Shown in pieces: positions 1 through 64,000 of a stretch of DNA of 64,000 bases. The stretch comes from an uncultured cyanobacterium. Lineage in GTDB: Bacteria; Cyanobacteriota; Cyanobacteriia; Cyanobacteriales; CAWCAG01. Numbering within the stretch: position 1 is the first letter of the stretch; each line of letters opens with the position of its first letter. The DNA is taken from NCBI GenBank assembly GCA_963793425.1, contig CAWCAG010000009.1, forward strand, positions 128,001 through 192,000. The letters run 5' to 3'. The translations under genes and the position numbers were made by a program. The notes beneath the pieces are model-generated. The model worked only from the letters and a program-made list of their open reading frames with translations. It was not told where the DNA came from and made no database searches.

Positions 1-1095
1 CCGACAGTGGCCTTTTTTGGTCAAAAAGATGCTCAACAACTGGCGATTATTAAACGCTTAGTTAAAGATTTAAACTTATCTGTAGAAATTAAAAGCTGTC
101 CTATTATCCGGGAAGAATCAGGACTAGCTTATAGTTCTCGCAATACTTATTTAACTCCTACTCAGCAGCAAAAAGCTGCTATTTTGTACCGTAGTTTAGA
201 GAAGGCTCAACAAGCTTTTCTACAAGGAGAAAATAGTCGAGATCAATTGCTTTCTTTAGTGACAGAACAAATCAATTCTGTACCTGAAGTAGCCATAGAG
301 TATGTAGAATTAGTTGATCCCATTACTTTAGAGACTTTAGGAAAGATAGTTGAAACAGGTTTACTAGCTATTGCTGCCAAGGTTGGTAATACTCGTTTAA
401 TTGATAATATTCAACTACGCCAACCCCAGCCAGTAATCGCCATTGATGGCCCTGCGGGGGCAGGAAAATCAACGGTTGCTCGTTTAGTAGCTAATAAATT
501 AGGTTTCCTCTTCCTTGATACCGGAGCAATGTATAGAGCAGTAACTTGGTCTGTTTTACAAAGGGGGATCGATGTTAATGATGAAGTTGGAATCGCAGAA
601 TTAGTTAGTCAATCTGTCATCAAGCTTACTCCTGCCGATAGACCCGAAGATCCCATCAAGGTAGAAATTGATAGCCAGGATGTTACTCATTCAATTCGCC
701 AGCCTCATATCACAGCAAATGTCTCTACCATCGCTGCTCAACCTGCTGTACGCCAGGAATTGCTTAAGCAACAACAAGAATGGGGAAAACAGGGCAGGAT
801 CGTTGCTGAAGGAAGAGATATTGGCACTCATGTTTTTCCAAATGCAGAACTAAAAATTTTCCTCACCGCTTCAGTACGCCAAAGGGCGCTACGCCGCCAA
901 CAAGATTTACAGAACCAAGGACAAACCAATGTTAGCTTAGAAGAACTAGAGCAAGCTATTCAGAAGCGGGATCATCAAGATGCTAACCGTCGAGTTGCTC
1001 CTTTGCGTAAAGCCCCTGGGGCGGTTGAAATCAACACCGATAATTTGAGCATCAGAGAAGTCACCCAAAGCATTATCTCCTTAACTAAATATTAG
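1..1095 (+). CDS. panC/cmk: Bifunctional pantoate--beta-alanine ligase / cytidylate kinase, 5' end outside window
   Basis: PanC motifs FFGQKDAQQ, GLAYSSRN and TRLIDN are fused to Cmk motifs IAIDGPAGAGKST, DTGAMYRA and EGRDIGT. The fusion is typical of cyanobacteria, and the frame is open to the window edge. Confidence 0.95.
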   Translation, partial: PTVAFFGQKDAQQLAIIKRLVKDLNLSVEIKSCPIIREESGLAYSSRNTYLTPTQQQKAAILYRSLEKAQQAFLQGENSRDQLLSLVTEQINSVPEVAIEYVELVDPITLETLGKIVETGLLAIAAKVGNTRLIDNIQLRQPQPVIAIDGPAGAGKSTVARLVANKLGFLFLDTGAMYRAVTWSVLQRGIDVNDEVGIAELVSQSVIKLTPADRPEDPIKVEIDSQDVTHSIRQPHITANVSTIAAQPAVRQELLKQQQEWGKQGRIVAEGRDIGTHVFPNAELKIFLTASVRQRALRRQQDLQNQGQTNVSLEELEQAIQKRDHQDANRRVAPLRKAPGAVEINTDNLSIREVTQSIISLTKY

Positions 1096-1402
1096 AAAAA
1101 TAAAAATATTTGTCCCTTCCCTTTGACAGAGGAGAAACTTGAGTTAGAATTAAACTCGAAACAGCATTTTTGACGATTTTCAGGGCAAATTTATACGTTT
1201 GCCAGAAAAATCCGTTTTTTTCCGGATTTTCTTTTATCTTGGTGCTAATGTGCAATGACATCTTCGGCTTAGAAGGGTACATCTTAAGCTTATTGAAGTA
1301 GGTTATGAATTATTGATGGTTGGTTATCGCAATATGTGAGCAGCAAACATCTACCGCGTAATTTACTACCCTAGAACTGATGAGGAGTGAAAGGAAGTTT
1401 CA

Positions 1403-2356
1403 GTGGTAAGAGTGAATTCAAGGGTTATTAGACGCAGAAAGAAATTTCTCACTATTTTGGCAGTTAGTAGTTTTGCTTTAGGTATTTTTATTCCCCTCCA
1501 GCGGGCTACTCATCAAGGTGAAAGCACAGGCAGTATTTTTACTTCTTTAACTAATATTTTTAGTTCTCGTGAAGCTAAACCTAAAAATGTAGCAGCCCCA
1601 TCAAATCAGCTTTTTGGAGAAATGGCTGAAGGTCTTTATAGTAAACAGGAAGCAGAATATATAAAAAATATTACCTTTACAATTCCTGAGAGATTTAAAG
1701 GTAAAACCATCAACGATGTTCCTGTTCCCCAAGAGCGAAAAGTTGTCGCTTTAACCTTTGATGATGGCCCTTGGGAAGAAACAACCAATGATACTCTTTT
1801 TATTTTAGACAAATATGGTATTAAGGCGACTTTCTTTGTAGTAGGGCAGTACATACAAGCCTATCCAGAAATAATCAAGAAAGTTGTTCGCCATGGCCAT
1901 GCCCTTGGTAATCATACTTGGAGTCATGGTTATCATGGTTTCAGCGAAGCAGCTGCAGCAAAGGAATTAGATAACACTGCTGCTGCAATTGAAAAGTTAA
2001 CTGGTGCAAAAACCTCTCTATTCCGTCCCCCAGGAGGAATTTTAACGAATGGATTAGTGTCCTATGCCCACAAAAAGGGTTATGTTAATGTGATGTGGTC
2101 AGCAGATTCCCATGACTATCGTTCATCTAGCGCTGTAATTACTAAAAAGGTTCTTAGCCAAACTAAGCCTGGTGGGGTGATCTTACTCCATGACGGTGGA
2201 GGGAATCGCCAAAATACAGTCAATGCTTTGCCAAAAATTATTGAGTCACTGATAGAGCAGGGTTACAGTTTTGTGACTCTTCCAGAATTATTGGAAATAT
2301 CAGATCAAGCAAGTAAAGAGGCTGAAAAGCCTAAGCCAAAAGCTGTACAGCAATAG
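1403..2356 (+). CDS. Polysaccharide deacetylase (NodB/CE4 family) with N-terminal membrane anchor
   Basis: Motifs LTFDDGP, NHTWSH, FRPPGG and ILLHDGGG; basic then hydrophobic N-terminus. Confidence 0.93.
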   Translation: MVRVNSRVIRRRKKFLTILAVSSFALGIFIPLQRATHQGESTGSIFTSLTNIFSSREAKPKNVAAPSNQLFGEMAEGLYSKQEAEYIKNITFTIPERFKGKTINDVPVPQERKVVALTFDDGPWEETTNDTLFILDKYGIKATFFVVGQYIQAYPEIIKKVVRHGHALGNHTWSHGYHGFSEAAAAKELDNTAAAIEKLTGAKTSLFRPPGGILTNGLVSYAHKKGYVNVMWSADSHDYRSSSAVITKKVLSQTKPGGVILLHDGGGNRQNTVNALPKIIESLIEQGYSFVTLPELLEISDQASKEAEKPKPKAVQQ

Positions 2357-2384
2357 TACAAAATTATCTCACATAAGTGATTAG

Positions 2385-2414
2385 TGTAGAGACAGACTAG
2401 ATGATATCTCTACA
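2385..2414. terminator. Inverted repeat between convergent genes (GTAGAGAC-type REP-like hairpin / bidirectional terminator)
   Basis: TGTAGAGA...TCTCTACA followed by a T run; related hairpin at 48897-48921. Confidence 0.55.
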
Positions 2415-2426
2415 TTTTTTAGGAAA

Positions 2427-3290
2427 TTAGCTTAAAAACTCTCTCACTTTATGGAGATAAGTTTCCCTATCTTCTAACATGGGAAAGTGAGCAGTAGCTG
2501 GAATTTCAAAATATTCTATATTCTCACTCAAAGCTGCTGCTTGCCTTCCCATAGCTGCTGGAATAATAATATCCTTTTCCCCAGCCACCAACAAAGTGGG
2601 AACTTGGAGTTGGGAAAATTCCTGGGGCATCACTTCCACAGCTTTTTTGCACACAGAAGTATAAATAGTGTTCAGGGCCGCAGCATAATCAGCCAGTAAA
2701 AAATCTTCTAAAAAGGCTTGACTTATTTTTTTAGGTAAAGAACGGTGTAAAAACCTCGCCATAAAAAGCTTATCTGCCCAAGGAAATTTCAAGAACCAAT
2801 TGTAGCGAAATTTGACCACATAACCGCCAAACTTATGAAAGGCACTAAAAGCTTTTTCGTTATATTCAAAAATACCACTACAGGTAAGAATTGCTTTTTT
2901 AACCCGGTTAGGATAGCGGTTAAGAAATACCGTTGCTATAGATGCTCCCATAGAATGAGCATTGAGATAAACTTCCTTTAAGCCCAAAGCATCTAACAAG
3001 ACTGCTAAATCATCAGCATAGTCTTCCATATCGTAATGTAGTTGGCTGGAATTGGAGTCTAATGCCCCTTGAGGAAGCCTGCTACGCCCAAACCCTCGCA
3101 AATCGTATAACAGACAGTCAAATTGGTCTGCTAGGGCTTCAGCGGTATCCTGCCAATAACGGGCTGAACCTCCCCAACCATGGATAAAGATCATAACTGG
3201 CTTCTGCTTGCCAGTTTTTGGTTGCTTAATCCATTCGTAGTAGTGTTCGACACCCCGAACATTAATGGTTTTTCTTTGCTCTATAATCAT
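2427..3290 (-). CDS. Alpha/beta fold hydrolase
   Basis: HGWGGS, DLRGFGRS, nucleophile elbow AHSMG, GEKD and AHFPMLE. Confidence 0.92.
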   Translation of the reverse strand: MIIEQRKTINVRGVEHYYEWIKQPKTGKQKPVMIFIHGWGGSARYWQDTAEALADQFDCLLYDLRGFGRSRLPQGALDSNSSQLHYDMEDYADDLAVLLDALGLKEVYLNAHSMGASIATVFLNRYPNRVKKAILTCSGIFEYNEKAFSAFHKFGGYVVKFRYNWFLKFPWADKLFMARFLHRSLPKKISQAFLEDFLLADYAAALNTIYTSVCKKAVEVMPQEFSQLQVPTLLVAGEKDIIIPAAMGRQAAALSENIEYFEIPATAHFPMLEDRETYLHKVREFLS

Positions 3291-3303
3291 TGCCAGTTAA
3301 ATA

Positions 3304-4644
3304 TTAAGCTGACTCCGGCCTGGCTAGGGAAGATGGATGGATGAGTAGTTCGGCGGTGGAACGTTTTTCTACCATCTCTTTGGTGATTAGGCAACGGCGT
3401 ACATCTTTACGGGAAGGTAACTCGTACATAACTTCCAGCATTAATTCTTCTACAATTCCCCGCAAAGCCCTAGCCCCAGTTTTACGGCGATAAGCTTCTT
3501 GGGCAATCGCCCTTACCGCATCTGGTTTGAATTCTAGTTGTACGTTGTCCATCTTCAACAGCTTTTTATACTGCTTAACCAAAGCATTACGGGGTTCTGT
3601 TAAGATAGCCATTAAAGCTTCTTCATCAAGGGGTTCAAGAACTGCGGCTACTGGTATACGCCCAACAAATTCAGGAATCATGCCAAACTTAACCAGGTCA
3701 TCCGGTTCTAACTCTTTAACCATATCTGCTACTCGTTTTTCCCTCGGCTGACTATCCCCTGGATTAACAAATCCCATTGACTTTTTGCCCACTCTCTGCT
3801 CTACCACTTTATCTAAACCAACAAAAGCTCCACCGCAAATAAACATGATGTTACTAGTATCGATCTGGATACAGTCTTGGTAAGGATGCTTTCTGCCACC
3901 TTGGGGAGGTACATTAGCAATCGTACCTTCGAGCATTTTCAAAAGGGCTTGTTGTACCCCTTCCCCAGAAACGTCCCTGGTGATGGAAGTGTTTTCGCTT
4001 TTGCGGGCAATTTTATCAATTTCGTCAATGTAAATGATGCCCCTTTGAGCTTCTTCTACATCTAAATCAGCTACTTGCAGCAGGCGTAAGAGAATATTTT
4101 CTACATCTTCTCCTACGTAACCTGCTTCTGTTAAGGTGGTAGCATCTGCCACCGCAAAGGGAACATCCAGGAATTTAGCTAAGGTTTGAGCTAATAAGGT
4201 TTTACCGCTACCCGTAGGGCCAATTAACAAAATATTCGACTTTTGCAATTCTACTGGCTCCTCAGTCCCTGTGTTACCATCTTTAGATTGAGCAAAACTC
4301 AGTCGTTTGTAATGATTGTAAACAGCAACAGAAAGCACCTTCTTGGCTTCGATTTGGCCAATAACGTGTTCGTCTAAATAGTTTTTTAGTTCCCTTGGCT
4401 TGGGAATTTGGTTCAGATTCAGGCGTTCTGATTGGGCGCGGCGCTTGGGTTGAGGTTCTTCTGGTCGATTTACAGGTTGAGGAGTAGAAGCAACAGAATC
4501 TAACAACTCCTCATCTAAAATTTCGTTACACAGCTCAACACATTCATCACAAATATAAACCCCAGGCCCAGCAATTAACTTGCGTACTTGCTCCTGGGAT
4601 TTGCCGCAAAAAGAACATTTTAGATGAGAGTCGTACTTAGACAT
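3304..4644 (-). CDS. clpX: ATP-dependent Clp protease ATP-binding subunit
   Basis: Zinc finger CSFC..CDEC, Walker [25 protein letters not shown] and GARALR. Confidence 0.98.
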
Positions 4645-4659
4645 GAGATGCCTCTTAAC

Positions 4660-5343
4660 TTAAATAGGAGTAACGGTAGCTTCTGGTTTTGCTAGTTCTT
4701 GCTTGGAAATAACTTGGTCAATCAGACCGTATTCTTTAGCCTCTTGAGAAGACATAAAAAAGTCTCGCTCTGTATCAGCAGCAATTTTCTCTAGAGGTTG
4801 ATTTGTATGATTAGCAAGCAACTCGTTTAGCTCTTTTTTAACAAAAAGAATTTCTTTGGCTTGGATTTCAATATCAACAGCTTGTCCTTGAGCGCCTCCG
4901 AGGGGCTGGTGAATCATAATCCGAGCATTGGGTAGAGCCATGCGCTTGCCTTTGGTTCCTCCGGAGAGTAAAAATGCTCCCATACTAGCAGCTAAACCAA
5001 AGCATATGGTAGCAACATCAGGGCGAATTTGCTGCATAGTGTCATAAATCGCCATACCAGCATAGACTGAGCCGCCGGGAGAGTTGACATAGATTTGAAT
5101 ATCTTTATCAGGATCTTCGGCATCCAGGAATAGCAGTTGGGCAACAATTGAGTCTGCTACAGAGTCATCTATGGTGCTACCTAAGAAAATAATACGTTCT
5201 CTAAGTAATCGCGAGTAAATATCAAAGGCTCGTTCTCCCATTCCCGATTGTTCTACAACCATCGGGACAACACCAGTCGTAGAGTATATTTCTGGGGAAC
5301 GATGAGCGATGATTGGATAATTAGTGAGGCACGATTGAATCAT
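4660..5343 (-). CDS. clpP: ATP-dependent Clp protease proteolytic subunit (ATG at 5343 preferred over track start 5364)
   Basis: [31 protein letters not shown] and IMIHQP; lies between tig and clpX. Confidence 0.96.
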
Positions 5344-5489
5344 AGAAATAAAAATTTTTGGCAAAGCATAGGTTATAAGTGCAGCTAAAGTATATTTTAA
5401 AACCCTAATCGCACTAGCTAAAATTCTCTCCTCTTGGGATCATTATGCCTCAATTTTTCATTAGTGGGGTTGCTTAGATGGTTATGGAG

Positions 5490-5552
5490 GTAGGGGCAAC
5501 CAACCTTTAAAGTCTTTAAAATTGACCTGTGGTACTTCTTAAAGTTGCCCTA
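5490..5552. repeat. GTAG-type REP-like inverted repeat between tig and clpP
   Basis: GTAGGGGCAAC...GTTGCCCTA. Confidence 0.4.
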
Positions 5553-5562
5553 AGCTTGTTTG

Positions 5563-6984
5563 TCAAACTTCTTCTGCGGCAACCTCCACAGTAGCCGTAG
5601 CAGCCTCAACATCTTGCTGTTGCTCTGTTTCTGTTGGTGTTTCCTCTGTCTTTTCTTCTGTCAGAGAACCTTGAGGAAGCAATTCAACTTCTGATTGTTC
5701 GGTTAACCACTCCAGAGTTTTTTCTTTGATTAAATCTTCTTCCACTACCTGGCGCAAGCGCTCTTTGTCAAAGTCGCGATCGCCTAATTCTGCGATTACT
5801 TCTTGGATTCTTTTTTCAATCTCTGTTGCTTCTGGCTGAAGAGATTCCCGTTTGCCTACTTCTAATAGAGCTAAAGAGCGGGTTAGATTTTCAATGGCTT
5901 CAGGACGGGTGCGCTCTTTCATTTGAGCAACATTTTCCGGAGTAAACATTGTTTGGATATCCATGCCATATTGCTGCATTTGCATAGCTGTTTGGGTAAG
6001 CATGGTTTCTACTTCTTTGTCGATCATCGTTTTTGGCAAGTTTGCTTTTGCTTGCTTAAGCATTTCGGCTACCAAAGCCGCTTCAATGCTCGATTTCGTG
6101 GCTTCTTCAGCTTCCTCTTTATATCGAGCTTCTAAAGATTCCCTTAACTCTGCTATGGTTTCAAATTCGCTAATATCTTCAGCAAATTCATCATCTATTT
6201 CTGGTAACTCCTTTTCTTTGAGTTCTTTGAGGGTAACCCTAAAGTTGGCTGAAGCCCCAGCTAAATCATCTCTAGGATAGTCTTCAGGAAAAGTCACGGG
6301 AATTTCTTTAGTTTCCTCTGGATTCATCCCGATGATTCCAGCAACAATATCTTTAATAAATTTGCCTTCTTCTAGCTCTAGCTCAAAATCCTGGGCTTCT
6401 GCCCCAGAAATGTCTTCCCCTTCTTGCCCTTCTTCAGTCGCGACAAAACTACCTTTATAATCTACGATCGCCACATCCCCTTCTTGGGCTACTCTCCCTT
6501 CTACAGGAATCAAAGTTGCTTGTTCGCTCCGGCGCTCTTCTAAAAACTGCTCTATTTGTTGGGGATCATAGGTTGTTTCTTCTGCTTTAATTTGCCAACC
6601 TTTATATTCTCCTAATTCCACTTCAGGAGATACATCTACGGAGCCAGAGAAGAGCAGAGGTTCTCCTGGCTGATATTTACCAATCAACTCCTCAAAAGAA
6701 GAACGAAGTTGGTAATTGCCTAGAGCATCTATTGATTCACTTTCTACTGCTTCTTTAAAAGAATCCTGAATCAAATCTTCTAAAGCAGCAGCTCTAATTC
6801 TCTGGGGGCCAAGTTGCTGGAGAAGAATCTTCCTAGGAACTTTCCCTGTGCGGAACCCAGGAATCCTCGCAGTGCGAGATAGCTGTTTTACTACCTTCTC
6901 ATAAGCTTTTTTCGTAGCTTCAGGGGGAATCTCTATTTCCAAGCCAATCTGACTATCGGGAAGCTTTTCCTGGGTTATTTTCAT
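5563..6984 (-). CDS. tig: Trigger factor
   Basis: Ribosome-binding IPGFRTGKVP, FKBP-like central domain, tig-clpP-clpX order. Confidence 0.96.
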   Translation of the reverse strand: MKITQEKLPDSQIGLEIEIPPEATKKAYEKVVKQLSRTARIPGFRTGKVPRKILLQQLGPQRIRAAALEDLIQDSFKEAVESESIDALGNYQLRSSFEELIGKYQPGEPLLFSGSVDVSPEVELGEYKGWQIKAEETTYDPQQIEQFLEERRSEQATLIPVEGRVAQEGDVAIVDYKGSFVATEEGQEGEDISGAEAQDFELELEEGKFIKDIVAGIIGMNPEETKEIPVTFPEDYPRDDLAGASANFRVTLKELKEKELPEIDDEFAEDISEFETIAELRESLEARYKEEAEEATKSSIEAALVAEMLKQAKANLPKTMIDKEVETMLTQTAMQMQQYGMDIQTMFTPENVAQMKERTRPEAIENLTRSLALLEVGKRESLQPEATEIEKRIQEVIAELGDRDFDKERLRQVVEEDLIKEKTLEWLTEQSEVELLPQGSLTEEKTEETPTETEQQQDVEAATATVEVAAEEV

Positions 6985-7396
6985 CGACGCTCTTATTTAT
7001 TTGATTTTTATGAACAACTAGTTAACTTGAGTTGGGCCTATGGCATATAGTCCTACACCAGCCCTGGTGATATTTTAAGAATTTACAACCTAATTTTCGC
7101 TCCAAGGGAGCAGATTTAGGTGCTATTAGCAATTTTTTGATGTTAACCTATTTGATGATAGTACATTGCTGGTTTCTAACCACCTAAAATCAGTAACTAA
7201 ATTTTTTACCTATTCTTGCTAAGCTAGATAGATAAACGTAATAGCTCCTAAATAGTTTATATAAATTATTCAGTCAGGTTACAATAAGGAACTGCTATTT
7301 ATAACTTAAGATAGAGCAAATTTATTCAGCTTAACTGTTACTAAAGAAAATTCTTATAAATAAAAGAAAATTTAATGAACAACGGAGGAAATCAAT

Positions 7397-8440
7397 TTGT
7401 CTGGTTCAATTAGCGTTGCTATCCTCGGAGCTACAGGAGCAGTAGGCGCTGAGCTAATCCAACTTTTAGAAAGTCGTAGCTTTCCTGTTGCCCATTTAAA
7501 GCTCTTAGCCTCTTCCCGTTCTGCCGGCCGTACCCTCAGTTTTAAAGGTGAAGGTATATCCGTAGAAGCGGTGAAGGAAGATTCTTTTGTTGATGTAGAT
7601 TTAGTGCTGGCATCGGCAGGAGGCTCCATATCCAAAACTTGGGCTAGTAAGGCAGTAGAATCTGGAGCAGTAGTCATTGATAACTCCAGCGCTTTTCGCT
7701 TGGATGCTGATGTTCCTTTAGTAGTCCCAGAAGTTAATCCTGAAGCAGCAGCAAAGCACCAAGGGATCATCGCCAACCCCAACTGCACAACAATTTTGAT
7801 GGCAGTAGCAACCTGGCCCCTCCACAAAGTTCAACCAATCAAAAGGATTATTGCCGCTACCTATCAATCAGCTAGTGGGGCTGGGGCGAGGGCAATGGAG
7901 GAAGTGAAAAAGCAGGCCCAGGCTATTTTAAACGGCGAAACCCCAGAAACCGATGCTTTTCCTTATCCTCTGGCATTCAATCTTTTTCCCCACAATAGCC
8001 CCCTCAATAATCAAGGCTATTGCGAAGAAGAAATGAAAATGGTCAACGAGACAAGGAAAATTTTTAACCAGCCAGATTTGCGGGTTAGTGCTACTTGTGT
8101 TCGTGTTCCTGTCCTGCGGGCCCATTCTGAGGCGATTAACCTAGAGTTCGAGGAGTCTTTTCCTGTAACCAAAGCGAGGGAAATAATTAGGGATGCCCCA
8201 GGGGTAAAACTATTAGGAGATTGGCAGAAAAATTATTTTCCTATGCCTATTGATGCCACAGGACGAGATGAAGTATTAGTAGGAAGAATTCGCCAAGATT
8301 TGTCCCATCCTTGTGGTCTAGAGTTATGGTTAAGCGGAGATCAAATTCGTAAAGGCGCGGCCTTAAATGCCATCCAAATTGCTGAGTTATTAGTAGAGAA
8401 AAATCTCCTCAGAAATAAAGTTACTGCGACTACTGTTTAA
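7397..8440 (+). CDS. asd: Aspartate-semialdehyde dehydrogenase
   Basis: GATGAVG, IIANPNCTT, TYQSASGAG, TCVRVPV and RKGAALNA; TTG start with GGAGG upstream. Confidence 0.97.
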   Translation: MSGSISVAILGATGAVGAELIQLLESRSFPVAHLKLLASSRSAGRTLSFKGEGISVEAVKEDSFVDVDLVLASAGGSISKTWASKAVESGAVVIDNSSAFRLDADVPLVVPEVNPEAAAKHQGIIANPNCTTILMAVATWPLHKVQPIKRIIAATYQSASGAGARAMEEVKKQAQAILNGETPETDAFPYPLAFNLFPHNSPLNNQGYCEEEMKMVNETRKIFNQPDLRVSATCVRVPVLRAHSEAINLEFEESFPVTKAREIIRDAPGVKLLGDWQKNYFPMPIDATGRDEVLVGRIRQDLSHPCGLELWLSGDQIRKGAALNAIQIAELLVEKNLLRNKVTATTV

Positions 8441-8485
8441 ATACTAAGAAGAAGTAAATAAACTGAAATTGGAGAAAATACAAGT

Positions 8486-9370
8486 GTGGTAAATTTGGGA
8501 CGAGTCATTACAGCAATGGCGACACCGTTTAAGGAAGATGGTAGTATCAACTATCCTGTAGCCGAAAAGTTAGCTGATTATTTGGTAGCGAATGGAAGCG
8601 ATGGTATTGTGGTTTGTGGAACCACAGGGGAATCGCCAACCTTAACTAAAGAAGAAAAATATGAATTGTTTCAAGTAATTAAAAACGCCGTAGCCAATAG
8701 AGGGAGAGTGATTGCGGGAACAGGTTCTTATTCAACCCAAGAAGCCATCACCATTACTCAAAAAGCTGCTAAACTAGGAATGGATGGCTCACTGCAAGTA
8801 GTCCCTTACTATAACAAGCCTCCCCAAGTAGGACTATACGAGCATTTTGTCGCGATCGCCCAGGCTTGTAGCGATTTGCCCATAATGCTCTACAATGTAC
8901 CAGGTCGTACTGGTAAAAATCTGCAAACAGAAACTGTTACCAAACTTGCCGAAGTTGATAATATCGTTGCTATCAAAGAAGCTAGCGGTAGTCTTGACCA
9001 AATTAGCGATATTAGGCGCTCTACACCTTCATCTTTTGCCATTTATTCCGGGGAAGATAGTTTAACTTTACCCGCCCTTGCCGTAGGCGCTATGGGAGTT
9101 GTTAGCGTAGCCTCTCACTTAGTAGCACTTCAAATACAAGAAATGATTCAAGCTTTTGAAGTTGGTAAAACAAATGTTGCCCGCGATATTCATTTAAAAC
9201 TGTCTCCTTTGTTTAAAGCTCTTTTTTTAACAACTAACCCAATTCCTGTTAAAGGGGCTTTAAACCTCCAAGGTTGGAATGTCGGCTCTTGTCGCTTACC
9301 TCTGTGCGAAATTTCTCCGGAACTAAAAGTGGAATTAGAGATAGTATTAAAGGAGCTTTCTTTGATGTAG
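8486..9370 (+). CDS. dapA: 4-hydroxy-tetrahydrodipicolinate synthase
   Basis: [29 protein letters not shown] and NPIPVK. Confidence 0.97.
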
Positions 9371-9651
9371 TTTTGTGGGGCAGACAAGGTTGTTATGTCA
9401 CCAAGATTGAAAATATCCCCAGAAGAATTTCTAAACTTAGTTATTAATGAGAAATTATTAAAGATCAATAGAGTTAATAGCTATTTTAAAAGAAGTTTTC
9501 CCTCGAAAAGTATTTTCCAACTGAAGGATTTGTTTCCTAGCCAATTAGTTTCATCCCAAACAAACTAATCAGGCTTTGACTTAAGGAAACTACCAAGATT
9601 TTCTCTATTGCTCTTTCAACGAAAACCAATCAATTAACTTAAAGTAAATAC

Positions 9652-11418
9652 ATGACTAAAAACGGCTCAAAATCAAAACCAAATCTAAAAATCATTCCCT
9701 TGGGTGGATTGCATGAAATTGGTAAAAATACCTGCGTTCTTGAATACGAAGATGAAATAATTCTTTTGGATGCTGGGATTGGTTTCCCCAACGATGATAT
9801 GCACGGGATCAATATTGTCTTACCCGACATTACTTATCTTAAGGAAAACCGACACAAAATTAAAGGGATGATCGTCACTCACGGTCATGAAGACCATATT
9901 GGTGGTATTGCTTATCACCTCAAACAGTTTGATATTCCCATCATTCATGGTCCTCGCCTCGCCATGTCTTTGTTGCAGGACAAGTTAGAAGAGGCTGGAG
10001 TCGCAGACCGTACTAAGCTACATAGCGTCATGCCCAGGGAGCAGGTACGCATCGGCAAATCATTCTTAGTAGAATACATCCGCAACACCCACTCCATTGC
10101 TGATAGTTTCAGCGTCGCAATTCATACTCCTATTGGGGTTGTTATCCACACCGGAGACTTCAAAATTGACTATACTCCTGTGGATGGCGAGCATTTCGAC
10201 CTGCAAAAACTAGCAGAGTATGGAGAAAAGGGTGTGCTTTGTCTGTTGAGTGACTCGACAAACGCTGAAGTGCCGGGACATACCCCCTCAGAGCGCTCCG
10301 TTTATCCTAACTTAGACCGGGCTTTTTCCCAAGCTTCGGGACGGTTGATTGTGACCACTTTTTCTTCTTCTGTCCATCGGGTTAACATGATTTTAGAGTT
10401 GGCCCAGAAACATAACCGAGTTGTTTCTGTCTTAGGACGCTCCATGTTGAATGTAATTGCCCATGCCCGCAACCTGGGTTACATTAAATGTCCTGACAAC
10501 ATCTTTGAACCAATCCATGCGACTCGCAAGCTTCCTGACAATAAGGTGATGATTCTCACCACAGGTTCCCAAGGGGAGCCACTGGCGGCTTTAACGAGGA
10601 TTTCTAAGCAAGAACATCGCCAACTAAAAGTCCGCGAAGGAGACACCATTGTCTTATCGGCTAATCCGATTCCTGGTAACACTATTGCTGTAGTTAACAC
10701 CATTGACAGATTGATGATGCAGGGAGCAAAAGTGGTTTATGGAAAGAGTCAAGGTATCCACGTTTCCGGTCACGGCGCTCAAGAAGATCATAAACTGATG
10801 CTGGCTCTGACGAAACCAAAATTCTTTGTTCCTTTCCACGGTGAACATCGGATGCTGGTGAAGCACAGACAGTTGGCACAGAGTATGGGAATCCCAGAAG
10901 AGAATAGCTTAATTATTGACAACGGCGACATCATCAAGCTAACTCAAGATAGCATCGAAGTAGCGGGTAAAGTTACTTCTGGCATCAAACCAGTAGATCG
11001 TTCGGGAGTTGTCCACGACGCAGTGGTCAAAGAGCGACAACAGCTAGCAGAAGATGGGGTAATTACAGTAGCTGCTGCTATCAACTGGGAAGGCAAACTC
11101 ATGGCAGATCCGGAATTACACCTGCGGGGAGTCGCTACGGTTATGGAGCGATCGCTGTTAGAAAAACTCGTGGTGAGAACTATCGAAAAAACTATTGAGA
11201 ATCGCTGGAGTGACTTTACTCAAGGTTCCAGTAGTCCTGAAGAGGTTGATGTGGACTGGACAGGGTTAAGCCGAGAGATTGAAAGCAGTATGCAACGGCT
11301 AGCACGCCGGGAACTCAAAAGCCAACCTTTGGTCGTGTTCTTGCTGCAAACCCCTGAAAAACCGAAGGTGAGAACCTATCGACGCAGACGACGTTCGGCT
11401 GCAACGGTTGCTTCGTAA
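9652..11418 (+). CDS. rnj: Ribonuclease J
   Basis: PLGGLHEIGKN, THGHEDHIG, HTGDFK, TGSQGEP and HVSGH; asd-dapA-rnj synteny. Confidence 0.96.
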   Translation: MTKNGSKSKPNLKIIPLGGLHEIGKNTCVLEYEDEIILLDAGIGFPNDDMHGINIVLPDITYLKENRHKIKGMIVTHGHEDHIGGIAYHLKQFDIPIIHGPRLAMSLLQDKLEEAGVADRTKLHSVMPREQVRIGKSFLVEYIRNTHSIADSFSVAIHTPIGVVIHTGDFKIDYTPVDGEHFDLQKLAEYGEKGVLCLLSDSTNAEVPGHTPSERSVYPNLDRAFSQASGRLIVTTFSSSVHRVNMILELAQKHNRVVSVLGRSMLNVIAHARNLGYIKCPDNIFEPIHATRKLPDNKVMILTTGSQGEPLAALTRISKQEHRQLKVREGDTIVLSANPIPGNTIAVVNTIDRLMMQGAKVVYGKSQGIHVSGHGAQEDHKLMLALTKPKFFVPFHGEHRMLVKHRQLAQSMGIPEENSLIIDNGDIIKLTQDSIEVAGKVTSGIKPVDRSGVVHDAVVKERQQLAEDGVITVAAAINWEGKLMADPELHLRGVATVMERSLLEKLVVRTIEKTIENRWSDFTQGSSSPEEVDVDWTGLSREIESSMQRLARRELKSQPLVVFLLQTPEKPKVRTYRRRRRSAATVAS

Positions 11419-11467
11419 AATACGAAACATTGACTATTAACCAAAGTTGTCCATGAAAGTTACGCTA

Positions 11468-11576
11468 GTAGGGTGGGCAAAAAAGAATCTGTTTGTTGAT
11501 TAAACTAGTGTGAAAAATTTGCCCACCATTCCCCAGGATTATGGTGGGCTTTGATTGCTCATCTTGCCCACCCTAC
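11468..11576. repeat. GTAG-family REP cluster (REPIN/BIME-like)
   Basis: Terminal inverted repeat GTAGGGTGGGCAA...TTGCCCACCCTAC with internal TTTGCCCACC / GGTGGGC arms. Confidence 0.8.
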
Positions 11577-11661
11577 CTTAATTTTAGAGGTTTGGGGATT
11601 TTAGATCAAATGGGGAAAATGATGCTATGAATGAGTATAGAGGATAGCAATTATTTTGTGG

Positions 11662-11775
11662 CAGGTTAGATTTTTACCGTCCCTTATATAAATTAGGAAA
11701 GCTCCCAGCCCCGCTCCGACAAAATATTTTTTTTAGTTTGAGATTGATTTTTCTCTAATGGAATAATTATAACAT
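11662..11775. repeat. Dispersed non-coding repeat, copy 1
   Basis: Core TTAGGAAAGCTCCCAGCCCCGCTCCGACAAAATATTTTTTT matches 53720-53760 with 2 substitutions. Confidence 0.75.
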
Positions 11776-11864
11776 ATATCGCTAACTATATGTAGTAAAT
11801 ATTGAGGAATTTCAGATTACTTTAGAATAGAAGTATTATCTTTTATTTTCCTATCCTCTGGTAG

Positions 11865-12599
11865 ATGCTAACTAAAATTTGGCAGTGGCTAAAAAAACTC
11901 TTCCGTAGTTTGTTTCCCCAGCAAGTTGCGACACCAGCGACGGAGAAACCTACTCCTCAGTTTAGTGATGCGGATTACGAACAGTTCTTTTTTGCCCTTT
12001 TGGATGGTGTAGTAGATGAAGGTTGGAGTCAGGGTAGTGTCAAGGGTTTTTTCTTTGCTAAAAAGCTTACGGTTGCGGAGTTAGCTTTGTGGTTACGGCG
12101 GTTTGGTGAGAGGTTGCAGGAGGCTGAGGTTGAACAAAAAGAGTTGAGGAAGCGATTGGTTAGGTTTGGGGAGGCGGGTAGGAGGATTGCTTTTTTGCGG
12201 GAGTTGGTGGAGGTTGTGGGGGAGATTGTTGGGGATGGGGAAGAAGTTGCAATTACAGAATTAAATTCTTCTGCAACTGAGGAAACTAGCGTTATTTCAG
12301 AAGTAGAGTATGATTCTCAGGCAGTAGAGTTATTGAATCAAGGGGTTGAGAAATACCAAGCAGGAGATTACCCCGCAGCAATTCAGCTTTGGACTCAAGC
12401 CATCGAAATAAAACCGGATGACTACCAAGCTTACTATAATCGCGGTGTTACCTTGAGGGAATTAGGCAGAAACGAAGAAGCGATCGCTGATCACACCAAA
12501 GCTATATTCCCCACCGCGACTTACATTTGTTGCCTCTCCATGCTTTATTCCCGACAAGCTATACTTTTTCTTATCTTCCTAGCATTAAACAGGGATTAA
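11865..12599 (+). pseudogene. Truncated TPR-repeat protein
   Basis: Cyanobacterial-type N-terminus (MLTKIWQWLKKLF, DADYEQFFFALLDGV), about 2 TPRs, then an abrupt switch to non-TPR sequence after HTKAI (~12506). Confidence 0.65.
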
Positions 12600-12850
12600 A
12601 TAAAGAAACGCAGCAAGGAGCAGAGTTAACCAATACGAAGAAACGTTTAGAACATTTAATTGAATCTGTGGGTGTTGGTTTAGGTGGTGCGGCCATTGTT
12701 TCTGCTGCTGTACAAAATCCTGTAGAAGAGATAATTAAAAATCCAGAATACCCCTTAAGAGAAGCAGGTTGGCAGATAGTTTTTATTGTTGTTGTTAGCG
12801 CCTTTTTCGGCTACTTGTTTGGTTTGTTGACGTGGTTATATAAAAAGTAA
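12527..12850 (+). pseudogene. C-terminal remnant of a two-TM membrane protein fused behind the TPR fragment
   Basis: Two hydrophobic segments (VGVGLGGAAIVSAA, IVFIVVVSAFFGYLFGLL), no convincing start, overlaps the TPR tail. Confidence 0.4.
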
Positions 12851-12908
12851 TCACATAAGTCCAGTTAAATTGCTAAAATACTCTAATATCACAGACTAGT
12901 TATCGTAA

Positions 12909-14034
12909 ATGATAGACATCTCAGAACTTAAACGAGAATTAGAAAGCACTTCTGAGCGCCTGGGTAAGACTCAGGAGTATCTTTGACTTAGCTGCTTTAC
13001 AAGCTAAAATTAAAGACTTGGAACAATTAGCGGCACAACCGGATTTTTGGGATGAACAAACAAAGGCACAAGAAACCTTACAGGAGTTGAATGACCTTAA
13101 ATCTGGTCTGGAACAGTATCAGAAATGGCAAAGTACCTGGGAAGATGCCGAAGCGATCGCAGAATTATTAGAGTTAGAAGCCGATGAAAGTTTGCTCAAA
13201 GAGGCTCTAAACTCCCTGAATAAGATTAACCAAGAATTAGACCGTTGGGAACTGCAACAACTCTTATCGGCCCCCTATGACGCTCAGGGCGCGGTTTTGA
13301 CCATTAATGCTGGGGCTGGGGGAACAGATGCTCAAGATTGGGCTGAGATGTTGTTGCGGATGTATACTCGTTGGGCAGAAAAACAGGGTTACAAAGTTAC
13401 TTTAGCAGAACAGTCTGATGGGGAGGAAGCAGGGATTAAATCAGCTACTTTAGAAATTAGTGGCCGTTACGGCTATGGTTATTTAAAAGCAGAAAAAGGT
13501 ACTCATCGCTTGGTAAGAATTTCTCCTTTTAATGCTAATGGCAAGCGTCAAACTAGCTTTGCTGGGGTAGAAGTGATGCCAAGTTTAGATAATAAGGCCA
13601 TTGAGTTAGAAATCCCGGAAAAAGATTTAGATGTAAATACTTCCCGTGCCGGAGGTAAAGGGGGGCAAAACGTTAACAAAGTAGAAACAGCAGTACGCAT
13701 AACTCACATTCCTACAGGGCTTGCTGTACGCTGTACTCAAGAACGTTCTCAATTACAAAATAAGGAAAAAGCCCTTGCTTTATTGAAAGCTAAGTTATTA
13801 GTTATTGCCCAAGAACAAAGGGCGCAAAAGATTGCTGAAATTCGTGGGGATATAGTAGAAGCAGCTTGGGGAAATCAAATTCGTAATTATGTTTTCCACC
13901 CCTACCAAATGGTAAAAGACCTTCGTACTAGTGTAGAAACTACTGCGATAGATGCGGTTATGGATGGGGATATTGATGCTTTTATTGAAGCTTATTTACG
14001 CAAAGAGAATCAGTTAGGAAACATTGAACATTAA
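12909..14034 (+). CDS. prfB: Peptide chain release factor 2 with +1 programmed ribosomal frameshift (join 12909-12983, 12985-14034)
   Basis: ATG at 12909 reads [25 protein letters not shown] into CTT TGA C. The +1 frame continues [12 protein letters not shown] into the tracked ORF, which has SPF and GGQ motifs. Confidence 0.97.
12973..12987 (+). promoter_or_regulatory. prfB frameshift cassette (internal SD plus slippery stop)
   Basis: AGGAG-TAT-CTT-TGA-C, matching the canonical RF2 autoregulatory signal. Confidence 0.95.
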
Positions 14035-14084
14035 ACATTAAACATTTGTCTTGGTTGATTTTTGCCTCGTAAACTTATTACTTA

Positions 14085-16661
14085 TTACTTAGTGGTCATC
14101 GTATGAACACCATCCCAATCTTTTGCTGGGGGTTCATTGAGATAGTTGTAGGTTCTTTCTAAATGGATTTGGACTGCTTGATCTTTGGGGTTTAGTTTAT
14201 GTGCTTCTTGAAATAAAGATAATGCTGTTTGGAAGTCGGAGTTTACATAAGCGTTGCGCCCTTGCTTATAAAGATATAAAAACTTGTCTAATTCTTCGCT
14301 GATCGGTTCTTCTTTGATACCAATCAATTCATAAATATTAACTGCTTTATTTTTACCTTTAACGCGGATTTTATCAATTTCTCGTGCTGTAATGCGATCG
14401 CGACATAATTGATAAGTAGATTCGCTCAAAATAATATCACAACCATATTTTTTAGTTAAACTTTCTAAGCGGGAACTTAAATTTACTCCATCCCCAATTA
14501 CGGTGTAATCCATACGTTTCTTTGAGCCAATGTTACCAGAAACCACTTCCCCGGAACTAATACCAATGCCAAAGTTGATGGGAACATCTACTCCTAAAAT
14601 GTTTTGTTTGTTGAATTGGGCTAGGCGTTTACGCATATCTAAAGCAGATTGAACACACATCCAAGCATGGTTTTCTTTCATGGGTAGTGGGGCCCCAAAA
14701 ACAGCCATTAAAGCATCACCAATAAACTTGTCTAATGTGCCTTCAAAGTTGAAAACAGCCTCCACCATGGTTTCAAAGTATTGATTTAACAGGGAGACAA
14801 CCTCTGTGGCTTCCAGGTTTTCGGTAATGGTAGTATAGCCTCGAATATCAGAAAATAAGATGGTTACTTCTTTACGATCTCCTACCATCAAAGCATCATC
14901 CCGCAAGGCCATAACTTGTTCGGCTACCCCAGGGTGCATATAACGGTATAAGGTTGATTTAATCCGCTTTTCACTACTAATATCCTCTAACACCACTAAC
15001 CCACCTCGTACCTCTCCCTGGGGGTTTGTTAAGGGATTAACGGTGAGGTTGACACTTCGTTCAATGGGTTGAACTTGTTTAGCAGATAAATAAGGAATGG
15101 ATTGAGTCTCCCAAGGGGTTTCGTTCCAAGGTAAATAAACATCGGGCATATTTGCTTGGGGAATAGCAAGAAGATGGGTGTCAACTTCTCCTTCTCCCCC
15201 AGTTTCTTTGCGGCTAATACATAAACCCACTTTTAAGCTTTGTTCGGGGACGTAATGCTTTGCAGCCGCTTTCAAGCTATCGGTTAAGCGCAATTCCAGA
15301 TTTTCGATGGGAACAATTTCCCAAACCAAGCGCCCAGTTAATTTATATTCCCATAACTGCCTGGTGCTTTTGGTTTGTAGATGTTCTGTTGGGTAGCCGA
15401 GTAGTTGCAAAGCTGCATCGTTGATGGTAACAATTTTTCCTTGCAAATCTGTAGAGATGACCGCATCAGAAAGACTTTGCAGAATATCTTTTTGGTACTG
15501 TTGTTGAGTGAGGACATTTTCAAACAGTTTGGCATTTTCCAAAGCCATACCTGCTTGAATATTAAATGCTTGCATGAATTTTTCATCGGAACTAGTAAAG
15601 CTACCTTGTTCTTTATTAATTAGCTGCGTAACACCAATTAATTCTCCACCGGAGTTGAAAACTGGCATACAAAGAATATTGCGAGTATAGTAGCCAGTAC
15701 GCTTATCTGTTGCGGGGTCGAAGCGAGGATCTTTATAGGCATCAGGAATATTTAAAGCTTCTCCAGTAGAAGCGACATAACCAGCAATGCCTCTGTTGCT
15801 AGGAATACGAATTTCCACCATTGTTTTACCATCTGCTTTAGCTACTTTGCTCCAAAGTTCGTTAGTTTCTTTGCTTAATAAAAACAGAGTACTCCGATCT
15901 GCTTGCATTAAACGGCGGGCTTGTTCCATCACTGATTGGAGAGTCGCTTCAAGGTCAAGACTTTGACCTAAACAAGAAGTCGCTTGCAATAAAGCAGATG
16001 CCCCACGCTGGTTTCTGGCAGCTAAGTAAAAAGATTGGCAAGTTTCTAAAATAATACCAATAGAAGAAGCTAATTCACAAAATCTCTGTTCGTCTTCTTC
16101 ATCAAAAGGAGAGCCGTTTTTTTTGTTAAGTAACTGTACCACAGCAACAACATTCTCGTCGCTATTTAAGATTGGCATACACAGCAAACTTTTGGTACGA
16201 TAACCGGGGCGTTCATCAATTTCTTGATTAAAAAGATGATGGCTATAAGCATCAACAAGATTGAGACTTTTTCCTGTAGCGGCAACTTGCCCAGCTATGC
16301 CAACATTAAGGGGAATTCTGACTTCTTGGGTTTTCCCCATGTCACTTTGAGTTACTTTTGACCAAAGTTGATTTTTGTCATCATCAACTAAAAAAATTGT
16401 TGTCCTATCTGCTTCTAAGATTTGACCAATTTTGAGGGTAAAAGCATCCATGATCTCCTCTAGCATAGTTTCTAGGGCATCATGATTGATCATTTCAATA
16501 GCCCGGAGAAACTGTTGAAACTCCGCAGTTATGAAGTCTAATAAACAGACAAATTCACCAATAGAAAGGTCTTGAACCCGATCAGCTAAGCCATTAGTTC
16601 GATTTAGCTGAGTTAACTGGGTTAGGGTGGCTAAAATGCTACCGGAGTTGGAAAGACTCAT
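14085..16661 (-). CDS. cyaB: Class III adenylate cyclase, GAF-GAF-PAS-catalytic (CyaB-type)
   Basis: Two GAF domains with NK...F...DE motifs, a PAS region, FSDIRGYT, DKFIGDALM and DYTVIGDGVNLSSRLES. Confidence 0.9.
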   Translation of the reverse strand: MSLSNSGSILATLTQLTQLNRTNGLADRVQDLSIGEFVCLLDFITAEFQQFLRAIEMINHDALETMLEEIMDAFTLKIGQILEADRTTIFLVDDDKNQLWSKVTQSDMGKTQEVRIPLNVGIAGQVAATGKSLNLVDAYSHHLFNQEIDERPGYRTKSLLCMPILNSDENVVAVVQLLNKKNGSPFDEEDEQRFCELASSIGIILETCQSFYLAARNQRGASALLQATSCLGQSLDLEATLQSVMEQARRLMQADRSTLFLLSKETNELWSKVAKADGKTMVEIRIPSNRGIAGYVASTGEALNIPDAYKDPRFDPATDKRTGYYTRNILCMPVFNSGGELIGVTQLINKEQGSFTSSDEKFMQAFNIQAGMALENAKLFENVLTQQQYQKDILQSLSDAVISTDLQGKIVTINDAALQLLGYPTEHLQTKSTRQLWEYKLTGRLVWEIVPIENLELRLTDSLKAAAKHYVPEQSLKVGLCISRKETGGEGEVDTHLLAIPQANMPDVYLPWNETPWETQSIPYLSAKQVQPIERSVNLTVNPLTNPQGEVRGGLVVLEDISSEKRIKSTLYRYMHPGVAEQVMALRDDALMVGDRKEVTILFSDIRGYTTITENLEATEVVSLLNQYFETMVEAVFNFEGTLDKFIGDALMAVFGAPLPMKENHAWMCVQSALDMRKRLAQFNKQNILGVDVPINFGIGISSGEVVSGNIGSKKRMDYTVIGDGVNLSSRLESLTKKYGCDIILSESTYQLCRDRITAREIDKIRVKGKNKAVNIYELIGIKEEPISEELDKFLYLYKQGRNAYVNSDFQTALSLFQEAHKLNPKDQAVQIHLERTYNYLNEPPAKDWDGVHTMTTK

Positions 16662-17127
16662 ATTGGTGACGAATAAAAAGCTTGGTTGATAAAGTAAAAA
16701 TTAATCAAGAAATTTCCAGCAATTAATCTCAGTCAGCAAAATGAGCAGAAAGCAAAATAAAGCTCAGTTATTACTGTTATAGCTTAATTGTTGGTGAATC
16801 CAATCTAGTTCTGTCTTCCGTACTAGGAAAGACTAACTTCTTTTCTGGTAGCAACCTGGTAAGAGAAAAGGCCTGGTTTTAGGGAGCAGATGCTGAGGAT
16901 ATTATGGGAATGATAGTAATCGATGATGCCGGAGATGCAGCTCCCATAATATCAAAAATTCTTTTTTTGGGACTTAACTTTGTTAGTAAACTAACATTAT
17001 CTTCACAAGTCTACAATTTATTCTGTATGAACGGTAACAGTATAAATGCTCAAAAAGTAAGCAGGAGTTTCTCTTTTCTGCTTAACGTTGTCTTTATTTA
17101 CTCTGCTTTTTGCAGCCCCGTTGAAAA

Positions 17128-17790
17128 TTAAAATGCTCGATTAGTTAAATAAGCTATTTCCGCCTCTATATTTTTCCTTGCTTGAGCTTCAAATTTATCA
17201 CACCAATAATCAGTAAAATAAATTCTGTCTCTGTCTAGAAAAATCTGTAAAATTTCCTGTCTCTTCTTTCTATATTCTTCAATTGGAACCCAAGCATATT
17301 CTTGGCGCACTTTTTGTAGATAACTTTGGTAAATAACGGGTGCTGTACCAAAAATAGCTAAATCCGCATCAAGAAGAATATATTGGTCAATGTCACCTGT
17401 TTGGGGCCAATGTTTTTTAGTAATTAAAATCAGTTCCCTAACGGTTTTTATTAAAGATATAGGCAGTTTCAATTTTCCTAAACAAACTTCTGCTTCAGCA
17501 GCACTTTTTTCTTCATTGTTTTGGTTTGTAGAATCATAAACAAAATCATGAAACCAAGCGGCTAAAAGTAAAGCTGTTGTATTTCGGCTCAAAAAACTCA
17601 TCTCTTCTATAACCCTCAAAACCTGCTCAAGATGCTCAAGATTATGATAAAACCGATGAGGAGCAGCATAAGCCCGGAGTAAACCAAGAAAAACTGGCTC
17701 AGTGGCTTCAGGTTTACTTACTAATGGGATTAAAGTCTTCTTCCAGTAATCTTTAAGATTAGCAATAGAGTTAAGATCATTATTCATCAA
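17128..17790 (-). CDS. HD-superfamily metal-dependent phosphohydrolase
   Basis: HRFYHNLEH, WFHDFVYD, NEEKSA, LLDADLAI and VRQEY. Confidence 0.85.
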   Translation of the reverse strand: MMNNDLNSIANLKDYWKKTLIPLVSKPEATEPVFLGLLRAYAAPHRFYHNLEHLEQVLRVIEEMSFLSRNTTALLLAAWFHDFVYDSTNQNNEEKSAAEAEVCLGKLKLPISLIKTVRELILITKKHWPQTGDIDQYILLDADLAIFGTAPVIYQSYLQKVRQEYAWVPIEEYRKKRQEILQIFLDRDRIYFTDYWCDKFEAQARKNIEAEIAYLTNRAF

Positions 17791-17814
17791 GAAAGCATCT
17801 CTGGAAGCTAGGTT

Positions 17815-19626
17815 ATGGGTTCTTTTTTAATAGAAGCGATCGCAACTGTTTTTCTTCATAGGAAAGGAAGATTTTGTCGCAAAAAAATTTCCTTTGGGAT
17901 TGCTTTCTTATGCAGTATTTTACTCGCTTTTACTCCCATCCTAACTACTACGGGACAGTCACCATCTCCTGTATCCGAGTCTCCCCTGCCAGAAGACATC
18001 GGTACAGACCCCCGCATTACCACTTATGAGATGGGCAATATCACTTATGCGCCTGTCTATTTAGATGGATACGAACTATTTTCTGTTGCTTCTGCTGCCG
18101 GGAATGAACAGGGTGAATATGGCAGTTTACCAGCGATTGAGATCCGTGTACAGCGTATTGAAAATGCCTTAAAGTTCATTGTGGAGTCAGGTTTTAATCC
18201 AAAAACCTTACAAGTATATCCAGGAACCCTCAACGGCGAAACTGTGATTCTGGTTTCTGATGGTCAGAAATTAGCAGAAAGAGTAGTAGGAACAATAACG
18301 GAGTTAGATGCCCAACTTTATGGGCAGCCTATTTCAGATTTAGCCAAAGAGAGTAGCACCATTATCCGCAAAGCTTTACTTAAAGCGCAAGCAGAAAGGC
18401 GCTCAGAATTTTGGCAGCGGCAAGCTTTAGTGGCAGGGGGAATCTTTTTAGGTACAACCTCAATTAGTTTAATACTATTTTTGTTCTATAAACGAGTTGT
18501 TAAAGAAGGAAAAAAACTACACCAACAATTCCTCGTTTTAGAACAACTTAGTTCAAGCCCAGACTTACTTCATAGCCCTACTACCAGACTCAGCGAACCT
18601 GCCCCGATCAAGTTTCTTAATCGCAAGTTACAACAGCTTAGCAAAGAGCGACAACTGCAAATTAATTTACTGCTGCGGAGACTCTTATTTTTGGGACAAT
18701 TCCCTTTATGGGGAGGAGGCATTTCTGTGATCTTAACCCTCTTTCCCTACACCAGAAGATGGGGAGTTTGGTTATTAGGTAGGCCCAAATTGCTGTTAAT
18801 TGTTTTATTTGGCATTATCGTCGCTAAGAAAGCTAGTGACTTTGCCATCGACTTCCTCGTCAAATCTTGGATTGAACAAGAATCTTTAAGATCCGCTGCT
18901 TCACAACGCCAAGCCTTAAGAATGCCTACCTACTCTTTGGCACTTAAAGGACTTGCTAGTATCTTTTGGGGATGTTCGGGTATCTTCTTCTCCCTAGACC
19001 TTTTGGGAGTCCCCATTGGTCCTATTTTAGCTGGTGCAGGGATTATTGGTGTAGCCCTTTCCTTCGGTTCCCAAAACCTAGTTCAGGATGTGATTAGGGG
19101 TTGCCTAATCTTATGGGCAGATCAATTTGCAGTAGGGGATTTTATTGAAGTAGAAGAGGTGGGAGGACAGGTGGAACACATGAACCTTTTCCTCACTCAA
19201 CTACGCAGCTTAGATGGAGAATTAATCACTATACCGAATGGTTCCATCGCCATTGTACGCAACCTCTCGAAAAACTGGTCGCGGATGAGTATTGGCATTG
19301 AGGTTGCTTTCGATTCTGATACCGACAAAGTTATTCAGGTAATGAAGGAAGTTGCCGAAAAAATGTACAATGACCCAGAATGGCGAGATTACCTTTTAGA
19401 ACCTCCCCCCATATTAGGCATAGATAACCTTGCTCATACAGGAATTTTAATCAGAGCTTGGGTCAATACTGAACCATTACAACATCTTAGATGTGGTCGT
19501 GAATTCCGTCGCCGTCTCAAGTTAGCTTTTGAACAACAAGGTATTGCCATTGGCATTCCTCAACAATCTTTGTGGCTGAAAGATACTACTAAAGTTGCTG
19601 AGGATGGGAAAAGTAACGGTAGGTAA
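17815..19626 (+). CDS. Mechanosensitive ion channel (MscS family) with large extracytoplasmic N-terminal domain
   Basis: GVALSFGSQNLVQD, DQFAVGDFI, GQVEHMNL and ITIPNG; start uncertain. Confidence 0.9.
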   Translation: MGSFLIEAIATVFLHRKGRFCRKKISFGIAFLCSILLAFTPILTTTGQSPSPVSESPLPEDIGTDPRITTYEMGNITYAPVYLDGYELFSVASAAGNEQGEYGSLPAIEIRVQRIENALKFIVESGFNPKTLQVYPGTLNGETVILVSDGQKLAERVVGTITELDAQLYGQPISDLAKESSTIIRKALLKAQAERRSEFWQRQALVAGGIFLGTTSISLILFLFYKRVVKEGKKLHQQFLVLEQLSSSPDLLHSPTTRLSEPAPIKFLNRKLQQLSKERQLQINLLLRRLLFLGQFPLWGGGISVILTLFPYTRRWGVWLLGRPKLLLIVLFGIIVAKKASDFAIDFLVKSWIEQESLRSAASQRQALRMPTYSLALKGLASIFWGCSGIFFSLDLLGVPIGPILAGAGIIGVALSFGSQNLVQDVIRGCLILWADQFAVGDFIEVEEVGGQVEHMNLFLTQLRSLDGELITIPNGSIAIVRNLSKNWSRMSIGIEVAFDSDTDKVIQVMKEVAEKMYNDPEWRDYLLEPPPILGIDNLAHTGILIRAWVNTEPLQHLRCGREFRRRLKLAFEQQGIAIGIPQQSLWLKDTTKVAEDGKSNGR

Positions 19627-19726
19627 AAGTTTTTACTCTGCTTTCATCCAACGACAATAAAGATGATGATTTTTATCTCTCATCCACCGTGCCAGCAAAC
19701 GTCCTTCTTGATGTTGCGGTTTGGTA

Positions 19727-20786
19727 TTAATTTTCAGAAACCTCTACCGTATCAACATCCACAGTCAAATTTTCTAGCTTCTCCCTAACTTCTGGGTTAA
19801 GGGATTCTTGAAACCTACCGCCAAGGTACTTAGCTAAAAACCTTTCCATGGCTGCTGCCACCGCTAAACTGTTGGTTTCTCCCGAAAAACCATGACCTTC
19901 ATCTGGGGCAAAAGATACTCCACATCCTGTCCTAAGTCTCGTAGGGCAACCACAATTTGGTCAAATTCTGCTTGCTTAACTCTAGGATCATTCGCCCCTT
20001 GAATTACCATTAAAGGAGCCTTTATTTCAGAAGCAGAGAACAAGGGAGATTGTTGTTTGAGGCGTTCTACTTGTTGAGGATCTCCGGGATCTCCTACTCG
20101 TCTTTTCATTTGGTTAAAGAAACTTTCCCAATAATTTGGTTAGGGGTGTTTTCTGGTACAGCGATGATCCGGGCTTGAACGTTTTCTTCTGGTGTTAAAT
20201 CTCTCACCCCAGATGCTGTTTCTGCTAAAGGAGAGGCTGCATAAATATGAAAGTTTTCATCTCCGCCACTATCTTGGACATAGAGAATATATTCACCATT
20301 CTGACTCCAAAAATAGCCGGGAATAGAACGTTGTGTCTCTTTGGTGACAGGGCGGGCAGAGGCAAAAGGTTCATCAATACCTTTAACCCAAATATTTCTG
20401 ACTCCATCAAGAGGTTTAAGGAAAGAAATATACTTACCATCAGGAGATAGCTGCGGTGCGGAAATTTCTGGGTTGCCAAAAAATAATTCCCGGTCTATTA
20501 ATGGAGGAAGTTGATTAGAAGTCGAAGAAGGGGATTTTCCCTCTATTTCATCAAGCTTTTGTCTGATCTGTTCTAACTTCCGTTGCAATCTTTCTATTTC
20601 CGTTTCTTGAGCAATTTCTTCATTGTTTTGCTGTTCAAATCGCTCAATTTCTCCCTCAAATTGTTCCCTACCTCGTTCAAAAAAATCTGGGCGATCTGGT
20701 CTAGCTTGGGCTGGAGTAACTAAGCTTAAGCTAGTTAAGCAAAATGTTATGGCTAAAAGAGTTTTCAGTTTCATCTTACTTTTCAA
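19727..20786 (-). pseudogene. S9 (prolyl oligopeptidase / acylaminoacyl peptidase) gene with large internal deletion and a frameshift
   Basis: N-terminal part (signal peptide, PPLIDRELFFGNPE, SPDGKY) jumps at ~20130 to [18 protein letters not shown] frameshift near 19910 precedes DEGHGF, and the stop is at 19727. The GxSxG nucleophile is missing. Confidence 0.88.
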
Positions 20787-20856
20787 CCGTTAGCTTAGGA
20801 AACACTAGTTAATAAACAAGAATCGATTCTAGCGTTTTTCTTTGCTGAACAACATA

Positions 20857-20893
20857 ATTAGGGACACAATCTCAACTGGACTATGCCCCTAAT
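20857..20893. terminator. Hairpin downstream of cysC
   Basis: ATTAGGGACACA...TATGCCCCTAAT imperfect inverted repeat. Confidence 0.4.
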
Positions 20894-20900
20894 GGTTATT

Positions 20901-21431
20901 TTAAGATAAATAACCAGATTCTTTCATCTTAGTAAGAACTTTATCAACACTCTCAGACAACTCTTCTAAGTCGGTACGGCATTCTACTTCAGGATTTTTT
21001 GGTGCTTCATAAGGGTCGTCAATACCCGTAAAACCCTTAATTTCCCCAGCCCTGGCTTTTTTGTAAAGCCCTTTAACATCGCGATCTTCGCAGACATTCA
21101 AGGGGGCATTGACAAAAACTTCAAGAAAATCACCAATTTTCTGCTTCACTTCTTGGCGAATCTCTCTATAGGGAGAAATAGCAGAGACTAAAACAATTAC
21201 TCCATTGCGGGTAAGTAGGTTTGAAACAAAGCCAATTCTACGGATGTTTTCATCTCGATCTTCTTTAGAAAAACCTAACCCTTTGGTTAAATTTTGACGG
21301 ACTATATCTCCGTCCAGTATCTCTAGTTTGCATCCCATAGAACGCAGTTTTTCGGCTAAGGCTTGAGTGATGGTGGTTTTACCTGCACCGCTTAAACCAG
21401 TAAACCATAATGTGACACCACGCTGATTCAT
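20901..21431 (-). CDS. cysC: Adenylyl-sulfate kinase
   Basis: WFTGLSGAGKTT, LDGDIVR, ENIRRIG and GFTGIDDPYE. Confidence 0.96.
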   Translation of the reverse strand: MNQRGVTLWFTGLSGAGKTTITQALAEKLRSMGCKLEILDGDIVRQNLTKGLGFSKEDRDENIRRIGFVSNLLTRNGVIVLVSAISPYREIRQEVKQKIGDFLEVFVNAPLNVCEDRDVKGLYKKARAGEIKGFTGIDDPYEAPKNPEVECRTDLEELSESVDKVLTKMKESGYLS

Positions 21432-21661
21432 TTTTCTATTTCGTTCCCAAATATTAAATACTCGTCTTTGCAGTAAAACTGATCCTATATGAAAAGGTCA
21501 ATGGCTGATAGAGATTTTCTCACTATTGACTTAGATTAAGCCTGAATTGAATAATCTTCACAATATCTATAAAAACTCTTCATCGTAACTTTAAAAAATT
21601 TAACTTTAGCAATGATGTAATGAAAACAAGTAACAAGTTATAAGATAATCCAGGCATCAAT

Positions 21662-22459
21662 ATGGCAACTATTAAAAAAATCACCTCTATTCTGACAGGA
21701 ACCCTGATAGTTGCTTCGAGTATACTTGCAACTAATTCAGCTAGGGCAGATACAACAACTATCCTTAACTTTGATACCCAATTTGATGGCACTCCCATAA
21801 CCACAGGAGATGGTACAAAGGTTAATGAAACTCAGCTTTTCCAAGGTTATGGGGTTGAACTGGGGACAAATAATCCTAACAATAGACCTCTTGTCCTTTT
21901 TAATAGTAACTGCGGCCCAGATTTTGGTACTCAATGTACTGGCGGAGATCCAGATTTAGCATCTGGCCCTTCTTTTGGTAGCGAGGCTCAAGGTAATGTT
22001 TTAATTATTCAAGAGAGAAATAATTTAACGATTCCAGATGATGATGCTGATGGGGGTATTTTTGAATTTGATTTTACTGATAAAAGTGGTGTAACTTTCG
22101 ATAAAGTTGGCGTTCTTGATTTAGATGAAGGAGTTAACCCCATCTTCAAATTCTTTCAAGAAAAAGATGGAGTAGAAACAACTACTGTTTTTAATGTTGG
22201 TGATGTTGGTTTAGGAGTTACTCTTTTAAATCCTAGTAACCCCGGCGATAATTCCTTGAGAGAGTACGATTTTTCTGCCTTAACCTTGAGTAATGTTAAA
22301 CGCTTAGAAGTAGAATTAGATGATGTTAGTGGCGCGATCGCTTACCTGCAATATCAACGTTCTCAAGAAGTTCCTGAACCTACAACAATTTTAAGTTTGA
22401 TTGCCGTAGGTGGTTTAGGCCTTTTGACCAAGAAAAAGTCAATGATTAATAAAGCGTAA
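21662..22459 (+). CDS. PEP-CTERM sorting-domain surface protein
   Basis: Signal peptide, Asp/Gly-rich body, C-terminal VPEPTTILSLIAVGGLGLLTKKK. Confidence 0.9.
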   Translation: MATIKKITSILTGTLIVASSILATNSARADTTTILNFDTQFDGTPITTGDGTKVNETQLFQGYGVELGTNNPNNRPLVLFNSNCGPDFGTQCTGGDPDLASGPSFGSEAQGNVLIIQERNNLTIPDDDADGGIFEFDFTDKSGVTFDKVGVLDLDEGVNPIFKFFQEKDGVETTTVFNVGDVGLGVTLLNPSNPGDNSLREYDFSALTLSNVKRLEVELDDVSGAIAYLQYQRSQEVPEPTTILSLIAVGGLGLLTKKKSMINKA

Positions 22460-22543
22460 TGACAACGACAAGCCGAACAATTATCAATTATCAACTGTTC
22501 AGCTTGTCTCCAACTTAACTAAAGAACAATAGCAATACTTAGC

Positions 22544-24136
22544 TTACTCATTTTCTTGAGATAAAGGACAGTTGAATACTTGGCTTTCTGATTGTTGATT
22601 ACCCCTTAAACGGCTTACGGCAACTTGAATTTCACTTAGCTTTTCTTGCAAACTACAATATTGAACTTGAGTCGTACGAAGTTCTCTTGCCGTAACTTCC
22701 TTTTTATTTTCTACTTCACTAAATTCAGTTTGAGAAGTTTCTAATCTCGTTTTCCAAGTGTTTACTTCTCCTTGTAAGGTAGTCAGTCGCAATTCTAAGT
22801 TTTGCTGATTAATACGGGAGATTTCTAGTTGCTGCTGGGAAGTACTAATCTCACTTTGGATTGCCGTTAAACTTTGTTCTAAGGTTGCTTTTTCCTCCTG
22901 GGAACTTTCAATCTCTGTACGGATAGCAACTAAGCGTCCCTCTGCTTGACTAACTTGTTGTTGAGAAGTAGAAATTTCTTCTTTAATAGCAACTAAACGT
23001 TGTTCTAAAGTTCTTCTTTCTTCACGAGAAGCTTCTAAAGTTTGTTCAGCAGTTGTAATCTCTGTACGTACAGTAAGTAGGCGTTGTTGTTCAGCGTTAA
23101 CTTCACTTTGGATGGCTATTAAACTTTGTTCTAAAGTTGTTTTTTCTTCCTGGGAACTTTCAATCTCTGTACGGATAGCAATTAAATTTTGTTCTGCTTC
23201 ATTAAATCGTAAGCGAGAACCTGTTAAACCTCTCCTGACTTCCGCTACTTCATTCTGAACAGAAATCAATTCTTGTTGATAAGTTTGTAATTCTGCTTGA
23301 GATTGGTAAGAGTTCTTAACCACAGTAAGTAAGCCAGCAGTTTCTAAATTATTGGGGGCTAGCTGTGCCGCTTTTTCCCAATAGGTAACGGCTTCTTGGT
23401 ACTTGTTTAACTGGTAATAACATAACCCCTTCATTTTCCAAGCTTCAGCAGAATTAGGATTAATTTCTAAGGCTTGATTAAAATCGGCGATCGCTTCTTC
23501 ATATTGGCTTAAATGGTAGAAACTGATACCGCGTTTCACCAATAAGGAGGCATTAGTAGTTCTTGAAGTTATTAATCGGTTATAAATAGCAATTGCCCCC
23601 TGGTAGTTTTGTAAATCTTCCACCATAACTTGGGCAATTTGATTGGGGATAAGAGTAGTAATCAGTTGTTTTTCTGATGGTGATTCTGGTTCTATTTCTA
23701 ATGCTTTTTCCCACACAGTAACAGCTTCTTCATAGCGTTGAAGTCTATGTAAAACTTGACCTTTATAAAAGAAAGCCAACAGATAATTAGGACGTATTTC
23801 TATGGCTTTGTCGTAGGAAGTTAAAGCTGCTTCGTACTGGTTGAGTTTATGTAGAGTTGCCCCTTGCCAATACCAAGCTAAAAAAGAATTAGGTTCAAGA
23901 TCAATAATTTTCTCAATGATAGGTAATAGTTCACTATATCGGCCCAAACCTGTCAATAAATTTGCTTGTTCCCACAGTTGGTTCAAATTGAGATTTTGGG
24001 CTGTTAAAATTTCAGTTGTTAGTACAACTGATTCTGTTTTTGATTCTTTAGCAAAAGAGGGGAATTGGGGACTGATGAAGGCAGTGGTTAATGCGGTTGC
24101 TGCTATGATTGCTATATTGTGGGAATATTTGAGCAT
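22544..24136 (-). CDS. Secreted TPR protein with long repetitive C-terminal coiled coil
   Basis: Signal-peptide-like N-terminus, about 6 TPRs, heptad repeats LxAIRTEIESSQEEKxTLEQSLxAIQSE. Confidence 0.8.
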   Translation of the reverse strand: MLKYSHNIAIIAATALTTAFISPQFPSFAKESKTESVVLTTEILTAQNLNLNQLWEQANLLTGLGRYSELLPIIEKIIDLEPNSFLAWYWQGATLHKLNQYEAALTSYDKAIEIRPNYLLAFFYKGQVLHRLQRYEEAVTVWEKALEIEPESPSEKQLITTLIPNQIAQVMVEDLQNYQGAIAIYNRLITSRTTNASLLVKRGISFYHLSQYEEAIADFNQALEINPNSAEAWKMKGLCYYQLNKYQEAVTYWEKAAQLAPNNLETAGLLTVVKNSYQSQAELQTYQQELISVQNEVAEVRRGLTGSRLRFNEAEQNLIAIRTEIESSQEEKTTLEQSLIAIQSEVNAEQQRLLTVRTEITTAEQTLEASREERRTLEQRLVAIKEEISTSQQQVSQAEGRLVAIRTEIESSQEEKATLEQSLTAIQSEISTSQQQLEISRINQQNLELRLTTLQGEVNTWKTRLETSQTEFSEVENKKEVTARELRTTQVQYCSLQEKLSEIQVAVSRLRGNQQSESQVFNCPLSQENE

Positions 24137-24230
24137 TTTTATTGAGACAAAAGTTACTACAGGGATTAACTTTTGAGAGTATCATTCTTAGGCAACAAAG
24201 ACAAAAAGTCAAAAAAGCTTTTGTGATCGC

Positions 24231-25139
24231 TCATTTTAAAATATAATTTGGGCAAATTTCTCTGATTAATCGCCAAAAAAGATAACGAAAATGTAAGGGG
24301 TGAAAATAAATAGTTAAAGAAGACAGGCCCTCTCTTTTTCCTTTACGAAGATAAAATTTAGTTCCTTGAAAGAGATTTTGCCAATATCTACTCCAGGTTT
24401 TCTTTTGAATTCCTCCTAAATCTAAGCGAATATTATGGAGGTTATAGTTACTGCGATTTAAGGGATTAAGGTTCGTTAAACCTTGTTTTTGGGCAAACTC
24501 TTCGTAGGTTATACCTTTTCTTTCTTGAGGGCTAGTTTGGTCTGCAATCCATTCCCATGCTGCCCAAGTCTGCCCTGCAAAATGAAACTCAGGGACATCT
24601 TTTGTTACTTGATTGCTGGTCAAATAGATACCTGTGGGAATTTCTCCCCAAGGGCCATGATGCCAAATAAAATCAGGATCAAAAAAGGCTTTAAAAGCAA
24701 TTTCTTGGCTATCATTAATCCTAACATGAGCAACTCTACCTACCATTCCTTCCCCTGCTATTTCTACTGCTACTTTGAGAGAGCAAGAGAGATTTTGACT
24801 ACTCTTAAAATTATCTTCAATAACTCGCGTCACCCCTATTTTTCGCCCCTTAATTCTGATTTTAACCTTCTGTAAATAAAAAATGAGGCGTTTTTTGTTA
24901 AAATCAGGAGAACGCAAATAGCTGGCTAAGTAATCACAGAAAAGCAAAAAACCCTCTTCTTTGATTCCTGAATTGAGTTTCAGTAAACGAGAAGAGGGAG
25001 ATACAAAATAGAGCTTTTGCTTAGCTTCAATTTGCTTCTGGCAAAGGTAATAAAACTGATGAGGAGAAAGTAATTCTCCCTTAGCTTGGTCAATTATGGA
25101 TTCGAGGGACGGATTTTGAGGAGAATTATCAACTCCCAT
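24231..25139 (-). CDS. Hypothetical protein with divergent protein-kinase-like motifs
   Basis: GEGMVG glycine loop, IAFKAF lysine and N...DLGG. Confidence 0.6.
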   Translation of the reverse strand: MGVDNSPQNPSLESIIDQAKGELLSPHQFYYLCQKQIEAKQKLYFVSPSSRLLKLNSGIKEEGFLLFCDYLASYLRSPDFNKKRLIFYLQKVKIRIKGRKIGVTRVIEDNFKSSQNLSCSLKVAVEIAGEGMVGRVAHVRINDSQEIAFKAFFDPDFIWHHGPWGEIPTGIYLTSNQVTKDVPEFHFAGQTWAAWEWIADQTSPQERKGITYEEFAQKQGLTNLNPLNRSNYNLHNIRLDLGGIQKKTWSRYWQNLFQGTKFYLRKGKREGLSSLTIYFHPLHFRYLFWRLIREICPNYILK

Positions 25140-25214
25140 AGAAATAAATTAAAATAAGACTAATCAGGTCAAGAGATAGTTAAATCTTAAACCATAAGTA
25201 GCCCCATCTTCTAA

Positions 25215-25493
25215 TCACCTGATGCTAACAGGTTTGGTTAAGTTGGCACAATAGCTATCTGCAACAATTTGAGAACGTACCTGGATAGATTGTTTATCTG
25301 AAGATTTCGGTACAACTCTTTTACCTGGACGAATCATTACTTGCTTACAAACCACTTGTTCGCTACCAATTCTGCGAAAATCCCAAGTGTAGGTAGCTGG
25401 ATCGCTAACAGTCGCATTAACTGGGTTGTTTCTTAAAACGGTTACTAAAACTATTTCTAAACAAATTAAGGCTATTAGTATCTTTTTCCACAT
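25215..25493 (-). CDS. Small secreted hypothetical protein
   Basis: Signal-peptide-like N-terminus; two Cys in the mature part. Confidence 0.6.
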   Translation of the reverse strand: MWKKILIALICLEIVLVTVLRNNPVNATVSDPATYTWDFRRIGSEQVVCKQVMIRPGKRVVPKSSDKQSIQVRSQIVADSYCANLTKPVSIR

Positions 25494-25719
25494 ATAATAT
25501 TGACCTCACCAATATTTTCTTGATGACTCTAGTTTTGAATTAAAAGCTCAATTAAACTTGCGCCAACGCTAGAAAACAGAGCAAAGTTAGATTTTCTCTA
25601 CAACCTAGCTTACCCAAAAAGCTTCAATAACTTAAACCTAATCTTATTTTTTTAGGCAATAATCTCTAAGATTGATAAAATTTATCTAGAACCTAAAACC
25701 ATAGAAGCAGTACAAGACG

Positions 25720-26655
25720 ATGCCAAATACACATATTCGCTTTGATTGGGCAATTAAGAAGCTACTGCGTAACAAGGCTAATTATGTAGTCTTGGAAGGG
25801 TTCTTAAGCGAATTATTACATCAAGAACTTACTATTAAAACCCTCCTCGAAAGTGAAGGCAATCAACAAACCCAAGAAGATAAAACTAATCGGGTAGATA
25901 TTCTCGCTGAAACTGGAGAAGGGGAATTAATTCTGGTGGAAGTGCAAAATAACTCTCAACTAGATTATTTTCACCGAATGCTTTACGGGGCTTCTCGGTT
26001 AGTGGTGGAATATTTAGAGAAAGGAAAAGAGTACGGCAAGATTCAGAAAATTTACTCCGTTAATATAGTTTACTTTAACCTTGGGGTTGGAGATGACTAT
26101 ATTTATCATCATCGTGGCAACTTTGTGGGAGTTAATCATGGAGATACTCTGCAACCTCTCAAAAGTCAGGAAGTAAAATTTCATATAGAAGCAGTAGCAG
26201 ATATTTTCCCTGAATATTACCTGTTGAAAGTTAATAACTTTGATGATGTCGCTAAGAATAGTTTGGATGAGTGGATTTACTTTCTTAAAAATAGCAATAT
26301 TAAAGAAGAATTTGCTGCTAAAGGAATGGTAGAAGCGAAAGAAACTCTGCGAGTAAACAATTTATCAGAACCAGAAAGGAGGGCATATTCCCGTTATATG
26401 GAGAACAAAAGTTATGAAGCGAGTATGTTGAGTACTCAGGAGTTTGAGACGCAATGGGAAATTGAAAAAGCAGAAATTAAAGGAAGAGAAGAGGGCATTC
26501 AGGAAGGTATTGAACAAGGAAAGCAAGAAGGCATTGAAGAAGGAAAACAAGAAGAAAAAATTGCCATTGCCCGTTCTTGTAAACAACAAGGTTTAGATGT
26601 AGAAACTATCATGAAAATAACCAAACTCTCCCCAGAAGAGATTGAATCTTTATAA
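25720..26655 (+). CDS. Rpn-family / PD-(D/E)XK nuclease-like protein
   Basis: [32 protein letters not shown]-terminal EG repeats and IAR...GLDVETI. Confidence 0.88.
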
Positions 26656-29265
26656 TTTCTCTCTTAACTGCTGCTTCGCTGCTGCTAAAGCTTCCGGTAA
26701 CTTACTAGCATCTCTTCCCCCTGCCTGGGCTAAATTAGGTTTGCCGCCGCCCCCGCCACCACAGATTTTGGCAATGCTGCCGATAAATTTCCCTGCTTGC
26801 AGTCCTTTTTGGTTAACCCCTTTGCTGAAGGCAGCAACTAAACTTACCTTACCTTCACTGGGAATAGAACCCAAAACCACTGCACTTTCCCCTAGCTTTT
26901 GTTGTAACCTTTCTGCTGCGGTTTTCAAGCTGTTGGGGTCAGCATTTTTAACCGTTGCAACTAAAATTTTAAACTCCCCAATAGATTGGGCTTCCCTTAA
27001 AATCTGGTCGGATTTAGCGATGGTAAGTTCTTGTTTTAAGGCTTCTACTTCCTTTTGAGATGCCTTTAATTCCGTTTGCAAAGTGGTGATGCGATCACCG
27101 ATTTCTTCCGGTTTTATTTTGAAGCGATCACTAAGATCCTTAACCACTTTGTCTCGCAAATTCAAATACGCCAATACTGCCGTACCCACCACAGCTTCAA
27201 TTCTCCTAACTCCAGAGGAAACACTCCCTTCTGAAGCAATTTTAAATAAACCAATTTCTGCTGTATTGTTAACATGAGTACCGCCGCAAAGTTCCATAGA
27301 TACGCCGGGGACATCCATCACCCTAACTTCATCGCCATACTTTTCTCCAAACATCGCGATCGCCCCTTTCGCTTTTGCTTCAGCAATGGGCATCACCTCC
27401 ATTTGTGTATCCTTCCCTTGGGCAATCCAAGTATTAATTTGTGCTTCGACTTGCTGCAACTCTTCTGGTGTTAAGGGACGAGAAAAGTTAAAATCAAAGC
27501 GTAAACGGTCAAAAGAAACTAAAGATCCAGCTTGGGAAATGCGGTCATCAACTAGCTTTTTTAAAGCGGCTTGTAACAAATGGGTAGCAGTATGATGTGC
27601 CTGTACTTGACGACGACAAGTACGGTCAATTTTAGCATTAATAGGCATTCCTAAACTTAGAGTTCCCCGTTCCACGCTTCCAAAGTGAATAAAGGTTTTC
27701 CCTTGCTTCTGCACATCTTCAATGCGAACTACTAAATTATCCCCGGTTAAGAAACCGCGATCACCAATTTGCCCTCCTGATTCGGCGTAGAAAGGGGTTT
27801 GATCAAGAACAATTTGGACTTTTTCCCCTGCTGTTGCCGCTTCAACTCGTTCTCCATCAACTAAAATGGTGGTAACTTGGCTGTTTGCCACGAATTCTGT
27901 ATAACCGACAAACTCCGTCGCCTCCCCCTCTACAAAGGAACCGTTACCCATCAAATCAATGGTTTCATGGGCCGAACGAGAACTATCTTTTTGTTCGGTC
28001 ATGGCTTTCTCAAATCCCTCTAAATCGATGCTAAAACCTTGTTCAGCAGCAATTTCTTGGGTCAACTCCAAGGGGAAACCGTGGGTATCATAAAGGGTAA
28101 AGGCATCTCCCCCAGAAATTTGCTTTTGGGCATTATTAGCTGTTTTGGCAATAATTTCTGCTAACAGCTTTTCCCCTGTAGCTAAGGTTTTGATGAACTT
28201 TGCTTCTTCTGTTTGTAATTCTGCGGTAATTAATTCCTCCCTTTCTCTTACCTGGGGATAAACTTTTTGAGAAAGGGCGATCGCTGTCTCAGCAATTTGG
28301 TTAATAAACTCCCCTTCAATGCCAATTAACCTACCGTGGCGAACCACACGACGAATCAAACGCCGCAAAATGTAACCTCGGCCAACATTGGCAGCGGTTA
28401 TGCCATCAGCAATCATATGTACCACCGCCCGGACATGATCACCAATTACTTTTAGGGATACTTTGGTTTTCTCATCTGCTTTGTGATAGTCAAGCCCCGC
28501 AATTTCAGCAGCAGATTTAATCAAGGGGAAAATCAGATCCGTTTCATAATTATTCGGTACACCTTGCAAAATCTGGGCCATTCTTTCCAAACCCAAACCT
28601 GTATCAATATTCTTTTTCGCTAAGGGGACTAATTTCCCCTCAGCATCACGGTTGTATTGCATAAACACCAGGTTATAAAATTCAATAAACCTGCTGTCAT
28701 CTTCCAAGTCAATTTCCTTGTCCCCTAATTCTGGATGAAAATCATAATAAATTTCTGAACAGGGACCACAAGGCCCTGTAGGGCCAGACTTCCAGAAGTT
28801 ATCCTCTGCTCCCATACGCTGAATACGATGTTCCGGGATGCCAATTTTATCTCGCCAAATAGCAAAAGCTTCCTCATCTTCGCTAAATACGCTAGGAATT
28901 AATCTTTCTGAGGGCAAAGCAAATACTTCAGTAGAAAGTTCCCAAGCCCATCTAATCGCTTGTTCTTTAAAATAATCCCCAAAACTAAAGTTACCCAACA
29001 TCTCAAAAAAGGTATGATGACGGGCAGTACGTCCTACGTTTTCAATATCATTAGTGCGGATACATTTTTGGGAAGTGGTAGCCCGTGAATATTCGGGGGT
29101 TTGCTGTCCTAAAAAGATCGGTTTAAACGGTAACATCCCCGCAATAGTTAAGAGGACAGTAGGATCTTCTGGCACTAAGGAAGCACTAGGCAAAATTTGA
29201 TGTTGCCTTTGCTGATAAAAATCCAAAAACTTTTTTCTAATCTCGTCACCATTAAGATAATTCAT
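26650..29265 (-). CDS. alaS: Alanine--tRNA ligase (ATG at 29265 preferred)
   Basis: [42 protein letters not shown] and GGGGGK. Confidence 0.98.
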
Positions 29266-29297
29266 TTCATTTAACATTTATCATTTAACATTTATCA

Positions 29298-29322
29298 GTA
29301 AGTTGGGCATTGCCAACCTTAC
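29298..29322. repeat. Single degenerate GTAG-family REP palindrome
   Basis: GTAAGTTGGGCATTGCCAACCTTAC resembles the arms of 11468-11576. Confidence 0.55.
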
Positions 29323-29461
29323 AACATATATAATGTAGAGATTCTCATTTTACGGCAAAACCTCTCACCTTCAACACTTTTAAAATTGCTATAGATGCCA
29401 GAAATACTATTATTAATCATAAATGATAAATGTTTAATGTTTAATGATAAATGAAACAACC

Positions 29462-31369
29462 ATGGTGGCATTAAAGAAATGGCAGTGGATTTTACTAATC
29501 AGTCCTATCGCTGTGTTGGTAAGCTTCTTACTCATCTCAGCGGGATGGCAAATTCACCAATGGGGTATTAATTGGATTTGGGGGCTATTTATCCTCATCT
29601 TGGCTGGGTGGCGTTGGTTATTGGTTAAATGGACTCGCCCTGCTGCTATGGAAATTGAGACTGCTGTAGCCGAAGCGAAGACAGAATTAGCCACCGCCCA
29701 AGCAGAAACAGCAACCCTGTTGGCTACAGATGATGATGTTAGCAAAACTGTCGAAAGTGCCTTACAAACTACCTTGGAATCTGCCAGGAATGACTTACCC
29801 ATTTGGGAAGATTGGAATACATTTTGGCAACGCTGTCAAGATTTAATTGTGGCTGTTGCCCATGCTTACCATCCGGAAGTTAAATATCCTCTACTCAACA
29901 TCTACATTCCTCAAGCTTATGGATTAATGCGAGGAACAGTAGACGATATGGATCGTTGGATGCAACAACTCTCTCCAGCCTTAAATAAAGTTACTGTCGG
30001 ACAAGGCTTTGAAGCCTATGAAGTTTACCGTAAACTAGAACCATCGGCCCGCAAACTTTGGCGAGTTTTGGGTTTTGCCCAATGGTTTTTAAACCCTGCC
30101 GCAGCTTTAGCAAAACAAGCTAGTCGGGGTTACAATAACCGCGCTACAGAACAGCTTTTAGGGAATTTGGGGCAGATGTTACGGGAAGCAGCCCTACGCA
30201 ACCTCTGCAAGCAATCAGCTTCTCTTTATGGGGGTGATTCCTTACCAGAATCAGCTTTCCATCTTTCTACCCCCAGTTTGCCCAAAGCCCAAACTCAAAC
30301 CCTCCAAAATATTTTAGCCACCGCAGAACCAACAGAAGTTATAGAGCAAAAACCTGTTAACATTTTGCTGGTGGGTAGGACGGGTTCAGGTAAAAGCAGC
30401 CTCATTAATACCCTCTTTCAAGCGGAAAAAGCAGAAGTGGATGTTCTCCCTAGTACCGATAGATTGCAGAGTTACCATTGGCAACTTCCTGAAGGAGAAA
30501 CCCTTACCCTTTGGGATACTCCAGGATATGAACAGGCAAACCATGCTGATTTAAAGGAGTTAGTGTTAGATTATGCCACCAATGCTGATTTTTTACTACT
30601 GGTTACTCCTGCCCTAGATCCTGCCTTACAAATGGATGCAGACTTCTTAGAAGAGGTTGCCGGCGAAGCAACAGACCTCCCCACTATTGTTGTCGTCACT
30701 CAAGTAGATAGGTTGCGCCCCATTCGTGAATGGCAGCCTCCTTATGACTGGCAAAATGGTAACAGTGCCAAAGAAACATCGATCCGAGAAGCAACAAAGT
30801 ACCGGGCTGAACTTTTAGGAGAGTTTGGCAACCTAATTATTCCTACAGTCACTAGGGATGTTGAAACAGGGCGCAATCCTTGGAATGTTGAAGAATTGTC
30901 CCTCGCTTTAGTAGAAGGAATCGCCCCTGCCAAACAACTACGCTTAGCCCGTTTTTTGCGCGATCGCGAAGCCCGTAGCCTTGCCGCAGCGAAAATAATT
31001 GACCGCTACACATTACAAATGGCTACAACTCAAGGACTTACTGCTTTACTAAAAAGTCCTGTTCTACAATTTATCTCTACTGTGTCTACCGGATCACCAA
31101 CTTTAGCCTATGTACTCTCCCAGAAAATTCCGGTGGAACAGTTACCAGTGGTTATTGGCAAGTTGCAAATGGGTTATGAACTACATTCTCTTTTAGATCC
31201 AGATAAATCCTTTGATTTACTTTCCCTTTGGCCTTTGTTGTTAGAAAATTCCTCTACTCCAGATCGCAATGCCTGGGCTTTTGGTCATAGTTTAGTGGAG
31301 TACTGGACTCAAAATCTAACTAAGGAACAATTGTCAGAAAGATTTGACAGCTATTTGCAGAAAATTTAA
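29462..31369 (+). CDS. Membrane-anchored GTPase family protein (MMR_HSR1 domain)
   Basis: Two N-terminal TM helices; G1 GRTGSGKS, G3 DTPG and G4 TQVD. Confidence 0.85.
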
Positions 31370-31427
31370 CTTTAGCTTATTAAATAATAAGTTAAAGTTT
31401 AACTACATAAATATTAAGTTAAAAATT

Positions 31428-31733
31428 ATGATTCCAGGTGAGATGATTGTTCAAGAAGGAGAAATTGAATTAAATGTAGGTCGTCCTACCTTGAAAATTC
31501 GGGTGGGAAATACAGGCGATCGCCCGATTCAAGTTGGTTCTCATTTTCATTTTTATGAGGTTAATTCTGCCCTCAATTTTGAGAGAGAAACAACTAAAGG
31601 AATGCGTTTAAATATACCCGCTGGTACAGCAGTAAGGTTTGAACCGGGGGATGAAAAAGAAGTAGAATTAGTGGCTTTTGCTGGTAGCCGGGAAGTTTAT
31701 GGTTTGAATGGTTTAGTCAATGGAAAACTTTAG
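31428..31733 (+). CDS. ureB: Urease beta subunit
   Basis: [20 protein letters not shown] and [15 protein letters not shown] at 31428. Confidence 0.96.
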
Positions 31734-31850
31734 TAATTCTTGGTTTAGTTATCTATAGCATAGACTTTGGTTTTTGCTAATGGCTAGTGGAAGATATGGA
31801 AATAGACTAAATGTACCTCCGCAGCTTGAGAATTGCCATATAATCAATTA

Positions 31851-34076
31851 TCAATTGATAAACATCATTGCTGCTAGTTGATTTAACTTAGCTACTTGGG
31901 CTACTTTGTTTTGCCATTCTTCTTGGACTCTTTTACGATTAGCTAATTCTTTGAATTCTGGCCAAACCTGAATGCGTATTTCTTCGTCGCTTAAAAAGTC
32001 TTCCCACTCTCCGCGAATGTTTTTAGCATAAAGAATACGATCAGCAAATTCTTCTACCATGTAATAACGAACTTGGCTAGGAGCTTTTAACCAATTTTCT
32101 AAGGTTTGGCGACATTGGCTAATAACTTGTTGGTGTAATTTTTCTAAGTTAGAACGTACTTCGCTAGGGTTGGTTGGTTCAGTTAAAACTTGATTTTCTT
32201 CTTGATTAAGAGCATTTTCAATTGAGTTTAAAGGTTGGTCAACATCGGCTTGTAAATTGTCGCTAAGATGTTTACGAATAAAGCGTAATAAAGAACTGCT
32301 GTAAGAGAATTCAAAGTCGCCTAGGGTACGAAAGCCTAACTCTAATTGATTCTGTTTCTGCGCCAGCAAATCCGCCATTTCTTGGAGAAACTCTGTCCCT
32401 CGGCTAGGAATCAATTCTCCTAAACGTCCTTGCTTAATTAATACTTCTGCCACAGCAGTTTTCATCTTCTCGACAGATTTATTTAAACCTTTGTCAAGGA
32501 GGAGGAAGTGTTGAGATAAATGAATGCGTAATTCTACAATATAAATACGATAAACCGCTGCATAGGACTCTTTAAACTCTAAAGTACGGCTGCGATCGCA
32601 GATTTCTTGGTCTTGAGGAATACCTGAATCTTTAAGGCAGTTTTCCAAAGCATTTTCGACTGCTGTTTGAAAATCAAAATCAATGTCTTCACTTTTCGCT
32701 TTAAGTTCGTTCCTTAAATCGACTAAACCGTTAACAACATCTTGTAAAAGTTGGTTAAACAAAACCCTAAACTGGCTAGATTCCCGACCATATTTAGCTA
32801 AGGCGGGGCGAACAGTAGCTAATTCCTGAGCAATTTTTTCTTGTAGTTCTATTAAACGAGTTTGGCACTCTCTGGCGTAACGTTTATCTATTTCGTTAAT
32901 ATTAACAGCCAGATAATCCAAGACTAAATCAAAAACTCGATTAGCATCTTTAGGTTCAGAACAATCAGCAATTTCGCAACGGACAACTTGAATAGTATCA
33001 ATATTTTGTTGTAGGGTTTGACAAGCTTTGAGGTTATTAGTTCTTTTACTATAATTGAGAACCATAAAAGAGCGATTTTCTAAGTTATTTAAAGCTTGGG
33101 TGGCCGTATCATAAAGTTGTGTATCTACAGGTTGCCATTGATAACGCATGGGGTCAGGGCGACGAATGAACAGAACAACATCAACCTCTTTTCCCAGAGT
33201 TTTTAGGATTAACTTTTCGTCCCCTAAACGGGAATCTCCCATCCCAGGAACATCAACCAAACTAACTTTACCAACATCAGGATTTTCAAAGCGACAAAAG
33301 ATGACTACTTCCCTAACTGCTAGATGTTTAAAAGTTGTTAGTTTATCTTGTCCATCTCGTTTTTGAATGACATAATCTGGTATTTCTTCTTGCTTAATAG
33401 CAAACTTTTGTGGTTCCCCTGGCTTAATTAAGTAGCGATATTTAGAGAGATTTTGGTGATAATCTTCCTTAAGATGCTTATACATCTTTTCTTTGGTGGC
33501 CCCAAGAGAAGGCGGTTCAATAAAAGTTTGACTAGCAAACTCATCTAAACTTTGGGGTTTATTAGCCAAACCTAACTCATCGTAATAAAGCCAAATAACT
33601 CCTGTTAAAAAAGACTCTTCAGAGTGGAGAGTAACTTCAGCAACAGTATCTCCTGGTTGATTTTCAATAGTACTGCGTACCGCCGTACAAGCCCCCCCTT
33701 CCAAAGCAGGAATCTCTTTATCGCTCAATCCGCTTAAACTTTTTAATAAAGTACTCTTACCCTGCCCCATCAAACCCACCACACCAATATTTAAAGTAGG
33801 ACGAGAAAAGCGTTCCCGTAGAGTATTTAACTTTTCTACTTCTGTTTGAATTTGTTGCAACAAAGGAGAAAAATCGCCTTTCGATAACTGTTCTTTTACC
33901 TCAACTTCTCCCACAGAATTGGTCAAATTTTGACGATAACTTTCCAATTCCCGAATTGCGGTATAAAGTTCCCGTAAGTGCATCTCTACCCACTGTATTT
34001 CCTCAGCTAAGGGTCTACGCTGAGCGATAATACTTTCGATACGTTCTGCTCTAGTATTAGTGTTAGTGGGGTTCAT
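31851..34076 (-). CDS. Dynamin-like GTPase
   Basis: N-terminal helical region, G1 GLMGQGKS, G2-like ACTAV, G3 DVPG, long helical C-terminus. Confidence 0.75.
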   Translation of the reverse strand: MNPTNTNTRAERIESIIAQRRPLAEEIQWVEMHLRELYTAIRELESYRQNLTNSVGEVEVKEQLSKGDFSPLLQQIQTEVEKLNTLRERFSRPTLNIGVVGLMGQGKSTLLKSLSGLSDKEIPALEGGACTAVRSTIENQPGDTVAEVTLHSEESFLTGVIWLYYDELGLANKPQSLDEFASQTFIEPPSLGATKEKMYKHLKEDYHQNLSKYRYLIKPGEPQKFAIKQEEIPDYVIQKRDGQDKLTTFKHLAVREVVIFCRFENPDVGKVSLVDVPGMGDSRLGDEKLILKTLGKEVDVVLFIRRPDPMRYQWQPVDTQLYDTATQALNNLENRSFMVLNYSKRTNNLKACQTLQQNIDTIQVVRCEIADCSEPKDANRVFDLVLDYLAVNINEIDKRYARECQTRLIELQEKIAQELATVRPALAKYGRESSQFRVLFNQLLQDVVNGLVDLRNELKAKSEDIDFDFQTAVENALENCLKDSGIPQDQEICDRSRTLEFKESYAAVYRIYIVELRIHLSQHFLLLDKGLNKSVEKMKTAVAEVLIKQGRLGELIPSRGTEFLQEMADLLAQKQNQLELGFRTLGDFEFSYSSSLLRFIRKHLSDNLQADVDQPLNSIENALNQEENQVLTEPTNPSEVRSNLEKLHQQVISQCRQTLENWLKAPSQVRYYMVEEFADRILYAKNIRGEWEDFLSDEEIRIQVWPEFKELANRKRVQEEWQNKVAQVAKLNQLAAMMFIN

Positions 34077-34183
34077 TTACTCAAAATCTACTTAAAAAGG
34101 GAACAGTAAAGTAAATATGTTTGCGAAAAAGGGCATACTTAAGGTAAAGTTTGCAAGCAAAGAAAAAGATTGCTTTTTTGAGT

Positions 34184-35143
34184 ATGCCAGTGGATTTTAC
34201 AGTAGCTATACCTACTTATAACGGAGCAAAGCGTTTACCAGAAGTATTAGAACGACTGCAACAACAACTTAACCCAGATAAACTTAACTGGGAAATTGTA
34301 GTTATAGATAACAATAGCACTGATAATACTGCCCAAGTTATTCAAGCATATCAAGCTGATTGGCAACAGTCCTATCCTTTAAAATATTATCTAGAAACTC
34401 AACAAGGCGCTCATTTTGCCCGTACCCTTGCCCTTCAAGTAGCTTCTGCCCCTTTAGTGGGTTTTCTTGATGATGATAACTTACCAGAAACAAATTGGCT
34501 GACTCAAGCTGATCACTTTGCCAAAAACCACCCCCAAGCAGGGGCTTATGGTGGCAAAATTCATCCCCTTTATGAAGTTAAACCTCCTGCTAATTTCCAC
34601 CGCATCGCTTGTTTATTAGCCATCATTGATCGTGGCTCTCAACCATTGTTATATAACCCTCAAAACCGACTCTTGCCCCCTTCGGCAGGCTTGGTAGTAC
34701 GCAAACAAGCTTGGCAAGAATGTGCCCCTCCTCAACAAATTTTAGGAGGCAGAAATAAAGATAGTATGCTTACCAGCGAAGATTTAGAAATGCAATCTTA
34801 CCTACAAAAAGGAGGTTGGGAAATTTGGTACAATCCAGAGATGGTCATCAACCATAAAATTCCGGCTTGGCGCTTAGAAAAAGACTATTTAATTAATTTG
34901 GTGCGGGGTATTGGTTTAAGTCGCTACGTTACTCGCACAGTTACTTATAAACCTTGGCAAAAACCATTAATTTCTTTGGTTTATTTAATTAATGACTTGC
35001 GTAAGATTATGCTTCATTTACTTAAGTACAAATTCCAAGTCAAAACCGATCTTGTAGCTGCTTGTGAGATGGAATTGTTTGTAAGTAGTTTAAGTAGTCC
35101 TTTTTATTTATGGAAAAATGGTTATCTTAAATCAAGACAGTGA
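34184..35143 (+). CDS. hpsE: GT2 glycosyltransferase, HpsE-like (hormogonium polysaccharide family)
   Basis: DFTVAIPTYNG, DNNSTD, FLDDD, SEDLE and EIWYNP..HKIP..RL. Confidence 0.75.
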   Translation: MPVDFTVAIPTYNGAKRLPEVLERLQQQLNPDKLNWEIVVIDNNSTDNTAQVIQAYQADWQQSYPLKYYLETQQGAHFARTLALQVASAPLVGFLDDDNLPETNWLTQADHFAKNHPQAGAYGGKIHPLYEVKPPANFHRIACLLAIIDRGSQPLLYNPQNRLLPPSAGLVVRKQAWQECAPPQQILGGRNKDSMLTSEDLEMQSYLQKGGWEIWYNPEMVINHKIPAWRLEKDYLINLVRGIGLSRYVTRTVTYKPWQKPLISLVYLINDLRKIMLHLLKYKFQVKTDLVAACEMELFVSSLSSPFYLWKNGYLKSRQ

Positions 35144-35189
35144 CTTTCTCTAAATATTTATCCTGAAGCCAGCTCTTTATTTCAAAGTA

Positions 35190-36077
35190 TCATTTGCTGT
35201 ACTGCTGCTGAAGAAATTGAGTAAATAACTGAACCTTAGTAGAAAGGTGGCGATTGAGAGGATAAATCACACATAGAGTTAGTTCTGGTGGTTGATAGTT
35301 GGGTAAAATGATTTGTAATTTTCCTTGTTCTAACTCTTCTTTGACAATAAAAGTTGGTAACATCACAATGCCTAAACCTGTTACTGCGGCATTCCTCAAA
35401 ACTTCCCCATTATTGCAACAAAAAATCCCATCAATGGAGACTTGCTCTTCTTTTTTTTCACTAATTAATTGCCACTGACAACCTGTCGTTAAATAGCCAT
35501 AGTGCAAACAAGAATGATTTTTTAATTGCTGAGGAAGACTGGGCATTCCTTTTACTTTTAAATAACTAGGTGCAGCACAAATAACACGAGGAAGTACCGT
35601 AAGATGGTGAGCTACTAAACTAGGAGATTCTAGGGGCAAACCAATACGAATAACCAAATCGTAGCCTTCAGCAATGGGATCTACAAAACGATCTTCTAAA
35701 GTTAGTTGAATTTTAATATCTGTATAGCGGTTCATAAATTCAGCTATTTTCGCACCTAAAGAAGAAATGCCAAAAGACATGGGAGCATTAATTTTTAGTG
35801 TTCCCTTGGGTTCATTATGTTCTTGTGAGACTGCTAACTCTGCTTCTTCTATGCTGCTGAGAATCTCAATACAGCGTTGGTAAAAGGCTCGTCCATTATC
35901 TGTGGGTGTAACTTGACGGGTTGTACGATAGAGCAGTTGCACTCCTAAATGATTTTCTAAATTAATTACCAGCTTATTCACCGCAGAGCGAGATAGTTGC
36001 ATTTTCCGCGCCGCAGCAGCAAAGCCACCTTCTTCAACTACTTGGGTAAATGCTCGCATACTTTCAAACTTATCCAT
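35190..36077 (-). CDS. LysR-family regulator (CrgA/DmlR-like)
   Basis: HTH FAAAARKMQLSRSAV, LENHLGVQLLYRTTR and DLVIRIG. Confidence 0.93.
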   Translation of the reverse strand: MDKFESMRAFTQVVEEGGFAAAARKMQLSRSAVNKLVINLENHLGVQLLYRTTRQVTPTDNGRAFYQRCIEILSSIEEAELAVSQEHNEPKGTLKINAPMSFGISSLGAKIAEFMNRYTDIKIQLTLEDRFVDPIAEGYDLVIRIGLPLESPSLVAHHLTVLPRVICAAPSYLKVKGMPSLPQQLKNHSCLHYGYLTTGCQWQLISEKKEEQVSIDGIFCCNNGEVLRNAAVTGLGIVMLPTFIVKEELEQGKLQIILPNYQPPELTLCVIYPLNRHLSTKVQLFTQFLQQQYSK

Positions 36078-36078
36078 G

Positions 36079-36101
36079 ATTGTATACTTTTTGGATACGA
36101 T
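36079..36101. promoter_or_regulatory. Candidate LysR binding site
   Basis: Imperfect dyad ATTGTAT-N9-ATACGAT containing T-N11-A, adjacent to the LysR start. Confidence 0.45.
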
Positions 36102-36192
36102 GCGTCTCTAAAATAGCATATTGTCTTTTTAAAAGAACTACTTCATAATATAACTAAGAACAAATCATCTTAAAACTAAGGAGAGAACAGTT

Positions 36193-36894
36193 ATGATTAC
36201 TATTCGTCCTGCCGATGCAAGGGGTAATGCTAACTTTGGTTGGCTTGATAGCAAACATACTTTTTCCTTTGGTAATTATTACGATCCTCAGCAGATGGGG
36301 TTTGCCAGTCTGCGGGTTATTAATGAAGACAAAGTGCAACCAGCCAAAGGTTTTGGTACTCATAGCCACAAAGATATGGAAATAATCTCCTACGTTTTAG
36401 AAGGAGAGTTGGAACACAAAGATAGCATTGGTAACGGTTCGGTAATTCGCCCAGGGGATGTGCAACGGATGTCTGCTGGTACAGGGATTGCCCACAGTGA
36501 GTTTAATGCTTCTGCTACTGATCCGGTTCACTTTCTGCAAATTTGGATTATGCCAAATCAAGCAGGAATACAACCGAGTTATGAGCAAAAATACTTCCCT
36601 GTAGAAGAAAAACCAGGAAAGTTGATCCTGGTTGCTTCTCCTGATGGCAGGGACAATTCAGTAACGATTCATCAAGATGCTAATCTCTATATTGCTGCTT
36701 TGAACAACGGCGATCGCTTGAATCATAGCACTAACAGCAATAGATCATTGTGGCTACAAGTAGCTAGAGGTTCAGTAGAGATTAATGGTCAATTGCTTAA
36801 TAGTGGTGACGGTGCTGCCATAACCAAAGAAACAGATATTGCGATCGCCGCTACTAATGGTAATACTGAAATCCTACTGTTCGATTTAGCCTAA
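36193..36894 (+). CDS. Pirin family protein (YhhW-like)
   Basis: [34 protein letters not shown] and LQIW. Confidence 0.93.
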
Positions 36895-36937
36895 AACCCC
36901 AGCCCCCTAGCTCCCCAGCCCCCCACCTCCCTAAATA

Positions 36938-37813
36938 CTACTTACCCTTCTGAGGATTCTTCGCTTGCTCAATGGCAATTTCTTTCATGGCTTCAAAAGA
37001 ATTGCGGTTAGAAGTACCTTCAATAGCTTTCACAGCCAAATCTTGCACCTGTTTTAAAGCTGCATCCAGTTGTTTGCCTAAACTAACCAAACGTCCGGCT
37101 TGATTCTCTATTGTTTCTTCTAAAGCCTGCACTCGCAGTTGATAATTATGTCTTTCTCCTTCAATTTCTTTATTACGTAAATCGGACTTTATTCTTCCTT
37201 GGTAATTACCAATGTTACGTCCCTTTTCTTTACCATTCCTGATAGTTTTCTCTAACTCTTCTTGATGATTTTTAACCTCAAGTTCAACCTCCCCGTACCG
37301 TTTTTCTTGAGTTGCGATCGCCTCTTCCCTTTCTCGCCACTGGTTTTCTTGTTCTTGACTGCTTTCTGCTAATTCTTCTCTATTCTGTTTAGAATCAGTC
37401 TCGTAAACCTCTATTAATTCCTCAAAACTTTCTTCAGTAACTACTTCTATCTCATGCAATTCTTGTAACTGCTCTTTTTCTTGTTCAACTGTAGCCTGAA
37501 GCTTTTCTAAACTAGAAGCTTCAGCAATCAACTGTTCTGATAAATTACTAGCTGCCCCACCAAAACCAATTTGAATCAATTCTAAACTATTAATAGTTTT
37601 GTCGATGCCTTTTTGAGCATTATCAGCTTGTTTATTTTCCGGCTTGTCAATCCTTACTAAAGGAGGAGAAACTACTTTACCGTTAGTCTTATCTGCTTTA
37701 TCTTCATGTAACTGTTGTAACTCAGTTTCCAAGTTACTTTTCTCCTTATTCAATTCCTTAAAAGCAGACAATATTTCCGCTTTCGTATTTCTGGAACTCA
37801 CACGCTTAGCCAT
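36938..37813 (-). CDS. Coiled-coil protein B (probably with in-frame internal deletion)
   Basis: All-helical E/Q/K-rich protein, paralogous to the upstream gene; lacks about 70 aa present in the paralog. Confidence 0.7.
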   Translation of the reverse strand: MAKRVSSRNTKAEILSAFKELNKEKSNLETELQQLHEDKADKTNGKVVSPPLVRIDKPENKQADNAQKGIDKTINSLELIQIGFGGAASNLSEQLIAEASSLEKLQATVEQEKEQLQELHEIEVVTEESFEELIEVYETDSKQNREELAESSQEQENQWREREEAIATQEKRYGEVELEVKNHQEELEKTIRNGKEKGRNIGNYQGRIKSDLRNKEIEGERHNYQLRVQALEETIENQAGRLVSLGKQLDAALKQVQDLAVKAIEGTSNRNSFEAMKEIAIEQAKNPQKGK

Positions 37814-37833
37814 TATTTTCTCCTAGTTATTTG

Positions 37834-38677
37834 CTAATTATTAGAACTCTGAAAAGCTCTCATCGCCAACTGTTGCGCTTGATTGGTCGCAGCTTGTAAT
37901 TGTGCTGTCAACTCGTTCATTTGCTCAGCTTGTCGTTCAATACTTGCTTGCAAAGACTCTACTTTCAACTCATAACCTTGCTTAGCTGCCTCCCATTCTT
38001 TCTCAATCAAATTTGCCTTCACATTGGCTTCCCGTGTCGCTTCTTTTATGGCATCTTCCTTAGCTTTACTATAAGCTTGCTGTAATTCTTCAGCAAAAGT
38101 AGCAACCTTTTGTTCATTCTCAACAAACTCAGCCCGGTTATCAGTAAGATATTCTTCCCTTTCCTGCCAAGCTTTTTCTTTTTGTTGATTCTTTTGAGCA
38201 ATTTCTCTTTCCTGCTGCCGTTTTAACTCTTCATACTCATCCATCTCTATTTGGCGATCGCGCTCTATTTCATATTCATATTTTTCCCTTTCTTGTTGAC
38301 GAAATTTCGTTAACAATTCCTCCTCCATAGCTATTTTTTCAGTAAATTCTTGTTGTTCTTTTAACCAAGCTTTACGAACTTGAGCCATCTCCTTTTCTAA
38401 AGCTTCTTCTTGTTGCGCTGTCTTACTCTCCAACGCTGCCATTTTTTCTTGGTGTTCTTGCCGTAAAATATAAAGAGCATCAGCTACCAAACGTACTTTA
38501 CGAAGTTGTTCTAAATATTGGCTTTCAACAACAATTGCCTTACGTAAATCGTTTAATCTAATTGACTCTTCCTTCCTTAGTTGCTACCTTAGATTCTGTA
38601 TTTTTCTGTTCAGTAAAAAGCCGATTAAAAGCAGCCAGAATTTGCTCTTTACTGTCTTTGCGTACAGCTTGATTCAT
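37834..38677 (-). pseudogene. Coiled-coil protein A, split by internal deletion plus frameshift
   Basis: ATG at 38677 reads MNQAVRKDSKEQILAAF...VATKE. A +1 shift near 38570 gives EESIRLNDLRKAIVVESQYLEQLRKVRL, which runs into ORF 37834..38490. Confidence 0.8.
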
Positions 38678-38739
38678 AACTTGTTTAACCATGAATGATA
38701 ACTGGGAGAAAAAGGTGTTATGCAGGGTGAACACCTGAA

Positions 38740-38798
38740 TTGATGTAAAAATCAACTTTGTTGCCACCAGCATAACCTCATGTTGAATTTTTCGTCAA
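38740..38798 (-). promoter_or_regulatory. Sigma70-like promoter for the coiled-coil genes with two candidate operators
   Basis: Minus strand TTGACG-N18-TATGCT; TTGA-N8-TCAA at 38740-38755 and 38783-38798. Confidence 0.6.
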
Positions 38799-38838
38799 GC
38801 TATTGTAAAATATTCCTAAGCTTCCCAAGGTTAAAACA

Positions 38839-39192
38839 GTGAATCAGAATTTCGGTCAAATAATCCGCCAAGCCAGAAAGGACAAAGGCTATAGCCAAAG
38901 AGACTTAGCTAAGTTAGTTAAGCTAGACTTCACCTACTTATCTAAGCTAGAGAACAACCGTGCCGACTATCCCCCCAAAGAGGAAGTTATCCGTTCCTTA
39001 GCAGGGCAACTAGACTTAGATGCAGAGGAATTAATCTATCTTGCTGGCAGGGTTCCCCACGGTGAAGAAGACTTTCTCAAGGAAAACTACAAAGCAATGC
39101 CGTCTTTGTTCCGCAGAATGAAAGAAAATCCTGAGTTTGCACAGAAAGTGTTTCAAGAAGCAACCCAGGAGAATGATGGGGTGAAGAGATAA
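38839..39192 (+). CDS. XRE-family HTH transcriptional regulator
   Basis: FGQIIRQARKDKGYSQRDLA..TYLSKLEN. Confidence 0.92.
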   Translation: MNQNFGQIIRQARKDKGYSQRDLAKLVKLDFTYLSKLENNRADYPPKEEVIRSLAGQLDLDAEELIYLAGRVPHGEEDFLKENYKAMPSLFRRMKENPEFAQKVFQEATQENDGVKR

Positions 39193-39201
39193 TGAATTTC
39201 G

Positions 39202-39240
39202 TAGCAACTAGCAACTAGCAACTAGCCATTAGCAATTAGC
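39202..39240 (+). repeat. Heptamer tandem repeat (TAGCAAC)n
   Basis: TAGCAAC TAGCAAC TAGCAAC TAGCCAT TAGCAAT TAGC. Confidence 0.8.
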
Positions 39241-39277
39241 TTTTACCCCTTAAAAACGAAAGGGTATTAACATACCA

Positions 39278-39580
39278 GTGCAACCCCTCATTTGCCGCAA
39301 TGATAGCGAATCTCAAGGCAGAGAATGGCAAGCCCAATATTTTGCTAGTTGCTTACTTATGCCTCAGTATATCTTAGTTAAGATGCAAGAAGATAAAGAC
39401 TTAACGAAGTGGAGTCATCTTTATGAAATAGCTGAACAATTAGGGGTAACTATTTCCAATTTAACTCATCGCTTAAAAGATTTGGATTGGATTGAAATTG
39501 CTGAAGGTTCTAAACAGATTAAGTTAGGAGAAAAAAGGCCAACAAGACAGCTTTATGGGCGATCGCCCATGAGCAAATAA
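39278..39580 (+). pseudogene. ImmA/IrrE-family metallopeptidase, C-terminal remnant
   Basis: EWQAQYFASCLLMP motif and C-terminal HTH (IAEQLGVTISNL); no HExxH in the upstream sequence. Confidence 0.8.
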
Positions 39581-39742
39581 GTGCTGAAACTTAAGAAATA
39601 AAACAAAAGATAGTTTGGTTGCGAACAGACAAGGTTTCACTGAAGAGTAATAATCTGTTGGAAAAACTATTTTCAAGAGCGCAACTTTTCCACCCTATAC
39701 ATAATACCATGTCAAGGGCGCTTGGTAACAAGTAAAAATTGA

Positions 39743-41725
39743 TTACTGAAACCCTCTTGTATTAATTTCTTGCAAATGCTCACCAGGGTTTAACCCATTA
39801 GAAAAGGTACTATTACTTGGGGTTGTTGTTGCTGGAGAGAGAAAATAATTAAGATTACCAGACCTCAATTGCTGCAATTCTGCTTTCTGTTCTGCCCTTT
39901 GTTTTTGTTGTTCTTTTTCCACATACTCCACAATCTTTCTCATCGCAATTTGACCAGTTTCAGTATGGAGAGGGACTTTTTCTAAATAATGTATTGCTTC
40001 AGTAAAGTCACCTTCTTCTGCTAAATCGTAAGCTTTTTGCAAGAAAAAATCAGCTCGGATACGTTGCTTTTGACGATATTCCTCTAACTTTGGTTGTACC
40101 CTTGCTCCCACAGCACTATCAGCAGGTATCTTTTCTAAATAAGTGAGGGCAGCAGTAAACTCTTTTTCTTTTGCTAACTCAAAAGCTTTAGCCAATAATT
40201 CTTCGGCATTAGTTTCTAAATTAACTTCTGCTTCTTCTACTAAAGGGGCAAGTTTTTCTTGCCAAAAAGGGCTAGGAGGAGCTTTTTGCGCTTCTGCTGT
40301 AACTCGCTGCCATTTTTCTTGTTCAAAAGCTGTTTTTGCTGCTTCATACTGTACTTTTGCTGAGCGCCATTCCTGCTGCCATTTAGCTACTCTGGTTTGA
40401 GATTTTTTGTAAACAGAACTTTCTTGATTAACAGATTCTGCTAAAGAAATAGCTTCAGTTAAATCTCCGTTGCCATAGGCTTGTTCTGCTTCCCATAAAA
40501 CATCAACTCCAGAATCAGCAAGATTAGTATTAAATAAATAATGAACCCCAAAAGCGATGGCTAAAGCATTCACCGCTGCCATACCAACCCCTAAACTAGT
40601 AAGGACGGGGAAGAGTTTAAAAAGGTCAAGAAAACCAGAATCTAATAATTTAATGCTGTTATCGGTAAGTTCTGGCCAAGAAAGTTTATTATCTTCCTTT
40701 TGAGGCTTTTCCTGTAAGCTTGGTTCGTTTAATAATTCCTCTTCAAAAATAGTTTCTTCCGTAATTAAAAGCTGTTCATCAGGACGATGACCAGGAAAAA
40801 GCACGAATTGAGGTAAGTCTAACTTACATAAGGGTTCTAAGGCTGCAATAACCTCTTGGGCTGACTGATAGCGCTGTTGGGTATCATAACAAGTCATTCT
40901 GTCGATAATGGCAGCCAATTGGTTACTAAAACCAAGTTCAATAGCATTATCTCGACATAAATGTCGCCAACTAATTTTACCCGTTTCTAAGTTAAGTTGT
41001 AATCTAGCTGGATCTAAGCCAGTTAAAGCTTGAATAGCGATGCTACCTACAGAATAAATATCACTATTAGCCTGGGGCTTGCCTATTAATTGTTCTGGAG
41101 CAATGTAACCTAAAGGACTAACTGCTACTGTAGTTTTAAAAGGAATAGTATTAAAAGACTGTTCTGGTTGAGAAATATCGATTAATTGAGCAGCACCAAA
41201 ATCAATCAGAACTAACTTTCCATCCTGAGAACGTCGAATCAAATTGTTCGGTTTAATGTCACAATGAACAACCCCCTGATTATGAATAAAATCTAAAATA
41301 TTTAATAGGTTATGAAGCAAATTCAACACCTGACCATCACAACCCCAACCACCGCAATATTCCCTTAAAGGTAAATAAGCATCAAGGGGTTGACCAGCTA
41401 TTAATTCTTGGATTAAATAAAAACCTTGACTCTCTTCAAAAAAGGCTAAAAGTTGGGGAACTTGTTCATAACCTTTTAGCTTTTGCAAAACTTCTACTTC
41501 TTTGTAGAATAAGCGTCTACCCGTTCTTAATAAACTAGGATATTCTCCGACAGTTTTCCGATGCTTAACTACACATTTTCTGCTTGGGGAAGTGGTAATA
41601 TCTTCAGCAATGTAAGTTTGTCCAAAAGCACCAGCGCTAAGAACTTTGACAATTTTATAACGCTCTTTTAATAATTGACCTAATAAGGGATAATTAACTC
41701 TATCAGCTAGCAATTTCTTTCCCAA
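39743..41725 (-). CDS. Hanks-type Ser/Thr protein kinase with TM helix and helical extracytoplasmic domain
   Basis: LSAGAFGQTY, CVVK, HCDIKPNN, LIDFGA, GYIAPEQ and SDIYSVG. Confidence 0.9.
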   Translation of the reverse strand: MGKKLLADRVNYPLLGQLLKERYKIVKVLSAGAFGQTYIAEDITTSPSRKCVVKHRKTVGEYPSLLRTGRRLFYKEVEVLQKLKGYEQVPQLLAFFEESQGFYLIQELIAGQPLDAYLPLREYCGGWGCDGQVLNLLHNLLNILDFIHNQGVVHCDIKPNNLIRRSQDGKLVLIDFGAAQLIDISQPEQSFNTIPFKTTVAVSPLGYIAPEQLIGKPQANSDIYSVGSIAIQALTGLDPARLQLNLETGKISWRHLCRDNAIELGFSNQLAAIIDRMTCYDTQQRYQSAQEVIAALEPLCKLDLPQFVLFPGHRPDEQLLITEETIFEEELLNEPSLQEKPQKEDNKLSWPELTDNSIKLLDSGFLDLFKLFPVLTSLGVGMAAVNALAIAFGVHYLFNTNLADSGVDVLWEAEQAYGNGDLTEAISLAESVNQESSVYKKSQTRVAKWQQEWRSAKVQYEAAKTAFEQEKWQRVTAEAQKAPPSPFWQEKLAPLVEEAEVNLETNAEELLAKAFELAKEKEFTAALTYLEKIPADSAVGARVQPKLEEYRQKQRIRADFFLQKAYDLAEEGDFTEAIHYLEKVPLHTETGQIAMRKIVEYVEKEQQKQRAEQKAELQQLRSGNLNYFLSPATTTPSNSTFSNGLNPGEHLQEINTRGFQ

Positions 41726-41778
41726 CCCCCCAATATCATTTATCTTTTATCATTTATCATTGATCATTGTTGGCACTT

Positions 41779-41837
41779 CGCGTAGTAAATGCGACAATGC
41801 TCCGCAAACGTGTAAACGTTGTCGCATTTACTATGCG
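41779..41837 (+). repeat. 21-bp inverted repeat hairpin
   Basis: CGCGTAGTAAATGCGACAATG / CGTTGTCGCATTTACTATGCG. Confidence 0.8.
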
Positions 41838-41950
41838 TTGCTGTAGGCTAGCCTTGCGCCCTGGCTACATTTATCATCAGTTATTTGCGAGCGAAAAACT
41901 CTCCATAACCCATGTCTTAAATGAGTTGCCAAACAAATGTTCTAATAATT

Positions 41951-42064
41951 TATAGCAATTCTTAGCCACGTGAGGTACATAGCTTTTACTCATACTCTCT
42001 ACTTCCTGCTCCCTGCTCCCTCAAACCAAGAATTTAGTAGCTCATAAGTAAGATAATTGCTATA
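41951..42064. mobile_element. MITE-like element
   Basis: Terminal inverted repeat TATAGCAATT...AATTGCTATA, no ORF; a related right end (TGTACCTC..TGAGAATTGCCATA) lies at ~31812-31840. Confidence 0.65.
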
Positions 42065-42176
42065 AAGTGAAATACTATTCAGTTTTCCCCGCAGCAATTC
42101 CATTTCCGGAAAAACTGCTCAGCAATTATTAAGGTGTAGGGATGTGGGGGTGTAAGGGTATAGGGGGGTAGGGGTT

Positions 42177-42449
42177 GGATTTTGCTACAAAATGAGAGAA
42201 CAGTTCTTTCCAATCTTAATAACTGAAATCTTTCCAGACAAAAAAGAAGTGGCTCATGAGCACCGTTACTTTTGTAGAATCTTGATAACGGGGAAACAAT
42301 AAATTTATAATCTCACGCGCTCCTATATCTTGTACACGCTAACCATATTTTTTCTCTAAATCAATATCTTCAGTATCTTCGTATTCCCAATATTCAGCAT
42401 CATGTTTCATTTCTTCTATTAGTTGCAAAATCTTATCTGTTTTATTCAT
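42177..42449 (-). pseudogene. Small acidic immunity-like gene remnant
   Basis: ATG at 42449 reads MNKTDKILQLIEEMKHDAEYWEYEDTEDIDLEKKYG*RVQDIGAREII...WKDFSY*DWKELF, with two in-frame stops. Confidence 0.45.
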
Positions 42450-42589
42450 GAAATTACTCAACTGTTAAATATAATCTTTTTTATTTAAAATTCGTCAGCT
42501 ATAAGTTCTACATCGCTACTAATAAAGCCTTTATTTACTAATAAATTATATGCTAGTCTCTGATTTTCTATTGTAGGTGTATAGTCGAA

Positions 42590-42809
42590 GTAGGGTGGGC
42601 AAAAAGATAGTTAGGTTGTCTGTTAAGCTCGTTTTGTCATGTTTGCCCACCATTACCGAGTTAATTATTTGTGGGCAAGAGCGAATAAATTTTTGATGCT
42701 CATTTAACTTGCTTATCTTGCCCACCCTACTAAGTGCGATCACTTATTGGTGGGCAAACTTAATAACAACAATAGTTTCATTTTGTTGCATAAAGTCTGC
42801 CCGCCCTAC
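42590..42809. repeat. GTAG-family REP cluster, second copy
   Basis: GTAGGGTGGGCAA...TTGCCCACCCTAC (42590-42730) plus a further GGTGGGCA / TGCCCGCCCTAC pair. Confidence 0.8.
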
Positions 42810-43004
42810 AAGATAAGCGATCGCATTAAAAAGCAAGCTCAACTTACTACTAGTTACTTGAAAATGTGAACTGTTTAGGCGGAATAATGTACTTGTTTTA
42901 ACCTAAAGAAAAACAACTGTGTTTGTATTTTGGGTTCAATTCTCGGGCAAAACAGCCTATCCTCCAGAAAACCGTTATGCAAGTTACAAGAGTAGACAAT
43001 TTCT

Positions 43005-43212
43005 TCACCTTCTGAAAATCATCTTTCCAGAAGGAAGAATTAGAGGCGATTCAGAATTATTGAGGGGATGATATTCATAAACTTTAAAATTTTTGACATC
43101 TATGGTGATTGTTTGCTCTCTAATCTTCGAGTTAGGGAAAAAAGCTGTATCCCAGAATTCTAACTCACCAAAGTAGCCATGAATGGTTTTGATTTTTTCT
43201 TAACCTTTTCAT
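43005..43212 (-). pseudogene. Candidate cognate immunity gene remnant
   Basis: ATG at 43212 overlaps the toxin 3' end; after a frameshift it reads IKTIHGYFGELEFWDTAFF...YEYHPLN..SGKMIF. Confidence 0.5.
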
Positions 43213-45109
43213 AAATTATGGTTGTAATTTCGCCACCTACTTCTCTCCATCAGAAGGCGGAAGTCTAAGTCATCAAATCTAGGATCTAATGATTAGTCGT
43301 CACCAACAAACGCAATCCCAGGGCATCTAAAGTTTCCTCGTTAGGCTTCTTCGACTTCCTGTACCAGTCCCCCACCAATATCTATCTGAGCAATTAGCAT
43401 TTATGCTGATGCGTCCACCAGGCTTCAACAACCTATCAGCTTCTTCAATAAATGCACCCTGCTGTCCACTGCATCAATCTTCATCAACGCTATTGCCTCT
43501 GGGAAAATTTTGAGAAGTCAGCCAGTAGTTGCTCTTATTCCTTTCTTCAGCAATTATATCGTAGTTAATGCTCCTGGTGTTGAGATACTCTCCCTCCAAA
43601 TAAATCTAAAGTTATACTTTCCCCTGAAGCAATCTTGCGGGCAACAAAAGCTTTAGCTTCATCGACATTAAGAAATCGAGAGCTAGGAAGATTAGGATTA
43701 GGCTCAGAGCCTTGTCTTCCCCCCTCAATTCGCATCGGTCCTTGAATATCGTCTACCTCTGCTGGTACACGACCTCCGTTAGCTGGCACTAATTCACCAT
43801 CCGGCCCTAAGCGCCTCCCCAAAGCCTCCAACACTTGATCTATCTGTTGCCTAATTTTGTTGAACGCCTCCTCCAACATGGAACTATTGTTCCTAACCTG
43901 CTCCAGTGCTTCCTGCAACTGCCGTTTCTGTGCCGCTATGGGACCAATGCCTGGAATACGCTCCACTAGATCGGAAATACGCCTCAATAAGTCATTCCAC
44001 TCGTTTGTGCCAATCTCTACCCACTTCCCCCAATTATCCTGCACAAAGCGGCGAAATTCAGCAATACCTCCTTCTGGCAACACTCGACGAATCAGCCCCA
44101 GCAAATCATCAACTATTGCTAAGGCTTCATCTGTTCCCTTGAGCAGGACTTTGCTGATTCCTTTGACTGCACTACCAATAGTAGGAATCAAACCAATAAG
44201 AGAAAAAGCTAACCCCACCCATCGTAAAGGCTTATTAACCTCTCCTTTAAACAGCATGAAGTAAAGATGAGCAATCAGAACCGACCATCTGCCACCTGAT
44301 CAAATCCTGGTATTACTTCTATGGCAGTATCGATACCAATTTCTGCAAACTTGGGTCACTCTTAAATTCTCCAAGCAAGCCACACCAATGGCTTAAGCAT
44401 CCCCCATAATCTTTGCTGCCAACTTTGTTCGTCCTCTTGCTCAGCTTGAGATAGAGTTGCGTCAATCTTCATCAGATAATAATAAATTACAGATATTTGA
44501 GATAAAAGATAGGCAGACGCAGGATCACTTTCAGACATATCTAAAGCTGCCTTATAGTAATTCATTGCTTCAGCAAGGCTGTTGTTTTCAAAAGCCACAT
44601 CACCCATACTGGTACATGATTCAAAACTGTTGCACTGAAGCGATTGTTCTCTCTGCCCTTGAGATTGAAGCTGTTTTTCTCCCTGGTTATCTTGAGTTGT
44701 TTTTGGTTGAACTTGTTGTTTTATTTCTTCTTCTGCTGATTTATTTTGTATCCCTTGAGATGGTGTTTGAGTATCATCAACGTTACTATCTAAAGCTTGA
44801 AGTCTCTGACACTTCTCCCACTGTTGTGCCAAAAATGCTTGCTGGTTTTGTTGACATGCTGCTACTGCGTTGTAAGGACTTTGTAGCCAATTCGGAGTTG
44901 AAAAGGAAGTAGTGTTTCCTTCTATTTCTTCTGGGTGTGGAGGTACATCGTGCTTTGGTGTTGAGTCTAATTTATGTGGCAGCTTAGAAGGTTTGAAGGT
45001 AGATTTCTTTTGGGGAGGTTCATAGCTAGCCAGAATTAATCTTGGGGAAATTTTGGGTAGGTCAAGCCACTTGGACTCTCTCTACTTTGGGCTTAAGCAA
45101 TTTCCCCAT
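43195..45109 (-). pseudogene. Polymorphic toxin-like gene: low-complexity N-terminus, FIX-like domain, linker, SAM-methyltransferase-like C-terminus
   Basis: Stitched across frameshifts: GLLGEFKSDPS/AEIGIDTAIEVIPGFDQVADGR/LIAHL..RWVGLAFSLIGLIPTIGSAVKG, then LDLFGG, SVDE and RLLKPGGRI. Confidence 0.7.
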
Positions 45110-45321
45110 ACTTTACCCCTAAAGTCTGAGAAATATGTTGTCTATATGTACTTAATGTTTTTCTTTAGATTATTTCTAACTCAAAAGAAACACTTTCAAT
45201 ATCCCATCGAATCCAAGCATAAGGATTTTCTAATACTCCTTTTAATACATACATTTTTACAAAGCTATTACGTTCTAAAAACGGTCTAACAACAATCAAG
45301 TGCGCGTATCCCGTTCCCCTA

Positions 45322-47160
45322 CTAAGGAGTTTCTATATTTTCCACATCTGGAGAACTATCAGAATTATCTTGCTTCTCCAAAGAATCAAGGAACCATTTA
45401 GTTGCGAAACCAGCTATCCCTACTATGGTTAATATAGCTATAACCCCTAACAAGATAGCTAAACCCTTTGGTAAAGATCCTTTGGTAGTTTCTATTTCTA
45501 ATTCTTCTACCTCTTCTATTTCTTCTATTGGCGGTAAGGGAGAAGACACTACCCCTTGTTCTTCTGCTTCTGAATTAAGCAATGCCTCGCTAATCACACT
45601 TACCCCTGGTAACTCTGATAAATTAACCAATACAGGATACTGAGCAGAAACGCCGTAGTAAGCCAAAGAAATGGTGGTATTATCGTGACCATTTTTTTCG
45701 TTGGCTAGATTAATCAAATTCTGGGCAACTTCATCTAAAGAAACTTTACCGGCGATCGCATCAGGAGCAAAATCTTGCCAATATTGCTCAATTAAATCAT
45801 TATCGCTCAAGCCATCGGAGCAAAGTAGTAATAGTCCATCTTCTTCTATAAGCAATCTTTTTACCCTCGGACGCAACAAATCAGCATCCTTAGTACCCAA
45901 AGCTTGGATCAAAGCCCCTGCATCTGGACGTTGCCAAGCTTCTCGATACAAACTCCGCCCCAAGCTCACTTCTCGACTAGCGACATCATCATCCACCGTC
46001 AACTTTTGGCAATATTTTGAGGTAATCCAATAAGCACGACTATCCCCAACCCAAGCGAGGTAAAGTTCATGGCTATTCCCTACTCCTGACTCTGGTTGGC
46101 GCAATTGTTGCGGGAGTTGTAACCCCATAACTAAAGTAGTTGCCATGCGCCTACGGGATTCTCTACCTTGTTCATCATTCCGTGCTGCGATGACATTATT
46201 AATCACTCGAATCACTGCGGTTAATTGCTGTGCTACCAAATCCGGACTCATAATTTCGGTATCTTCAGCAATCTCTCTTAATAAAGCACGGATTTGCAAC
46301 TTCAAAGTTTGTACTGCTAGCTGACTAGCAACTTCTCCCCCTTCATGACCCCCAATACCGTCGCAAATAGCTGTGAGATGTTGGCTTAAAGGATCACCAC
46401 TTTCATAAATATCTTCTTTTGTGGGATAATAACTGTCTTCGTTATGATTTTGACGTGGCCCAGCATCAGTAATGCCGGTAATTCTTACCCTCAGAGGTTT
46501 TTGGGAAGCTGTTTCTAATAAGAGACGATTAAAGCGAGATTGCAGACTAACTAAAGAAACACCATCACTTTCTAACTCTGAAACAAACCCTTCTAATTGC
46601 AAGGCAACATCACTGCTAGCATAACTAACCAAGGATGACCAAAGATTCCCTAATTGTTGTAAATTAGCAGGAGTTGTCGTTTCAGGATGTAATTCTAACA
46701 ACCACAGTCGCCAACCTTGCACCCGCAAATTATCCTTGTGCAGCAAGCTAGAAGCGACTCCTGCTGCTTGTAAAGGTGACCACAAATCTAGCATTTGCCA
46801 TAGCCAATAAAGCTGTCTCACAGCAGATGCTTCTCCCCAAGCATCTGCCAAACTAGGATAAAGATGTCCCTGTTCATCTATCGGTACATTTTCTAATAAC
46901 ACCACCTCAGATTTACCTAAAGGGCAAACTCCATAGATTTCAGGAACATGGAGGCGTTGAGGAAGCAATTTCAGGTATATTTGTACCCAGTCTGATAAAG
47001 AATCCTCTAGAGAAACTGGCTGTTCTGGTTGAGTATCCTGCCAAATTTGAGGCCCAATGACTTTGTACCTATCTTCAATAAAATCGACTTGCGATAATTG
47101 AGTTGCACTTTCTCCTGATGCCCAAAGATAAGGGTTAATTTTTTGTTGCAAGCTAACCAT
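45322..47160 (-). CDS. PP2C (PPM) Ser/Thr phosphatase with N-terminal accessory domain and C-terminal TM
   Basis: HNED, CDGIGGHEGGEVAS, VGDSRAY, CSDGL and GHDNTT. Confidence 0.92.
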   Translation of the reverse strand: MVSLQQKINPYLWASGESATQLSQVDFIEDRYKVIGPQIWQDTQPEQPVSLEDSLSDWVQIYLKLLPQRLHVPEIYGVCPLGKSEVVLLENVPIDEQGHLYPSLADAWGEASAVRQLYWLWQMLDLWSPLQAAGVASSLLHKDNLRVQGWRLWLLELHPETTTPANLQQLGNLWSSLVSYASSDVALQLEGFVSELESDGVSLVSLQSRFNRLLLETASQKPLRVRITGITDAGPRQNHNEDSYYPTKEDIYESGDPLSQHLTAICDGIGGHEGGEVASQLAVQTLKLQIRALLREIAEDTEIMSPDLVAQQLTAVIRVINNVIAARNDEQGRESRRRMATTLVMGLQLPQQLRQPESGVGNSHELYLAWVGDSRAYWITSKYCQKLTVDDDVASREVSLGRSLYREAWQRPDAGALIQALGTKDADLLRPRVKRLLIEEDGLLLLCSDGLSDNDLIEQYWQDFAPDAIAGKVSLDEVAQNLINLANEKNGHDNTTISLAYYGVSAQYPVLVNLSELPGVSVISEALLNSEAEEQGVVSSPLPPIEEIEEVEELEIETTKGSLPKGLAILLGVIAILTIVGIAGFATKWFLDSLEKQDNSDSSPDVENIETP

Positions 47161-47317
47161 AAACTTAAAGTTTTCTTAAAAACAGTCCGACGGGAGACTA
47201 AATAAATAAAGATAACAAACACTATAATTGAGATGGAATGCTTTAGAGAAACATTCTCATGTTTGAGCATTGAGGACATTAGTTTCCTGCCTCAATGTGC
47301 TTCACTAACACTCATTT

Positions 47318-47749
47318 ATGCCTAATCCTACCTTAATCTGGCTAATTGCCGGGTCACTCCTTTGTTTAACAGAGTTAGTTTTGCCCAGTGCTTTCGTATC
47401 TTTTATGATGGGGCTAAGCGCCCTGATGGTGGCGGGGATAGCTTTGATTTTGCCGCAATTCACTTTACAGGTGGCTATTTGGTTGATTTTATCTACTGCC
47501 TTAATTTTTCTTTCTCGCCGCTTGTTTAGTCCGAATCGCCCCTTAAGGGATTTAGGTGAAGATAGTGAAGGAAGAACTTTAACTGCAATTGAACCAGGAG
47601 AAGCAGGAAGGGTACTCTATGAAGGAAACTCTTGGCGGGCTAAATGTGCAGAGGATTGGCAAGCTATAGCAGCTAGTGAAAAAGTTTATATTCTCAGAAA
47701 AGAAGGTAACACTTTAATCGTTTTACCACAAAAAATTCTTTCTTCTTAA
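47318..47749 (+). CDS. NfeD family protein
   Basis: Hydrophobic N-terminus, OB-fold GRVLYEGNSWRA; directly upstream of the SPFH gene. Confidence 0.9.
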   Translation: MPNPTLIWLIAGSLLCLTELVLPSAFVSFMMGLSALMVAGIALILPQFTLQVAIWLILSTALIFLSRRLFSPNRPLRDLGEDSEGRTLTAIEPGEAGRVLYEGNSWRAKCAEDWQAIAASEKVYILRKEGNTLIVLPQKILSS

Positions 47750-47828
47750 TGGAGAAGAACTTCACCCAAACTCAGCTTTTCAGTTTGTAGTCTTTATTAA
47801 TTAAAATTACAATTTCAGGAGATATCTA

Positions 47829-48842
47829 ATGGGAAATTATTTACTTCTAGCGTTTCTATCAATAATTGGTTGTGGAGTTGCAGGCTCAGTTAAGATTGTT
47901 CAAGAAAAAGAACAGTATTTAGTAGAAAACCTGGGTAGCTATAAACGTAGACTCGATCCTGGTTTGAATTTCGTTACCCCTTTCCTCGACAAAGTTGTTT
48001 ACAAAGGTAACATCAAAGAAAAAGTTCTGGATATCCCTCCTCAATCTTGCATCACCCGCGACAACGTTTCTATTAGTGTTGATGCGGTGGTTTATTGGCG
48101 GATTATGGATATGTACAAAGCCCACTATAAGGTAGAAAATCTTCGGGATGCCATGGTCAATATGGTACTCACCCAAATTCGTTCCGAAATGGGGCAGCTT
48201 GAACTAGATCAAACCTTTACCGCCAGGACTGAAATTAATGAAATTCTCCTCCGGGAGCTAGATATCGCCACCGATCCTTGGGGAGTTAAAGTAACTAGAG
48301 TAGAATTGCGAGATATTGTTCCTTCCCGTGCGGTACAAGATTCCATGGAATTGCAAATGTCCGCTGAAAGGAAAAAACGAGCAGCAATCCTTACCTCTGA
48401 AGGAGAAAAAGACTCAGCAGTCAACTCTGCTAAAGGTAAAGCAGAAGCCAGGGTATTAGATGCAGAAGCCCGCAAAAAATCTGCTATTTTGGATGCAGAA
48501 GCCGAACAAACCGCTATTGTTCTCAAAGCTGAAGCAGAACGTAAAGAAAAAGTGCTTCAAGCACAAGCCACAGCAGAAGCCTTAGAAATCGTTTCCCTGA
48601 AGCTACAATCAGATCCTCAAAGCCATGAAGCCTTGAAGTTTCTCTTAACCCAAAATTATTTGGATATGGGGAAAGCTATTGGTAATAGTGAAAGTAGTAA
48701 GGTGATGTTTCTCGACCCAGGTAGTATTATTTCCACCTTAGAGGGGATGCGTTCTATTGTAGGTAATAACAATAACTTAAACCAGGATTTTGCCAACCTT
48801 AATCTAACCCCAGAAAAAATTGACCGCCATTCTGCTGAATGA
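47829..48842 (+). CDS. SPFH/band-7 (stomatin-like) protein
   Basis: [35 protein letters not shown] and AEA repeats. Confidence 0.95.
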
Positions 48843-48944
48843 GCTTAGTTAATTTGTTTTTAAACAAAGAAAATTAAATCATCCTAATATTTTTGCTAGA
48901 GGCGTTAATTCAACGTCTCTACCGTTTTAATAACTAAAGCCTCT

Positions 48945-50057
48945 ATGCAAATAGCATCTTCTTTGTCCAGACCAAAAAACCACTTCTCCTATCAACTAGC
49001 TAAACTAGATGCGCTTAGAGGCTTTGCTAGTATTTATATTGTTTTACATCACTTGGTTGCTAACTTTGTTAACTCCACAAAGGGAACTTCTTCGTTACTA
49101 AAAACACTAAAACTTGTTTTTAGTTTTGGACAAGAATTTGTAATAATATTTTTTCTAATTAGTGGTTGTGTTATTTATTTATCGACCATAAGAAATAGCC
49201 AAATTAATTTTAGTACTTACTTTTTTAAACGTTTTAGACGTATATATCCTCCGGTTGTGGTCGCAATTCTACTATCTATACTAATTGTTATCTTGAATGG
49301 TAAAATTGCGCGGGGCATCGATTTAAGGCAGCTTATGGGTAACTTATTGATGCTGCAAGATACTGGTTTCACCAAACCAGGAGTTTGGTGTGAACCTTTT
49401 GTAAACAACTATCCTCTTTGGTCTTTATCTTACCAATGGTGGTTTTATATGTTGTTTTTCCCCCTTTATAAAATTTTACCTCAGCGTAATTATCGCATTT
49501 ATTTTATTCTCTTTATTTCTGGGAGTGCTTGGCTAAGTTACCTAGCCCGACCTAACTATCTTTTTTTAGTCTTTACTTATTTCATTATTTGGTGGTCTGG
49601 TTTAGAAACTGCTGCTGTTTTTATGCGGAATGGCTCCTTAAGCTTGAGTAAAATGAAACATATATTCATTTGCTTAGGCATTATGTGTCTTTTCACTTTT
49701 CTACCTTTGCTGCAAGCCGAGAAAATAAGTTTTGGTATCTATCCTTTCTTAATGTTTAGACACTTCTTTGCTAGCTTATTACTATTAGCTATTGCCCTTT
49801 TTTGGTATCAAAGGGGCATGATATTTTTTCAAGAAACTCTAGGTCATTTTGCTATTTTGGCTCCCATATCCTATGGTATTTATCTCTTTCATTATCCCAT
49901 TTTAATCTCTTGGAATACTAGCCCATGGTCACCTAACATCCTCTTATCTCTAGGTATTAAATTATTCTGCGTTGTGGGTTTAGCCTATTTAGTGGAGCAA
50001 AAAATTCAACCAAGTATTCGCGAGTTTTTCCAACCCAAAAAATTACCCGTGGGTTAG
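48945..50057 (+). CDS. Acyltransferase family 3 (OafA-like) membrane protein
   Basis: LDALRGFA, FFLISG, KRFRRIYPP, WSLSYQWWFY and SYGIYLFH. Confidence 0.9.
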   Translation: MQIASSLSRPKNHFSYQLAKLDALRGFASIYIVLHHLVANFVNSTKGTSSLLKTLKLVFSFGQEFVIIFFLISGCVIYLSTIRNSQINFSTYFFKRFRRIYPPVVVAILLSILIVILNGKIARGIDLRQLMGNLLMLQDTGFTKPGVWCEPFVNNYPLWSLSYQWWFYMLFFPLYKILPQRNYRIYFILFISGSAWLSYLARPNYLFLVFTYFIIWWSGLETAAVFMRNGSLSLSKMKHIFICLGIMCLFTFLPLLQAEKISFGIYPFLMFRHFFASLLLLAIALFWYQRGMIFFQETLGHFAILAPISYGIYLFHYPILISWNTSPWSPNILLSLGIKLFCVVGLAYLVEQKIQPSIREFFQPKKLPVG

Positions 50058-50204
50058 AAAGAAATAATGAATACTTTTCCAAGGAGCTGTTGCAGTAAGT
50101 TAAACTTATAAATACCTTAACTAGGGGCTAACCAAAAATACTTCAGCGAATTTTAGAAAACTAATCAGAAAAAGAACGGCCAATCGACCAATAATCAATC
50201 CCTA

Positions 50205-52427
50205 ATGACTAATGAAAAGAAACTCCCTAAGCCCATAGGTCAACTTCTAACTTTAGGACTGCCGGTACTAGGTATTTGTGTTACTTTTAGTGCCATCGTC
50301 ATTGGAGTGCGATCGCTAGGTTGGCTAGAAGCAGGGGAACTAAATATTTTTGATCGTATGATGCAGTTACGGCCTACCCTGAAGCGGGACAGTCGGTTAA
50401 TAGTGGTCAAAGTTACTGAAGATGACATTCAAGAACAGAGTTGGCCTATATCCGATGCCGTTTTAAACCAGTTAGTTAGTAAATTAGCAAAACACGAACC
50501 TGCAGCCATCGGTTTAGATATTTATCGAGATATGCCCAATGAACCAGGGCATCAAGAATTTATTAACACCTTAAAAGAGAATCCCAAGGTTGTTCCGGTT
50601 TGTAAAGTAAGTGACCAAAAAAGCAAAGGAGTTGCCCCACCTCCAGGAATGGAGAAAGATCGTCCTGGTTTTGCAGATATTGTTGTTGATGGCGGTGGAA
50701 TTGTTCGTCGAGGACTTTTGTTTGTCGAAACAGGAGTTTCTCTTTGTCCCACTCCCTATGGCTTTTCCTTTCAGCTAGCCAGACTTTATTTAGAGAAACA
50801 AGGTATTGAACCGGAGTTAACGGAAAACAATGAACTAAAGTTTGGTCAGACTCTTTTTAAGCGCTTGTCTCCCAATGCGGGGGCTTACCGCAGCCTAGAT
50901 GAGCGAGGTTATCAAATCTTACTCAACTACCGTACCTCTGAGCAAATCGCTGACAGTTTAACTTTAGGAGAGGCTCTTAAAGAATCCTTAGATCCTACCT
51001 GGATTAAAGACAAGATTGTGATGGTCGGTATCACTGACTCCAGTATTGATGATACTTTTTACACCCCCTACAGCGCCAGCCAAACTGTTAATCAGACGAT
51101 GCCTGGAGTCGTTGTCCATGCCCAGTTAACCAGTCAAATTATTGATGCTGCATTAGGAGAAAGACCTTTATTTTGGTTTTTGAGTGAATGGCAAGAAATA
51201 CTCTGGATTGTAGGTTGGTCTTTGGCAGGAGGCGCAACTATCACTCTGATTCGTCATCCTTTATATGTAATTATCGCTTCTTCTAGTATTCTTATTGTCT
51301 TATTCGGTAGTAGTTGGGTTATTTTTCTCCAAGCAGGATGGGTTCCTATTGTCGCTCCTAGCTTGAGTTTTTTACTTAGTTGTGCTGCCACAGCGGTTTA
51401 TTTGGCTTACCGGGTTCATGAAGAGCGCCAGAATGTGGCAGCTTTGGTTGAAACTCAAAATGAAGATATTGCCCTACTCAAGTCTCTCCTCCAAGAAAAG
51501 ACCTATACTGAACCCCTCACTGTAGCGAGATCAACAAACCTAACCACAGAAAATCCCCTTGAGGAAGGAGACGATGAAACAGAATTCAGTACAGAAGCTC
51601 TATCTTGGGATAGTAGTTTTCGCTACCGTTCAGTAGGACATTATCAAATTACCAAAGTTATTGCTTCCGGAGGCTTTGGTTCCACTTATTTAGCCCAAGA
51701 TACTCGTCAAGAAAATGCCCCTCAATGTGTGATTAAGCACTTACAACCAGCAGTTCGTGACAAAAGATTTCTCACCGTAGCCCGGCGCTTGTTTCAAACA
51801 GAAGCAGAAATTCTCGGCAAGCTAGGAAAACACCCTCAAATTCCTGAACTCTTCGATAGTTTTGAAGAAGATGAAGAATTTTATTTGGTTGAACAATACA
51901 TTCCTGGTGAAACTCTTCACCAGGAATTAATACCAGATCAACGCATGGATGAAGCGAGAGTTGTTCAGATATTAAAAGACATTTTAACTGTTTTAGATTA
52001 TTTACAAAAGCATGGTGTGATTCATCGGGATATCAAACCTAGCAATATTATTAGCTCTCAAACAACTAATCAGTTAGTATTAATCGATTTTGGTGCAGTT
52101 AAAGAAATTAAGATTCAAGACCAAATTCATGAACATAATTTAACTGTGGCAATTGGTACTAAAGGTTATGCTCCCCCAGAACAATATGCTGGTCAACCTA
52201 ACTTTAGTAGTGATATTTATGCTTTAGGAATTATCGGCATTCAGGCGATGACAGGTATTGCCCCTAACCAGTTAGAAGTTGATGATTTTTCCGGTAATTT
52301 AAAATGGCAGCATCTTGTAAGGGTGTCAGAAGGTTTAATTAATATTGTTGATAAGATGTCACGCTATCATTTTCCGGAAAGATATAAGTCAGCGAAGGCA
52401 GTATTGGCAGATTTAGCAAAGTTGTAA
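50205..52427 (+). CDS. CHASE2-domain Ser/Thr protein kinase
   Basis: CHASE2 (WPISD, IGLDIYRD, DGGGIVRR, MPGVVVHA), 3 TM, GGFG, HRDIKPSN, DFG and PPEQ. Confidence 0.93.
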   Translation: MTNEKKLPKPIGQLLTLGLPVLGICVTFSAIVIGVRSLGWLEAGELNIFDRMMQLRPTLKRDSRLIVVKVTEDDIQEQSWPISDAVLNQLVSKLAKHEPAAIGLDIYRDMPNEPGHQEFINTLKENPKVVPVCKVSDQKSKGVAPPPGMEKDRPGFADIVVDGGGIVRRGLLFVETGVSLCPTPYGFSFQLARLYLEKQGIEPELTENNELKFGQTLFKRLSPNAGAYRSLDERGYQILLNYRTSEQIADSLTLGEALKESLDPTWIKDKIVMVGITDSSIDDTFYTPYSASQTVNQTMPGVVVHAQLTSQIIDAALGERPLFWFLSEWQEILWIVGWSLAGGATITLIRHPLYVIIASSSILIVLFGSSWVIFLQAGWVPIVAPSLSFLLSCAATAVYLAYRVHEERQNVAALVETQNEDIALLKSLLQEKTYTEPLTVARSTNLTTENPLEEGDDETEFSTEALSWDSSFRYRSVGHYQITKVIASGGFGSTYLAQDTRQENAPQCVIKHLQPAVRDKRFLTVARRLFQTEAEILGKLGKHPQIPELFDSFEEDEEFYLVEQYIPGETLHQELIPDQRMDEARVVQILKDILTVLDYLQKHGVIHRDIKPSNIISSQTTNQLVLIDFGAVKEIKIQDQIHEHNLTVAIGTKGYAPPEQYAGQPNFSSDIYALGIIGIQAMTGIAPNQLEVDDFSGNLKWQHLVRVSEGLINIVDKMSRYHFPERYKSAKAVLADLAKL

Positions 52428-52569
52428 TACCAATTCTATTTAGTTGCACCGATTATTTTTTGTGGTGGGGAGTGGGGAGTGGGGAGTGGGGAGTAGGTAG
52501 CAGGCAGCAGGGTTTTGATAACTTTATTTCTAGATTTTATCAAGATACTTTATGAACCAGATTTGGTAT
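52427..52569. mobile_element. MITE-like element containing (GGGGAGT)n
   Basis: TIR ATACCAATTCT / AGATTTGGTAT; similar to 53525-53652. Confidence 0.6.
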
Positions 52570-52912
52570 AAGATGAGAGGGAAAAACCAAGAAAGTTGGT
52601 ATTTAAAAGGAGCAAATATTTACCTTTTTCAAATTACAAATCACGAAATACAACCAGAGATAGATCAGGTAAGTTCCTGAGAACTTCATCATAGGTTTGA
52701 TAAGTTTCTAAAGTCTTTACCACTAATTCTAAAGGTTCAGCAAAAACTTTCTTAGAGTCAGCTTCTTGCGGGAATTTAATTTTAAAAGCTAACTGTTCCT
52801 CTGGTGGATTAAACTGAGCATTAACTCCAGATAAATGGTATCAGCTTAATCCGAAATCCCTTTGTCATTCAATGTATTAATCAAATAAGTACAAACACTT
52901 CAATTAACCACC

Positions 52913-53527
52913 GTGAAAAAATTTCTTGGCTTTGTCGGAATTACCACTACTGTAGTCTTACTTGCTTGGCAACCCCATAGTTATGCAACTATTCTAGAAG
53001 AATCAACTGATAGCAATACCGACAGCAGTCGTAGCTTAAGCCTTTTAGCCCAAGGAAGTGATGATTTTGCTGATTGGGCAGAAACTTGCGTCAATACGAC
53101 AGGAAAAGAAGCTTTAGATGCTTGTCAGCGTGCTATTGAGGTTAATCCCGATGAACCTTTGCTTTGGCTTAGCTTAGGGGCAGAAGAGGGTAAAAGCGGA
53201 CAACATCAACAGTCTCTCGATTCTCTCAATAAAGCTTTAGAACTTGAACCAAACTATTCCCTAGCTTACTACAACAAGTGTGTTGTTCTGAGTAGTTTGG
53301 GGAGGCATCAAGAAGCAGCCATAGCTTGTGCAACTGCTATTGATACTGATGCTAATTGGGGGGAGGCTACTAAAGCCCAAGCCTATAATAACTTAGGAGT
53401 TGCTTTAGTTGAGTTGAACCTCTACGAACAAGCTTTAATTGCCTATGGTAGAGCTTTGGAACTCGACTCGGACTATAACTTAGCGAGACAAAACTATAAC
53501 AGTTTGAAGAATTATTTGGATAAATAA
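52913..53527 (+). CDS. Secreted TPR-repeat protein
   Basis: Signal peptide; TPRs such as AYYNKCVVL and AYNNLGVAL. Confidence 0.85.
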   Translation: MKKFLGFVGITTTVVLLAWQPHSYATILEESTDSNTDSSRSLSLLAQGSDDFADWAETCVNTTGKEALDACQRAIEVNPDEPLLWLSLGAEEGKSGQHQQSLDSLNKALELEPNYSLAYYNKCVVLSSLGRHQEAAIACATAIDTDANWGEATKAQAYNNLGVALVELNLYEQALIAYGRALELDSDYNLARQNYNSLKNYLDK

Positions 53528-53652
53528 TACTAAATCGGTGTTGAGTCTCATGACTTAGGGTAAGGAGTAGGGAGCTGGGGAGATAGGGTTTGAAAGCTTT
53601 ACTTTATTCCTTGGTTTTGTGAAGGCACTTTTATGAAGCGGGTTTAGTATTA
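53525..53652. mobile_element. MITE-like element
   Basis: Perfect 10-bp TIR TAATACTAAA / TTTAGTATTA with G-rich interior. Confidence 0.6.
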
Positions 53653-53688
53653 GTGATGAATCACGAAGCAGTTTTTATAAAAACTTTT

Positions 53689-53803
53689 CAGGATAGATGT
53701 TTACCTCCCATTAACCAATTTAGGAAAGCTCCCAACCCCACTCCGACAAAATATTTTTTTCTGAAACCGAAATTGAATTTTATCTGATGAGATAATTATA
53801 GCA
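53689..53803. repeat. Dispersed non-coding repeat, copy 2
   Basis: TTAGGAAAGCTCCCAACCCCACTCCGACAAAATATTTTTTT; flanks also resemble 11662-11775. Confidence 0.75.
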
Positions 53804-53848
53804 CAAATTTTATTCTCCTGACTCAATTATGCAACGCCAACAATAGGA

Positions 53849-54943
53849 TTAATATTTACGGCGAAAGGTTTTTAATTGAAAGACCCATCCTAAAGATAGT
53901 ATTGTTGCCAAAACTACTAAAGCTGCGATCGCCGGGTTTTCTGCAACAATGTTCAAACCAGCAACAACGGGAATACTACCGATAATAATAGCAAGTCCGA
54001 GGGCAAATCCCGCAGCAGTAGCTGGTTGGTTAGGCATCATTCGCCCTGTTGCTGTCAGGGTGATGGGTACGGTGGATTGAAGCAAAGCTAGACTAAGGAT
54101 GAGAGTTAAGGGGTTTTCTTGCCCCCACAAAAGTAGAATTGTAGCAACAGTAAGGGAAGTTATTGTCCACCGTTGCCAACCCCAATATTCTGCCATGATA
54201 CCACCCAATATTTTAGCAACGGCTGCTGCAACAGCTATGACAATCAGAAAAGTTAGCTGGGCTTGTAGCAGAAACTGAAAACTAGTCCAAACGGTGGAAA
54301 CAAGTGCGATCCCACTCATAAGTACTAGCATTACCCAATCATACTCTGCCGATATTGGTAACTCTAGCTCATTGACATTAATGTTGGAGAGTTTCGGCAA
54401 CTTAACAACGGTAAGCAAGGCTATCATAAAGCCAAGGGAGAGGATCAGGGGCATGGTGAAAGAGTAATCTTTTAGCCCCAAAGCAACCCCCACCGCTAAT
54501 CCCACTACCCCTGGTGCAGCGAAAATGCCTGGGCCGGTGGTACGATTCGGGGTTGTAGACAAAGCTAAACTCCCTCCCCCAACATGAAAAGCAGCAGAAC
54601 CAATTCCTGCTAAAATTACAGCAGGTTGTGAGTGCCAATCTGCTACAATCAAACTCCCTAACAGTAAGAATAATCCTAAGATAATTGCTTGGCGAGGGCA
54701 GTTAAATTTATCAGTAAACATTCCTGCCACAGGCTGATAACCAAAACCCAAAATGTTATAGATAATAATCAGCAAACTTGTCTGTTCTAAAGAGTTTGTC
54801 TGTACCAAACTCCCTAACAAAAATCCTGCGGTTGCATCAGCAATTCCGTGGCAGATGCCCATGATTGAACACAGAGAAATGCCGGAGAGTGTAACTTGTG
54901 GTTTTAATTTGGAACTATTTTTAAAAGTTGGTCTAAGATTCAT
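53849..54943 (-). CDS. MFS-like membrane transporter
   Basis: About 12 hydrophobic segments; QPVAGMFTDK, SAAFHVGG and GGIMAEYWG. Confidence 0.75.
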   Translation of the reverse strand: MNLRPTFKNSSKLKPQVTLSGISLCSIMGICHGIADATAGFLLGSLVQTNSLEQTSLLIIIYNILGFGYQPVAGMFTDKFNCPRQAIILGLFLLLGSLIVADWHSQPAVILAGIGSAAFHVGGGSLALSTTPNRTTGPGIFAAPGVVGLAVGVALGLKDYSFTMPLILSLGFMIALLTVVKLPKLSNINVNELELPISAEYDWVMLVLMSGIALVSTVWTSFQFLLQAQLTFLIVIAVAAAVAKILGGIMAEYWGWQRWTITSLTVATILLLWGQENPLTLILSLALLQSTVPITLTATGRMMPNQPATAAGFALGLAIIIGSIPVVAGLNIVAENPAIAALVVLATILSLGWVFQLKTFRRKY

Positions 54944-54948
54944 TTCAT

Positions 54949-55824
54949 TTATAAACCAGAATAAGTTACATTTAATACATCTGAATCAGCAGCACATTGC
55001 ACCTCCCCGTTAACGATTTGAGGTGGTTTAGGGGCAATTGTTGCTGGTTGTTTCGTCTGGCAAATTCCGTAGGTAAATTCAGGTTGAGATAACAAGATTG
55101 CTGTATTGCTTCTCAGTTTCTTGCCTGTATCTCTAGCTGTTTTATTAGGAGTGGCTTGAACTTTAACCTTAGCTTTGTCTGCGGAGAGACTATAGAGAAA
55201 GTAAAAGCCTTTTGCTTGTCTACCATTTTGTTTGCTAATGACTAAATCTAATTCTTTCAACTGTTTAAATTTATTGGTGAAGCGAGAGTTTTCTAGGTAA
55301 AATTCTTTTTGCGCTCTCAAGATGGAACCGATATTAGATTGGGCTTCCATAAATGGCACATTAAATCGAGTAGTTTGAGGGAACCAAGTTGAAATACAAA
55401 TTACATAAATGGTTAGAATTAGATAACTAAACAAGTTAGCCAGGGCCGCAGATTTTAATCTAAACCACCCTCTATTTTTGAATTTAATATAGGCTCGATG
55501 GATTCGCCATTCAATTATAATGGAGGTGATAAAAGCAAACGACAAAATCACCAAGTTTGCTGGTAAGTTTTTGAGATTAAAAGCTGAATAGATAGGTAAG
55601 GCAGCTTGTAAAACTAGTCCTAACACAGCACTGACAATATTGGCTATTATACTAACGAGTAATGCTCTTGGTAAGCTGATTTTGGTTTTTACTACTTTGT
55701 GCAAGAAAAACCAAATAGTAATCCATTCCAGTAAGATAATGCCAATAAATATAAATAGCCCTGCCACTCTTCCGTGGAAAAGAAAAGTGGGAGCAATTAC
55801 ATTAGCAATGAATAATTGAGGCAT
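54949..55824 (-). CDS. Multi-TM membrane protein fused to a type IV pilin-like G/H domain
   Basis: 4-5 TM helices, then EAQSNIGSILRAQKEFYLENSRF, LRSNTA and GICQT..P..VQC. Confidence 0.7.
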   Translation of the reverse strand: MPQLFIANVIAPTFLFHGRVAGLFIFIGIILLEWITIWFFLHKVVKTKISLPRALLVSIIANIVSAVLGLVLQAALPIYSAFNLKNLPANLVILSFAFITSIIIEWRIHRAYIKFKNRGWFRLKSAALANLFSYLILTIYVICISTWFPQTTRFNVPFMEAQSNIGSILRAQKEFYLENSRFTNKFKQLKELDLVISKQNGRQAKGFYFLYSLSADKAKVKVQATPNKTARDTGKKLRSNTAILLSQPEFTYGICQTKQPATIAPKPPQIVNGEVQCAADSDVLNVTYSGL

Positions 55825-55882
55825 TTTGTTTTATTAATTTACTACCAGAGTTAGAGTAGCTTTGCCAGAATGTTTTTAGTCT

Positions 55883-56080
55883 TTAATAAGGTAATGCTAC
55901 TAGGGATGATGAACCAGACGGGCAGTTTATTTGCTTGTCTTTGAATTGAGGAGATTTAGGAGGGATTGTTGAAGCTTGCTCTGTTTTAGAAATGCCTGTC
56001 ATAAATTCAGGTTCTTCTTTATCTTCGACTACAAAGACTACGCCTGTATAACTGTTAAGATTATCAGCTTTTCTTCCCAT
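55883..56080 (-). pseudogene. C-terminal remnant of a second pilin-like G/H domain
   Basis: LNSYTGVVF..GISKT..PP..INCP aligns with the C-terminus of the neighbouring gene. Confidence 0.6.
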
Positions 56081-56123
56081 ACCTACTTATCAAACCTATA
56101 CCACTCACCAAATCAATCAAAAT

Positions 56124-56966
56124 CTAATCTACCTTTTCTAAAGGCATTACTATACTTGGTGCTTGCTGGTTGAGGTAGATTTGTTTGACAAAGGGGGTAT
56201 ATCCCAATAATCGGTGAGAAAGTTGAGCAAACTGTTGAGGTTCCCCACTTACACAAAACTGAGTAGGGGGGGCGAGTAAAGTGCTTTTTAAACCCAAGAG
56301 TTCTAACTCTTGCTCAGCCGCTTTAACCACAAACGCCGCAGGATCTACCAACTGAACAGCAGGAGGTAGAAGTGATCGCAAAATAGGTGCTAAATGAGGA
56401 TAGTGGGTACAGCCATAGACTAGAGTATCAATTTGCTGGTCTAACAGAGGTGCTAAATACTTCCTGGTAACTTCAATTGTGTGAGGTTCATTGATACGTC
56501 CTTGTTCAATAATTGGGACAAATTCTGGGCAGCCTATTTGCCAAACTTGGGTAGTAGGATCAGCTTCTAAAATCGCATCACGGTAGGCGTTACTAGCAGC
56601 GGTGGCAGGAGTGGCAATAACACCGATACGTTTACCTTTTTGTTCAATCGCTGCTCTTGCACCAGGTAAGACAATTCCCAATATTGGGAAATCGAACTCA
56701 GAACGTACTGTATCGAGGGCGAGAGCAGAGCTAGTGTTACAAGCCATAATCACCATTTTAGCTTCTTCTGTCTTCATCCAAGTGAGAATCTCTCTAACAA
56801 ATTGTAAGATTTCTGCTTGGGAACGGATGCCGTAGGGTACCCTGGCTGTATCACCAAAATAAAGAATTAGTTCGTTCGGAAGTTGACGGTTAAGTTCTCG
56901 CAACACAGTCAAACCACCAACTCCACTGTCAAAAACACCAATGGGACTAGGTTTCAATTGGTTCAT
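56124..56966 (-). CDS. murI: Glutamate racemase
   Basis: FDSGVGGLTV, PYG, ACNTSS and GCTHYP. Confidence 0.97.
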   Translation of the reverse strand: MNQLKPSPIGVFDSGVGGLTVLRELNRQLPNELILYFGDTARVPYGIRSQAEILQFVREILTWMKTEEAKMVIMACNTSSALALDTVRSEFDFPILGIVLPGARAAIEQKGKRIGVIATPATAASNAYRDAILEADPTTQVWQIGCPEFVPIIEQGRINEPHTIEVTRKYLAPLLDQQIDTLVYGCTHYPHLAPILRSLLPPAVQLVDPAAFVVKAAEQELELLGLKSTLLAPPTQFCVSGEPQQFAQLSHRLLGYTPFVKQIYLNQQAPSIVMPLEKVD

Positions 56967-57032
56967 AAAGAAGGATTTAAGTTGTAAAAAGCAAATAAGA
57001 GCTAAACTAACACGGGGTTAAGGGAAATATAC

Positions 57033-58871
57033 CTAAAGCCGATATTGTTGAATGTACTCTAGGACACCACGAGCGATCGCTTGAGCCATTTGACTACGAA
57101 AGTTGGGGTTAGAAAGGTTGGCAGCATCTACTCCCCCAGTAACGAAGCCTACTTCCACTAGTACAGAAGGCATAGCTGAATTGCGAAGAACATAAAACCT
57201 GGCAGTACGCACTCCCCTATCTGCAATATCAACATTTTGGAGTACGCTACGATGGATGGTTTGGGCTAATTGTTGACCACTACTGTAATAATAGGTTTCT
57301 AAACCGTTAATATCAGGTCGGTCTAAACTAATCGCATTAGCGTGAACACTCACAAACAAATCAGCCCCAGCCCGGTTAGCTAAATCAGTCCGTCCTTGGA
57401 GACTGATAAAGGTATCATCGGAGCGGGTCATTAAAGTACGAACACCTTGCTGTTCTAAATATTGAGCAATTTCCCTCGCGATGGGTAAAATCACATCTTT
57501 TTCCCGTAAGCCGCTAATACCGATGGCTCCCGGATCTTTACCCCCATGACCAGGATCGACAGCTACAAGGGCTGTACCTTGGGGAACTGTGGGTAGGGGA
57601 GTTTGGGGTTGAGTATTGTTAGGAGTATTGCTGGGGGGACGAATAGGGGCAGAACGAAGTTCTAAAGCTAATACTTGCTCACTAAGTTGATTAAGTTCGC
57701 CGATTTGGGTATTAGAAGTGGGTTGGATGAGAATGACGACGGTTTTTTCATCTTTATTACGTAATCTTATTCGAGCAATGGGGCTATTAGCACCTAACTG
57801 AGGAGCTTTGGGCTGTGGGGAAACTTGAGCATTGGGTATAGTGATTTCATAAACCCCAGCACTGCTATTCCAACCACTGCTAGCTTCTACAGGGCCATCA
57901 GCGAGAATTAAGAGCTGAGTATTACTGAGATTAAATTCTAGTCCTTGGACAGTGGTTAGCTTTGTCGCAGTGGGGGTTTCAGCAATTTGTGTAGGAATAT
58001 TCTGGGGAAGAATAACTTCTATTGCTGAAGTGGGAATTTCTAGGGTAGCAACGGGTTCTGATTCAGAAAGAGAAACACTTCTAGGAACAAGAACAACTCC
58101 GCCTAAATCGCTATAAGCTGCTATCCAATCAGGAGCATCTTTATCTACATTCAAGGTTAAGCGAACTTGATTATTCTCTTGAGTGAAGAGAATTTGATTG
58201 ACTCCAAAGCGACCCACATTTAAAGTTTGGTCTTTGAGGCGAGCATCAAGGGTTGCTCCTTCCATCTCAATATCTATTCTACGCTGATCACGACTGCGTT
58301 GAATGCGAGGTCTTTTGGGTCTTTCGTTGCCCCTAGCCCGGAGGAAAAAACCATTTTCTGTTTCTTGAAAATTATAGATTTGCCATCCGGCTGTGCCATT
58401 GTCGGAAGGGGGAGGATTGGGGGGTAGGTTATCAGGAGGATTAGGGTTATTAGTAGTTGGTGGTGGTGTCGTTGAGGCTTGTTCCCTTTGGGGTGTTGGT
58501 AACTCAGCCGACCATTGAGTTGGTGAAGCACCTCGAATTTTAATCTGTTCTGGGTCCATTGTGTAGCCAGGAGCCAGTTCAATAACGATACGAGTAGTTT
58601 GGTCATTGAATTGACCTACACGCCAACTACGGATTGCACCGCTCAAATTCTCGTTTTTAGTTGTTCCTCCTAAACTCGTACCGGGTAAGTCGATGATTAA
58701 ACGAGTTGGGTTGGAGATAAGCTTAGCTGTCGGCTGAACCCCCTCGTTAGTGATAAAATTTAGTTGTCTTGTCTGAGCATTAAAATTGGCACGTAGTAGT
58801 CTTCCTGCCTCAGCAGGAGTACAGTAAATTAAAATACTCAGAATAGTTAGTGCTAGCCAGCGAAGTCTCAC
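57033..58871 (-). CDS. amiC: N-acetylmuramoyl-L-alanine amidase with AMIN domains
   Basis: Signal peptide, AMIN domain (PTRLIIDLPG), DPGHGGKDPGA, VSVHAN and LVEVGF. Confidence 0.92.
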   Translation of the reverse strand: MRLRWLALTILSILIYCTPAEAGRLLRANFNAQTRQLNFITNEGVQPTAKLISNPTRLIIDLPGTSLGGTTKNENLSGAIRSWRVGQFNDQTTRIVIELAPGYTMDPEQIKIRGASPTQWSAELPTPQREQASTTPPPTTNNPNPPDNLPPNPPPSDNGTAGWQIYNFQETENGFFLRARGNERPKRPRIQRSRDQRRIDIEMEGATLDARLKDQTLNVGRFGVNQILFTQENNQVRLTLNVDKDAPDWIAAYSDLGGVVLVPRSVSLSESEPVATLEIPTSAIEVILPQNIPTQIAETPTATKLTTVQGLEFNLSNTQLLILADGPVEASSGWNSSAGVYEITIPNAQVSPQPKAPQLGANSPIARIRLRNKDEKTVVILIQPTSNTQIGELNQLSEQVLALELRSAPIRPPSNTPNNTQPQTPLPTVPQGTALVAVDPGHGGKDPGAIGISGLREKDVILPIAREIAQYLEQQGVRTLMTRSDDTFISLQGRTDLANRAGADLFVSVHANAISLDRPDINGLETYYYSSGQQLAQTIHRSVLQNVDIADRGVRTARFYVLRNSAMPSVLVEVGFVTGGVDAANLSNPNFRSQMAQAIARGVLEYIQQYRL

Positions 58872-59075
58872 AATTAATTTTTCCTCAATAGAAATGTATC
58901 TAGGGCAAAATAGTTTGTTAATAGTAGATGTCGATATTCTGTGAAAGATATCATATAACCAAGACTATGGGTTTGAGGGTGCAAGATCACCGGACGTAGA
59001 AAAAATACTCAAGTTTCAAAGTTTTGATGAAGAGTCAGGGAGATATCTTCCTAGCTCTTCATCGAGAATAGTTGT

Positions 59076-60470
59076 TTAAGCTTTTTCTTTACTGGTAACT
59101 TCCTTGGCTGACGGTTCCTTAAATACCAATCTTAAAAAAGGTGGTGCAATAAAAGTGGTTGAAATAACCATCATGATGATTGCTGCTTCGGTGGATTCAG
59201 ATAAAGCACCACTAGCGGAACCTACCCCAGCAAAGACTAGCCCCACTTCCCCTCTAGGAATCATACCGACACCAATGGCTAGCTTATTGAGTTTTTCTGG
59301 GCCGATGACGGTGAAACCTGTAATAACTTTGCCGAAGATGGCGACGACAATTAGGAAAGCAGCGATGATTAGTCCTTCGCGGTTACTAGGTACGGCGGGG
59401 TTGAGGACGCTTAAGTCTGTTTTTGCTCCGACACAAACAAAGAAAATGGGTACAAAAAGATCGGCGATGGGTATTACTTGTTCTTCCAATTCCCGACGTT
59501 TTTCTGTTTCTGCTAAAACCAAGCCTGCTGCAAAAGCACCTAAAATAGCTTCTAGATGAATGGCTGTGGCTATGTAAGATAGGCTGAAGGCGAAAATGAG
59601 GGATACGAGGAGTAATTGCCCACGGGTTTTCATTTCATTGACAAGTCCGACGAAAAAAGGACTGAGGAAACGACCAATGAAAATTGCTCCAATCAGGAAA
59701 GCTCCGGCACTGAGTATTAAGTAGATAATGTTACTAACTTGCACTTCTCCGGTTTTGGCTAAACTAGTAACTACGGCCAGGATAATGATGCCAAGGACAT
59801 CATCTAGGACTGCGGCCCCGATGATGATTTGTCCTTCCTTGGTGGAGAGGCGGCCGATTTCTGCTAGTACTTTAGCGGTGATACCAATACTGGTTGCGGT
59901 TAGGGCTGCCCCAGCGAAAATGGCTGGTACGATAGGAACATTAAAAAGGTAAATCAAACCTGCTGTACCAAGGGTGAAAGGAGCAACAACCCCCACAACA
60001 GCCACGATAGCTGCTTGAGTGCCAGCTTCAATTAAGTCTTTGAGATCCGATTCTAAGCCAATTTCAAACAGAAGAATGATCACCCCTAATTCTGATAAAA
60101 CAGAAATCACTTCACTCTGACTAGCAAAGACAGCAGGGGTTTCTGCTGGGGTCATGCCTGCGGTTTTTTGCAGGAAAATCATCAGGAGGGAGTCACTAGC
60201 TTCTGTGCCACCTTCTGGGAACACAAGTAATTTAAAGACGGAAATACCGACTAAAACACCGCCCACTAATTCTCCTAAGACAGGAGGTAAGTTAATGCGA
60301 TCGCAAATTTCCCCACCTAATTTACTAGCGAAGTAAATTATGACTAAACTAAGCAATACCCCCGCTAGTACAAAGGTTCCGTTTGCTTCTGGGGTTTCTG
60401 TTGCTGTAGCTAGGATGTAAGCAGGATGATGGTTGAAAAGTTCGTAAGGGTTTGAATTAATCAAGTTCAT
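59076..60470 (-). CDS. Cation:proton antiporter (CPA2, NhaS3-like)
   Basis: LFEIGLE, ATSIGIT, AAVLDDVLG, ILGAFAAG and MIPRGEVG. Confidence 0.92.
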   Translation of the reverse strand: MNLINSNPYELFNHHPAYILATATETPEANGTFVLAGVLLSLVIIYFASKLGGEICDRINLPPVLGELVGGVLVGISVFKLLVFPEGGTEASDSLLMIFLQKTAGMTPAETPAVFASQSEVISVLSELGVIILLFEIGLESDLKDLIEAGTQAAIVAVVGVVAPFTLGTAGLIYLFNVPIVPAIFAGAALTATSIGITAKVLAEIGRLSTKEGQIIIGAAVLDDVLGIIILAVVTSLAKTGEVQVSNIIYLILSAGAFLIGAIFIGRFLSPFFVGLVNEMKTRGQLLLVSLIFAFSLSYIATAIHLEAILGAFAAGLVLAETEKRRELEEQVIPIADLFVPIFFVCVGAKTDLSVLNPAVPSNREGLIIAAFLIVVAIFGKVITGFTVIGPEKLNKLAIGVGMIPRGEVGLVFAGVGSASGALSESTEAAIIMMVISTTFIAPPFLRLVFKEPSAKEVTSKEKA

Positions 60471-60640
60471 TTAGGCAGTTAAATAAGCCGTTTGTTGGGC
60501 AAAAGTTATCTGTTTCTTCATTACTTTACAATATCTCCCTATCTCCCCATCACCCCATCTCCCAGAGTTTCGAGCAAAAATTCCTGAAACCACTTCTAAG
60601 TAGCTGTGAAAGTAAAAGGATATTGTCATGGAGTCATCAA

Positions 60641-61645
60641 ATGAGCGATCCTTCTTTGTTAGCTGTTACTTTGTTAGCTACAGGACAGGTTTCTCCTCCT
60701 CCTCCCCTTCCCGAAAACCCTTTAAGCAACTTTTTGAGCGCTTTTGATGTCAGTGACGCTAGTGCTTCTCTTTCTCTGGTTCAGCAGCAAACTATTCCGA
60801 GTACTGAACAGAGTCAGCCGGAGTTTAGCTCATCAAGGTCGCAGATACTAATGAAACCGCAATTAAATTCTTCGCAGTCTTCGCTTTCGCTGCCCCCAGA
60901 AGTTAATCCAACTTCTGGTTCACAGTTGTATCAGCTAAGACTGGCAGCTTTGAAAGCAGGGAAACTTTATACTCGTTTGAGTGGCAATAGCTTTTATTCA
61001 ACTTGGGCGGGGGCAACCAAACAACCAACTCACCAGCAATGGAAACAACTTTTAGGGCAAGAAGCTAGGGCTTTATCTAACGGCCAAGGTTCCAATCGTT
61101 TGGGGGTTTTGGTAGGAGATTCTTTGAGTCTTTGGTTCCCTAGTCAGCTTTTACCTGGGGGAAAGTTGTGGCTTAATCAAGGTATTTCAGGAGAAAATTC
61201 AACTCAGATTCTCCAAAGAGTTTCTACTTTTGCTCAAACTAATCCTGAAACCATTTATGTGATGGCAGGGATTAATGATTTGCGCCAAGGGGCAAATAAT
61301 TGGACAATTCTCAACAATACTCGTTTGATTGTCCGTCGCATTAAGCAAAATCATCCCCAAGCTGAGGTGGTTGTGCAGTCAATTTTACCTACTCGCCTCG
61401 AAGCGATTCCTAATTCTCGCATTCTTTATCTTAATCAACAAGTTCGTGATATTGCTCAGCAAGAAGGGGCTAATCATCTTGATCTTCATCCCTATTTTAC
61501 CGATTCTCAAGGGCAGATGCGTCGAGATTTGACTACCGATGGTATTCACTTAAGTTCTCAAGGTTATCGAGTTTGGCAATCTGTTTTAAGTGATGTTGAG
61601 TATACAGTTGCCAGTCGCCGTTATAGTAATAGTTTTGTTAATTGA
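60641..61645 (+). CDS. SGNH/GDSL hydrolase family protein
   Basis: GDSL, NQGISG, GIND and DGIH; ATG at 60641 preferred. Confidence 0.9.
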   Translation: MSDPSLLAVTLLATGQVSPPPPLPENPLSNFLSAFDVSDASASLSLVQQQTIPSTEQSQPEFSSSRSQILMKPQLNSSQSSLSLPPEVNPTSGSQLYQLRLAALKAGKLYTRLSGNSFYSTWAGATKQPTHQQWKQLLGQEARALSNGQGSNRLGVLVGDSLSLWFPSQLLPGGKLWLNQGISGENSTQILQRVSTFAQTNPETIYVMAGINDLRQGANNWTILNNTRLIVRRIKQNHPQAEVVVQSILPTRLEAIPNSRILYLNQQVRDIAQQEGANHLDLHPYFTDSQGQMRRDLTTDGIHLSSQGYRVWQSVLSDVEYTVASRRYSNSFVN

Positions 61646-61656
61646 TTCATTCTTGA

Positions 61657-62190
61657 TTACTTTATTAAAGGTTGTAATTCTTCTAGAGAGGTTACTTCTT
61701 GTACTAAAGAGCGGTATTGAGGAAGCAGAAACTTTTCTTGGACTGCTTGGTCGAAAAACTTGAGCAACGGGTCATAATAACCATTAATATTAAGTAAGAT
61801 AATGGGTTTTTGGTGCAAGGCTAGTTGAGCCCAAGTAAGAATTTCACAAAACTCTTCTAAGGTTCCATAACCCCCAGGTAAGATGATGAAAGCATCAGCT
61901 AATTTGGCCATTAATGCTTTACGTTCGTGCATGGAATCAACGATGTGGAGTTTGGTTAATCCTGAATAGGTGGGTTCTTGACTAGAGAGAAAGTCAGGAA
62001 TTACACCAACAACTTGACCCCCTGCGGTTAAGGCTGCTTTGGCTACAGCCCCCATTAAGCCGCTTTTACCAGCACCATAAACAATGCCAAGTCCTTTTTG
62101 GGCTATCATTTTACCTAAATTACTGGCTGTTTGCTCGTAGTTAGGATTAATACCAGTTCTAGAACCACAAAATACGCAGATATATTTCAC
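61657..62190 (-). CDS. LOG family (cytokinin riboside 5'-monophosphate phosphoribohydrolase-like) protein
   Basis: VFCGS, GLMG, MHERK and PGGYGTLEE. Confidence 0.93.
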   Translation of the reverse strand: MKYICVFCGSRTGINPNYEQTASNLGKMIAQKGLGIVYGAGKSGLMGAVAKAALTAGGQVVGVIPDFLSSQEPTYSGLTKLHIVDSMHERKALMAKLADAFIILPGGYGTLEEFCEILTWAQLALHQKPIILLNINGYYDPLLKFFDQAVQEKFLLPQYRSLVQEVTSLEELQPLIK

Positions 62191-62199
62191 AATTAGTCT

Positions 62200-62715
62200 T
62201 TTTTATTAAGTCCTTTTTCACTTTAGTGGACAAAGGTAGAGTTTGAAATATTGCGATCGCAACTACAACAGCTATCCTAAATCTAGTTTTCCTCTGTTGT
62301 TCATCGTCTCCATTACCCTGACAACCAGGATGTTCAATTCCTCCACTGTTAAGAGTTGCTACATTCCCTTGAGCGGTGAGAATAACTTTGCCATCTTGGG
62401 TTACTTCCCAACCCTGTGCTTGTTGGTAAGAAGTATTTTCTTGCACTTCCTCTTCCTCTTTTTCTTTTGCCTCTTCAAGGGCAACCTGGCTTCCCCCTTC
62501 TTCAATAGAAGCCCATTCTACTTCACTGTTAACTGGGGTTAGTGTTGAGAGTTATGTTCCCTGTTTTACCCGTTGCCCCAGGAAGCACTTCACTATAAAC
62601 ACCACTAAGTTGATATTTGTCATAAAAGTTGATGCCGTCGTCGGAGGTGAAGATTTGAAAGGTTGTGGGTGTGTTTCCTTTGCCTTGATAATCTCCACCA
62701 ATTAATACTGTGCCA
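62200..62715 (-). pseudogene. Collapsed filamentous-haemagglutinin-like exoprotein remnant
   Basis: GTVLIGGDYQGKG, GATGKTGNITLNT, then after a frameshift AQGWEVTQDGKVILTA (typical C-terminus). Confidence 0.7.
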
Positions 62716-63711
62716 CTTTATGGTCGGATTAATTTAGCCCAAAGCTTGCTAAAATCTCAACAGCAATCCCCTTTATCTAACTCAGAGATCGCTCAAATTT
62801 TAGCTGTGGCTATTAAAGATGCCAATAACTTAGGGGATAAGAGGGCGGAATCTTATGGCTTAGGAACTTTAGGAAAAGTTTATCAAAACAACCAACAATG
62901 GCAAGAAGCGAAACAACTAACTGAACAAGCCTTAATTCTTTCTCAAAGTAGCAACGCCGCAGACATATCTTATCAATGGCAGTGGCAACTAGGAAAAATC
63001 CTCAATTCTCAAGGAAAAAAAGATGGTGCGATCGCGGCTTATTCTCAAGCAGTAGAAAGTCTTAAATCTCTGCGTAGTGACTTAGTAGCAGTTAATTCTG
63101 ATGTACAGTTAAAAAGCTATAGTACAAAAGTTTCTCAAACCGATGTAGAAGCAACCCTGCAAGAAATGCTGACTGCCCTTACTGTAGCGAGAAAGCGAGT
63201 GTTTATTGAGAATTTCACTGAACCTGCCCAAAAAGTCTATGATTGGGTTATTCGTCCCATTGAAAAAGACTTAGCCGCCAGCAAGATTAAAAACCTCGTC
63301 TTCATTTCTGATGGCAGTCTGCGTAGCATTCCCATCAACAGCCTCTACGACGGTGAGCAATATTTAGCAGAAAAATATAGCGTTGCCCTCGCCCCTAGTT
63401 TACAATTAGTAGACCCCAAACCCTTAGTACTTAGTGCTTGTAAAACCGCTGCTGGAGATAAACGTGCTGCTTTAGGATTAGCTGGTATGGCTGTGCGGGC
63501 AGGGGCGAGGAGTACCTTAGCTAGTTTGTGGTATGTCAGCGATGAAGCTACAGCTATCTTGATGACCAAGTTTTACGAAGAGTTATCCCAAGATAATAAT
63601 ATAACTAAAGCAGAGGCCCTGCGCCGCGCTCAAATGGCTATTTTACAAGATCAAAAGTTCTCTCATCCCTATTATTGGTCAGCGTTTGTGTTGGTGGGTA
63701 ATTGGTTGTAA
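62710..63711 (+). pseudogene. TPR-CHAT domain protein, 5'-truncated with two in-frame internal deletions
   Basis: YQWQWQLG and LRSDLVAVNSDVQ|LKSY; VDPKP|LVLSAC lacks the His-containing segment; ends HPYYWSAFVLVGNWL. Confidence 0.82.
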
Positions 63712-63741
63712 CGGGTGTTTCCCAGGTAAAGGTTCGCACAT

Positions 63742-63996
63742 CTACTGGCATTCCACAATTAAAGTTATATTATCAATTCCTACGACCCGAACCTTTCGAC
63801 CTGGCAGTATCGTAACATTTTGTAAGCATCTAGCCGGCCAGTCACTAGCCCGAAAGTGGACTCTACCAATTTTGCCAGAAATAACAGTTTCTGCCACCGT
63901 TGCTTCTCTGGGGGCAAAGCGGAAAACAGGATGTTTTTCTATTGGTATGTAAGTTTGATATGGTTTGTTGTTGAGGTGACGATTAATAAGTTGCAT
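63742..63996 (-). CDS. Short NfeD-like OB-fold protein (start may lie outside window)
   Basis: GRVHFRASDWPAR and PGRKVRVVGIDNITLIV. Confidence 0.7.
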   Translation of the reverse strand: MQLINRHLNNKPYQTYIPIEKHPVFRFAPREATVAETVISGKIGRVHFRASDWPARCLQNVTILPGRKVRVVGIDNITLIVECQ

Positions 63997-64000
63997 GAAT

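Follow-up and report, generated by a model that had tools for sequence, protein, structure and literature searches.

Decay in one copy of a module, conserved among cyanobacteria, in which an XRE repressor and an M78 peptidase lie divergently beside a pair of coiled-coil genes

The locus described here lies in a 64,000-nucleotide stretch of contig CAWCAG010000009.1 (assembly GCA_963793425.1) from an uncultured cyanobacterium, hereafter the window. It comprises a gene for an XRE-type helix-turn-helix (HTH) protein, followed by the remnant of an M78 peptidase gene, and is arranged head-to-head with two co-oriented genes for paralogous, all-helical proteins, which we term A and B (Table 1). All open reading frames (ORFs) and peptides quoted in the original prediction, made from the letters of the window, were found at the positions given there, and the arrangement it described is borne out by the ORFs, by Pfam matches and by the paralogy of A and B. 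The XRE protein matches HTH_19 (E 4.3e-12) and HTH_3 (E 8.2e-11), and a conserved C-terminal segment of about 45 residues follows its HTH domain; the peptidase remnant aligns with the Peptidase_M78 model, which has 123 positions, over positions 71-123 alone (E 1.2e-5).

Table 1. Genes, operators and predicted promoters of the locus, in window coordinates
Feature	Position	Strand	Description
Gene B	36938-37813	-	291 aa; carries RNTKAEILSAF and QVQDLAVKAI; coiled-coil, open frame with in-frame internal deletion
Gene A, C-terminal part	37834-38490, open back to 38583	-	249 codons after a stop; carries QAQQLAMRAF
Gene A, N-terminal part	38558-38677	-	Frame differs from C-terminal part; begins MNQAVRKDSKEQILAAF; carries KDSKEQILAAF; true start M at 38677, 39 codons, then stop at 38558
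Operator O2	38739-38756	.	ATTGATGTAAAAATCAAC; about +6 to +23 of predicted A-B promoter
Predicted A-B promoter	38769-38798	-	TTGACG, 18-nt spacer, TATGCT; consensus match only
Operator O1	38782-38799	.	GTTGAATTTTTCGTCAAG; its two half-sites are the two -35 hexamers, one per divergent promoter
Predicted XRE promoter	38783-38811	+	TTGAAT, 17-nt spacer, TAAAAT; overlaps O1; consensus match only
XRE gene	38839-39192	+	HTH repressor, 117 aa, intact; HTH_3/HTH_19 over residues 6-70
Heptamer repeat TAGCAAC	39202-39240	.	5.6 copies, at junction of missing peptidase 5' part
Peptidase remnant (M78, ImmA/IrrE/CapP-like)	39278-39580	+	100 aa; contains EWQAQYFASCLLMP

Three of the four genes of this unit (peptidase, A and B) are damaged; the XRE gene and both operators are intact. 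When B is aligned to eight full-length homologs, a single 73-column gap opens after ...YETDSKQNRE, and DNA alignment with a locus from the same family (L106) places the absence of 69+60+90 = 219 nt near 37377-37413, amounting to an in-frame loss of about 73 codons relative to a family of 355-372 aa. The same comparison reveals a deletion of about 137 nt in gene A, at about 38565, which shifts the frame because its length is not a multiple of three; intact A relatives run on for some 45 codons past the window's stop, LQLDFG motif included. In the peptidase gene about 283 nt are absent relative to L106, so that the N-terminal two thirds are gone: the remnant keeps the last ~100 of 206-235 residues, with the Cys-Arg loop, the Glu ligand and the HTH-like domain, and starts after the HExxH motif, lacking this motif and the N-terminal domain. 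No second copy of any of the four genes was found in the window's genome, and neither A-B nor the peptidase was found in a genome of the same genus; a genome of the same family (G007) carries all four genes intact, together with two operators. Logan contigs from four metagenome runs of one study, which may be the window's own source and are not independent of it, show the same lesion structure, and in three of these runs a single contig spans 36900-39231 with no gaps and 10-11 substitutions. The lesions therefore do not stem from a one-off assembly slip. Contigs break at the TAGCAAC repeat, where summed contig depth is 338-1182 vs about 7-47 in other bins across the four runs. The earlier impression of a decayed copy with intact homologs elsewhere has thus been confirmed.

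With the peptidase dead and without a second copy, A frameshifted, B internally deleted and the repressor and its operators surviving, the window's unit is most likely locked off and eroding. It might instead be alive, with the shortened B still at work, as well as an A protein that arises through frameshifting or translation from an internal start, under control of XRE alone or of another protease. B retains an open frame of 291 codons with both conserved ends, preceded by a ribosome-binding-like AGGAGAA, and could still be made; the XRE gene and operators are intact; and one complete genome (G018) has XRE with two operators beside A-B and no peptidase ortholog. Three independent lesions within one 2.7-kb unit, the removal of the invariant LQLDFG region from A and the loss of the whole unit in the same-genus relative nevertheless make a functional copy very unlikely.

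The arrangement itself is widespread. A lies upstream of B in 77 of 80 related loci (two of the three loci without an A match have less than 0.5 kb upstream of B, and the third is fragmentary), and the C-terminal part of the window's A is 52-62% identical to the intact A proteins of these 77 loci, which measure 322-336 aa. XRE lies divergently upstream in 59 of the 80 loci and a full-length HEIGH peptidase of 206-235 aa is present in 54, so that homology search and gene-neighbourhood analysis find the predicted four-gene arrangement in 54-59 of 80. At E<=0.001, B has 1135 homologs and the A/B cargo family 2090 cluster representatives, for which there is no annotation; at least 495 genome matches to the module were obtained. 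Across 41 genomes of the order, A-B occurs with a peptidase ortholog in 16 and by itself in eight, the peptidase occurs alone in four, and neither is present in 13; A-B is single-copy in the 24 genomes that bear it. Co-occurrence with XRE/IrrE genes, on which the original prediction had staked its case, hence holds at most of the related loci but fails, as far as the peptidase is concerned, in eight of these 24 genomes. XRE and paired operators were absent within 5-6 kb at five of seven A-B loci fetched, all five from genomes without a peptidase ortholog; A-B therefore also exists outside this control, and its link to the regulators is frequent, not obligatory. The genes on either side change between loci, whereas the unit that they enclose is conserved and co-inherited. 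We know of no earlier study of this four-gene unit, widespread as it is in cyanobacteria.

An 18-bp palindrome, TTGA-N8-TCAA or in fuller form (G/C)TTGA-N8-TCAA(C), is found two to four times near the XRE start in 54 of the 59 XRE-bearing loci, counting strict TTGA-N8-TCAA and requiring at least two sites within -110 to +250 of that start. Strict sites number 152 in 21,299 nt near XRE vs 63 in 684,384 nt elsewhere in the same loci, a density about 78-fold higher. The positions of O1 and O2 are conserved in related loci, and the two sites are the best and second-best position weight matrix (PWM) matches in the whole 5.28-Mb genome of the window, at 26.2 and 22.1 bits respectively; the third-ranked match sits inside an ORF. 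Between them they extend over the -35 boxes and also over the transcription start of the predicted A-B promoter. Promoter consensus matches in the region are not above chance (4 vs 5.8 in shuffles), and the A-B promoter is placed in the same way with respect to the operators in those related loci that were read, where the first site opens with a TTGAC -35-like hexamer and is followed by a -10-like box and then by the second site. Based on this sequence pattern, we infer that XRE binds the palindrome; the overlap of the XRE promoter with O1 would then imply autoregulation. Among eight loci without XRE that have at least 3.9 kb upstream of A, seven carry the palindrome within 300 nt of A, and two of five genomes with such XRE-less loci harbor an unlinked XRE-peptidase operon, with XRE 69-71% identical. 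The recurrent arrangement, the conserved operator on the A-B promoter and the retention of this operator upstream of A-B even where XRE and peptidase have moved elsewhere support the proposal that the XRE/M78 pair acts as a switch for the divergent coiled-coil pair. None of the RNA runs searched for the locus holds it.

The regulators resemble those of the CapH/CapP and DdrO/IrrE systems. Compared with 22 orthologs, the window's XRE protein is 57-76% identical and departs from none of the 31 invariant columns, L90, R93 and P98 of an LFRR-ENP stretch among them; within the LFRR of its C-terminal helix, L90 and R93 are invariant, R92 is kept in at least 90%, and 3 of 23 sequences have L instead of F91. 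The XRE ortholog of locus L004 matches the PADLOC capH model (E 9.1e-11, residues 1-105), and the module carries an XRE-type HTH repressor of the CapH kind, which may oligomerize through its C-terminal segment. CapP is reported to cut CapH between F82 and R83, in the first helix of CapH's C-terminal domain (10.1101/2022.04.27.489752). The peptidase of the intact relatives is an M78 zinc peptidase with HExxH and a Glu ligand, and matches PADLOC capP with E 1e-16 (profile positions 5-152 of 242). In its sequence H96, E97 and H100 hardly vary, whereas C130, R131 and E140 are invariant, a layout like that described for HExxH, cysteine-switch loop and Glu ligand in CapP. Cys130-Arg131 sit in a loop of variable length at the place that corresponds to the switch loop, which many but not all CapP proteins possess, and mark it as a candidate cysteine switch; the peptidase of L004 contains five Cys altogether. 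Foldseek searches with the AlphaFold2 (AF2) model of the peptidase (pLDDT 86.6) return CapP 7t5t as best match (E 3.1e-5), followed by PprI 8sln and IrrE 3dti. The peptidase has no GAF domain: the proteins end about 25-40 residues after the HTH-like domain, and past residue 192 the AF2 model holds only two short strands and one short helix. Single-stranded DNA is described to bind the groove between the peptidase and GAF domains in CapP and IrrE (10.64898/2026.05.16.725639), and with the GAF domain missing the damage-sensing step of CapP/IrrE is therefore not simply transferable to the module.

Proteins A and B are full-length paralogs. Their similarity goes far past what chance would give: they are 33% identical over 133 aa (BLASTP, E 7e-19), and when a profile of 44 intact A proteins is compared with one of 44 intact B proteins, the probability is 100% (E 5.4e-50, 333 columns). 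A tree of both resolves two groups of 44 and 44 (SH-aLRT 100) with parallel sub-groupings, which points to one old duplication followed by co-inheritance. In the AF2 model B forms helices at residues 11-37 and 65-118 and one long helix at 128-339 (about 212 residues), with pLDDT mostly above 80 in the latter, and E, K, Q, R, L or A make up 62% of residues in the A/B rod proteins. No known family and no enzymatic or membrane domain was found for A or B. Foldseek returned nothing significant for the helical rod, the best rows having E above 5 (among them vimentin 8rve, E 6.6). Both proteins match phrog_29668, a profile without annotated function for which coiled-coil composition may inflate the scores (A: E 8.7e-14, positions 2-337 of 357; B: E 5.3e-19, positions 3-344 of 357). 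An A-B heteromer, in line with the heterodimeric filament originally suggested, gains support that the modelling tool itself rates as weak: the predicted A+B complex scores 0.48 vs 0.00 for the best control, with contact agreement between runs of at least 79% and partner pLDDT of at least 76. In calibration, the mark was attained by 116 of the 157 solved complexes and by 2 of the 215 mismatched pairs; scores of 0.60 or under account for only 18 of the solved complexes that passed and for both mismatches. The controls are unrelated proteins, apparently not coiled coils, so any two long amphipathic helices may score. Nothing was found that points to the membrane-acting effector suggested as the other possibility.

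We interpret the gene order, paralogy, conservation, operators and their placement, lesions, and peptidase fold and motif content as the signature of a conserved, chromosomally inherited cyanobacterial repressor-peptidase switch acting on A-B, of which the window holds a degenerating copy, and assign this reading as a whole a probability of about 0.65. One operon would encode the XRE repressor (107-138 aa) and the M78 zinc peptidase (206-235 aa), back to back with a second one for A, of about 325 aa, and B, of about 365 aa, which are anciently duplicated, acidic and almost entirely helical. The repressor would occupy the palindromes, one lying across both divergent -35 hexamers and the second just downstream of the A-B transcription start, thereby keeping both A-B and its own gene off. 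Upon a stress signal the peptidase would become active, probably via release of an inhibitory cysteine loop, and, by analogy with CapP, may cut the C-terminal helix of the repressor at or near the conserved LF-RR, so that the cut repressor would leave the DNA and A-B would be expressed. A and B would then join through their ~210-residue helices in a heteromeric coiled coil, presumably a structural or scaffolding element. DNA damage is our leading guess for the trigger, at somewhat less than even odds, by analogy with related peptidases.

The trigger is the point at which the closest competing reading departs: the same architecture may answer to redox state, metals, desiccation or nutrients, with A-B as a general stress or morphology factor. 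The missing GAF domain, the invariant Cys130 and the five Cys of the L004 peptidase are compatible with this possibility, as are reports that redox signalling through zinc activates IrrE (PMC7907104) and that NsrX (Alr1976) of Anabaena PCC 7120, co-transcribed with the IrrE-like Alr1977, is tied to nitrogen-stress genes and binds in a metal-dependent manner (PMC12584617). NsrX is likened to the module's XRE by description only and not by sequence, however, and every characterised close structural relative of the peptidase (CapP, PprI/IrrE) responds to DNA damage, and we consider a different trigger possible, if on balance doubtful.

Phages offer two further explanations. In one, the module would be an anti-phage system whose A-B effector, for instance an abortive-infection scaffold, is switched on by a CapH/CapP-type regulator upon DNA damage by infection. 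The PADLOC matches of the regulators and the phrog_29668 matches of the cargo would suit it, and operons for CBASS, DISARM and other putative defence functions have been described with CapH/CapP-like pairs upstream (10.1101/2022.04.27.489752); yet PADLOC models give no match for A and only JetC at E 0.013 for B, none above noise, and both proteins lack an enzymatic or membrane domain. The pair is moreover single-copy, present in 24 of 41 genomes of the order, and the A and B trees run parallel, as vertical inheritance predicts. Flanking genes do not suggest defence islands either: as a raw count, 11 of 120 flanking ORFs from 18 loci match PADLOC at E<=1e-8, mostly through generic domains and none recurrently, and the 48 nearest are mostly housekeeping genes (EPSP synthase, HflX, RsgA, adenylosuccinate synthetase, ribosomal L25). 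A defence role, entertained in the original prediction along with enrichment in defence islands, consequently appears unlikely. In the other explanation the locus would be a prophage or mobile-element remnant, with XRE and peptidase forming an ImmR/ImmA-type immunity switch and A and B phage structural proteins, such as scaffolding. Phages and conjugative transposons often carry XRE/COG2856 pairs (PMC8072749), many phage repressor and metalloprotease PHROGs match the XRE and peptidase proteins, and the cargo matches phrog_29668. Against this, 2.9 million viral contigs yielded no B relative (0 of 34 pattern matches confirmed), and neither did 50,697 phage records at E<=1e-3, where relaxing the limit to E<=10 brings up a lone match of 60 residues, in Bacillus phage G. 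The 48 flanking ORFs nearest the module, out of the 120 from 18 loci, include no integrase, transposase or phage structural family, and flanks change from locus to locus while the module stays conserved and co-inherited, all of which leaves a mobile origin extremely improbable.

Read as a chromosomal switch on A-B, the module shares much with CapH/CapP: a small repressor of the XRE HTH type with an M78 HExxH peptidase behind it, the two lying divergently upstream of the operon to be controlled (59 of 80 loci); its best PADLOC matches and best fold match, 7t5t; a loop containing Cys that separates HExxH from the Glu ligand, with an HTH-like domain following the peptidase domain; and a conserved F-R pair in the repressor's C-terminal helix, a candidate counterpart of the position at which CapH is cut. 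It differs in that its GAF-less peptidase has 206-235 aa vs the 288 aa described for E. coli CapP, in a cargo that is a coiled-coil pair of no known family instead of a recognised immune system, and in being chromosomal, single-copy and vertically inherited across cyanobacteria. The module palindrome appears to differ from the RDRM of DdrO/IrrE. As reported for DdrO/IrrE (PprI), where a COG2856/M78 peptidase inactivates an XRE repressor by cutting its C-terminal dimerisation domain (PMC8072749, PMC12828697), cleavage would be the step in the module, whose peptidase fold matches 8sln and 3dti and which is likewise chromosomal, not on a mobile element, and equipped with a palindromic operator. 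In Deinococcus, by contrast, the two genes are described as unlinked and the regulon as comprising some twenty DNA-repair genes (PMC8533742), whereas, among the top three PWM matches of the window's genome, the one genome scanned, the only strong operator sites are the two at the module, whose peptidase, unlike IrrE, lacks the GAF domain. ImmR/ImmA of ICEBs1 and phage-like elements, as described, also has an operon in which XRE is joined by an M78 anti-repressor peptidase that is short and GAF-less, and this operon diverges from the repressed genes (PMC8072749), but the 48 nearest ORFs around the module include no mobile-element genes and its cargo consists of two conserved cellular coiled-coil proteins. 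NsrX/Alr1977 of Anabaena sp. PCC 7120 similarly pairs an XRE regulator with a co-transcribed IrrE-domain Zn peptidase, NsrX binding its own promoter; compared by description only, it differs in its reported targets, which are nitrogen-stress and heterocyst genes, the portion of the report at hand making no mention of coiled-coil neighbours (PMC12584617).

The predicted long, uninterrupted helical rod of A/B recalls crescentin, FilP and cyanobacterial ZicK/ZacK, none of which, to our knowledge, is under a repressor-peptidase switch. A and B are adjacent paralogs that may co-assemble, in the manner described for ZicK/ZacK, a heteropolymer-forming pair of Anabaena (10.1101/553073). The likeness to intermediate-filament-like proteins rests on predicted helices, with no sequence relationship shown.

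Switches built from a repressor and a peptidase have been described in Deinococcus radiation resistance, in the induction of mobile elements and, recently, in bacterial immunity. To these three settings the module adds a fourth, conserved and chromosomal in cyanobacteria and with an unannotated cargo family. The window holds a relic only, and the value of the system lies in its intact relatives. An operator, a promoter layout, a candidate cleavage site and natural knock-outs, namely the window's decayed copy and lineages with A-B but without the regulators, are now defined, which opens the regulation to direct test. Little is understood of how cyanobacteria perceive DNA damage and respond to it, and their LexA is not known to act like the SOS repressor of the classical scheme; if these organisms had a second pathway for DNA damage, one based on a protease, this would be of real interest. 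A bolder and rather improbable extension is that the module is a vertically inherited chromosomal stress or damage switch of many cyanobacteria, of the DdrO/IrrE-CapH/CapP kind, with an inducible two-component A-B coiled-coil polymer as its dedicated output in place of a repair enzyme or suicide effector, a heteropolymer that would reorganise the cell (e.g. by nucleoid compaction or tethering, or by blocking division until repair), and with a GAF-less, cysteine-gated peptidase that would sense by an undescribed route. A phrog_29668 match is also present in Deinococcus radiodurans (E between 1e-10 and 1e-7), and the same cargo family could serve a Deinococcus response too.

The original prediction placed an XRE repressor gene and the remnant of an M78 (ImmA/IrrE) peptidase gene head-to-head with two paralogous all-helical genes, here A and B, and gene-neighbourhood analysis bears out a recurrent four-gene arrangement. 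Homologs of B at E ≤ 0.001 number 1135 among 3767 candidates; 116 of the best 119, excluding the window's own protein, are 355-384 aa long, and where named they are cyanobacterial entries labelled 'hypothetical protein' or 'myosin heavy chain'. Scanning one genome per species yielded at least 495 confirmed relatives, of which the best 80 loci were kept. Culturable strains named among the relatives include Lyngbya sp. PCC 8106, Lusitaniella coriacea LEGE 07167 and several Planktothrix PCC strains, and Rippkaea orientalis PCC 8801 appears among the B homologs. In 77 of these 80 loci B is immediately preceded by an A-type gene; the remaining three gave no A match, one being fragmentary and the other two offering less than 0.5 kb of sequence ahead of B. 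On the opposite strand, 59 loci have an upstream XRE ortholog (61-77% identical), and a peptidase of 206-235 aa follows it in 54 of the 80. The intact layout, exemplified by loci L004 and L065, comprises leftward peptidase and XRE genes and then rightward A (325-329 aa) and B (363-372 aa). We judge, with a probability of roughly 0.85, that both this module and the repressor-operator logic assigned to it are genuine.

A palindrome with an A-rich centre, (G/C)TTGA-N8-TCAA(C), recurs in the spacers between XRE and A of 25 adjacent-type loci. At least two strict TTGA-N8-TCAA sites fall between -110 and +250 of the XRE start in 54 of the 59 XRE-bearing loci (two sites in 19, three in 30 and four in 5), and the count there is 152 sites in 21,299 nt against 63 in the remaining 684,384 nt of the same loci, or approximately 7.1 versus 0.09 per kb. 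In adjacent-type loci the two sites are 36-44 nt apart; site 1 opens with a TTGAC hexamer, a TAnnnT box follows at promoter spacing, and site 2 lies after the box. The window carries two such palindromes, the putative operators O1 and O2, and the positions of its candidate promoters relative to O1 imply that the O1 half-sites would serve as both -35 hexamers. Because promoter hexamer matches in the region do not exceed chance (4, against 5.8 in shuffles), the promoter/operator argument rests on conservation of the layout. Coordinates for the window and for the B model are collected in the table.

Features of the window (nucleotide positions) and of the AlphaFold2 (AF2) model of B (residues)
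Feature	Position	Strand	Remarks
Dynamin-like GTPase	31851-34076		
Putative glycosyltransferase ORF	34151-35143		assigned by eye
Putative LysR-type regulator ORF	35190-36077		assigned by eye
Pirin-family protein	36193-36894		
B	36938-37813	-	open frame, 291 codons
A, rest of gene	38583-37834	-	different frame from N-terminal part
A, N-terminal part	ATG 38677 to stop 38558	-	39 codons, MNQAVRKDSKEQILAAF...
O2 (putative operator)	38739-38756		palindrome; approximately +6 to +23 of predicted A-B transcript
Candidate A-B promoter	38798-38769	-	TTGACG-18-TATGCT
O1 (putative operator)	38782-38799		palindrome
Candidate XRE promoter	38783-38811	+	TTGAAT-17-TAAAAT
XRE helix-turn-helix (HTH) gene	38839-39192	+	117 aa; Pfam HTH_19 E 4.3e-12, HTH_3 E 8.2e-11
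M78 peptidase remnant	39278-39580	+	100 codons; last 53 of 123 Peptidase_M78 positions only
Ser/Thr kinase	39743-41725		C-terminal TPR-like repeats
B, helix	residues 11-37		conserved TKAEIL.A(F/Y) motif
B, linker	residues 39-63		disordered
B, helix	residues 65-118		LQ.GFG.A.S.LSEQL motif
B, single helix	residues 128-339		

Scanning the window's 5.28-Mb genome with a weight matrix derived from 124 distinct sites ranked O1 first (26.2 bits) and O2 second (22.1 bits). The third-ranked site, TGATTGACTTAAAAATCAACTT (21.4 bits; C9:386901, outside the window), is within a 325-codon ORF and is probably a chance match, so the repressor appears, on this genome scan, to have no other strong target in the window's genome. 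Among the 21 loci lacking XRE, eight are sequenced for 3.9 kb or more ahead of A, and seven of those eight retain a palindrome within 300 nt of A. An unlinked XRE ortholog (69-71% identical), with a peptidase directly downstream and a weaker palindrome upstream, occurs in two of five such genomes; the other three are metagenome-assembled, and no unlinked XRE was found in them with this query. The putative regulatory link thus seems to outlast the unlinking of its genes, yet it is not universal.

Across 41 genomes of the window's order, A-B is present in 24 and a peptidase ortholog in 20 (both in 16, A-B alone in 8, peptidase alone in 4 and neither in 13). Seven A-B loci were fetched: one, from a genome of the same family (G007), bears the full intact module with two operators; in another, from a complete genome (G018), two operators accompany XRE and the peptidase is missing; the remaining five show neither XRE nor paired operators within the 5-6 kb retrieved. 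A genome of the same genus lacks both A-B and the peptidase. The picture is of A-B as an old pair, usually but not always under the XRE/peptidase switch, and of a unit in the process of loss in the window's lineage.

The window's own copy had been described as decayed, and comparison with intact related loci confirms this, locating three lesions; every peptide quoted in that description is present in the window. In B, alignment to relatives reveals 73 missing internal codons with the frame kept, corresponding to approximately 219 nt absent in a DNA alignment with the same-family locus L106. In A, comparison with L106 and intact relatives indicates that approximately 137 nt are absent near 38565, with loss of the LQLDFG region and a frame shift. 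The peptidase gene has lost everything upstream of its 'PLxCR' loop, including the HEIGH motif. The XRE gene is intact, retaining 31 of the 31 columns invariant among 23 aligned sequences; it starts 161 nt from the start of A, and 85 nt separate it from the peptidase remnant. None of the four genes has a further copy in the window's genome.

Because single contigs span 36900-39231 without gaps in each of three metagenome runs, the A and B lesions are real in the DNA of that population; the metagenome runs come from one study and may themselves be where the window came from. Among RNA data, no run holding the locus was listed. At the junction of the peptidase truncation (39202-39240) lie 5.6 TAGCAAC heptamers; in four metagenome runs this stretch has a depth tens of times above its flanks, and contigs break there. 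The TAGCAAC run is a dispersed short repeat located exactly at the truncation point. Just 3' of the B stop, at 36897-36931, a C-rich unit of 16 nt (CCCCAGCCCCCCACCT) is repeated 2.2 times. A contig of run X2 that appears to join 36925 to 39211, a possible deletion variant that would remove B, A and XRE, was discounted, as it has only 25 letters on one side.

The window's peptidase is dead and lacks a substitute; the repressor and its putative operators are whole. On the simplest reading, A-B was permanently repressed first and decayed afterwards, but the reverse order, in which the cargo was lost before the peptidase, is equally compatible with these lesions.

An extended form of the operon is seen in 34 loci of the Oscillatoriales type, in which the distance from XRE to A is 1.06-2.3 kb; their record titles name Microcoleus, Tychonema, Lyngbya, Planktothrix, Laspinema, Limnospira and relatives. 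Three or four operators, with spacings of 24 and 37 nt, remain beside XRE, and three co-oriented genes of 86, 234 and 152 aa (L031:3341-4887 in a representative locus) intervene between the operators and A, giving a five-gene operon. These genes are kept in 34, 32 and 32 of the 34 extended loci, respectively, and none is present in the window's genome. Their products have no match above noise in Pfam, PHROGs, NCBIfam or PADLOC, and a PDB sequence search with the 234-aa protein was empty.

Both regulators resemble known pairs of XRE repressor and M78 peptidase. In PADLOC the best match of the peptidase is capP (E 1e-16) and XRE matches capH (E 9.1e-11). The AF2 model of the peptidase (pLDDT 86.6, pTM 0.84) matches Thauera CapP (7t5t; E 3.1e-5, TM 0.52 on query), followed by Deinococcus PprI (8sln), IrrE (3dti) and then HTH-fused mycobacterial regulators. 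In the peptidase alignment H96, E97 and H100 are nearly invariant, C130-R131 is invariant within a variable loop, E140 is invariant, and an HTH-like segment reads GVTISNL..RL.DLGWI. According to the published account of CapP, its peptidase domain (H97/E98/H101) is followed by a cysteine-switch loop (C114), E128 and an HTH domain (10.64898/2026.05.16.725639), and the cyanobacterial peptidase has the same order of HExxH, Cys loop, Glu and HTH-like motifs. CapP continues into a GAF domain, described there as residues 182-288 (10.64898/2026.05.16.725639), whereas the cyanobacterial protein ends 25-40 residues past its HTH-like part and covers the capP profile only up to position 152 of 242. The same account places the ssDNA site of CapP and IrrE between the peptidase and GAF domains (10.64898/2026.05.16.725639), so a peptidase that lacks GAF must sense in a different way or with the help of a further partner.

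The C-terminal stretch of XRE is conserved as ...MP.LFRR..ENPEF..., and in CapH cleavage is reported to separate F82 from R83, within the first C-terminal-domain helix (10.1101/2022.04.27.489752). Given the conserved LFRR, cleavage between F91 and R92 (window numbering) is a reasonable prediction, no more. The intact module would constitute a self-contained derepression circuit of the CapH/CapP, DdrO/IrrE and ImmR/ImmA kind: the repressor would occupy two to four palindromes over a divergent promoter pair; a cysteine-gated zinc peptidase, encoded behind the repressor, would cleave its C-terminal helix and lift repression; and the output would be a long coiled-coil pair, joined in Oscillatoriales by three further proteins. 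We consider inactivation of the repressor through cleavage somewhat probable, and DNA damage as the trigger a more tentative proposition. The type of regulator is already known; what is new is the GAF-less Cys-loop peptidase, the operator and the cargo. In the open-access literature searched, neither the module nor the A/B family is described. Closest among cyanobacterial studies is work on NsrX/Alr1977 of Anabaena (PMC12584617), a pair of comparable description.

The paralogy of A and B, initially read from their termini, is upheld by BLASTP (33% identity, E 7e-19) and by comparison of profiles of intact relatives (probability 100%, E 5.4e-50, 333 columns). In a quick tree built from 44 sequences of each type, A and B split at SH-aLRT 100 and their sub-groupings run parallel, which indicates a single duplication predating the sampled lineages and co-inheritance since. 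Both proteins are acidic (pI approximately 5.0-5.2), E, K, Q, R, L or A make up 62% of the residues in each, and neither contains cysteine. The AF2 model of B has a mean pLDDT of 79; its C-terminal tail is modelled with low confidence, yet it shows the strongest conservation in the protein (QVQDLAVKAIEG.SN..SF.A.KE.A.EQAK), and A has no tail of this type.

The pair had also been proposed to form a heterodimer. In complex prediction the A-B pair scored 0.48 in three runs against 0.00 in three controls, with contact agreement of at least 79% and partner pLDDT of at least 76. At or below 0.60, 18 of 157 solved complexes passed, as did the only two mismatched pairs to pass at all, and the tool grades such a score as weak support. 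As the controls were unrelated proteins, a likeness shared by any two long helices may score. We regard co-assembly of A and B as about as likely as not.

The sole library family matched by A and B is phrog_29668, a phage protein family of unannotated function, which aligns over their full length (E 8.7e-14 for A, 5.3e-19 for B). In Pfam, NCBIfam and PADLOC nothing rose above noise (SlyX, SMC and JetC, with E above 1e-4). An exhaustive profile search returned 2090 cluster representatives at E ≤ 0.001, 388 of them at E ≤ 1e-30. For A, a PDB profile search found nothing below E 0.5; for B it matched coronavirus spike HR1 over approximately 45 residues (best E 1.9e-6), a match that we read as coiled-coil likeness without kinship and take to be heptad-repeat convergence. 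The HR1 matches fall on profile positions 76-120, the LQ.GFG.A.S.LSEQL helix (alignment with L004:5288-6379 as first row). Foldseek found nothing at E ≤ 0.001 for the B model, and the ESM Atlas listed no clusters but unnamed ones (two from cyanobacteria, one chiefly from Thermodesulfobacteriota), with no named cluster at ≥ 0.9. Among 14 control genomes, phrog_29668 matches that of Deinococcus radiodurans (E between 1e-10 and 1e-7) and no other at E ≤ 1e-5; the match is on neither plasmid MP1 (E ≤ 0.01) nor CP1 (E ≤ 1e-7). It may be a coiled-coil artefact or a real relative, which would then sit in the organism where IrrE/DdrO was discovered.

Enrichment of the module in defence islands had been put forward as a check. 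Flanking ORFs of 110 aa or more were taken from 18 loci, 120 in all, and 11 of them have any PADLOC match at E ≤ 1e-8; these are mostly partial or generic (methyltransferase-like, ABC ATPase, subtilase, caspase, helicase and Uma2-like candidates), and none recurs beside the module in the 18 loci. When the nearest 48 ORFs were scanned against Pfam, 37 had a family at E ≤ 1e-10, mostly housekeeping or cellular (EPSP synthase, aminotransferases, RsgA and HflX GTPases, phosphoglycerate dehydrogenase, adenylosuccinate synthetase, ribosomal protein L25, undecaprenyl-diphosphatase, M23 peptidases and pentapeptide-repeat proteins), and none an integrase, transposase or phage structural family. This content speaks against the module lying in a defence island or a prophage, although some enrichment may still be present. 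No relatives were found in viral contigs or in phage genomes or records, and a plasmid search gave one match, on a 1.2-Mb cyanobacterial replicon. The window's pirin and kinase genes and the ORF at 35190-36077 do not recur in the 80 related loci. A pentapeptide-repeat gene lies just 3' of B in four of the 18 loci (L014:7186-8151, L029:7329-9191, L039:7203-8630 and L008:7200-8159), a recurrence that may be due to chance, since this family is common in cyanobacteria.

Follow-up and report, generated by a model that had tools for sequence, protein, structure and literature searches.

FIX is known from effectors of type VI secretion systems (T6SS), such as V12_14465 of Vibrio parahaemolyticus (PMC6688995) and RhsF of Chromobacterium violaceum (PMC13324451). 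A T6SS is encoded in over 96% of the genomes that carry FIX (Jana et al. 2019, PMC6688995), 70% of FIX genes have a T6SS gene (VgrG, TssL or DUF4123) directly upstream (PMC6688995), and the text of the same paper calls the domain T6SS-specific, its table holding only two DUF4157 rows. FIX serves to mine genomes for type VI effectors, and its action is believed to go via VgrG. The DUF4157/PVC-metallopeptidase (eCIS_core) toxins tied to extracellular contractile injection systems (eCIS) consist of a disordered N-terminus, an optional domain, a long linker and a variable C-terminal toxin (PMC8213781; PMC11297309; the AlgoCIS cargos Cgo1 and Cgo2); according to PMC11297309, 983 of 1,130 DUF4157-bearing predicted toxins are without a further annotated domain. 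Here we compare with these systems a locus from an uncultured cyanobacterium, which is probably a polymorphic toxin cassette of interbacterial type that has decayed, and whose domain order, FIX homology, variable C-termini, shared immunity family and, in this copy, broken frames are directly supported.

The window, that is, the whole 64,000-nucleotide stretch that was analysed, carries on its minus strand at 43.2-45.1 kb a single gene spread across three frames. A sequence-only reading of the window had joined these frames into one protein, and every peptide that it quoted was located on the minus strand, in several frames:

44362-45081, minus strand, stop-to-stop frame: GIQNK...VQPK and the TPR-like helices
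44319-44468, minus strand: HWCGLLGEFKSDPS
44275-44355, minus strand: AEIGIDTAIEVIPGFDQVADGR
43565-44299, minus strand: LIAHLYFMLF...RWVGLAFSLIGLIPTIGSAVKG...GELVPANGG

Read against P0001, an intact 514-aa ortholog, and against other relatives, the locus comprises the following features:

45165..45332, minus strand: C-terminal fragment of a small immunity-family gene (...YVLKGVLENPYAWIRWDIESVSFELEII), upstream of the toxin gene and abutting the end of a PP2C gene
44362..45081, minus strand: first piece of the toxin gene, with an N-terminus rich in Pro and Gln (IQNK, VQPK) ahead of TPR-like helices; P0001 is called from the codon at 44832
44141..44403, minus strand: FIX-homologous part of the central module, P0001 residues 144-232, in three frames with breaks near 44392, 44382, 44340 and 44281
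43804..44140, minus strand: helical extension of the module, P0001 residues ~233-345, in frame and unbroken
43685..43803, minus strand: linker GELVPANGG...RIEGGRQGSEPNPN, predicted to be disordered
43200..43684, minus strand: decayed C-terminal toxin domain (ITLDLFGG..., FIEEADRLLKPGGRISINAN..., ...TTIIYEKV), in several frames, with an in-frame stop at 43474-43476
43005..43199, minus strand: presumed cognate immunity gene, its N-terminal 64 codons followed by a stop

That the joined frames amount to a real gene, beyond chance, is borne out by tblastn of P0001, which spans 44832-43304 in four pieces: residues 1-185 match at 167/185 over a frame-shifted stretch, residues 187-419 are identical throughout (233/233), and residues 423-496 match at 49/75 with an in-frame stop; an additional piece within the toxin domain is identical at 14 of 16 positions. 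The start that had been proposed, ATG 45109, is present yet opens only 15 codons (MGKLLKPKVERVQVA) before a stop. The ancestral start lies at about 45031-45033, as judged by homology to the start of a paralog (MLMASYEPP...), and the window has CTG there. Since metagenome contigs list no difference at this position, P0001 also may miss the N-terminal 67 residues. The lower bound of about 43195 agrees with where full-length relatives place the toxin domain's end (...TTIIYEKV), and P0001 itself, with its module at residues 144-345 and thus FIX N-terminal to a toxin domain at 385-514, stops ~35 residues before that end. Pfam searches of eight window pieces gave hints of TPR and methyltransferase domains, all sub-threshold (TPR_8, E 0.0048, under the cut-off). 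In the AF2 model of P0001, pLDDT is below 50 at residues 14-61, helices occupy residues 70-129, the helical extension, which is kept across the 11-sequence alignment A3, reaches pLDDT 88-98, and the linker falls below 50 again at residues 367-386; P0008 and P0157 have a similar linker.

The paralog just mentioned, at locus L004 on contig C5, encodes 715 aa and shares 84-86% DNA identity with the window gene; the greater part of its toxin domain is gone. Its TPR_2 match (E 6.3e-7) is above the cut-off, and PG_binding_1 is also present. An AAA+WHD ATPase gene adjoins it in divergent orientation; an ORF scan of the window found none near the window gene. L004 further holds an orphan C-terminal fragment and additional small genes. 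The fragment at 45165..45332 can be aligned to small proteins of 108 and 117 aa encoded there and has 85% blastn identity to L004 7101-7235.

The resemblance of the central block to FIX, which the sequence-only reading had pointed out, is a true homology by profile search, hhalign, BLASTP and the coordinates of the FIX table. A search with profile A3 retrieved 14 loci, and in 9 of the 13 that are annotated the protein lies downstream of a T6SS VgrG gene, either directly or after one 134-aa ORF. Two of the proteins retrieved, L045:7902-9350 and L047:7902-9359, agree exactly in their coordinates with WP_073525788.1 and WP_105524205.1, both of them entries in the FIX table of PMC6688995. When A3 was aligned by hhalign with A5, built from nine VgrG-linked proteins, the probability was 99.95% (E 9.8e-38, 103 columns), and BLASTP aligns P0001 to the FIX-listed Pseudomonas protein WP_073525788.1 (L045:7902-9347) with 42% identity over 89 residues (E 3e-15). 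With the proteins listed by the authors of the FIX paper as the reference, homology of the first ~90 residues of the module to FIX is well supported by these alignments.

Along those ~90 homologous residues, FIX and the module have in common the motif pattern GDF/GEF-N-x-D-P, IP-x-x-DQ-x-x-D-x-RD and W-x-x-L-x-x-T/S-LIGLIP-x-x-GS-x-x-KG; both contain a hydrophobic helix and both lie N-terminal to varied toxin domains. Unlike FIX of the T6SS effectors, however, the homologous stretch is central rather than N-terminal, is followed by ~110 further conserved helical residues, and has as its N-terminal partner a TPR in the window gene and DUF4157 in most relatives. The genomic setting differs as well: T6SS core genes are missing from this genome, and upstream of the toxin gene there is none for VgrG, TssL or DUF4123. 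As co-occurrence with T6SS is an association and no criterion of homology, the window gene is filed as FIX-homologous and not as a T6SS marker. Among the papers searched, none combines "FIX domain" with "DUF4157"; Supplementary Fig. 15 of PMC8213781 may already draw the region after DUF4157.

The module, ~200 aa long and helical, was aligned across 11 sequences and is carried by 1,490 cluster representatives at E <= 0.001. A link to DUF4157 and eCIS, which had been suggested from the low-complexity N-terminus, holds for the relatives of the module. An eCIS_core domain stands N-terminal to the module in 6 of 11 relatives and in 47 of 78, and in these 47 the module is the unannotated stretch after DUF4157; in the window pieces and the 715-aa paralog, Pfam found no match to DUF4157 (PF13699, an HExxH domain), and none of the nine DUF4157 genes of this genome contains the module at E <= 0.01. 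The gene order at locus L035 is Pvc16_N, AAA+WHD ATPase, then a DUF4157-plus-module protein, and at L037 the module protein is flanked by GPD and Baseplate_J genes. Further carriers of the module are giant exoproteins of four cyanobacteria, which have subtilase, DUF4114 and LysM domains and one of which adjoins an HlyD gene; there the module directly precedes varied toxins, 0-150 residues before the C-terminal domain in all four. It is also found beside an RHS/TcdB gene. Given its presence in giant exoproteins and beside RHS/TcdB, the module alone is no indicator of a contractile route.

The logic of polymorphic toxins, anticipated by the earlier reading, is evident from alignment A1, in which the centre is common and the C-termini vary, from the presence of the toxin domain on RHS proteins too, and from the small genes downstream. 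Named toxins attached to the module are Ntox5, Tox-REase-9, Endonuclea_NS_2, EndoU, RNAse_A_bac, Cytotoxic and NTP_transf_2, mostly nucleases or RNases; further C-termini are kinase-like or methyltransferase-like.

Several described domains invite comparison with the module. PT-TG contains a glycine- and proline-rich hydrophobic motif of the IP-x-x-G type. Like the module, PT-TG (PF14449) and DUF4112 (PF13430) are placed between a trafficking part and a toxin and have IP-x-x-G-type motifs. An assignment of the module to PT-TG was rejected, as no match appeared in 11 proteins at E <= 0.01, in 78 proteins at E <= 1e-5 or in 11 module sequences at E <= 10. DUF4112, a small membrane-protein family, is weakly matched by 10 of 11 module sequences (best E 5.4e-5, always under the cut-off), which hints at a membrane affinity of the module, and Phobius calls the hydrophobic helix transmembrane in the FIX-table rows examined (e.g., o83-114i). 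The AF2 model of P0001 renders the module as a soluble helical bundle. Against PDB sequences, profile A3 gave generic helical or coiled-coil rows only and A5 three rows at E >= 1.4, and Foldseek of the P0001 model against the PDB returned nothing at E <= 0.001. The best fold match, and among the rows listed the only one to cover most of the module with a low rmsd, is the clade domain of Tse15 (Z 9.6, 168 residues, rmsd 3.5), with the proviso that a Z below ~13 is not decisive for helical bundles. Both are all-helical bundles, placed at an injected toxin's delivery end, but neither A3 nor A5 matches Tse15 among PDB sequences, and the Tse15 domain, unlike the module, has an Rhs cage behind it and is cleaved off.

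The C-terminal toxin domain is predicted to adopt a class I SAM-methyltransferase-like fold, the Pfam scores being borderline and the model, from seven sequences, of medium confidence. All six relatives of the domain match Methyltransf_11 (E 1.5e-4 to 1.4e-3), three of them above the 21.2-bit cut-off. The model, based on a 7-sequence alignment with pLDDT 60-88, has 1vl5_A as its best fold row (Z 9.4, rmsd 4.1, 115 residues), and nearly all of the best 50 rows are methyltransferases by title. With the class I enzymes (Methyltransf_11; 1vl5, 1xxl, TrmI 2pwy) the domain would share the predicted fold, a motif-I-like LDLFGG and an LKPGGRI.IN strand; it differs from them in measuring only ~130-165 residues, in standing at the tip of RHS/FIX-type toxins and in having a dedicated small immunity protein. 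The methyltransferase-like domain is also carried by P0159 (named RHS repeat-associated protein in its source) and P0160, which belong to the same precomputed Pfam family and align to an RHS-type region before the domain, RHS_repeat being weak and under the cut-off. The phrase "methyltransferase toxin" was absent from the papers that a literature search listed, as was the word "methyltransferase" from the first 300,000 characters of the 2012 survey of polymorphic toxins (PMC3482391).

Window 43005-43199 is presumed to be the immunity gene of this toxin by its downstream position and by the recurrence of its family. It shares 92% DNA identity with L004 7314-7480 and enters one protein alignment with the small L004 proteins; in P0158, too, a toxin domain of this type has a member of the family (36% identity, 90 residues, E 4e-13) after it. 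With the small protein of 108 aa as query, an ESM Atlas search returned matches scoring under 0.9, to unnamed clusters and, as a lead, to the YxiG family at 0.84.

As had been stated before, an ORF scan of the window shows no delivery genes: there is no T6SS gene among the 21 ORFs covered, and the upstream neighbours of the toxin gene are the immunity-gene fragment and then the PP2C phosphatase. Across the genome, which is 98.6% complete, a search for both kinds of machinery gave no match to TssC (VipB), Hcp or TssK but did find an eCIS-type set of sheath, tube, Pvc16, spike and baseplate genes spread over several contigs. Baseplate genes lie 5.7 kb beyond the window, and gp25, Baseplate_J and Tail_P2_I are the nearest core genes, 24.6 kb from the toxin gene on the same contig; the remaining core genes are on contigs C5 and C7. 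According to PMC11297309, 88% of eCIS toxins sit within up to ten genes of the eCIS core, a distance that the 24.6 kb of the window gene exceeds. eCIS cargo is characterised by a disordered loading sequence at its N-terminus and by its need for an AAA+ ATPase; P0001 has pLDDT below 50 at residues 14-61, and the ATPase adjoins the paralog but not the window gene. The window protein resembles the eCIS_core toxins in its architecture, and the ATPase neighbour recurs beside module proteins in the paralog locus and in L035; in contrast to those toxins, the window gene and its paralog have a TPR (the paralog also PG_binding_1) and no HExxH domain, the window gene is far from the contractile genes, and the module is absent from the DUF4157 proteins of this genome. 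By analogy with the relatives and with the ATPase adjoining the paralog, we infer that the toxin may have been delivered by a contractile injection system.

The window gene, which the earlier reading called hidden, is not a working one here but probably a frameshifted, dead copy, with at least four frame breaks in the FIX region, at least ten indels and a stop in the toxin domain, and a truncated immunity gene. The comparison of break points was made at the level of public metagenome contigs, which leaves a local assembly error some probability. Contigs from four runs of one study differ by indels at the breaks, with an extra letter behind 44382 and another behind 44392 and two further gaps within 44149-44374; across 43097-43916 they differ by 27 letters and 13 gaps, whereas the flanks show 4 differing letters in 673 and 1 in 265. 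It is unlikely, in our estimate, that the living organism has an unbroken gene and that the breaks are local consensus errors, caused for instance by mixed close strains or by reads from the paralog on contig C5, which is 85% identical. An intact allele does exist in nature (P0001; contigs of runs X1 and X2), the breaks are concentrated in two short stretches amid otherwise identical sequence, and a paralog of 84-86% DNA identity could confuse polishing; yet the same stretch also bears the 27 substitutions, no more than 1 of the 12 indels listed fits, by its sequence context, an error at a run of three or more identical bases, the long neighbouring genes all read through, and the immunity gene downstream is truncated likewise. 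Programmed changes of frame, by ribosomal frameshifting or slippage in a regulated or phase-variable toxin, draw their sole support from the need to join several frames; at least 14 indels across 1.2 kb together with an in-frame stop, 12 indel contexts without visible repeat tracts and a plain open frame in a close relative render this scarcely credible, and it was rejected on the tblastn pieces and the indel contexts. The toxin copy in the window and its immunity gene are thus probably inactive in this genome.

If the locus is such a decayed cassette, the ancestral protein would have been ~550 aa long, with a disordered Pro/Gln-rich N-terminus and a short TPR segment, a central all-helical pre-toxin module of ~200 aa whose first ~90 residues would be FIX with its hydrophobic helix (RWVGLAFSLIGLIPTIGSAV), and a flexible linker leading to a ~165-aa toxin of class I SAM-methyltransferase fold; the ~110-aa small protein encoded directly downstream would be the immunity protein. 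We give about an even chance to the idea that the working protein was exported as eCIS-type cargo, its disordered N-terminus being the loading signal for the AAA+/winged-helix ATPase. The FIX module would dock on a VgrG-like spike or serve in membrane crossing after delivery, and the methyltransferase-fold domain would damage the target by modifying some molecule of its cytoplasm, with RNA as the likeliest candidate. Alternatively, FIX and the helices behind it may provide no docking for any injector and may instead be a general pre-toxin module that moves cytoplasm-acting toxins across the target membrane, the protein having left its producer by lysis, type I secretion or another route. We regard this alternative as possible but somewhat short of probable. 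The module stands directly before a variable toxin in four contexts (VgrG-linked, DUF4157/eCIS, the four giant exoproteins and beside an RHS/TcdB gene), the Phobius calls and the weak DUF4112 matches are as a membrane-crossing role would have them, and the named toxins attached to it are mostly nucleases or RNases, just as most FIX-fused toxins target nucleic acids (PMC6688995). Against it stand the reports that FIX is needed for T6SS-mediated killing but dispensable for toxicity (PMC6688995), that an Rhs protein with a FIX domain was obtained together with VgrG3 on purification (PMC13324451) and that the structurally similar Tse15 clade domain has been modelled as binding VgrG15 (PMC11461821), and the modelled module is a soluble bundle.

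Taken jointly, these comparisons allow a reading that we put forward tentatively, at somewhat less than an even chance. FIX with its helical extension would not be a T6SS marker but a widespread pre-toxin module for cytoplasm-acting toxins, whichever the export route (VgrG-linked T6SS; DUF4157/eCIS in Actinomycetota, Myxococcota and Cyanobacteria; giant exoproteins), serving either as a shared adaptor to VgrG-type spikes, which T6SS and eCIS have in homologous form, or in translocation across membranes, and the methyltransferase-fold domain with its partner of ~110 aa would form a toxin-immunity family not described before. As observed here, FIX is the conserved, hitherto unannotated centre of many DUF4157 toxins tied to eCIS, and a first domain to be recognized in part of the "very long linker" between DUF4157 and toxin domains (PMC8213781). 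There are also variants fronted by TPR or set in giant exoproteins, and phyla and genomes that lack a T6SS have them. FIX matches should be read differently in this light, and the two fields face a common question, namely whether the step that their delivery routes share is spike docking or membrane crossing. The predicted methyltransferase-fold toxin may lead on to a novel kind of toxicity. Being probably a dead copy, the window gene has its value only as a pointer to this wider pattern.

The minus-strand toxin gene is well supported as a FIX-type polymorphic toxin gene with an immunity gene, kin to the DUF4157/eCIS toxins; its delivery route is one that we infer, and its central helical module could serve spike docking or membrane translocation, both of which are live readings. 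On the minus strand, no long ORF spans ~45.1 to 43.2 kb in the window; four stop-to-stop frames join end to end, and further short frames reach ~43160.

Features of the window around the toxin gene
44362-45081, minus strand: stop-to-stop frame 1
44319-44468, minus strand: stop-to-stop frame 2
44275-44355, minus strand: stop-to-stop frame 3
43565-44299, minus strand: stop-to-stop frame 4
39743-41725: Ser/Thr kinase, 660 aa, intact neighbour
45322-47160: PP2C phosphatase, 612 aa, intact neighbour
45165-45332: small-protein fragment, C-terminal half, upstream of the toxin gene
43005-43199: small-protein fragment, N-terminal 64 codons, directly downstream of the toxin gene

The peptides quoted in the sequence-only reading all lie within the minus-strand frames from ~45.1 kb to ~43160, and that observation is confirmed; its proposed start at ATG 45109 falls, as only 15 codons are open from there, and the start of the paralog aligns to window ~45031-45033, which reads CTG. 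Pfam searches with eight pieces of the gene yielded nothing beyond TPR and methyltransferase hints below threshold. The remaining long ORFs scanned in the window are all intact; two large dynamin-family GTPase genes, a bacterial dynamin-like pair, adjoin on opposite strands (29444-31369, plus; 31851-34076, minus).

A word-indexed search with the central region of the paralog returned 11 proteins, among them P0001, an intact ortholog of 514 aa, recorded at source as hypothetical and coming from a Spirulinaceae cyanobacterium MAG. By tblastn, P0001 matches the window in four pieces: residues 1-185 (167/185, with mismatches only in the shifted stretch 147-186), 187-419 (233/233 identical), 423-496 (49/75, with an in-frame stop) and 496-511 (14/16). 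Close variants of the window gene occur in four sediment-metagenome runs of one study, as contigs only. Relative to the window, a 321-nt contig (runs X1 and X2) has an additional C behind 44382 and an additional A behind 44392, a 228-nt contig (X1) has two further gaps inside 44149-44374, and an 823-nt contig (X1 and X2) shows 27 letter differences and 13 gaps against 43097-43916; in the flanks, just 4/673 and 1/265 letters are different from the metagenome contigs. A local assembly error could also have produced the frame breaks, and it keeps some probability where the comparison is with metagenome contigs rather than source reads. Because the contigs differ at the breaks, and because no more than 1 of the 12 indels listed is a run-length-error site (as read from the printed sequence contexts), we consider it probable that the window copy is a true pseudogene and dead.

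In the 11 + 78 relatives scanned, the module falls under no Pfam model. A domain-only alignment of 11 sequences (A3, 214 profile positions), run against 1.84 billion cluster representatives, matched 1,490 proteins at E <= 0.001, 835 at <= 1e-10 and 240 at <= 1e-30; scanning a single genome for each species turned up 14 loci, 13 of which were annotated (L048, which has no ORF spanning the match, was omitted). In 9 of these 13 (Massilia x2, Caldimonas, Stenotrophomonas x2, Janthinobacterium, Pseudomonas x2, Rhodocyclaceae), a protein of ~470-540 aa begins with the domain, and its gene follows a T6SS VgrG gene, either directly or with one 134-aa ORF in between. That ORF, found in both Pseudomonas loci (L045 7420-7821; L047 7422-7823) and without a Pfam match, may encode an adaptor or chaperone. 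The VgrG-downstream context is that published for FIX: in Jana et al. (2019; PMC6688995), the domain spans ~80 aa (residues 43-121 of V12_14465), 70% of FIX genes have T6SS genes directly upstream, and >96% of FIX genomes have a T6SS. Both Pseudomonas proteins, WP_073525788.1 (482 aa; L045:7902-9350, NZ_MRST01000025.1 522290-523738) and WP_105524205.1 (485 aa; L047:7902-9359, NZ_PCOZ01000013.1 87344-88801), are rows of the FIX table (PMC6688995 supplementary file 2). Compared profile to profile, A3 and A5 (the nine VgrG-linked N-termini) gave a probability of 99.95% (E 9.8e-38, 103 columns), and P0001 matches the Pseudomonas FIX protein WP_073525788.1 by BLASTP (E 3e-15; 89 residues, 42% identical); given these matches and the table rows, the FIX likeness proposed in the sequence-only reading was right. 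In the AF2 model of P0001 (144-row alignment, mean pLDDT 68), residues 14-61 are disordered and 70-129 helical; residues 181-350 form a helical bundle with pLDDT 88-98, after which come a disordered linker and a weakly modelled C-terminal domain. The module's best fold match, to the Tse15 clade domain (Z 9.6, 168 residues, rmsd 3.5), is no more than suggestive for a helical bundle.

The toxin domain, taken as residues 385-514 of P0001, retrieved six further proteins: P0157, a second cyanobacterial FIX-type protein (71% identity), two RHS-type carriers (P0159, RHS by source name, and P0160) and three that are shorter. Full-length relatives have ~35 more residues of this domain past the P0001 end. 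All six match Methyltransf_11 (E 1.5e-4 to 1.4e-3, three above the cut-off), and the P0162 model (7-row alignment, pLDDT 60-88 over the toxin domain) has mostly class I methyltransferases as fold matches, the best being 1vl5_A (Z 9.4). The 2012 survey of polymorphic toxins (PMC3482391) does not use the word "methyltransferase" in its first 300,000 characters. The ORF of P0158 continues past the toxin domain into a region that matches the 108-aa small protein of the paralog locus, L004 (36% identity, E 4e-13); this fusion ties the small family to the toxin type, and the ~108-aa family is likely its immunity protein.

Across the 9 contigs of the genome (98.6% complete), the module occurs three times: in the window gene, in a 715-aa paralog on contig C5 and in an orphan C-terminal fragment.

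Features of the paralog locus, L004 (contig C5)
8567-10714: paralog, 715-aa ORF
1.6 kb downstream of the paralog: orphan C-terminal fragment
Downstream of the paralog, in order: 224-aa gene; cREC_REC receiver; 117-aa small gene; orphan fragment; beta-propeller gene; DUF4291 gene; 108-aa small gene

The N-terminus of the paralog is longer and Pro/Gln/Glu-rich, and the protein carries TPR_2 (E 6.3e-7) and PG_binding_1 (E 1.9e-5). It looks intact as an ORF, yet most of its toxin domain is gone, since the ~40 residues left after module and linker correspond to the end of the kinase-like C-terminus in P0008, a relative. The small-protein family of this locus recurs as the two fragments in the window. 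The 117-aa gene (7145-7498) ends ...YAWI, and as the DNA past its end is still 85% identical to window 45163-45297 (...AWIRWDIESVSFELEII), it also seems cut short.

No delivery genes were found among the window ORFs, as the sequence-only reading had said. In the genome as a whole, TssC, Hcp and TssK of the T6SS are absent, and a CIS gene set is present, split over at least three loci.

CIS loci of the source genome
C7:40-46 kb: three gp19-type tubes, sheath, two Pvc16_N genes
C5:326-334 kb: tube, CIS_tube, VgrG-like spike
C9:197753-201679 (L069 7754-11680): baseplate cluster of gp25, Baseplate_J and Tail_P2_I, then a DUF4159 gene

Past the window end, the C9 cluster begins after 5.7 kb and ends after 9.7 kb; its distance from the toxin gene is 24.6 kb. 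There are nine eCIS_core genes and three AAA+WHD ATPases; of the latter, one is encoded divergently to the paralog and another immediately ahead of a DUF4157 gene. Many toxin cassettes lack the FIX module; L020 (C7:671-678 kb) has three tandem DUF4157 genes, each followed by small genes, and at L021 (12062-13321, C5) a YwqJ-deaminase-domain protein and another DUF4157 gene are 6 kb apart. Even without DUF4157, a TPR-fronted protein could conceivably be eCIS cargo.

Outside type VI secretion, eCIS_core (DUF4157) lies N-terminal to the module in 6 of the first 11 relatives. Among the best 78 of 145 further representatives, in rank order, it is present in 47, before the module in 46; the other 31 comprise 27 without any family, two with TPR only, one with DUF2380 only and one with Endonuclea_NS_2 only. 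P0045 (457 aa) has the reversed order (module 61-261, eCIS_core 311-387), which may be a two-gene fusion or a true rearrangement. In Serinicoccus (L035), Pvc16_N is followed by an AAA+WHD ATPase and then by the DUF4157+module protein, and in a Myxococcota MAG (L037) the module protein is flanked by GPD and Baseplate_J genes. Within the phylum, 7 of 401 sampled genomes, the source genome included, carry the module at E <= 1e-5. In one of them, G208, orphan cassettes that carry RNAse_A_bac and Cytotoxic domains come after a DUF4157+module gene; four others encode giant module proteins (1,535-2,915 aa), three with DUF4114 plus PPC, subtilase or LysM and the fourth (1,535 aa) without a Pfam match. 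In all four the module stands 0-150 residues ahead of the C-terminal domain (EndoU in one, NTP_transf_2 in one, no named domain in two). A 353-393-aa downstream gene weakly matching DALR_1 (tRNA-synthetase anticodon-binding) occurs at all four loci, next to the giant gene or, in L064 and L066, next but one; its product may be an immunity protein mimicking a tRNA-binding domain.

DALR_1-matching genes
L063 4664-5722
L064 11164-12276
L065 12128-13306
L066 7108-8184

The FIX table (PMC6688995 supplementary file 2) itself has two DUF4157 rows, Desulfobulbus japonicus (807 aa; zero T6SS components scored) and Desulfacinum infernum (1393 aa), and also actinomycete rows. We found no discussion of the DUF4157 rows in the available sections of the PMC6688995 text, and "FIX domain" and "DUF4157" occur together in no paper of the literature searched. 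The broader lead, and the one worth follow-up, is that FIX may be a pre-toxin module of general use and not a marker of the T6SS.
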